A stretch of 32,000 nt of DNA from Nitrosopumilaceae archaeon (GTDB taxonomy: Archaea > Thermoproteota > Nitrososphaeria > Nitrososphaerales > Nitrosopumilaceae). A program made the position numbers and the translations under genes. Below, one piece after another: positions 1 to 32,000 of the stretch (position 1 is its first letter; every line of letters starts with the position of its first letter). The stretch lies in the NCBI GenBank assembly GCA_035631875.1, contig DASQHX010000001.1:5655-37654 (forward strand). Reading direction: 5' to 3'. The notes beneath the pieces were generated by a model. That model did not search any database and was not told the origin of the DNA. It saw only the letters and a list, made by a program, of their open reading frames with translations.

Positions 1-1351
1 AACAGTCACATCTTCAGATGGAAGCTTTGTGGTAGAAATATACGATGACAAGGGAAATAAAATTACAGAGTCAGTAGTAAATTCAAAGGGACAAGCTTAC
101 TTTACTAATCTAAAAGTTGGTGATTATGTGTTTCATGCAATAAACTTGAAGGATAATAGTGAATGGGGTAACTCTGAAATAACAATAGATGGAAACCAAA
201 GCCTAGTACAAATTTTCAAAAATCAACCTGCAATAGAGATCAATGGGCAGACAAACACTACTAAAAACCAGATTCCACAGTTATCTAATGTCTCAAGTAA
301 TCAAATCCCCCAAGCATCTAGCACAGCAAAAAATACCACATCATATAATATCCCAAACTGTCATTGTGTTGCATTTCGATTAGATGACATTCAGGATTAT
401 TGGTTAAACAACGTTCAAACTGCAATCATGGATACATTCCAGCAGAAAAATGCCAGTCTAACCATAGGTGTGATTGGCAATTCTTTTGGTGGCGATGTTA
501 AACTGACAGGATATCTACAAAAAAAGATCAAAACCAGTCCATCAATAGAAATAGCAAATAGTGGCTGGAAGTTTGAAGATTTTACTGCATCTAAGCAGAG
601 CGAACAGTCTTTACTTATCAAACAATCAAATGACAAGATATTTTCCTTGTTAGGAATCACACCATCTGTCTTTATTCCACCTTATGGGAAAATTAATAAC
701 GATACATTTGGTGCAATGCATGAAAATAACATTACATTTCTTAGTGCAAATACACTAACCTATCACACAGTTTATTCCACATCCAATACAATTCATCTAT
801 TTCCAGCAACTGTCTCAACTGGTTATGTCAGTTCTGGTAATGGCACATTACACAAATTAACTAATGATGAGATATTTACTAATATCCAAAATAGCTTACG
901 CAATTACGGTTTTGCAGTAGTCACTATATCTTTCCAAGATTATGCAATAAACAATGGAACTGCAACACAAAATGAGCCAGACATGCAACAAATTCAGCAA
1001 CTTGGATCATTAATTGACAAAGTTAGAAATGACGGCATAAAGATTGTAAATATAAGTAAGATCAACAATGGACAAGTATCAAATCAAATTCCACCATGGA
1101 TTAAAAATGATGCAGGATGGTGGGCAAATGGAAAGATATCTGATTCTGATTTTATCAGCGGCATTCAATATATGATACAAAACAATATAATAATTATTCA
1201 AAATCTTCCACAATCAGGGGAATCAAGCAGCCAAATCATTCCACCATGGATTAAAAATAACGCAGGATTGTGGGCAGAAAATAAAATTTCAGATAATGAT
1301 TTTCTCAAGGGAATAGAATTTCTAATACAGCAAGGAACAATCAAAACTTGA
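1..1351 (+). CDS. Polysaccharide deacetylase-like (NodB/DUF2334-type) secreted protein with two C-terminal 'IPPWIKN-AGWW' repeats; 5' end truncated by window edge
   Basis: ORF track gives 29..1351 from a GTG, but the frame stays open to base 2 (TVTSSDGSFVVEIYDDKG), so the true start is outside. 'CHCVAFRLDDIQDYW' and 'FIPPYG' resemble deacetylase motifs; C-terminal repeats at ~1088 and ~1235. Confidence 0.75.
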   Translation, partial: TVTSSDGSFVVEIYDDKGNKITESVVNSKGQAYFTNLKVGDYVFHAINLKDNSEWGNSEITIDGNQSLVQIFKNQPAIEINGQTNTTKNQIPQLSNVSSNQIPQASSTAKNTTSYNIPNCHCVAFRLDDIQDYWLNNVQTAIMDTFQQKNASLTIGVIGNSFGGDVKLTGYLQKKIKTSPSIEIANSGWKFEDFTASKQSEQSLLIKQSNDKIFSLLGITPSVFIPPYGKINNDTFGAMHENNITFLSANTLTYHTVYSTSNTIHLFPATVSTGYVSSGNGTLHKLTNDEIFTNIQNSLRNYGFAVVTISFQDYAINNGTATQNEPDMQQIQQLGSLIDKVRNDGIKIVNISKINNGQVSNQIPPWIKNDAGWWANGKISDSDFISGIQYMIQNNIIIIQNLPQSGESSSQIIPPWIKNNAGLWAENKISDNDFLKGIEFLIQQGTIKT

Positions 1352-1361
1352 CATGTAAGTT

Positions 1362-1685
1362 CTATTTGTTTGGTCCAACCATTTCATCACTTTTGACATT
1401 CTGATCCCATTTTCCACGAATTCCTTTTACCAGTACAAACACGCCTACTCCAATCAGGCCTAGAGATGAAACAAGAAAGAAAAACATGTCTTGCATTTTT
1501 TCGTCGCATTTTACTGCTACAGAATTACCGTCTGGCGTGTAATCATAACAAACATCAAACTGTCTAGATTGAATCACATACTGTTGATATTGTGCACCGG
1601 TTATACCCCCTAAAAGAAAACCAGCAAACGCAAGAACAGAGCCTAATATTACAAGCCTAGTATCGCTCACATGGGTAATTTGCAT
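1362..1685 (-). CDS. Small membrane protein with two predicted TM helices
   Basis: ORF 107 aa; hydrophobic segments 'LVILGSVLAFAGFLLGGITG' and 'MFFFLVSSLGLIGVGVFVLV'. Confidence 0.7.
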   Translation of the reverse strand: MQITHVSDTRLVILGSVLAFAGFLLGGITGAQYQQYVIQSRQFDVCYDYTPDGNSVAVKCDEKMQDMFFFLVSSLGLIGVGVFVLVKGIRGKWDQNVKSDEMVGPNK

Positions 1686-1733
1686 CGTGTAATATTTAAT
1701 GTTGTAAGCATTTAATGTAATAGAGATATTTCT

Positions 1734-3014
1734 ATGGTTTTTGGATGGGGAAAGAAAAAATCAACAAACGAAGCAGTGGAATCAACAAGACATGAAAGAC
1801 AAATTTCCTTTTCTGATATCAATCCAATTTTAAAGGAAAGTGAAACACATCTACTTGAAAAAATTCTTGAGCAGGCAAAATCAATAAGGGAGCAAATAGA
1901 CACAGAGCGAAAAAACATCATACAAACAATGTCGTTATTTGAAAATGATGATCTTGATGCAGAAGATGTTGACAGATCACTCAAAGTGCTAATAGAGCGT
2001 GGAAAAAAAGCCGTAGTTTTAGGACTAAAACGTGAAACTGCAGTGAATCTATCAAATCTAGAAACTTTTCCAAATTTAGCAAATTTAAATTTGCAAACAG
2101 GTCAGATGCTAAAAAGAATTGGAGATGTTTTGGGTATAAATTCCCGGGTAATGCATGTTTTTGCTAGAAAGTATGCAGACAAACTCAAAGAAGACCTTGC
2201 AGAGATGGCCAAAAACAAAAGATACCTACAGGCACTAGTTGACGAATACGCTAATTTTGAGGCAACATCTAAAAACATTTTAGAATCAATAGAAGAAATT
2301 AAAAAATCAAAAAAAGAAATTGAAGATAAAAATCACAGATTAATCGAATTACAAAAAGAAATTGAGGATCATAAAAATACAATTAATAATTTGGAAAATG
2401 ATATACGAAACCTCAAATCAACAAAAGAATATCAAGAATTCCTAAATGTAAAAAAAGACATGGAATCTCTAATGCCAGAAAAAAAGTCTATTAAAAATGA
2501 AATTGACGTGCAATTTTCGAAAATATCAAGACCTCTTGGAAAATATAGCTATATTTCCTCGCTTGAAAAGCCTCTCAAAATCATCATGGATAGATTGGTT
2601 GCAGACCCATCTGAAGTAATCACAACTGAAAACAAGAATTCTATCATAGAAATATTACAGGCAACTGTAAAATCAGTTGTAGCAGGTAATGTCTCTGTCA
2701 AAGATTCACAAAAGGCAGCGGAACAAATCGAGGAAACCATAAACAGACTGGATGAATTTATCAATCTAAAACACAATCTAGCAAAAAAAATGAATGAGTT
2801 TGAAAGTAGGTTTGTTATTTTCAATATTAGAGATTTAGAGGAGAAGGAAAAAAAAGTGACACGAATCAAAGAGGATATCATACAATCAGAGTCATCTCTA
2901 AAAACTCTAGAAAAAGAGTTTTCTGAAGAAGCAAAACGCCCACCACAGATTGCTCATGATATTGAAACAAAGATAAACGAAATTTCTCAAACCAAAATAA
3001 CTTTGAAAATTTAA
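1734..3014 (+). CDS. Long coiled-coil (SMC-like) protein of unknown function
   Basis: 426 aa, heptad-rich K/E segments over the C-terminal two thirds; antisense ORFs 1712..1984 and 2549..2881 look spurious. Confidence 0.85.
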   Translation: MVFGWGKKKSTNEAVESTRHERQISFSDINPILKESETHLLEKILEQAKSIREQIDTERKNIIQTMSLFENDDLDAEDVDRSLKVLIERGKKAVVLGLKRETAVNLSNLETFPNLANLNLQTGQMLKRIGDVLGINSRVMHVFARKYADKLKEDLAEMAKNKRYLQALVDEYANFEATSKNILESIEEIKKSKKEIEDKNHRLIELQKEIEDHKNTINNLENDIRNLKSTKEYQEFLNVKKDMESLMPEKKSIKNEIDVQFSKISRPLGKYSYISSLEKPLKIIMDRLVADPSEVITTENKNSIIEILQATVKSVVAGNVSVKDSQKAAEQIEETINRLDEFINLKHNLAKKMNEFESRFVIFNIRDLEEKEKKVTRIKEDIIQSESSLKTLEKEFSEEAKRPPQIAHDIETKINEISQTKITLKI

Positions 3015-3068
3015 GTTATGGAACACTATTCTTCAAAGATTAATTAATTTGGATACCAAGAAAACCAT

Positions 3069-3482
3069 ATGATCTTCTTTAAAAAAGAAAAACTGCAACG
3101 GACAATCACCATAACAAAAGATACTCGTGATGGCATACTAACTTATTGCAAGCTCAATCATCCCAATGAGGGAATTCTTATCTTACGTGGCAAGTCCAAA
3201 AAAGGAATCATATCCATAGATGGTTTGGTAATTCCGCCTTTTTCGCATCACGGACCTACTTTTGCAGGATTTCCACACTCGTTTTTACCATTTGATCCAA
3301 GCTATGTAGGTACTGTTCATTCCCATCCATCAGGTGCAGCAAGACCATCAGTTACAGATCTACATAATTTCTTTGGATTTGTTTCATTAATTGTCCAATC
3401 ACCATATGAAGACGATGACATTTTTGCATATGATAGAGATGGAAATCTACTCGAAATCACATTAAGTCCGGACCAATCATGA
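3069..3482 (+). CDS. JAMM/MPN-domain (Mov34/PAD-1-like) metalloprotease
   Basis: Motif 'GTVHSHPSGAARPSVTDLHNF' matches HxHPx(n)SxxD of JAMM proteases; upstream glutamate in 'HPNEGILIL'. Confidence 0.85.
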   Translation: MIFFKKEKLQRTITITKDTRDGILTYCKLNHPNEGILILRGKSKKGIISIDGLVIPPFSHHGPTFAGFPHSFLPFDPSYVGTVHSHPSGAARPSVTDLHNFFGFVSLIVQSPYEDDDIFAYDRDGNLLEITLSPDQS

Positions 3483-3500
3483 CAAAAACTTATAAGCTTT

Positions 3501-3827
3501 TTGCGACAAGATGATGTGTTGATTAATTACAAATCATATTTAATTTTCCTTTTCGGTTCTTTGGCTGTGAGTATAGGACTACAAATGATCTTGCCATGGC
3601 CATTTGGATTAATGGCAGCCCTAGCTATCTTCATCGTATTTCCATTGTTCTTAAGAAACAGAGCATTGAAGAGGATGGGTGGCGGATTTGGTGGTGACCC
3701 TGGTGGCGGTGGCGGATTCTTTGGACAGAGTCAAGGTGTAAAGTACATTTGCCTTACATGTAACAACAGGTACAAAGGAGGCGCTTGTCCAAGATGTGGT
3801 TCTAAGATGAAAAGAGCAGACTTTTAA
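3501..3827 (+). CDS. Membrane protein with C-terminal zinc ribbon
   Basis: TM region 'YLIFLFGSLAVSIGLQMILPWPFGLMAALAIFIVFPLFL', Gly-rich linker, then 'CLTCNNRYKGGACPRCG'. Start (TTG 3501) uncertain. Confidence 0.7.
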   Translation: MRQDDVLINYKSYLIFLFGSLAVSIGLQMILPWPFGLMAALAIFIVFPLFLRNRALKRMGGGFGGDPGGGGGFFGQSQGVKYICLTCNNRYKGGACPRCGSKMKRADF

Positions 3828-3839
3828 AAGCATCACATC

Positions 3840-4169
3840 ATGACACTTGAAGAACTTCGAAAAAAAGCATTATTCCAAAATACAATAGACACATGGATAA
3901 TGCTATGTGAGGAAACCAGATCAGATTGGTACTTGCCAGAAAATTACAAAAAATTCATTGCGCATCTTACAAAAAGCGGTTTGAAGATGCAAAAATTTCC
4001 TCTTTGCATAAAAGAAACAGGTGGCATGTATCAACGAGGTAAAGACAAGACCCAATTTGCAGAATCTCTTGCTCAGGAAACAGATCCTAATGCAGCTGCC
4101 TATACAATAAAGCTAAATGATGAAATAATAAAAATAATCAGGCAGTTCAATCCTACCGCTTTAGCCTAG
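3840..4169 (+). CDS. Conserved hypothetical small protein
   Basis: 109 aa ORF 13 nt after the preceding gene; its 3' end overlaps the convergent permease by 17 nt. Confidence 0.65.
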   Translation: MTLEELRKKALFQNTIDTWIMLCEETRSDWYLPENYKKFIAHLTKSGLKMQKFPLCIKETGGMYQRGKDKTQFAESLAQETDPNAAAYTIKLNDEIIKIIRQFNPTALA

Positions 4170-5517
4170 GATTAACTATTACGTCCATTGCGTGTCCAAT
4201 AAAGACAAATGCCAGGCCTGTCATTGCAATCATAATTCCTGGCGGCAGAATCCACCACCAAAGACCTCTTGCTGCAGCACCATAAGTATTAGCATCATGT
4301 AAAATTTGTCCCCATGTTGGAAATGTGGGATCACCCAGTCCCAAAAAGCTAAGACCTGCCTCAGTAGTGATTGCAGCTGGTACTGATATAGCAATACTAG
4401 CAAATGCATATGGTAAAAGCTGAGGAATTATGTGTTTGAATATAATTTTGTAGTCTTTTTGTCCCATTATCTTTGAAGCTTCTACATATTGTAAGGTTTT
4501 AATCTGTAAAGCCATGCTTCGCGAAACTTTTGCAATTCCAACCCACCCAAAGAGAACCAAAAACCCTACAATTAAGAAAATGCTGTTACCAATTGTTACT
4601 GCTAAAATTATCAAAAGGGGCAGAGCAGGCATTGCATAAATAATATCATTAAAGCGCATTAATGATTCGTCTGTCTTTTTCCCCTTGTAACCTGCAAATA
4701 CACCATATACCAATCCAATAACCACAGAACCAATTGCTACAGTTATGCCAATAAACAATGCAAGCGGAGTACCCCACAACAATCCAACAGTCAAGTTCCG
4801 CCTAAGCTCATCAGTTCCCATCAAACCATATACTTTTCCTCCCAAGATAAATTTAGAAGTCTCAAGGTTTGATTTTAAATTAATGCTATACAGATTCACT
4901 TTGAAAAAATAATGCCCATTTAACACATTATTCTGTCCAGTCTTAGAAAAAACAATATCTTGTGCAAGTAGAGAATCAATTGGAAATACGAAATTGTCTT
5001 TATTTTTTCTAATATTTTTCATCATAGAATCATCTGTTGAAAAAATAAACCCGTGATATGATGTTTCAATTTTTGATTGAGGAAGCGAGGTTGATATCAA
5101 TTGGAATTCCTTTCCATCCGGTCTTGTAACCCAAATTTGCAGCAATGGGGATCCGGTATATTTTGCAGCATATTCGTAGATAAAATCACTTGGAAATTTA
5201 TCATAGTTATAATCAACAACAAAAATATTACTAGTCAGAAATATGTCCCCAACATTTTGTGATGCAACTTGAGGATTTTGTAAAATCATATGCTCTGGCA
5301 TTTTTTCTGAAAGAAAATAATTCACCCATGCAGGAAGAGCAGACTTTGGAAAAGTTAACCAGCTTGATGGATCATTCCATTCCTTAAAACTCTCTATTGG
5401 AATGGTAAGAACAGCTGCTGCCGACATTGCAAAAAGGATTACTAGTATTCCTATTCCTGCTAGACCGATTTTATTTTTTGAAAATTCATGCCAGACCTCT
5501 TTTGAAGAAAAAATCAT
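4153..5517 (-). CDS. ABC peptide-type transporter permease (DppC/OppC family)
   Basis: N-terminal 'EFSKNKIGLAGIGILVIL', 'GLMGTDELRRN..GLLWGTPLALFIG', 'EASKIMGQKDYKIIFKHIIPQ' (EAA-type loop), 'EAGLSFLGLGDPTFPTWGQIL'. Confidence 0.92.
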   Translation of the reverse strand: MIFSSKEVWHEFSKNKIGLAGIGILVILFAMSAAAVLTIPIESFKEWNDPSSWLTFPKSALPAWVNYFLSEKMPEHMILQNPQVASQNVGDIFLTSNIFVVDYNYDKFPSDFIYEYAAKYTGSPLLQIWVTRPDGKEFQLISTSLPQSKIETSYHGFIFSTDDSMMKNIRKNKDNFVFPIDSLLAQDIVFSKTGQNNVLNGHYFFKVNLYSINLKSNLETSKFILGGKVYGLMGTDELRRNLTVGLLWGTPLALFIGITVAIGSVVIGLVYGVFAGYKGKKTDESLMRFNDIIYAMPALPLLIILAVTIGNSIFLIVGFLVLFGWVGIAKVSRSMALQIKTLQYVEASKIMGQKDYKIIFKHIIPQLLPYAFASIAISVPAAITTEAGLSFLGLGDPTFPTWGQILHDANTYGAAARGLWWWILPPGIMIAMTGLAFVFIGHAMDVIVNPRLKR

Positions 5518-6572
5518 CCTTTTCTCACCCTTGGATCAAAGTAACCATACAAAACATCTGCCAAGAATATACTAACAAGGAAAAATGCAGTCAAGACATA
5601 TGTTTCACCAATTATCACAGGCAAATCAAGTACGTTGATTGCCTCATAGTATAGCCTTCCCATTCCTGGCCAATCAAATACAGCCTCTGTGATTATAGCA
5701 CCACCAAGCGACCCAGAGAGACTCAATGCTAGAACAGTAATAATTGGCGGTGCTGCATTTTTGAGTGCATGAGTATAGATTATCTTTTTTTCACTAATGC
5801 CAGCTGCTCTTTTTGCTGTCACAAAATCTTCTTGCATAATTCCAACAATGAAATTTCTTACTAGATATGCCCATGAACCAAACCCAATTAGCACCAATGT
5901 GATTAGCGGAAGTGCCATGTGATACAAGAGTGAGGCAATGTATCCAGGGTCTGTCACAGGAATTAATGGCGTTGCCCTTGCTGGAAAGATCTGGTACACA
6001 AACGCAAATACAAAGATCATAAGCATACCTATCCACCAGACTGGAAAGCTACTGCTAATGATAGCAAAAGTTGAGGTTATCTTGTCTAGTTTTGAGTTTA
6101 TCTTGCTTCCGGAGAGTGCGCCAAGAAATATTCCAATTAATGAAATTATCAAAGTAGCAGTTGTAAAAAGTAAAATTGTTCTAGGCATCTTCTCAAGTAT
6201 TATATCTTTTACATCAGACGAACCAGTATCGCTAGTAAGAAATTTTGCATGTCCAAAATCAAGTGTTAGGATTTTATACATTGAGAGTCCTAGTCTTGGT
6301 GGATAATACCAAGGCTTGTCAAGTCCTAATGCATCTGTTCTTTGTTTTATTTGATTTTCTACAAACGCATCAAGTTCTTGTGGATTTTTAAAACTTGTAA
6401 CAAGATGTTTGTTATCAGTAACTTGCTGCCTTATCTCAAGTGCGACGCTTTGTTTTAAAATTGCATCCATGTTAGAGCCGACAAGTGCGATAGTAATCAA
6501 CAGTGTAGCCATGAGCACTCCAAACATTGTTACAGCTCGTTTTATGACGAATCGTTTGAAGCTCATCTTCAT
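5514..6572 (-). CDS. ABC peptide-type transporter permease (DppB/OppB family)
   Basis: 'FVIKRAVTMFGVLMATLLITI', 'DFVTAKRAAGISEKKIIYTHALKNAAPPIITVLALS'; ATGA overlap (5514..5517) with the downstream permease. Confidence 0.92.
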   Translation of the reverse strand: MKMSFKRFVIKRAVTMFGVLMATLLITIALVGSNMDAILKQSVALEIRQQVTDNKHLVTSFKNPQELDAFVENQIKQRTDALGLDKPWYYPPRLGLSMYKILTLDFGHAKFLTSDTGSSDVKDIILEKMPRTILLFTTATLIISLIGIFLGALSGSKINSKLDKITSTFAIISSSFPVWWIGMLMIFVFAFVYQIFPARATPLIPVTDPGYIASLLYHMALPLITLVLIGFGSWAYLVRNFIVGIMQEDFVTAKRAAGISEKKIIYTHALKNAAPPIITVLALSLSGSLGGAIITEAVFDWPGMGRLYYEAINVLDLPVIIGETYVLTAFFLVSIFLADVLYGYFDPRVRKG

Positions 6573-6600
6573 CTGATAACTATTCCAGAGTTAATAACAT

Positions 6601-9063
6601 CTAGGATTTTTTTCTTTTCTTTAATGTTATTATGATTCCAGTAGCAATTACTACAATGGCAATACCAATTGCAATATAGCCAGAACCAGCAATTGAGATT
6701 CCAGAGGCAGATACAACATTTTCAGGAATTATTAGATTTTCACCCTGAATTCCTAAAAAGCTAGTATAAAACATGTCAGGTTTGAGGGCAGATTCTGATA
6801 CTGCAAATATTCTCAAGTCATTTGCACCCATACTCAAAAGCAATGTTTTTTCTCTTGATAGTGTGATATTCATGTTGCCAGTCTTTGATTGTAATGTACC
6901 TGAATCCACCATACTACCATCAGCATTTAGAAAATAATAGTAGACAGTAGAGTTGGGCGTGACAGAAACGGGAATTGTCAGTTCTTTACCCAATGAAACA
7001 GTTGTAGGAACATCAATGCTGTTTATCTTGGCAACATCAACGTTCTCAAATTTTTTCCAGTAACCTGCTCCAAATGGATATGTAGGATCATCAAATGCCT
7101 TTATAGTTATGATTCTAGCCTCTGGAGAATAACTATCAAGATAAAATGGACCATTACTTATTACTGCATGATTATGTTTTTCAATCCATGATATAGATGA
7201 AGAATATCTATCAGAATAGTATTGTTGTGAATTTTGTGTAAACCCTACTAATGCAACAGGAATAGAATTTGATTTTGAAAAATCTTCTAGATTTGATTTT
7301 ATCATATTTGCATCATTTGGTACAAGTAATGAGAACCAGTCAACATTTTTACTAACAGACTCTGATCTTGAAAATGCAACCTTACCATCGGTCACAGATT
7401 TTTCCATGGCATAAAATATCTCCCAAGGCATGGAAGGAAATACACCTGCAGAATCAGCAATCTCTCCTTCATCAAAGTGCCAATAGTCCTGATAAACTTC
7501 AATTGTGTTTTTATCAATAACCCTAATTCCAATTAACGTCTTTGCCGCTTGATTTGCCTTTGGTGAATATTCTGAATCAAATGTCTTGTTATTTTCAGAA
7601 TGTTCCGCTCCCCATTGATATAGGAAATAAATCGAATACAATACATCATTCATGTCCATTGGTTGACCATTATGCCAGTTTCCAAATGTTAGATGAAATG
7701 TTACCTTGCTTGTAGATTTTATACCATTACCAACTTGAAGCCATTTTTGCTGAATAGGATCCCATTTTATCGCATCAGATGGTACGTCCAGCTTGCCATT
7801 TGGCCCTGCTGTTTCCACTTTCCAACTAGAGCGAACAGGAATAGTTACTCCAGTATATGGATTCTTGAAACTTCCTGGATCAGTTATTGCTCCCAAAATT
7901 TGTTGACTAGTAGAATCACTAAAACCTGCAATAGGATTCCAAGCACCCTGGTAAATCTTGTTTACCCCAATTGTCAGAGAGGTAGAATTATCTCTTGCAT
8001 TAATTGGGGTAAATCTACTTGTAATTCCAGCACCAAAATCATTTACTACACCATCTACTTTTTTGTTTGATACAAACTGATCGATTTTACTTACAAGAAA
8101 AATTCGGACAGATTCTTTAAGACCTTCATTAACTGCCTTTTTGAGTAAATCAGTTCTTTGTTCTGCTGATGTAAAATTCCCTATGAAAATACTTTGTGAA
8201 AGAGAATCCATGTAATCATCTTTGTAATTCCAATAGGAGGGATTGTTAAATCCAGGCATGTTAGAAAACCACGGCGAATACATTTGTGCAGTCACAACAG
8301 AATCATATCGTACAAATCCACTTGATGCCCAACCCTCAGTATAGATATTCCATTTTAGATCAGATGGGTTTGAACCATACACGATTGTATATGCCTTGTT
8401 TAAATCACCATAATCCCTTTTTACAGAAAATCCAATTTTTTCTAGTTGTGAGGAAATTATCTCACCAATTGACTTTCGTATTTGATCATCACTTCTAATA
8501 AAAATTGTAATCTCTACTGGTTTTGAATCATAGTACCATTTGTTGTCAATTTTTTGTGCCCCAGCCTTTGTTAGAGAGTCTGAAATCATTTGCTCTGCAA
8601 ATGAAGGATTATATCTAAAGTTAAATGATTCAAGCTCACCTAAAATCAAAAGATAATCGGGATCAAATGGTTTGTATGCTGAAATCATTGACACTCCATA
8701 ACCGCCAAGAAGTTCATTAACAATTAGATCCCTATCAACCAAATAATTTAGTGCAAATCTAACATCTTTTATTGAAAAAGGATTGAATTTTGTAGACGGA
8801 GCAGGGTTTACAAGAAGACTATACGATTGACCTGTTGATTGAAATATTTTCAAACCCTCTTGTGATTGAGGATCAGAAATTCTGTCAAAAGGGATCGGAG
8901 AATAATAAATGTCCAAATTTCCATTTTTTACTTCCTCAAGTGCAGTATTTTCATCAGAATATTGGATAAATTGTATCTTGTCTACGTAAGTTCCCTTGTC
9001 AGCAAAAACAAGACTGGAACCAAAAACAAAAACAACACCACACAGTATTAAAAGTGGATTCAA
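6601..9063 (-). CDS. Extracellular solute-binding protein family 5 (Dpp/Opp-like), membrane anchored
   Basis: N-terminal signal 'LLILCGVVFVFGSSLVFA', 'FSIKDVRFALNYLVDRDLI', 'YYDSKPVEITIFIR'; C-terminal TM 'GYIAIGIAIVVIATGIIITLKKRKKS'. Confidence 0.88.
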   Translation of the reverse strand: MNPLLILCGVVFVFGSSLVFADKGTYVDKIQFIQYSDENTALEEVKNGNLDIYYSPIPFDRISDPQSQEGLKIFQSTGQSYSLLVNPAPSTKFNPFSIKDVRFALNYLVDRDLIVNELLGGYGVSMISAYKPFDPDYLLILGELESFNFRYNPSFAEQMISDSLTKAGAQKIDNKWYYDSKPVEITIFIRSDDQIRKSIGEIISSQLEKIGFSVKRDYGDLNKAYTIVYGSNPSDLKWNIYTEGWASSGFVRYDSVVTAQMYSPWFSNMPGFNNPSYWNYKDDYMDSLSQSIFIGNFTSAEQRTDLLKKAVNEGLKESVRIFLVSKIDQFVSNKKVDGVVNDFGAGITSRFTPINARDNSTSLTIGVNKIYQGAWNPIAGFSDSTSQQILGAITDPGSFKNPYTGVTIPVRSSWKVETAGPNGKLDVPSDAIKWDPIQQKWLQVGNGIKSTSKVTFHLTFGNWHNGQPMDMNDVLYSIYFLYQWGAEHSENNKTFDSEYSPKANQAAKTLIGIRVIDKNTIEVYQDYWHFDEGEIADSAGVFPSMPWEIFYAMEKSVTDGKVAFSRSESVSKNVDWFSLLVPNDANMIKSNLEDFSKSNSIPVALVGFTQNSQQYYSDRYSSSISWIEKHNHAVISNGPFYLDSYSPEARIITIKAFDDPTYPFGAGYWKKFENVDVAKINSIDVPTTVSLGKELTIPVSVTPNSTVYYYFLNADGSMVDSGTLQSKTGNMNITLSREKTLLLSMGANDLRIFAVSESALKPDMFYTSFLGIQGENLIIPENVVSASGISIAGSGYIAIGIAIVVIATGIIITLKKRKKS

Positions 9064-9227
9064 TGCACTGTTTTGCTTAAAACTGTATATAAGAATAAGA
9101 GAACTGGTTAAAAAACGCCAATGTCATTTTATAAATAGGTTCAAAATTATTCCTAGTATAATATTTGCAGGTTATCTTCTAATCAAGTTTTATGAATAAT
9201 ATTTTATAAACGCAAAATAAACCACGA

Positions 9228-9863
9228 TTGTTGAATATTCAGACTCTAGTCAAGGGCATCAAGGGAATAATTCCAGGGGGGCTATCTGTAAAAGATTTTA
9301 GTGTTGTAACGCAAACTAGCGATGAGACTGCAAGACAGATACTGGACAACTTTATGCAAAATGGCATAGGAACTTTTCAAGATAATCAAATACATTTTCA
9401 AGATAATGACAAACTGAAAACCAGCTTACTTGCATTAAGAATGGGTGCTCCAATTGATGAGATTTCACAGATTTTAGACTGGAAGGATTTTGAGGCACTT
9501 GTTTCAGAAATTTTAGAGTTAAGAGAATTTGATGTCACAAGAAATCTAACTTTAACAAAACCAAGAATGCAGATAGATGTTATTGGCACAAAAGCAGGAG
9601 TGGCAATTCTCATAGACTGCAAACATTGGAAGAGGCTAAGTTACTCTGCATTAGAGACTGCAGTCAACAAACAAATTGAGAGAACAAAACATTATGTTAT
9701 TAAAGAAAAGGTACGTGCAGCACTACCTGCTATCGTAACACTATACCAAGAAGAGGTCAAATTCATCAACAAGGTCCCTATAATACCCATATTCCAACTA
9801 GATTCTTTTTGCGATGAATTTTATGGTAATTTAGAAGAAATGGATTTAGAGCAAAGTGAATAA
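9228..9863 (+). CDS. PD-(D/E)XK nuclease-like (Mrr/restriction endonuclease-like) protein with N-terminal winged-helix-like region
   Basis: 'FDVTRNLTLTKPRMQIDVIGTKAGVAILIDCKHWKR' matches the D...(D/E)xK core; N-term 'VVTQTSDETARQILDNFMQNGI' helix-turn-helix-like. TATA-like 'TTTTATAAA' ~25 nt upstream of TTG codons 9228/9231. Confidence 0.75.
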   Translation: MLNIQTLVKGIKGIIPGGLSVKDFSVVTQTSDETARQILDNFMQNGIGTFQDNQIHFQDNDKLKTSLLALRMGAPIDEISQILDWKDFEALVSEILELREFDVTRNLTLTKPRMQIDVIGTKAGVAILIDCKHWKRLSYSALETAVNKQIERTKHYVIKEKVRAALPAIVTLYQEEVKFINKVPIIPIFQLDSFCDEFYGNLEEMDLEQSE

Positions 9864-11609
9864 GAAGAAAGCAGTAGTTCCTATCAAAAAGCCTTGTGTA
9901 ATTCTCATTGCCCTGTCAAGTGATTTTGAATAGTTCTCAAGCTGTTTTGGTCCCATTACTTTGACATCTGTTTCCTGCTTTAGAGTTTCAAACATTGCTG
10001 GAGAAAGATTCTGTTCTGCCTTTTTTGCCAAATTTAAATACCAAGAGGCAACTTCTTGCGATTCAGATAGGCTTCCAAAATAGAAATAACCATACTTGTT
10101 TCTTGCCTCTCTTGCCTTGTAGTGAGAGTCGGAGGTACAGATATCAAGTAAATCATATCCAGCTTTTGAAAGAGACGATACGATTTCCTCGCGTAATCCA
10201 TTTCTCATGTTGTTAGAGTCTGCCCAACCAAGGAAAAATTTTTCATTGTTAATTTTCAGACACATCATTCCTACTTTGCCAGGACCTAGATCGTCTGCCT
10301 GAATTTTCAAATTTTCCGAGTTTGCATATCCAATTTCTAATGGATATGCTTCTTTTGTTATCAATGTATCAAGGTTTGATTTTGCTGCTTTTAGGAGGTC
10401 ATCCGAGTCTTGTTTTAGAATTTCTTCTCCCATTGCATTATGGCTATCAACGATTAAGATTTTTTCAAATCCACGATTTTTTCCATATTGTTCAAGTTCA
10501 CTTTTAACATAGAGTGGCACGTCCTCCATTCCATGTGGTGATAATGATAAAATCAAGACGGCGGTTTTACCAAAAAGCATTCCAACTGCACGGGCTTTGT
10601 TTACCTGAACTGTAACAGGTTTTGTACAATCAAAACCTTTGTGAATTATAGAACTCTTGGTGAGACTAGAAAGATACGCATCAACTTGAGATTTTGATGG
10701 CAAATTAAGAGAATGATCAGAGACGCTATGCATAACCATTGCAGAGTAATTCAGATTTTTGTATATCAAATACGGAATGTTGCTTCCCCCAATTGGATGA
10801 AATGGTCCTGGATGGACGTCTGGCACAACTAGTCGGCATTCATTATTTTTTGTTTTAAATAAAATTTGAAATGTAGATACTCTTGTGGGTTGTGAGCGTT
10901 CTTCCATCAAAGTTTCCATTTCAGAAGGATCGTTTCTTGTCCAAGCTGCCACGTAAGCTTGCAATACTTTGTGTGTTCTTGGAACTTTGATACCTGCTGC
11001 TCTATCTGACAATAGTGTCCATGCTGTTGCAAGAAACAAAAATACAAGACCGTATCCTATGACTTTTAAATCTGAAAGCATAGGAATCCAAGATTCCGGT
11101 GGTACAAATGCAAAAAACATTGCTAGTGGTTGAATAAGACAAACTGCCCATGCAGTTTTTAATTTTGCTCCCATGACAGATGTAAAAAGTCCAATTCTAA
11201 AGCTTGCAAACAAAAACATTCCTTCTGTGATATAAATTGGCAATAGTTCAGGTTTTGAAAAAACGTGTGCTGATACAAACCCTCCAAGTAGAGTTACAAA
11301 CCACAGGAGATTTCCAAATGCAGATAGATGCACAATTTTGGAAAATTCTGTTTTTAGCAAGCGTGCGTCTAGAAGCTGTGTTCCATAAAGTACTGCAATT
11401 GACAATGGCAAACTGAAAAATATTTTGTCACTTGTTTTAAAATATACAAACAACGCAAGTGCTACAGTTGCAGATGTCACCATTATAGAAATCAAAAGAG
11501 AAAGATAGTGTGAAGATGGGGTTAGAGTTGTTAATGTATATCGCTTGTGTATACGCGACACATTATCAGCATTTTCTGTCATGGTAGGAAAAATATTTTT
11601 AGTATCCAC
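9846..11609 (-). CDS. DUF2070 family membrane protein
   Basis: Archaeal DUF2070-like architecture: N-terminal TM helices then soluble region with 'VHPGPFHPIGGSNIPYLI', 'HSLNLPSKSQVDAYL', 'VDSHNAM'. Start is more likely ATG at 11582, overlapping the Sec61-beta stop (ATGA). Confidence 0.85.
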   Translation of the reverse strand: MDTKNIFPTMTENADNVSRIHKRYTLTTLTPSSHYLSLLISIMVTSATVALALFVYFKTSDKIFFSLPLSIAVLYGTQLLDARLLKTEFSKIVHLSAFGNLLWFVTLLGGFVSAHVFSKPELLPIYITEGMFLFASFRIGLFTSVMGAKLKTAWAVCLIQPLAMFFAFVPPESWIPMLSDLKVIGYGLVFLFLATAWTLLSDRAAGIKVPRTHKVLQAYVAAWTRNDPSEMETLMEERSQPTRVSTFQILFKTKNNECRLVVPDVHPGPFHPIGGSNIPYLIYKNLNYSAMVMHSVSDHSLNLPSKSQVDAYLSSLTKSSIIHKGFDCTKPVTVQVNKARAVGMLFGKTAVLILSLSPHGMEDVPLYVKSELEQYGKNRGFEKILIVDSHNAMGEEILKQDSDDLLKAAKSNLDTLITKEAYPLEIGYANSENLKIQADDLGPGKVGMMCLKINNEKFFLGWADSNNMRNGLREEIVSSLSKAGYDLLDICTSDSHYKAREARNKYGYFYFGSLSESQEVASWYLNLAKKAEQNLSPAMFETLKQETDVKVMGPKQLENYSKSLDRAMRITQGFLIGTTAFFLFTLL

Positions 11610-11743
11610 GAGATGGAAATCAGTGCGCTTGGGATAGCTACAACGACTTCTGGCCTTAGTTTATATCCTTTTGTCTCGTCCTCAAAGAATCTTAACAGAC
11701 CCGCACTAGATGCTGGAAGCGGTGCCGATTTCTTACTACTCAT
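11579..11743 (-). CDS. Preprotein translocase Sec61-beta subunit (SecG/Sec61b-like), 54 aa
   Basis: Not in the ORF track. Reverse complement reads MSSKKSAPLPASSAGLLRFFEDETKGYKLRPEVVVAIPSALISISWILKIFFLP*, matching the archaeal Sec61-beta pattern (PLP-SSAGLLRFF-E-T-G-K--PEVVV, single C-terminal TM). Confidence 0.9.
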   Translation of the reverse strand: MSSKKSAPLPASSAGLLRFFEDETKGYKLRPEVVVAIPSALISISWILKIFFLP

Positions 11744-11784
11744 GTTACTGTATCTCGCAAGATTTTTACATAAATACTTTTGTG

Positions 11785-12114
11785 CTAGATCTTTTTGATC
11801 CTCTCTTTAATATTTATGATATCATTGATTGATTTTAGGATCTGTTGCTGTTTTTGATGATCTTTTTCATGTTCAAGCTCTTTTGTTAATTCCTTTAGTT
11901 TTTGCTCAAGGCCTGCAAACAATGGATCGTCACTAGGTTTTTCTTCTATTTTTTCTGGTATTTTTTCTTCATTATCTTCTCTTCCACAGTTTACACAAAA
12001 TGCGCTACCGTTTTTCATGATACGTACTCCCTTACAATATGGACAAGGATCACTTACAAGAGTTGCACCTTTTAGAAGCATTTCAATCGCTTTTTTAGTA
12101 AGATCTGCAGACAC
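11785..12114 (-). CDS. Sjogren's syndrome/scleroderma autoantigen 1 (p27)-like zinc-ribbon protein
   Basis: 'KKAIEMLLKGATLVSDPCPYCKGVRIMKNGSAFCVNCGRE' matches the archaeal p27 family. Track ORF extends to 12213, but an internal GTG at 12114 fits the family N-terminus and removes overlap with aIF1. Confidence 0.82.
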   Translation of the reverse strand: MSADLTKKAIEMLLKGATLVSDPCPYCKGVRIMKNGSAFCVNCGREDNEEKIPEKIEEKPSDDPLFAGLEQKLKELTKELEHEKDHQKQQQILKSINDIINIKERIKKI

Positions 12115-12191
12115 AAACTGATTTGGGAATTTCCAAGTAAAAAATGTAGTCGAACAAGGCTTAATAGTAGGAAACCAAGTTTTTATTTTGA

Positions 12192-12500
12192 ATGGCAGTA
12201 ATCTGCAATACATGCGGACTTCCTGACGATTTATGTGCCTGCGGAGAACTTGAAAAAGATGCTACTCAAATTGTAGTTCGTCTTGAAGAGAGACGTTTTA
12301 AGAAAAAAGGGACAATGATTGAAGGAATTAATCCAAAGATGAATGATCTAGCTAAAGTTGTCAGAGAATTAAAAGCAAAATATGCATGTGGTGGCACAGT
12401 AAAAGAGGGATACATTCTACTTCAAGGTGACCACAGAGATACAATCAAAACTACTTTAGTAAAACTTGGATTTCCAGAAGCAAGCATTGAAGTTCATTAA
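12192..12500 (+). CDS. Translation initiation factor aIF1 (SUI1 family)
   Basis: 'TQIVVRLEERRFKKKGTMIEGI...LAKVVRELKAKYACGGTVKEGYILLQGDHRDTIKTTLVKLGF'. Confidence 0.95.
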   Translation: MAVICNTCGLPDDLCACGELEKDATQIVVRLEERRFKKKGTMIEGINPKMNDLAKVVRELKAKYACGGTVKEGYILLQGDHRDTIKTTLVKLGFPEASIEVH

Positions 12501-12507
12501 ATGAGAC

Positions 12508-13503
12508 TTGTTAAAAATAGATAAACTCCTACACGTTTTAGCCATTCCATATTCTGCACTGGCATCAGTTATCTTTGGTATGATGATCATTTCTTTTCCC
12601 ATAGGAGCATATGTGGTTTTTAATTCTAATTTAGGAAAAGAGATTAACTTTCAGTATCCACTTGATGGTGTAGATATTTTTCTTGGTGGGATAGGATTCA
12701 AGCTGCCAATCCATTTTGAGATTGGTGACGGTTTTATTTTTATGTGGTGTATCTATCTTGTTTTGTTCACTATTTCACTGGCTGGCCCTCAGCGAAGCTT
12801 GATGAAAACACTTTCTTTGGTAATGATAGAAGGCTGGCATAATATCAAAAACAACGCACTTTTGAGCATGATAACCTGGTTTTCCATTCTAATTGTCTTT
12901 TCTCTAATTATTGATTTTATTCAACACAATTTTGGCATCAACATAGAGCCCCCAGCATCTCAAAATAGATTAATACAATTCTTTCAAATCTCAACATCAC
13001 CATTAAGTGAAGAAGTAGGTTTTAGAATTCTACTTATTGGTCTTCCACTTTATGCCATTTTTTCCCATAAAACATCATTAAAACATTTTTTCAAATCACT
13101 TTGGCACCCATCAAAAAATTTGGAAATTACAAATTACAAAAAAGTCATAGCATTGATTATAACAGTTGCCATATTCTTTGGAGTAGCCCACATTATTTCT
13201 GGTACTCCATGGAGTACAGGTAAGTTTGCTCAAGCAACTGTGGCAGGAATAATAATTGGTTGGGTTTACTTTAGATATGGTTTTGCACCTGCCATCTTGA
13301 TTCACTGGGCAACAAACTACTTCATATTTTCATATACTTATTTTATATCTGAAATGACCCAGTCTCCAATTACAGGCGAGTTTTCAGATCCATTTTCAAA
13401 TACATTAGAGATGTTACTTTTGATTTCTGGTGGAATTGCTATTGTTAGCATTACATTAAACTACATAAAATCAAAAAAGGAATCAACCATAACGCAAGTT
13501 TGA
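12508..13503 (+). CDS. CPBP-family (CAAX protease/Abi-like) intramembrane metalloprotease
   Basis: 'SPLSEEVGFRILLIG', 'FFGVAHIISG', 'ILIHWATNY' match the EExxxR / FxxxH / H motifs in a polytopic protein. Confidence 0.85.
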   Translation: MLKIDKLLHVLAIPYSALASVIFGMMIISFPIGAYVVFNSNLGKEINFQYPLDGVDIFLGGIGFKLPIHFEIGDGFIFMWCIYLVLFTISLAGPQRSLMKTLSLVMIEGWHNIKNNALLSMITWFSILIVFSLIIDFIQHNFGINIEPPASQNRLIQFFQISTSPLSEEVGFRILLIGLPLYAIFSHKTSLKHFFKSLWHPSKNLEITNYKKVIALIITVAIFFGVAHIISGTPWSTGKFAQATVAGIIIGWVYFRYGFAPAILIHWATNYFIFSYTYFISEMTQSPITGEFSDPFSNTLEMLLLISGGIAIVSITLNYIKSKKESTITQV

Positions 13504-13553
13504 ATATATTGACATAAATTATATTCCAGAATTTAGTTTTGAAAATTATAATA

Positions 13554-14192
13554 TCAGATTAACAAATCCTCAAGCATTTTTGAAATTGACGGCTTTGAAT
13601 ATTTTAAAATAGTTTGAAGATCTTCTGGTTCATCTACATCAAGCATTATTCTTCTAATCAAAACCAGTGCAGATTTTACAGATTTATTATTTGCAGTAGT
13701 TAGATGTATTTTATAGCTGTCTTCATCATAATGAGTTTCCATTACGTCTACCGGGCTTCTAAATAGTGCATTTGTCCCATCAAATCTTCTAGAGGGCACC
13801 ACAAGTACACACTTGTCAATCATTTGAAAATCATACAGAGTCCGTATATCCTCGGTTTGCATGAGAGGAACATCTTGAGGAAATACGATTGTAGCGCCAA
13901 ATCCCTCATCTAAAAAATACTTGTCTGCCATTGCAACTGCATTGTTTACACCTTGTTCTTTTTCATCATAGATTTCAACAACATCAAATTTTTTTCCAAT
14001 CTTAAAGGCAGATTCATCTTTACTTACAATTGTAATTTTTTCTATAACATCAGATTGTGAAATTGTTTGTAAAACCTCTTCTAGCATCATCTTACAAAGA
14101 TCTTCTGTTTTTTCGCATGACAAGTTTAGTCGTGTTTTAGCTTTTGAAAAAGTTTTTACCGGAACAATTGCACCTGTACGTAATTTAGACAT
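13554..14192 (-). CDS. cofC: 2-phospho-L-lactate guanylyltransferase (F420 biosynthesis)
   Basis: 'AIVPVKTFSKAKTRL', 'ATIVFPQDVPLMQTEDI', 'SRRFDGTNAL' motifs; overlaps cofD. Confidence 0.92.
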   Translation of the reverse strand: MSKLRTGAIVPVKTFSKAKTRLNLSCEKTEDLCKMMLEEVLQTISQSDVIEKITIVSKDESAFKIGKKFDVVEIYDEKEQGVNNAVAMADKYFLDEGFGATIVFPQDVPLMQTEDIRTLYDFQMIDKCVLVVPSRRFDGTNALFRSPVDVMETHYDEDSYKIHLTTANNKSVKSALVLIRRIMLDVDEPEDLQTILKYSKPSISKMLEDLLI

Positions 14193-15105
14193 GCACTTGT
14201 TTTAAAATAAAAGATGCAAGAGCATCCTCATCTTTTTTGTCTTTCATTTTTATTTTAGTTTCATATACTTTCATGTCCAAATTTTCTATCTTTCTTGTTA
14301 AAAGCCTATCAGAGGAATCTATCACTATATGAGAAGCCACATCAGAATACATTTTTGCAAGTCCATACACTGATACCTCCATGCCAGCTGCTTCCATGTA
14401 TTTAGCAGCAGGTCCACTAATAGAGGTGTTTCCAATCAGTGGACTTACTACAACAACTTTCTTTTTTGATTTAGATAATTCTTTTTTTATCCCTTTAATT
14501 GAAAGAATAGGTCCTATGCTTGTTAGCGGATTTCCTGGTGCAATTATAACCAGTTTAGAATCATGTATTGCATTTACTGCTGCAGGATTCGCTCTAGCTT
14601 TGTCTGCTCCAAGATATTTTATCCCTTCAACGTTATCTTGCCCCTTGTGTTTTACCCAGAATTCTTGAAGATGAAGATCACCTTTGTTTGTCACAATTCT
14701 TGTCTCTACAGTGTTATCTGTAACGGGAATTATTTTTATATCAATAGCAAATTTTTGACACAACCATGTGGTAATATCAGATAGATTCTTACCGTTTTTG
14801 AGCATGTTTGTTCGTAAAAGATGGATTGCTGCATCTCTGTCTCCAATCTTAAACCAAGTTTCTTCTCCTAACATTTCCATTTGACGTAAGAAATTATAGG
14901 TGTCTTTTTTTATTCCCCAGCCTTTTTCCCCATCAAGCAAGTCAGCAAGTCCATAAAGAATTGTGTCAATGTCAGGACAAATATACAGACCATAAAGCCA
15001 GTAGTTATCGCCAACATTTGATATCACATTGATATCTCTTGTTTGTGAGGATATTCCTCTAACAAGTTTAACGGATCCAGTGCCACCTGCAAGTATTGTT
15101 ATCAT
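14185..15105 (-). CDS. cofD: 2-phospho-L-lactate transferase (F420 biosynthesis)
   Basis: 'ITILAGGTGSVKLVRGI', 'VISNVGDNYWLYGLYICPDIDTILYGLADLLD', 'IIAPGNPLTSIGPIL'. Confidence 0.95.
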   Translation of the reverse strand: MITILAGGTGSVKLVRGISSQTRDINVISNVGDNYWLYGLYICPDIDTILYGLADLLDGEKGWGIKKDTYNFLRQMEMLGEETWFKIGDRDAAIHLLRTNMLKNGKNLSDITTWLCQKFAIDIKIIPVTDNTVETRIVTNKGDLHLQEFWVKHKGQDNVEGIKYLGADKARANPAAVNAIHDSKLVIIAPGNPLTSIGPILSIKGIKKELSKSKKKVVVVSPLIGNTSISGPAAKYMEAAGMEVSVYGLAKMYSDVASHIVIDSSDRLLTRKIENLDMKVYETKIKMKDKKDEDALASFILKQVHV

Positions 15106-15241
15106 TTTTTCAATTTCCTACGAAGATTGGTAATGTTAGTATGCACAATATTACTTTTGCCACAAAAACAGATTTTCAATTTTATTGATAGTATTTACGA
15201 TAAGATTTATTACCGACCCTAAAAGTAGTCTGAACGTGACT

Positions 15242-16384
15242 ATGGATAGGTATTTTGCATTAGGGTTAATTGGTTTATTAATTTTTGGCAGCATTTCTCC
15301 AATTTGGGCAACATCTGATCTTTCTGTAAATCTCAGCGCATCTGGTACTCCCGCACAAGCAAGCTTCAAGTTTTTGGAATCTGCATTTATCGAATATCCA
15401 AATGGCGGTAAACTAAAGGATCTCTTGGCAGGCAAGAATTACACCATAAGTTTTACTGAAAACTCTAACAATACCAGTGTTCAAGATTTGATGCATCAAC
15501 TAAATACAGTGCTAGTACGTGATCAGAAAAGCCCGGTAATCATCACAGACCTAACCGTACAGTATACTGCAACTCTTGCAGGAGATGACAAATCAACATC
15601 AATTGATTACAATCTTCAATTAATTCCAACTTTGACAAGCTATGTCATCAAGAAGGGAGCCAGTGATACTGACCCAACAATAATTGATGCAGCATGGATG
15701 GGATTTGCACTAAAAGATCCTGTTATCATAAAAACAGCACAATATGGTGACGTAGAAATTAATACTCCAATTAGCTTTGTAAAAAAAATCATACCAGATG
15801 TTTATTCTAATATTAAAGGAACGCCTGCAGAAGATGCTTTGAAAAATAATTTGATTGATGCAAGTAGCATATTACAAGAACCACTCGATCAATGGAATCA
15901 TCTTTTTGATCCAGCATTCATAATATCTGAGACTAGTGGTTTTGGATACAAAGGACAAAAAGTAGCAATAACAACTTATACCATGGGACAAAGTAGCCTT
16001 GGCGAAGGAACTCAAAAACCAACACAAAATACGATTGATTTTTCCACAGATACTAGTTATCAACTTACGACAGTTCAACATGCAAGTTCGGCTTCAGTTA
16101 ACATAGAGGGCCATGCAATTACAACCAGTGTTGGTGGTACACCCGCATTTGGTACTACACCACAATCTACAGGTGGTGACACATCAAGTGGAGGATTCCC
16201 AGTAGGAATAATTTACGGAATGGCAATCTTTGGTGCTGTTGTAGCAGGCGGAGTTTTATTCTGGAGTAACAAAAAGCTAAAGGACAGTGCCAATAGACCA
16301 AGAGATTCAGGTCCAGCTAGAACACTAGAGTATGAGGATAGAAAACACTGGGCTGACAAGTTCGATAAAAAATCTGCAGTGTAA
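15242..16384 (+). CDS. Secreted/membrane-anchored protein of unknown function
   Basis: Signal peptide from ATG 15242 (MDRYFALGLIGLLIFGSISPIWA) and C-terminal TM 'GIIYGMAIFGAVVAGGVLFW'. Track start (15185) is likely too far upstream. Confidence 0.75.
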   Translation: MDRYFALGLIGLLIFGSISPIWATSDLSVNLSASGTPAQASFKFLESAFIEYPNGGKLKDLLAGKNYTISFTENSNNTSVQDLMHQLNTVLVRDQKSPVIITDLTVQYTATLAGDDKSTSIDYNLQLIPTLTSYVIKKGASDTDPTIIDAAWMGFALKDPVIIKTAQYGDVEINTPISFVKKIIPDVYSNIKGTPAEDALKNNLIDASSILQEPLDQWNHLFDPAFIISETSGFGYKGQKVAITTYTMGQSSLGEGTQKPTQNTIDFSTDTSYQLTTVQHASSASVNIEGHAITTSVGGTPAFGTTPQSTGGDTSSGGFPVGIIYGMAIFGAVVAGGVLFWSNKKLKDSANRPRDSGPARTLEYEDRKHWADKFDKKSAV

Positions 16385-16404
16385 TAACCAAATCAATCAT
16401 TTCT

Positions 16405-16423
16405 ATTATAATAAAAATAAAAT
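16405..16423 (-). terminator. T-rich tract likely ending rnpB transcription
   Basis: Minus strand immediately after CGCACC reads ATTTTATTTTTATTATAAT, typical of archaeal U-tract termination. Confidence 0.5.
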
Positions 16424-16706
16424 GGTGCGTGCTAGACGTAACCCTCCTTCTGTTTTCACGAGATTCAGCTATGCGGCCTACCTAAACCAAGTGCAGCGCT
16501 TTTAGTTTTGTTTGGCCTTGCTCCCTGTGGGTCAGCTTTTTCACTCCTTACCGGAAACCTCAGGTTTTGCCATCACAGTACGCCGGGTCGGATTTTTTTC
16601 TGTTCTGTAGCCAGCCATCTCTGACTATCCATCTCTGGATCACATTTACTGCATGGAGGGAGGAGTTTCCTCTGCCTTAGCAGTAGCTCGTTCACCAGCT
16701 CGCACC
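16424..16706 (-). ncRNA. rnpB: RNase P RNA
   Basis: Minus strand begins GGUGCG and ends CGCACC (P1 pairing), contains 'GGCAGAGGAAACUCCUCCCUCC' (CR-I/P4 5' strand) and 'ACAGAAGGAGGGUUAC' (CR-V/P4 3' strand), with CCCUCC/GGAGGG pairing. Confidence 0.93.
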
Positions 16707-16771
16707 TTGACAATCATAATTAGAAATTTCTATTTTAACATTGTTAGAACATAAGAGAAAGATACAAAGGA

Positions 16772-19120
16772 TTACATTTTTGGTGCAAAATAATCCTCGT
16801 CGGAGAGAGGTTTCTTCTTTGCTCTAATAAAAGTCATCAATTTCATGGTCTCGATATACATGTTGTAGATGAATTTATTTTCTTTAAGTCTAGGTGCAAT
16901 CATATGCCAAAAGTATCTAGCTCTTATGTTTGAGAACCTAGAGTCACGCACAACAAATACACTGTAAGAAGATTTTTCTATAATCGCCAGTGTCTTTGGG
17001 CTGAAAGCTTGATCCGATTGATTTCCTGCTCCCACTATGACAATCTCTGGATCTTTGTTTAGGTTTTGCAGCAGGTCTTTAGTAACGTCTTCTGTTGTCG
17101 GGTAGATTCTTTCAACAGGAATTTTCTTAAGATCTAGATCAAACATCTTTTCATTAATTTTTCCCAATATGTCACGCTCTTCTTCAGGTGATTCAACTAC
17201 ACCTCTAACAATTCGTATGCTACTTCCCAAAGTATTAGAAAAAGCGCTCGCAATTTCAATTCCCAAGTCAGAATGTCTCCCTTTATCGTATGATACCACA
17301 ATATGTGAGAGTTCCTTTTCAAATTCTTTTTTGATATGCACTCCGAGTATATCGCATGTAGTAAGTGACAGTAATTTTCTGTTGTTGCGAAGATCATAGA
17401 AATCCATCACAAGCAAGTTAATTCCTTGCTCTTCAACTGTAGCTAAAATGGCTTCTGTTGTATCATGTGTTAATCTTACCAGATATCTGTAATCTGAAGA
17501 GTTAGGCAAAGATCTTTTCATGTCTCCAACTGAGCGCATGGTAGGCTCCGCAAATCCTTGCCCCATAAAAAGAGGTATCTGAATTGGTATTGTCGCTACA
17601 CTTAGAAGTGAAATTTCACCGTCTTTATTTTTTGCAATTGCTGATGCTATTTTTACTAGTTTCTCGACAGTTTTCTTGTTGGATACTACCATTATGCGAT
17701 AATCTTTTCGATGAGATGGGCCTTCATTTGCAACTAATGGTGCGTAATGTTCAATCTCTTTTTTTGAAATATATAATTTGTAAATCGAGAATCCAATCAA
17801 TATCCAGACAATAGCAATTGCCCAGCTCAGTGGATTGTAAATTAAAAGAAAGACAGCAAGTCCTATTTTACAACATATGCCTATAATTGGCATGAGTGGA
17901 AAGAATGGGATTTTGAATCCATAATCAAGCTTATGACCATAAAGTCTTCTGATTTGAATTCCTGCCCAATTTACCTGTGTAAACAAAAATAAGAACATCA
18001 CACCAGCTGCAAGTGCTAGTTGTTCAATTGGGAGCCATACAGCCATCACAAGCATGATGAATCCTGATGCGATTATTGCAAAGTGAGGAGTATGATATTT
18101 GGGATGAATTGAGCTAAAGATGGAAGGTAGATTGTACTGTCTTCCCATAGCAAATGATACTCTACTTGAAGAAAATGTAGTTGCACTTAGTGCCGCAATA
18201 GTTGATACCAGACCACCAACTAATACTGCTATCATTCCATAAGGTATTAGAAATTTTGCTGCTTGTGCTATTCCCAACTCTTGATAATCACCTATGAAAT
18301 TCCATGCATCTTTGCCAGTTTTGGACGGATCCAGTCCACCTAAGAAAGCAAAAGTAAAAACAATGTAAAGAACCGTAACAACTCCAAGTGTAATGAATAC
18401 TGCCTTTGGAATATTCTTTTTTGGATTTTTAACTTCTTCACCAGTTTGTACAATTATTTCATACCCTTCAAAAGCAATGTATGTAATTCCCATTCCTAAA
18501 ACCAATCCTACCATTCCCTTTGGTAAAAAGTTCTGAAAGTTTGCTGTCCAGTGAGGGTTGGTAAAACTCAATGCATAGATACCTGCAATGATCAGAACCA
18601 CAATTATTGCAAGTTGCATAATTGTTAGTCCATTTCCAACTTTGCCTGTAAGAGAGGCCCCTCTGTAATTTACATATGTAAAAATAATTATAGATATAGT
18701 GGCAATAATTTTCTCAAGTGATATTCCGCCATACTCAGATGAAACCCCTATGTTTGTAAGCAAACTTCCAAAAAATGATCCAAAGGAGACCGCATACAAG
18801 CTTCCCGCAATCATATGGGCAAACCACGCTGTCCATCCGCTGATAAACGCATTTGGTCTTGGCAGTCCTTCTTTTACCCATCTATAACCACCTCCTGCTT
18901 CTGGAAAAGCAGAACCAAGTTCAGCATATGTCAGGGCGGTAAAGAAGCTGATAACTCCACTAAATACAAAAGCTACAATTAATGCTGGACCAGCTTCATG
19001 TATGGCAGGTCCTACCAGATTGAATATGGATCCACCTATCATTGCAGCAATTCCAACCATCGTTATGTCAAGTAGCGATAGACTACGTACAAGACCGGGA
19101 GACGACTTTTCAGTAGTCAT
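16772..19120 (-). CDS. APC-family amino acid permease with C-terminal universal-stress-protein-like domain
   Basis: 'LSLLDITMVGIAAMIGGSIF', 'TYAELGSAFPEAGGGYRWV', 'GITYIAFEGYEIIVQTGEEVKNPKKNIPKAV'; C-terminal ~300 aa soluble, Usp-like. Confidence 0.9.
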   Translation of the reverse strand: MTTEKSSPGLVRSLSLLDITMVGIAAMIGGSIFNLVGPAIHEAGPALIVAFVFSGVISFFTALTYAELGSAFPEAGGGYRWVKEGLPRPNAFISGWTAWFAHMIAGSLYAVSFGSFFGSLLTNIGVSSEYGGISLEKIIATISIIIFTYVNYRGASLTGKVGNGLTIMQLAIIVVLIIAGIYALSFTNPHWTANFQNFLPKGMVGLVLGMGITYIAFEGYEIIVQTGEEVKNPKKNIPKAVFITLGVVTVLYIVFTFAFLGGLDPSKTGKDAWNFIGDYQELGIAQAAKFLIPYGMIAVLVGGLVSTIAALSATTFSSSRVSFAMGRQYNLPSIFSSIHPKYHTPHFAIIASGFIMLVMAVWLPIEQLALAAGVMFLFLFTQVNWAGIQIRRLYGHKLDYGFKIPFFPLMPIIGICCKIGLAVFLLIYNPLSWAIAIVWILIGFSIYKLYISKKEIEHYAPLVANEGPSHRKDYRIMVVSNKKTVEKLVKIASAIAKNKDGEISLLSVATIPIQIPLFMGQGFAEPTMRSVGDMKRSLPNSSDYRYLVRLTHDTTEAILATVEEQGINLLVMDFYDLRNNRKLLSLTTCDILGVHIKKEFEKELSHIVVSYDKGRHSDLGIEIASAFSNTLGSSIRIVRGVVESPEEERDILGKINEKMFDLDLKKIPVERIYPTTEDVTKDLLQNLNKDPEIVIVGAGNQSDQAFSPKTLAIIEKSSYSVFVVRDSRFSNIRARYFWHMIAPRLKENKFIYNMYIETMKLMTFIRAKKKPLSDEDYFAPKM

Positions 19121-19189
19121 ATTATCTAACGGTTTGGAAAAAATGGTTGAATAAATCTCTACTTGTCTCTGTATACATTAATAGACATC

Positions 19190-19702
19190 CTAGTGGTGCT
19201 CTACAGCAATATCGTAAATATCATACTCTTTTAGGATATGAATAATATCTTCTTCTGAATGTGCTTTTGAATAATCTTCAAGAAGATTTTTGTTAAGATC
19301 ATAAAAAGTATGGCCCCATTTGAATTTGTTTATCATTTCATGTGCAAGAACATCGAATTCCATAATAAACAAAGCACCAGATATTGCTTCTACAGTTGTA
19401 AGCTTATTTAATTTTGAATAATTAACTGGATTACCAGCAAAAAGTGGTGGAAGTTTTCTGTGTATGCCAGGGAATTTTTTTACAAATGTTTCCTCTGCAA
19501 ATTCCCATGAGCAATCAATTCCAGTTATAGAATTAGCAATATGTTTATCATTTTTTAAAATCATTCTATCTGCAAAAGGATCTAAGATCAATGTGTTTGA
19601 CAAAGTGCTTCTTACATTTTTTGCAATCCCAAATTTAACAAGCTTTGCAGCACTGCATTTTTTTGGATCATCTTGTTTGAGCATTAAAACCTGAATTTGC
19701 AT
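19190..19702 (-). CDS. tsr3: Tsr3-like 16S/18S rRNA aminocarboxypropyltransferase (DUF367)
   Basis: 'QDDPKKCSAAKLVKFG', 'TGIDCSWEFAEETF', 'LPPLFAGNPVNYSKLNKLTTVEAISGALFI', 'FKWGHTFYDLNKNLLEDY' match the Tsr3 family. Confidence 0.9.
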   Translation of the reverse strand: MQIQVLMLKQDDPKKCSAAKLVKFGIAKNVRSTLSNTLILDPFADRMILKNDKHIANSITGIDCSWEFAEETFVKKFPGIHRKLPPLFAGNPVNYSKLNKLTTVEAISGALFIMEFDVLAHEMINKFKWGHTFYDLNKNLLEDYSKAHSEEDIIHILKEYDIYDIAVEHH

Positions 19703-19768
19703 TATTGTTTTTTATCTTGTATAAGATGTATAATAAACTAACATCAGTGTTGACGTTTGTAATAATGC

Positions 19769-22700
19769 CTATTTAGACACGTAAGTAATCTGGTAGTAGA
19801 ACCTAGAGGGTTGGTCTTTCTTAATAATTTGTACATTAAATTGTCCATCTTGAATTACACCGTTTTCATCTGCAGGTAAGATTGTAAATTTCTCCAGTCT
19901 AGCCCCAGAACCAGTATATCCGACCAAAAAGTTTTGGTTACCGATTTGGATTGTTTGATATAGTGAGCCAGAGTTTTGTGTAGAGCCTGTAATCTTACAA
20001 TTAGGATCCTGACCAATCAAGCAGGTTCCATCTTCAAAAGTCACCTTAAGGCTAACATTTGATTCATCACCAGAATTTACACGTAATAAACCATCAATCA
20101 TTCTTGGATAGAATGTACTATTTCCGACAGTTTTTTCCTTAATGGTTATTGGTATAAATGAATCTGTTATTCTATTTACCTTGTCAACTGTTATAGTATT
20201 GGAAAGAATTGTTTTCTGAGTAGGTCCAATGGTACTTGGTTTTATCGATGGAGTAGTTACTTGCGGTATTCCTTGTGTTGTGTTTCCTTGCGTAGTATTT
20301 CCTTGAGTTGCATTTACTTGAGGAGGTGTCACTACATTTGGTAATTGATTTACAACTTGGAATGGAGCACTAAACACACCAAAGGGAGCTTTGGCCATTA
20401 CAACATAGTTTCCAAGTTTTGCATTATCAGGAATTTTATAATTATAACTAAAAGAACTTGTTTGATCAAAAGGCACCGTAGCTTTTGGTAATACATTACC
20501 TGCCTTTGATACCACTTGTCCTTCACTTATGATGGTATCATTTGCAAGACCAACAGAAATATCAACAGAGTTAATTGATATTATGAAACTTGTTCTTCCA
20601 GTAATTAAAACAGTCTGACCTGGAAGATACTTGTCATTATCAGTTGTCAACAACAATGAAAGTTTACTTGATGAAGTAGTAAACGGATCAGTTACGTTAA
20701 AGCTTGCCTGTGAGGCTACTCCAAGATAGTTTCCGTATATCTTGTATGTTCCAGTTTGAAATATTCCTGGACGCAATTCTATTGAAGTTTGAAATTGACC
20801 TCCTGGGTTTACTTGTACTGTTGCTCTGGAGGCCTCCTGTCCAGTACCAGTATATACAACAATGTTAATCAGAGTATTTTGTTCAAGTGCAGCAGCATTA
20901 ACTTGCGGTATTACTTGACCAAAGACTCGCACTGTTTGAGTAGTTGTATAATCTGTCTTGTCTGTCTCTAGGAAAAATGGTGACAATTTGGTTTCTGATT
21001 GTGGATTTTTAGAAACGCCGAAGAACAAGTCAGTTTTAGCATGATTTGAGCCAATGGATATTCTATAGATTCCAAATGTGTTTGGATAATTATTTATGGT
21101 TACAACATTTTGTCTGCCAGAGTTGATTATAGTTGCAAGAGTTCCTCCAGTAGTAGAAGAATTAGGTATTGTCCAATCCCAAGAGAAGAATCCATTGGTT
21201 ATTGTTAAGGGGTTTGTGATTATACTGCCATCAGGCAGTGTTAATGTAATTGTGTATGATGACGTATCTACAAAACTAGATAGTTTACCAGTCAGATGCA
21301 CTGTTTCTCCAACGCCATAGACTTGTTTATCAGTACTTGCTACTACAGCTTGATTTCCTGTTACTAACGGATCATAAACTGAAAACGATGCAGTAGTTGT
21401 CAGTTTATTATATGTGGCTTTTAGAGTATACGTACCTGGTTCAAAGACACTACGGTATAATGTTTCTTGAATTTTGTAGTTACCATTGCTATCAGGATAT
21501 GCGTAAAATGTCAGAGGGGTATTTACCACACCTGATCCTATTCCTCCTGAAAGATTTGGACCAGTATTAGCTTTTGATATTAAAGCTGTACCATTTCCAT
21601 TCAATACTGTAATAACAAGACTAGTGGCGGTTGTGACTTGATTTGATGCAATGTTACCTGAAATAGCAACGGAGTCTCCTATTGCATAAGAGGATTGATC
21701 TGTTGTAATGGATAAAGGTCCTGAATTTGTTGCTACAAAAATACTTGGATTTTGTACTACATGAAAGTCTGCTTCTGTTTTATAGGATTTTTCAGATATT
21801 ATTGCTCTGTAGCTTCCAAATCTATCTGTCACACTTGGAATTGGTAATGTATATGTAAATGTACCATCTGATGAAACATTTAATGAACTTTTTACGTCAT
21901 ATGTTTGTCTAACAACACCTGATGTATAGGATTGTACTATCTCGATTTGAAAGTCATTCACTCCAATCAAATTTGTACGGCCTGAAATTGTTACAGTGTC
22001 ACCTAATCCATATGCTTGTTTGTCTGTAGTTACTACTATTGGAGCACTCAGAGTTGGCTGCGGTATTAGATTAAACCAAGTAGTTGTTGTAGCTGTATCA
22101 TATTTTGCAACAATATCATATGTTCCATAAACAGGATTTACTGAATTTAAAACAACACCTGATGAAGTAGATGTATGATGAAAATAATTATAAGAAGTAA
22201 TTCTTCCTTGCGAATCAGGATACAAGTTTCCATCGTAAACTTTGACATTATTAGGATCATATACTGTGTACGTTACAGCAGTAAGCGGAATAATTTTTGA
22301 GACGTTTCCTATAATAGTTATCGGATCTCCCAAAATGTAAGATGGTTTATCAGTGCCAAATGTAAGTTTAGTTTGTGCTTGTTGTGGTGGAGGAACATAT
22401 GCTTGTGCATTTAAGACAAATTGTGTAGCTGCTGATGCATCTGAATAAATCACAGAAACATTATAGTCTCCTTCTTGAAATCCCAATAGCGGATCAGTTT
22501 TCAAATCTGTTTCAAATTGAAGGTTATTGTTAGGATATGCTGTAATTGTTTTTTGAAATCCAGGGCCTGTAACAAGTATGCGAATTTGTTCTGGAATATA
22601 ACTTAGATTTGGTATGTTAACTTGTTTTGAAACTTGACCGCTTATTTTTACTATATCACCAAAAACATAGCTTGTTTTATCAGTTGTAACTGTAATACTA

Positions 22701-23245
22701 AGTACGGAAGAAGTTCCAGCTGAAACTAGTTTTCCATTTGAACTACCTGTAGTTGCTATTTTGAATACCCAGTCGCTAGTAGAGTTTGTATTAAATCCAT
22801 CTGCAATTCTCTGCCAAGTGTTAAAGTCATTTTTCTGATCATCTAGTGGTGGAGTTTGGTCTACGACCATACCATTTGCATCTTTTAGTTGAATAACTGC
22901 ACCAATATGTGGAAACCATGATGGTCCATACGTATATGTCAAAAATTGTCCGCTTTGAATATTTGTACCAGCAGAAATTGTGTATGTATTTCGTAATCCA
23001 GTTGTAGCTCCAATTGTCCAACCACCAATGTTAACTGGTTCGGATGTTGGATTATACAGCTCTACCCATTGTGATATTGATTTAGAATCATCACCTGGAG
23101 GATCTGTTTCAACTTCATTTATCACAACATGATTAGCAATAGAACTTAGTTGGCCCATTACAGGATTTACTTGAACACACAGCATGACTACTGCCAAAAA
23201 TCCAATTACAAGATATAATCTAGGGTCTCTCATCTGCACTATCAT
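19769..23245 (-). CDS. Large secreted protein: Lamin-tail domain plus ~7 Ig-like/MG2-like repeats
   Basis: Signal peptide 'YLVIGFLAVVMLCVQVNPVMG'; LTD-like 'VVINEVETDPPGDDSKSISQWVELYNPTSEPVNIGGWTI'; repeated '(T/S)TD..-Y--G--V-I-G' motifs. Confidence 0.85.
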   Translation of the reverse strand: MIVQMRDPRLYLVIGFLAVVMLCVQVNPVMGQLSSIANHVVINEVETDPPGDDSKSISQWVELYNPTSEPVNIGGWTIGATTGLRNTYTISAGTNIQSGQFLTYTYGPSWFPHIGAVIQLKDANGMVVDQTPPLDDQKNDFNTWQRIADGFNTNSTSDWVFKIATTGSSNGKLVSAGTSSVLSITVTTDKTSYVFGDIVKISGQVSKQVNIPNLSYIPEQIRILVTGPGFQKTITAYPNNNLQFETDLKTDPLLGFQEGDYNVSVIYSDASAATQFVLNAQAYVPPPQQAQTKLTFGTDKPSYILGDPITIIGNVSKIIPLTAVTYTVYDPNNVKVYDGNLYPDSQGRITSYNYFHHTSTSSGVVLNSVNPVYGTYDIVAKYDTATTTTWFNLIPQPTLSAPIVVTTDKQAYGLGDTVTISGRTNLIGVNDFQIEIVQSYTSGVVRQTYDVKSSLNVSSDGTFTYTLPIPSVTDRFGSYRAIISEKSYKTEADFHVVQNPSIFVATNSGPLSITTDQSSYAIGDSVAISGNIASNQVTTATSLVITVLNGNGTALISKANTGPNLSGGIGSGVVNTPLTFYAYPDSNGNYKIQETLYRSVFEPGTYTLKATYNKLTTTASFSVYDPLVTGNQAVVASTDKQVYGVGETVHLTGKLSSFVDTSSYTITLTLPDGSIITNPLTITNGFFSWDWTIPNSSTTGGTLATIINSGRQNVVTINNYPNTFGIYRISIGSNHAKTDLFFGVSKNPQSETKLSPFFLETDKTDYTTTQTVRVFGQVIPQVNAAALEQNTLINIVVYTGTGQEASRATVQVNPGGQFQTSIELRPGIFQTGTYKIYGNYLGVASQASFNVTDPFTTSSSKLSLLLTTDNDKYLPGQTVLITGRTSFIISINSVDISVGLANDTIISEGQVVSKAGNVLPKATVPFDQTSSFSYNYKIPDNAKLGNYVVMAKAPFGVFSAPFQVVNQLPNVVTPPQVNATQGNTTQGNTTQGIPQVTTPSIKPSTIGPTQKTILSNTITVDKVNRITDSFIPITIKEKTVGNSTFYPRMIDGLLRVNSGDESNVSLKVTFEDGTCLIGQDPNCKITGSTQNSGSLYQTIQIGNQNFLVGYTGSGARLEKFTILPADENGVIQDGQFNVQIIKKDQPSRFYYQITYVSK

Positions 23246-23437
23246 TTCATCACAAATATTACAATTTTAGGTATTGATAGAGTAAAAGTTGAGCTAGTTG
23301 TTAATGCCCAATATGCACAAGCAGGCATGAATAATGTGCTGCGTTATCCATTATAAGTCGTACGTAGAACTTGTTCTATATTGAGAAGGAATTAATCTTT
23401 TGCTTCAATGAGTTAAATGTAATAGTAATAACGTATC

Positions 23438-23686
23438 CTAAGCTTGGTTTTTAGTATCACATTGCGGACATTTGTTGTTTACAATTCTTTGTCCACAAAC
23501 TACACACATTCCTTCTCCCATAGCTTTTTGCATTTGTTTTTTTCTTCTTCCAACAAATACTCGCACCCCAAAATAAATTGCAATAGATATTATAATTGCA
23601 TAAACAGGAGCGATAAATGGCAACATACCTATCATTAAAAACAAAATACCTATAATCAGAACTATCTCACGTTTTTCAAAACCCAA
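23438..23686 (-). CDS. Small membrane protein with C-terminal zinc ribbon
   Basis: Two hydrophobic segments then 'CVVCGQRIVNNKCPQC'. Confidence 0.7.
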   Translation of the reverse strand: MGFEKREIVLIIGILFLMIGMLPFIAPVYAIIISIAIYFGVRVFVGRRKKQMQKAMGEGMCVVCGQRIVNNKCPQCDTKNQA

Positions 23687-23963
23687 TTATGTTAACATTT
23701 AGAAATTTTAATAAAAATCTATGCCAGGACTCAGAGTCACTGAATTTGCACTCATATTGTATCATGTCTCTAACTCCTCTTCATCGTCTGGCTTTTTTAG
23801 AATGGTAAAAGTAAGATAAGAACTAATTGAAGAAAAATGTAATTTCCATCTCACAATCATTGTAAAAATTATCTTTACTCATATAATTGTCATAATTTGT
23901 GCTCTTTTTACTATCTTTCTGTTACTCTTCATCCTTTTGTAGAATTTCGCCTAGTTTTATCCA

Positions 23964-24263
23964 ATGGGAAAACGAAAATTCACCATTGATCTTGGCAATG
24001 AAAAGATAGAGGTAGAAGGACATATGCACAAAAATGTAGCCATCAAATATCTCATGAAAAGACGCAGGTCACTTATTATGACTCGCGACAAGGAGAAAGT
24101 TGAACGACTGTATGAGAGCGTCCCAAAGATAATATCCATAATAGGAGGACATTTAACAAAATCCTACCAAGTAAACTGGGAAAGAGAGGGCACAACAGAA
24201 TTTGAGGGCTCTAGATTTGTCTTTACGTTAACTGAGATTCCAGACCAAAGGATAATAGCGTAA
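23964..24263 (+). CDS. Conserved hypothetical protein
   Basis: 99 aa ORF beginning 'MGKRKFTIDLGNEKIEVEGHMHKNVAIKYLMKRR'; basic/acidic composition typical of coding sequence. Confidence 0.6.
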   Translation: MGKRKFTIDLGNEKIEVEGHMHKNVAIKYLMKRRRSLIMTRDKEKVERLYESVPKIISIIGGHLTKSYQVNWEREGTTEFEGSRFVFTLTEIPDQRIIA

Positions 24264-24319
24264 AACTAACTGAGTTTTTGATAATGTCCTAACTGTTGAT
24301 TCTGTCTAAATTTGTAAAT

Positions 24320-24634
24320 TCAGATTATACCAACTTCATGCATAGTAATCAGACCGTTATCGCCAACTATTTCTTTTATCTCTGGCAGTATCTTTTCAAG
24401 TTTCGATAACTCGTCAATTACTTCGATAACAAGTGGCATGTTAACTGATATTCCTTCTACACGTATGTTAGATTCTCCTCGTTTTCCATATCCACCTGTA
24501 CCAGTCCAGATTGTAGCACCAGAAATTTTCCTCTTTTTCAAAATGTCAAGTATTAGTATATGAACACGTTTTCCCTTCACAGTGTCATTTTTTTTAATTC
24601 TGATAACAAATGACCACATTTTTATGATTCTCAT
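24320..24634 (-). CDS. DUF190 family protein associated with CrcB
   Basis: 'ILDILKKRKISGATIWTGTGGYGKRG...MPLVIEVIDELSKLEKILPEI' typical DUF190; directly downstream of crcB. Confidence 0.88.
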   Translation of the reverse strand: MRIIKMWSFVIRIKKNDTVKGKRVHILILDILKKRKISGATIWTGTGGYGKRGESNIRVEGISVNMPLVIEVIDELSKLEKILPEIKEIVGDNGLITMHEVGII

Positions 24635-24635
24635 T

Positions 24636-25022
24636 TTATCTTAATGCTCCAACTATTACACTTAAAAAAGCTCTACCTCCAAATATAGAACCTAATGACA
24701 AACCTACATTTGTGATTATATTAATTGCCATTAAAGAATATTGTTTATTATCAATCAAGTCAGATGTTTCCAACGCAAATGAGGACATTGTAGTTAGTCC
24801 GCCACAGAACCCTATTGCAACTAGCAACATATACTTGTCATCAAGATTCCATTGTTGTGAAAGAACTGCGAAGCCTCCAAGAATAAAACTTCCCACTATA
24901 TTCACGATTAATACGTTTACAGGCAATACCCCAAGAAATAATGGAGATTTTGTTATCCCATATCGTAGAAAAGTTCCAGCCAATCCACCTATTGCTAGAA
25001 ACATTATTTCAATTCCCTTCAT
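24636..25022 (-). CDS. crcB: Fluoride channel/exporter CrcB (Fluc)
   Basis: 'AIGGLAGTFLRYGIT', 'PVNVLIVNIVGSFILGG', 'GFCGGLTTMSSFALET' Fluc motifs. Confidence 0.95.
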   Translation of the reverse strand: MKGIEIMFLAIGGLAGTFLRYGITKSPLFLGVLPVNVLIVNIVGSFILGGFAVLSQQWNLDDKYMLLVAIGFCGGLTTMSSFALETSDLIDNKQYSLMAINIITNVGLSLGSIFGGRAFLSVIVGALR

Positions 25023-25076
25023 ATAGAATCACTTTTCTGGTGAAATTGATTTTCTTTTTGATTTTTGTTTGTCATT

Positions 25077-25108
25077 TGTCTACCTGTTTAATTTTCATTA
25101 GGTAGACA
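25077..25108 (-). promoter_or_regulatory. Candidate expression-platform hairpin overlapping the aptamer 3' core
   Basis: Perfect 9-bp inverted repeat UGUCUACCU (25108-25100) / AGGUAGACA (25085-25077) with a 14-nt loop; arm 1 contains the aptamer's pseudoknot strand and CUAC. Confidence 0.6.
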
Positions 25109-25164
25109 TTATCAGCATCTTCTGATGCGGTTTAGGATTTCCCAAGGCTAATGTCATAGCCTGC
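25101..25164 (-). promoter_or_regulatory. Fluoride riboswitch-like aptamer (crcB motif)
   Basis: Minus strand 'CAGGCUAUGACAUUAGCCUUGGGAAAUCCUAAACCGCAUCAGAAGAUGCUGAUAAUGUCUACC'. AGGCU/AGCCU stem, GACAUU(25155-25150)/AAUGUC(25110-25105) pseudoknot, GCAUC-AGAA-GAUGC hairpin, and conserved AAAC-GC...GCUGAU...CUAC, as in the crcB motif. Confidence 0.88.
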
Positions 25165-25182
25165 AATCACATAATTTTATCA

Positions 25183-25191
25183 TATTTTTAA
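25183..25191 (-). promoter_or_regulatory. Candidate TATA box of the riboswitch-crcB-DUF190 transcript
   Basis: 'TTAAAAATA' on the minus strand, centre ~25 nt before the first aptamer base (~25162). Confidence 0.5.
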
Positions 25192-25269
25192 GCCTTTGTT
25201 ACAAGTTTCATTATTATTTTGGTTACAATGTGAACAAATCAAACCTAAGATGTATTGAATACAAAATAA

Positions 25270-25343
25270 TGGGATCGGCCGGATTTGAACCGACGACCTC
25301 AGGTACCCAAAACCCGAATCATACCATGCTAGACCACGATCCC
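25270..25343 (-). tRNA. tRNA-Pro (anticodon TGG)
   Basis: Minus strand folds as GGGATCG...CGATCCC-A; anticodon arm CGGGT-TTTGGGT-ACCTG; T arm GTCGG-TTCAAAT-CCGGC. No intron seen. Confidence 0.95.
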
Positions 25344-25424
25344 GATGTAAATGCAGCTTGGAGCTCCCCAATTTAAGCTTCACAGATGATGATTTTAAAT
25401 AACATACAAAATCAAGACTATTTT

Positions 25425-26315
25425 ATGCAAATCCAAGATTACATCAGTGCTGGAAAGATTGCATCGCAAGTAAGAGAAAATGCAAGAAAAAAAGATCATG
25501 TCGGGTCTACGTTATTTGAGATTTGCGAGTCAATAGAAAAAGAAATTATTCAAAAGGGTGGCAAGTGTGCCTTTCCAGTTAATACCAGTCTAAATGAGAT
25601 AGCAGCTCACTATACCGCAGAGCCAAATGACCAGAGAGCAATCAGTGAAACAGATTTGTTAAAAATTGATCTTGGAGTACAGATTAACGGATACATAGCA
25701 GATACTGCAGTAACTGTATGCTATGATCCCAAGTTTGATTTTCTAATACAAGCAGCAGAAGCTGCACTAAAGGATGCAATATCAATCATAAAAACAGGTA
25801 CAAAATCAAGCGATGTTGGAAAAACAATAGAAAACACAGTAAAACAGATGGGCTGTCAACCAATAGCAAATCTCAGCGGTCATTCCTTAGAACAATACAC
25901 TATTCATGCTGGAAAATCAATACCAAATATTTGGTCCATAGGATCTTTTTCGTTTTCGCCTACCGAAGCTTACGCGTGTGAGCCATTTGTTACAACAAAA
26001 GAAGGGTTAGGATTTGTACGCGAGGGTAAAACAAGAAACATCTTTTCACTTATCACTAGAAAAAGAACAAAGGATGCAGAAGCTGATAAGCTTGCTGATC
26101 ACATATGGGAAAAATTTAACATGTTGCCATTTGCATTAAGATGGCTTATTCCAACTTGGGAAGAGAAAAATGCTAGAATTTTGTTAGAGAAACTTGTTAA
26201 AAACAAGGTAGTAAGATCATATCCTGTATTAACTGAGGCAAATGGTGAAAGAGTAGCACAGGCAGAGCACACATTCATACCTCAAGAAAATGGAATAACA
26301 GTTACTACACTCTAG
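25425..26315 (+). CDS. map: Methionine aminopeptidase, type II
   Basis: 'NEIAAHYTAEPND...LLKIDLGVQINGYIADTAVTVCYD', 'NLSGHSLEQYTIHAGKSIPN', 'EPFVTTKEGLGFV', 'QAEHTF'. Start probably ATG 25425 (MQIQDYISAGKIASQ), preceded by a TATA-like element. Confidence 0.92.
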   Translation: MQIQDYISAGKIASQVRENARKKDHVGSTLFEICESIEKEIIQKGGKCAFPVNTSLNEIAAHYTAEPNDQRAISETDLLKIDLGVQINGYIADTAVTVCYDPKFDFLIQAAEAALKDAISIIKTGTKSSDVGKTIENTVKQMGCQPIANLSGHSLEQYTIHAGKSIPNIWSIGSFSFSPTEAYACEPFVTTKEGLGFVREGKTRNIFSLITRKRTKDAEADKLADHIWEKFNMLPFALRWLIPTWEEKNARILLEKLVKNKVVRSYPVLTEANGERVAQAEHTFIPQENGITVTTL

Positions 26316-26497
26316 GCACTAACTTCGCCAAAAATTTTGGTAATTGACATCTGACCTTTACATGATGAACATGTATCAGTTTTTTTAAATACGTAATCAC
26401 CATCTCTGAATTTTCGTTTTAAAATTGTGTTACATGAATTGCATTGCTCTATAGTATATGGTGCAATGATCTCTTCTTTTTTTCTTTTAAATTTCAT
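26312..26497 (-). CDS. Small zinc-ribbon protein
   Basis: 61 aa with 'CNSCNTILKRKF' and 'CSSCKG'; overlaps the upstream gene by 4 nt. Confidence 0.65.
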   Translation of the reverse strand: MKFKRKKEEIIAPYTIEQCNSCNTILKRKFRDGDYVFKKTDTCSSCKGQMSITKIFGEVSA

Positions 26498-27615
26498 TGC
26501 GAAACTCCAAGAGTGTTTCCCACTCCAATTACTAGGACAGATTGACCTGGTTTTGCATTATCTTTAATCATTTCATGTATTTGTGACGTTACCTTTTCTG
26601 CAGAGTCCGCAATTTCTTTTTTCATAAGCGTGATGGCTTCTTTGATTGATTGTTTTATTACAATAGCATAAATAGGAATTTTGTATTTTGTTGCAACCTC
26701 TTCAATTTGATATCTATCAGTACCAATTCCCCCAATTGCCGCACCAAATCCTTGTGTTACAGTACCAGAATCTTCTCCTTCTAGTTTTAATGCTGCATCA
26801 ACCATTACTATTACATCAGGTTTACTTTCAGATATAATTCTCTCTAATGCATCACCTGGTCTTCCAACTGTTGCAGATGGTCCTTCGGCCTTCATCAGAT
26901 AGAGTTTTCTTCCCTCGAATTCTTTTTCGCTCCACACTGTTTCAAATGCAGCAGTTTTCTTTTCTGTTCCAATCATCATCTTTCCAACAATCATTGGTCC
27001 TATCCCATCACCTATTGGTTGACCTTGTTTAAAGGCAGAAACAGCACCCTTTAGCGCCTCTGCTTCTTCCATGATAAATGGCATCATCATTTGTAATGGC
27101 AAAATGAGCGGAAAATTATTTTGTTTTTTTGCTGTAAGATAAAGGTGTCTTACCATTTTGTAAAACAAGTGCAAAGTAGTAACCGCTTCCAGAATGTTTT
27201 CTATTTTACTTGCGTCCATCGAGTTCATTTCTGATGAAATTGTTTTTACTTGCAATCTAGTATAATCCTCACGTGAACGCATGATGTGTCTGATTTTCTG
27301 AATAATTCCATTGGGATCCATATCAACTGGCATTATTGTAAAATATTCAAGATACCTGTCGATTTTTGCAGATGGATCTGTTGTTGGTTTTATTGTAGTT
27401 TTTATGTAATCTAGTAATTCTTTTCTTGTATCTTCTTTGAACGTCTTTAGTTTTTCAAGCGATTTGTTGATTTCAGATGATGTTATTTGTAACTGAATCC
27501 TTTGACCATAAAACATGAAGATTACTATCGGTACAATCCACACAAGCAACATCAGAGGATTAGAATTATCATTAAAGTTGAGGAGTTTGTCTACGTTAAT
27601 TCCTAGAAAATCCAA
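26494..27615 (-). CDS. DUF1512 family protein
   Basis: N-terminal TM 'LMLLVWIVPIVIFMFYGQ', then 'GIGPMIVGKMM', 'ALERIISESKPDVIVMVDAALKLEGEDSGTVTQGFGAAIGGIG', consistent with archaeal DUF1512. Confidence 0.8.
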   Translation of the reverse strand: MDFLGINVDKLLNFNDNSNPLMLLVWIVPIVIFMFYGQRIQLQITSSEINKSLEKLKTFKEDTRKELLDYIKTTIKPTTDPSAKIDRYLEYFTIMPVDMDPNGIIQKIRHIMRSREDYTRLQVKTISSEMNSMDASKIENILEAVTTLHLFYKMVRHLYLTAKKQNNFPLILPLQMMMPFIMEEAEALKGAVSAFKQGQPIGDGIGPMIVGKMMIGTEKKTAAFETVWSEKEFEGRKLYLMKAEGPSATVGRPGDALERIISESKPDVIVMVDAALKLEGEDSGTVTQGFGAAIGGIGTDRYQIEEVATKYKIPIYAIVIKQSIKEAITLMKKEIADSAEKVTSQIHEMIKDNAKPGQSVLVIGVGNTLGVSQ

Positions 27616-27697
27616 TGATAGAAAAGCTTGTTTTTACCAAATTAAATCTTTGTTAAAAACCATGATCATTTTTAACTTATAAAAACAATGAATTATA

Positions 27698-29143
27698 ATG
27701 AAAGCGGAAAATATAGGTGCTGAAATTCAGCGAATTGTACAATGCAGGGTACTTTGGGATAAACATAGTCGTGATTTTTATTCTGTTGACGCCAGCTCAT
27801 ATATTGTAAAACCACTGGTCATTGTTTTCCCAAGAAATGAAAATGATATTATTAAGATTCTAGGATTTGCCTCAAAAAAGAACATTCCAGTCACACCTCG
27901 TGGTGCTGGAACAGGTCTTGTCGGAAGTGCACTAGGCAAGGGAATAATTCTTGATTTGAAATATTTTGATAAAATCAAAACATATCCAAATTATGTGCAT
28001 GTGGGTTCAGGTCTCCTTAAGGGAACTCTTGATAAAAATTTAGAAAAAAATAACAAGTTTTTTGGGCCGGATCCGTCAGTTGGTCCATACTGTACAATTG
28101 GTGGGATGATTGCCACAAACGCAAGTGGTATTCATTCACTCAAGTATGGTAGTGTTATAGACAACTTGATTGGAGTAAGGATAATAACTTCAAATGGCAA
28201 AGCAATTAATTTTCCATCAAAATCACGGTTTGGTAACAAGATACTAAAAATTATAAATCACAATATTCAAAAAAAATTTCCTCGTGTATCAAAAAATTCT
28301 TGTGGTTATAGACTAGACAAAATCACAAAAAAAACAGACTTGCAAAAAATCGTTGCAGGTTCTGAAGGTACTTTGTGCATTATCATTTCTGCAAAGATAA
28401 AGATTTTACCACTACCAAAAAAGAAAATTCTAATCATATTATCATATAGAAATTTAGAACAAGCTGTAATTGATTCTGCAAAAATAGTAAAACTTGCACC
28501 TTCTGCACTGGAGTTAATAGATAAGAAAATAATTAAACACATTAAATTTGATTTTCCTATAGATACAGGATGTCTGTTATTTGTAGAGTTTGACAGTAAC
28601 ATTGAGAAAAGCAAGGCTAATCTTGGAGAGATAATCAAATCTGAAAGAATCATCAAAATTTTGACAAAAAAAGACGAAGTAAAAAAGTGGTGGAGTCTTA
28701 GAAATTCAGCACTAGGATTAAGTCTGAGAGGGATTACTCCAGATCAAAGTTTACCAACGTTAATTGAGGATGCTACAGTTTCTGTTGAGAAACTTGTTGT
28801 GCTTGTTGATATAATCAAAAAGATTTCAGAAAAATACAAGTTAGACATAATCACATACGGTCATGCTGGAAACGGCAACCTGCATATTAGACCTGTGATT
28901 AGAAACAAAAACAAAAAATTGATGAAAAAAATAGCTGCTGAATTTTTTTCCAAAGTAATAGCGACAGGCGGGAGCATAACAGGCGAACATGGAGATGGTC
29001 TTGCTAGATCAGAATTTGTAAAATTACAATATGGAAATTATATCTATTCTGTTTTTAAGAAAATAAAACAAGAGTTTGATCCAAAAAATATTTTAAATCC
29101 AGATAAGATAATCACCACAAAAAGCAGTATGATAAAAATTTGA
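27698..29143 (+). CDS. FAD-binding/FAD-linked oxidase C-terminal family oxidoreductase (GlcD / D-lactate dehydrogenase-like)
   Basis: 'PVTPRGAGTGLVGSALGKGIILDL', 'GPDPSVGPYCTIGGMIATNASGIHSLKYGSVIDN', 'GHAGNGNLHIRP', 'GGSITGEHGDGLARSEF'. Confidence 0.93.
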   Translation: MKAENIGAEIQRIVQCRVLWDKHSRDFYSVDASSYIVKPLVIVFPRNENDIIKILGFASKKNIPVTPRGAGTGLVGSALGKGIILDLKYFDKIKTYPNYVHVGSGLLKGTLDKNLEKNNKFFGPDPSVGPYCTIGGMIATNASGIHSLKYGSVIDNLIGVRIITSNGKAINFPSKSRFGNKILKIINHNIQKKFPRVSKNSCGYRLDKITKKTDLQKIVAGSEGTLCIIISAKIKILPLPKKKILIILSYRNLEQAVIDSAKIVKLAPSALELIDKKIIKHIKFDFPIDTGCLLFVEFDSNIEKSKANLGEIIKSERIIKILTKKDEVKKWWSLRNSALGLSLRGITPDQSLPTLIEDATVSVEKLVVLVDIIKKISEKYKLDIITYGHAGNGNLHIRPVIRNKNKKLMKKIAAEFFSKVIATGGSITGEHGDGLARSEFVKLQYGNYIYSVFKKIKQEFDPKNILNPDKIITTKSSMIKI

Positions 29144-29151
29144 TTAGTGTA

Positions 29152-29478
29152 TTATTTTATTTTTGTTCCAAGTGGTACTTCTTCATTTACTGTTAGCCAG
29201 AACGGTTTATCGTTTACATCTGCGGCCAAAAGCATTGCATTTGATTCAAATCCCGCAATCTTTCGTGGTTCTAGATTTGCAATAACAACCACCGTCTTAC
29301 CAACTAGATCTTCTGGTTGATAATATTCTGCACCGCCAATTATTACTTCACGCTTTTCTTCTCCTAAATCTATGATTCCTTTAATAATCTTCGATTTTCC
29401 AAGTATTTTTTCGGTGCCAAGTATTTTGGCTATACGAATATCGAGTTTAGCAAAATCATCATATGTAATATTTGGCAC
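29152..29478 (-). CDS. tRNA-binding-domain (OB-fold) protein, MetG C-terminal/CsaA-like
   Basis: 'DFAKLDIRIAKILGTEKI...REVIIGGAEYYQPEDLVGKTVVVIANLEPRKIAGFESNAMLLAA'. Confidence 0.88.
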   Translation of the reverse strand: MPNITYDDFAKLDIRIAKILGTEKILGKSKIIKGIIDLGEEKREVIIGGAEYYQPEDLVGKTVVVIANLEPRKIAGFESNAMLLAADVNDKPFWLTVNEEVPLGTKIK

Positions 29479-29638
29479 ACCAAGGATAATTTTATCACAT
29501 TAAAATTGATTTCGAAATTATGAAACAATTTTCTAATAACCTCAAAATTAAGGATTGACCCGTTAAAAGTTCCAGTTAAACGTGAGAATAATAAGTTAAT
29601 TTAATAACTATCAAAATCAAAAATAGGTAGGACGTAAT

Positions 29639-30817
29639 ATGAGTAGTGTACAAAAAGAGATTGTAACTAGACATTCAAAATCTCTTTCAGTTGTTGTACC
29701 CACTTATAATGAATCTAAAAATATTGTGGGCATACTAGATTCTTTATGTAAACATCTACCTATTGATACAGATACTGAGATCATAGTAGTTGATGACAAT
29801 TCACCAGATGGTACTGGAAATATAGTTGAAGAATATGCAAAAAATTCTAAAAGGGAAAATACCCAATCTGTTCAAGTCATACATAGAAAAACTGAACGTG
29901 GATTGAGTTCTGCAATTCTTGCTGGCATCAGCTGTGCCAAAGGTGAATCAGTTGTTGTAATGGATAGCGATTTCTCACATCCTCCACAAACAATTCCAAA
30001 AATGATAGAGGAGCTTCACAAATCCGAATGCGATATAGTAGTAGCATCGAGATATGTCGATGGTGGTTCTGTAAAAGGATGGCCGTTTAAAAGAAAAATA
30101 ATAAGCAAAGGAGCGACCAAAATTGCTCAACATGGATTAGGAATAAAAATCAAAGATCCAATGTCGGGTTTTTTTGCATTCAAACGCAGTATTATTAATA
30201 ATATCAAGTTTGATGCCATGGGATACAAAATACTTTTAGAAATACTTGTAAAAACACGAGGAGTAAAAGTAAAAGAGATCCCATATGAATTCATTAATCG
30301 TAAAGAAGGTTCAAGCAAACTAGATACAGCTGTAACTATTGATTATGTCAAATCATTATGGAGTCTATACCGTTATGGTAAAACCATCCGTGAAAAAGAA
30401 AAAAGAATTTCTGTACGTTTTCTCTCAAAAGCTGGAAGATTCTATACAGTAGGTGCCTCAGGTTTACTGGTAAACTATTTAGTTTCATTTCTTTTTGGAG
30501 TAGTTCTATCTAACTTATGGTACATCTATGCAACCATGATAGGAATTGTATTTTCTATGACATCAAACTTTATTCTAAATAAAGTGTGGACTTTTGAGGA
30601 TAGAGACTTTGATCTTAAAAAAACTCTAAAGCAATACGGATTATTTTTGGGCTTTAGTGGAATAGGTGCAATATTTCAGATTTTCATGATTTACGTTCTA
30701 GTAGAATCAAGACACTTGAATTATTCTATTGCATTGTTTGTAGCAGTAGTTATTGCATCTGTTGGAAATTTCATCTTAAACAAAAGATGGACTTTCGAAG
30801 AAAAAGTTTGGAGTTAA
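29639..30817 (+). CDS. Dolichol-phosphate mannosyltransferase-like GT2 fused to GtrA-like membrane domain
   Basis: 'SVVVPTYNESKNIVGILDSL', 'IIVVDDNSPDGTG', 'VVMDSDFSHPPQTIP', then four-TM GtrA-like region containing 'NFILNKVWTF' and 'NFILNKRWTF'. Confidence 0.92.
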   Translation: MSSVQKEIVTRHSKSLSVVVPTYNESKNIVGILDSLCKHLPIDTDTEIIVVDDNSPDGTGNIVEEYAKNSKRENTQSVQVIHRKTERGLSSAILAGISCAKGESVVVMDSDFSHPPQTIPKMIEELHKSECDIVVASRYVDGGSVKGWPFKRKIISKGATKIAQHGLGIKIKDPMSGFFAFKRSIINNIKFDAMGYKILLEILVKTRGVKVKEIPYEFINRKEGSSKLDTAVTIDYVKSLWSLYRYGKTIREKEKRISVRFLSKAGRFYTVGASGLLVNYLVSFLFGVVLSNLWYIYATMIGIVFSMTSNFILNKVWTFEDRDFDLKKTLKQYGLFLGFSGIGAIFQIFMIYVLVESRHLNYSIALFVAVVIASVGNFILNKRWTFEEKVWS

Positions 30818-30841
30818 TCCTGCAATGGTAAACAACCAAAT

Positions 30842-32000
30842 ATGCCTACATTAAAAATATCAAGTCTACTTTTTAGAAGAATTAGTCGCGTCTCAATTAT
30901 TTTTCTTCTAATTCCGTTAACGCTATCTGCATTTACACATTTGTGGAATCCAGTAGGCTTCCCAGATATTTTCTATGACGAAGGAGTATACATGTACAGA
31001 GCGATGAATGTTTTAGCAGGTCTAGGACCGCAAACTAATACCTTCCATGATCATCCGTTTTTTGGACAGTTTTTCTTGGCAGGTGCATTATCTTTAACAG
31101 GTTATCCAGATTCGCTTCATCCCAAACCTGATGCGCATTCTATAGAAATGCTCTATCTAGTTCCACGAATATTGATGGGTTTACTAGCAGTATTGGATAC
31201 TTTTCTGATATTCAAGATCTCAGAGCGTTGTTATTCAACAAAAGTTGCTTTTTTAGCTTCAATCTTGTTTGCTGTCATGCCAATAACTTGGCTTGTGAGA
31301 AGAATATTGTTAGATTCCATATTACTCCCATTTCTGTTGACATCCATACTTTTTGCAGTTTATACAAAAAATTCTCAACATAGTAAATTGTTTACCGTGA
31401 TTTCTGGGATTTTACTTGGAATTGCTATTTTTACAAAAGAAACCGCATTTGTCATGATTCCAGTAGTGGCAATTCTGCTGTATCAGAACACAAAGAGTAG
31501 AAAAACTCTTGTGTTGTGGTTCATACCAGTAATTTTGATACCATTATTATGGCCCGCTCAGAGCATCGCCGATAATCAATTCCACAAATTCGTTGCTGAT
31601 GTCTTGTTTCAAGTCCACAGGCAAAATAACAACTTTGTAAATATTGTAGGAAATTTTGCTGGTTATGATCCAGTCTTGCTAATATTAGGTATAACTGGAA
31701 CTGTTTATGCTGCCATAAAAAGAGATTCCATGATTTTGTTGTGGATAATTCCATTTGTGATATTCCTTGTTTCAATAGGCTATGTCCAATATTTTTATTG
31801 GATTCTCATATTACCTGCATTTTGTATTGCGTCATCCAAATTCATAATAGACAAATTAGAGACCGTAAAGAAAAACAATCAACAAATTGTTACATTTTCC
31901 ATAATAGCTAGCATATGCATTTTTGGATTTACTATGTCAACGTTATTAATTACTACAAATATTTCAGGCCAATTTGAAGCTGCAGCATACGTTATTCAAA
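30842..32000 (+). CDS. Multi-pass glycosyltransferase (GT39/PMT/ArnT-like), truncated by right window edge
   Basis: Not in the ORF track because no stop is reached. Translation from ATG 30842: MPTLKISSLLFRRISRVSIIFLLIPLTLSAFTHLWNPVGFPDIFYDEGVYMYRAMNVLAG..., with luminal 'YDEGVY' after TM1 and many TM helices. Confidence 0.85.
   Translation, partial: MPTLKISSLLFRRISRVSIIFLLIPLTLSAFTHLWNPVGFPDIFYDEGVYMYRAMNVLAGLGPQTNTFHDHPFFGQFFLAGALSLTGYPDSLHPKPDAHSIEMLYLVPRILMGLLAVLDTFLIFKISERCYSTKVAFLASILFAVMPITWLVRRILLDSILLPFLLTSILFAVYTKNSQHSKLFTVISGILLGIAIFTKETAFVMIPVVAILLYQNTKSRKTLVLWFIPVILIPLLWPAQSIADNQFHKFVADVLFQVHRQNNNFVNIVGNFAGYDPVLLILGITGTVYAAIKRDSMILLWIIPFVIFLVSIGYVQYFYWILILPAFCIASSKFIIDKLETVKKNNQQIVTFSIIASICIFGFTMSTLLITTNISGQFEAAAYVIQ

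Follow-up and report, generated by a model that had tools for sequence, protein, structure and literature searches.

A fluoride aptamer, an alternative hairpin and a short reading frame ahead of crcB in a Nitrosopumilaceae archaeon: a probable translational switch

The leader of the crcB-DUF190 unit in this Nitrosopumilaceae archaeon carries a fluoride riboswitch aptamer, a hairpin that draws on the closing strand of the aptamer, and an 18-codon upstream open reading frame (uORF) placed between this hairpin and crcB. From a comparison with related loci we consider it probable that this arrangement is a fluoride-activated translational ON switch, in which the short frame acts as a relay and crcB is reached by termination and reinitiation. 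That the AUG at position 25075 is used as a start codon, and that crcB depends on reinitiation, we infer from the same comparison.

In the model that we favour, transcription would start a few nucleotides before helix P1, so that the aptamer would be the first element to fold. Without fluoride, UGUCUACCU would pair with AGGUAGACA in a stem that ends 1 nt before AUG 25075. An AGGU that resembles a Shine-Dalgarno (SD) sequence would lie buried there along with the 5' half of the region where ribosomes land, and the first cistron would remain untranslated. With fluoride bound, the pseudoknot and the core would hold the tail strand, and about 24 nt upstream of the AUG would become single-stranded. 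Ribosomes could then start at 25075, read 18 codons, terminate at the UGA inside the sequence AUGA and reinitiate at the overlapping AUG of crcB, with DUF190 as the next cistron 1 nt past the crcB stop.

Aptamer and alternative hairpin at the crcB locus

An Rfam scan of the window, by which we mean the whole stretch of 32,000 nt that was analysed, returned three matches above the gathering score, the fluoride aptamer RF01734 among them. As evidenced by the covariance model, this match covers model positions 1-64 of 64 and reaches 41.4 bits (E 2.2e-8), where the gathering score is 34. The original prediction had named a crcB-type fluoride aptamer at this place and had pointed to this very model, and the match confirms it. 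The aptamer stands upstream of a fluoride-resistance gene, with crcB in the same transcription unit, and by its model score, helices, pseudoknot and gene placement it is a genuine member of RF01734 that can be expected to bind fluoride. The coordinates of all elements are collected in Table 1.

Table 1. Elements of the riboswitch unit and its neighbours, in window positions
Feature	Position	Strand	Details
tRNA-Pro(UGG)	25270..25343	-	ARAGORN, Rfam tRNA match; followed by T-run ATTATTTTG; terminator-like site
Predicted archaeal promoter	25184..25200	-	BRE-like AACAAAGGC 25200-25192; TATA box TTAAAAAT 25191-25184
Fluoride riboswitch aptamer	25096..25170	-	Rfam RF01734
Aptamer P1	25161-25158 / 25149-25146	-	GGCU / AGCC
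Aptamer pseudoknot	25155-25151 / 25109-25105	-	GACAU with AUGUC
Aptamer P1a	25143-25141 / 25137-25135	-	Extra hairpin, GGG / UCC
Aptamer P2	25128-25124 / 25119-25115	-	GCAUC / GAUGC
Predicted sequestering (anti-aptamer) hairpin	25077..25108	-	Minimum-free-energy fold, RNAalifold consensus, pairing in relatives
Hairpin 5' arm	25108-25100	-	UGUCUACCU; strand common to aptamer pseudoknot and core
Hairpin loop	25099-25086	-	14 nt
Hairpin 3' arm	25085-25077	-	AGGUAGACA; contains SD-like AGGU
Putative relay uORF	25019..25075	-	18 codons, MTNKNQKENQFHQKSDSI; AUG 25075-25073, stop UGA 25021-25019
crcB, Fluc-type fluoride channel	24636..25022	-	128 aa; Pfam PF02537, E 1e-22
DUF190 gene	24320..24634	-	104 aa; Pfam PF02641, E 5.5e-20

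The two protein genes are closely packed, the ATG of DUF190 following 1 nt after the crcB stop (TAA-A-ATG). In nearly all of the 66 aptamer-bearing loci a BRE/TATA-like element (AAAA-CC-TTAAAAG, of the TTAAAA/TTATAAAT type, with an A-rich/CC motif before it) is found about 30 nt upstream of P1. The usual archaeal spacing between TATA box and start would place the beginning of the transcript at about 25167-25164, 3-6 nt before P1. That the crcB-DUF190 transcript probably begins with the aptamer, as had been proposed, agrees with the position of the BRE/TATA element about 30 nt upstream of P1, from which the start itself is predicted. That the tRNA-Pro gene just upstream ends in a T-run argues for a separate promoter of the riboswitch unit. 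This tRNA gene forms the boundary of the unit and lies outside it, and the related locus L001 has the same tRNA neighbour.

The secondary structure of the aptamer is well preserved in 50 relatives, where 87% of the cells in its helices are paired and where none of 500 shuffles reached the covariation score. In these sequences P1 is paired to 95%, P2 undergoes UA, CG and UG exchanges, and the pseudoknot between GACAU and AUGUC is retained to 99.6%. An A-to-G change in the loop is matched by a U-to-C change in the tail in loci L060 and L068 as well as in all 15 examples from metagenomes. Calculated on the same 50 sequences, the RNAalifold consensus independently predicts P1, P1a and the downstream hairpin.

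The two arms of this hairpin, UGUCUACCU and AGGUAGACA, are perfectly complementary over 9 bp on the minus strand. The stem is present in the minimum-free-energy fold, where the hairpin alone accounts for -10.6 kcal/mol, and the fold of the leader as a whole has a z-score of -3.55 versus shuffled sequences. Its segment UGUC (25108-25105) represents four nucleotides of the pseudoknot strand AUGUC, and the hairpin also takes in the CUACC core strand; because these elements are common to both structures, aptamer and hairpin are mutually exclusive. A perfect 9-bp hairpin with a 14-nt loop, incompatible with the folded aptamer, had been part of the original prediction, and the complementarity, the minimum-free-energy fold and the four common pseudoknot nucleotides all uphold it. 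When tail and loop strand are withheld from pairing in order to mimic the bound state, the unpaired fraction of the 3' arm in the predicted ensemble rises from 4% to 58%, and that of the region from -13 to +3 around the uORF AUG from 41% to 70%, in a folding model that leaves out pseudoknot and ligand energies.

We further studied the conservation of the hairpin. In the 50 relatives it is paired to 94%, versus 25-43% if the partner strand is slid along the sequence. Within these Nitrosopumilaceae-type sequences covariation in the stem does not exceed that of shuffles, and both arms are nearly invariant. A scan of metagenomes for a variant aptamer with a GGCAUU loop identified 15 more distant riboswitches of archaeal type, in which the tail reads GCCUACC with the pseudoknot kept, and in which the downstream arm has changed in step to GGUAGGC or GGUGGGC. 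Three of the distant examples have the tail GCCUAUCA and arms UGAUAGGU, UUGGUAGGU or UUGAUGGGU, and in the distant examples a gap of 2-12 nt separates the arm from the crcB start codon, an ATG, GTG or TTG. With the distant archaea included, four of ten pairs covary and 21 cells are changed on both sides; over the 32 distinct arm pairs none of 500 shuffles reached either this cell count or the covariation score. Note that this alignment is anchored in its register, which was picked by the best helix and favours structure, and that the significance depends on the distant sequences. Compensatory changes in the 9-bp stem, proposed originally as a check, were thus found in four of ten pairs once distant archaea were considered, but not above the level of shuffles within the Nitrosopumilaceae. 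Judged by these alignments, the hairpin is conserved as an alternative pairing for the closing strand of the aptamer, and it covaries in distant archaea.

An AUG adjoining the hairpin

The end of the hairpin is separated by 55 nt from the crcB ATG at 25022, as had been described, and the sequence 3' of it is A-rich rather than U-rich. A consensus scan of the leader turned up nothing resembling a terminator. Between hairpin and crcB the T runs of the window reach a length of three at most, and in 20 of the 21 related leaders with a short ORF, described below, T runs do not exceed four (no run of five or more). The absence of canonical intrinsic termination, as claimed at the outset, is thereby corroborated, and we rejected intrinsic termination both by a bacterial hairpin with U-tract and by an archaeal oligo-U signal on the grounds that the window leader has no terminator-like site and no T run longer than three. 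The further claim that simple occlusion of a ribosome-binding site could not explain the hairpin did not stand. The stem ends 1 nt before an AUG at 25075 that had been overlooked, and from there an 18-codon ORF extends to the AUGA at crcB. Apart from this missed AUG, the coordinates and sequence statements of the original prediction were accurate throughout.

For a survey of relatives, a CrcB protein scan over one genome per archaeal and bacterial species yielded 80 loci, 71 of them archaeal and mostly from Nitrosopumilaceae and Nitrosotalea, and the closest locus is 97% identical to ours. A pattern for the 3' core of the aptamer located the riboswitch in 51 of the 80 loci and in the window, and 17 of 20 sampled pattern-positive relatives also passed the Rfam gathering score. 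Among 20 crcB loci devoid of a pattern match, which include marine Nitrosopumilus and second copies of crcB, none was found to have a riboswitch at the Rfam gathering threshold, so that the riboswitch is not found throughout the family. The unit of riboswitch, hairpin and AUG also occurs in strains of Candidatus Nitrosotalea (L007, L029).

Pairing of the aptamer tail with a downstream strand, and an ATG behind that strand, were seen in the window and in 50 of the 51 loci. Of the 51 cases scored, 44 have a gap of at most 2 nt between hairpin and ATG, six a gap of 4-5 nt and one a gap of 15 nt. The exception among the loci, L069, has a tail that pairs with crcB codons 2-4 and not with the upstream side. 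Taking all archaeal examples together, a helix of the tail with the segment adjoining the first start codon is found in 64 out of 66. What this ATG opens differs from locus to locus. In six it is the start of crcB itself (for example L045 and L068), and in 24 it begins a long ORF, a real gene of 340-510 aa. Most of these first genes encode either a protein of about 390 aa that begins with a signal anchor and matches no Pfam family, or a plastocyanin/cupredoxin protein of 345-510 aa (PF00127). In the remaining 21 cases, 20 loci and the window, it opens a short ORF of 16-66 codons. Since the same unit starts crcB or long genes elsewhere, the start of the uORF in the window is found in the same context as the starts of real proteins, with the hairpin, the spacing of 1 nt and an A-rich continuation.

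The geometry is that of start-site sequestration, with an aptamer strand able to pair, in a 9-bp stem ending 1 nt before AUG 25075, next to the start of the first cistron. Whether the AGGU of the 3' arm functions as a Shine-Dalgarno sequence is a different question. It is SD-like by resemblance (GGUGG in L068, L129 and L136), and no 16S gene is present within the window. An SD-like motif is missing from most genes of the window; many genes there seem to have a short leader or none. The window by itself offers too few genes for an analysis of SD enrichment, and the apparent peaks of AGGU upstream of ORFs in window and loci could be traced to the homologous riboswitch and crcB loci, which confounds the test. 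Use of Shine-Dalgarno sequences in this lineage looks weak, and 'SD sequestration' is the less secure term when compared to 'start-site sequestration'. Our model therefore rests on occlusion of the start site and not on the SD.

The sequence following the AUG shares a common composition. Across 46 loci the 27 nt after the start codon consist of 69% A and 6% G, versus 32% A further inside the long genes. The first 27 nt do not differ at all among the six closest sequences, synonymous sites included, and 13 of the next 27 vary. For both states of the switch, folding predicts little pairing in the A-rich stretch and pairing of only about half of the region around the crcB AUG. The invariance of the A-rich stretch suggests a requirement at the level of the RNA, as for an unstructured landing zone. 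We also considered, and rejected, pairing of the freed 3' arm with the ribosome-binding region of crcB as a third state: inspection revealed no convincing complement, and constrained folding produced only weak and scattered pairs.

Short reading frames and their probable coupling to crcB

The uORF of the window begins within the riboswitch platform, and its UGA overlaps the crcB AUG (25022-25020) as AUGA, 25022-25019, a combination of start and overlapping stop that is a feature of the ppe2 type of control in Mycobacterium tuberculosis. All 21 short ORFs are open up to the crcB start, with 17 of them ending in an NTGA overlap and four stopping 1-8 nt upstream, and the distance from their start to that of crcB equals 2 mod 3 in 20 of the 21. 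They fall into about 11 forms that differ in length and in peptide sequence. Interior shuffles gave a probability of being open between 0.005 and 0.50 per form, with a product of 3e-13 over 12 distinct forms in which the frame requirement is not counted; as the forms are related by descent, this product is no strict P value. On this evidence the open frame is maintained by selection, and a neutral remnant would be expected to behave otherwise.

Several of the short ORFs nevertheless look like remnants of a gene that was deleted between riboswitch and crcB, and L017 retains the N-terminus MNTKNQKQKLGWYKNL together with the 3' end of the gene for the protein of about 390 aa. This raises the possibility that the hairpin is a true anti-aptamer while the short ORF is an irrelevant leftover, with crcB initiating at its own AUG and the hairpin acting otherwise, through RNA stability or long-range folding. 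Such a scheme would fit the SD-like GUGAU 5 nt upstream of the crcB AUG, which could help initiation there, a crcB start left about half unpaired by the prediction for either state, and peptides whose sequence changes from form to form. It would also fit the resemblance of the uORF to a deletion remnant, for which L017 is the example. A leftover, however, would gather stop codons and frameshifts, yet not one of the 21 ORFs in their 11 or so forms is closed before the crcB start. In addition, GUGAU is not conserved in the closest relatives, being AUGAU in L004 and GCGAU in L005, and near the crcB start nothing was found with which the freed 3' arm could pair instead. We regard this leftover reading as quite unlikely. 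The crcB AUG is not predicted to be strongly structured, and some independent initiation there may occur.

The open frame could also be conserved for the sake of its product, a micropeptide with a function of its own and under the same control as CrcB; the overlap would then reflect ordinary operon packing. In favour of this, bridge ORFs before crcB in Nitrosotalea relatives share the C-terminal motif KTKNVVNLSNxxxSQV. The peptide of the window, however, does not contain this motif, and the forms, with lengths of 16-66 codons, share only a K/N-rich start that is dictated by the A-rich RNA. In the second half of the ORF, the differences among the six closest sequences are mostly amino-acid-changing. 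With peptides that are not conserved between forms, we judged a functional micropeptide to be very unlikely.

Evidence for coupling is not restricted to the short ORFs. In the operons L014, L015, L032 and L061, which have a long first gene, this gene is connected to a bridge ORF and the bridge ORF to crcB, each by an ATGA overlap. The riboswitch operons L012 and L016 are exceptions, in which a stretch of 50-133 nt before crcB is devoid of a bridging ORF. Translational coupling up to crcB appears to have been selected repeatedly in this group.

The output of the switch might instead be mainly transcriptional. If the A/C-rich leader were left untranslated, factor-dependent premature termination, a polarity attributed in archaea to FttA/aCPSF1, would set in, and fluoride would set the amount of full-length mRNA. 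Polarity does exist in archaea, and a review attributes it to FttA in its treatment of the subject (PMC12548453, citing Santangelo 2008 and Sanders 2020). In favour of this reading, the leader behind the AUG has 69% A and 6% G with little predicted pairing, and the invariance of its first 27 nt in the six closest sequences, extending to synonymous sites, points to a constraint at the level of the RNA. Against this, the untranslated stretch before crcB would measure only 55 nt, a U-rich tract is missing, and the conserved frame with its NTGA overlaps fits a hand-over of ribosomes that pure termination does not need. As the main output, such polarity seems unlikely to us. It can coexist with the translational model, and the two may act together; control of this type would parallel the Rho-dependent control of riboswitches in bacteria.

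In these archaea, SD use looks weak and most mRNAs seem to have a short leader or none. A more far-reaching interpretation, built on this and offered tentatively, is that riboswitch, hairpin, AUG and A-rich stretch constitute one indivisible initiation module at the 5' end, and that internal cistrons are fed only by termination and reinitiation. After deletion of the gene behind the module, selection would then have kept a meaningless relay ORF to crcB, whose translation may in addition protect the transcript against FttA-dependent polarity. If this were true, a single RNA switch would gate both translation and transcription elongation, as an archaeal counterpart of the translation-linked Rho control at bacterial riboswitches.

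Relation to known systems and meaning for archaeal riboswitches

In Bacillus cereus crcB is controlled by a transcriptional fluoride riboswitch, whose hairpin is an intrinsic terminator with a U-tract. The aptamer is the same as in the window, and in both cases the 3' strand of the pseudoknot is common to a downstream hairpin. Unlike in B. cereus, the U-tract is missing in the window, where the longest T run is three, and an AUG with an A-rich coding stretch follows the hairpin. Bacterial fluoride riboswitches that act on translation through sequestering hairpins are likewise known, from eriC-F of Pseudomonas syringae and from Burkholderia pseudomallei (PMC12667848). With these the locus shares P1, P2, the pseudoknot of the P1 loop with the 3' tail and the ON logic for an exporter, as well as a tail that pairs with the ribosome-binding region in place of any terminator (PMC12667848). 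It differs from them in its archaeal host, in the extra, covarying hairpin P1a between P1 and P2, and in that the start predicted to be sequestered belongs to an 18-codon relay ORF and not to the exporter gene. In addition, the stem abuts the AUG at a distance of 1 nt, and reliance on a canonical SD sequence is uncertain.

A parallel to the whole arrangement is a B12 riboswitch of M. tuberculosis that controls uPPE2, a uORF serving as a ribosome landing pad, with PPE2 made mainly by reinitiation at an AUGA (PMC11260477). In both systems a riboswitch-controlled short upstream ORF has a stop codon that overlaps the downstream start as AUGA. The ppe2 system, however, is bacterial, responds to B12, is an OFF switch and was demonstrated experimentally, whereas the one described here is archaeal, would respond to fluoride as an ON switch and is known from comparison only. 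For overlapping gene pairs, strict coupling was found in 13 of 14 cases tested in Haloferax volcanii and Escherichia coli (PMC6728339), and translational coupling fades beyond a spacing of about 30 nt (PMC12548453). The coupled pairs of Huber et al. (2019, 2023) have the same ATGA (-4) overlap as the window. They consist of two real protein genes, while in the window the upstream partner seems to code for a peptide that is not conserved and to have been retained for its relay role alone.

Among archaea, a fluoride riboswitch upstream of fluoride-export genes is described from Thermococcus kodakarensis (Speed et al. 2018), and the passages on it in two later papers call it the only natural archaeal riboswitch tested experimentally and 'presumably' translational (PMC8241225, PMC11549558). 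Like the one in the window it is archaeal and placed upstream of fluoride-export genes, but it originates from a different phylum. In the literature searched, we found no description of a thaumarchaeal fluoride riboswitch or of an archaeal arrangement of riboswitch and uORF, although coverage was incomplete and this is weak evidence of absence. What we describe is thus a known class of riboswitch with a known control logic, in a variant for which no archaeal or fluoride-riboswitch description was found.

For studies on this family, natural variation provides a set of ready-made controls, with direct fusion of the riboswitch to crcB, relay ORFs of 16-66 codons, and long first genes. More generally, where a riboswitch hairpin is followed neither by a terminator nor by a nearby gene start, it is advisable to look for a short ORF before proposing an unknown mechanism. 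According to the translational model, the first cistron would have its start hidden by the closing strand of the aptamer; where this cistron is not the exporter, the signal would travel on through successive overlapping ORFs. To the question of how archaeal riboswitches convert the binding of a ligand into gene expression, this locus together with its 65 relatives would offer a concrete and testable answer for one archaeal group.

Sequence around the hairpin-proximal AUG

The 27 nucleotides that follow the AUG just beyond the 9-bp anti-aptamer hairpin are rich in adenine, with 69% A and 6% G for the same stretch in 46 loci, and this composition is independent of which gene comes next. Among the six closest sequences the stretch does not vary at all, synonymous positions included. 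As the bias persists whatever gene lies downstream and the invariance extends to synonymous positions, the sequence comparison points to a constraint at the level of the RNA. A second short reading frame starts within the hairpin loop and encodes the eight codons MKIKQVDK. Its UGA overlaps the AUG of the uORF, the 18-codon frame that leads to crcB, in one more AUGA arrangement. Most relatives have an earlier stop in this frame, a UAG within the 3' arm of the hairpin, and for this reason the mini-frame is probably not meaningful.

Features of the window and of the variant platform in a relative
Feature	Location	Strand	Remarks
A-rich stretch	window 25046-25072		
Mini-frame MKIKQVDK	window 25074-25098	-	AUG at 25098-25096
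P1a hairpin	window 25135-25143; alignment A1 columns 20-37		between P1 and P2
tRNA-Pro(UGG)	window 25270-25343	-	~70 nt upstream of riboswitch promoter, same strand
1158-aa ORF	window 19769-23245	-	N-terminal signal-like segment
Archaeal RNase P RNA	window 16427-16703	-	RF00373, 188.5 bits
Variant platform	L069 (Bathyarchaeia), about 2460-2540		tail AUGCCUU pairs with AAGGCAU

Aptamer architecture and its variants

An additional hairpin, P1a, is present in every archaeal aptamer examined in this analysis, and the Rfam model handles it as an insertion. Three of its four pairs covary through GC/AU/UA exchanges, and the element is much larger in L060, L100 and L115. The variant platform of the bathyarchaeal locus L069 scores below the Rfam gathering threshold, and here the partner of the tail is formed by crcB codons 2-4 rather than by a segment upstream of the start.

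Genomic surroundings and crcB copies without a riboswitch

In the window a T-run comes after the tRNA-Pro gene, and the L001 riboswitch has the same tRNA-Pro neighbor. The 1158-aa ORF, with many repeated Ser/Thr-rich stretches that look like beta-sandwiches, probably encodes a large surface protein. Some genomes, such as REEA57 and MFD01231.bin.3.58, hold two crcB copies (loci L047-L049, L052-L055, L065; L018/L044 and L008/L048). The second copy is without a riboswitch and sits behind a gene of ~280-300 aa, which it usually overlaps or follows within a few nucleotides; the marine Nitrosopumilus crcB loci (L062-L067) are likewise without a riboswitch.

Genes directly behind the riboswitch in Nitrosotalea-type relatives

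In Nitrosotalea-type relatives two kinds of gene were observed directly 3' of the fluoride riboswitch, with crcB located farther downstream (first ORF in L006-L009, L012, L014-L016, L032, L039-L044 and L061). Nitrosotalea bridge ORFs, found just upstream of crcB in L007, L011, L014, L015, L020, L023 and L032, have a common conserved C-terminal stretch, KTKNVVNLSNxxxSQV (DNA AAAAATGTAGTTAATTTAAGTAAC), which may represent either a peptide or an element of the RNA. The L007 bridge ORF opens with a sequence that looks like the riboswitch-proximal start, copied and then decayed. The first kind of gene encodes a membrane-anchored protein of ~390 aa, for which no Pfam match was found, and the second a protein of 345-510 aa that contains a plastocyanin/cupredoxin domain (PF00127). 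For a fluoride regulon, both kinds of gene are unusual members.
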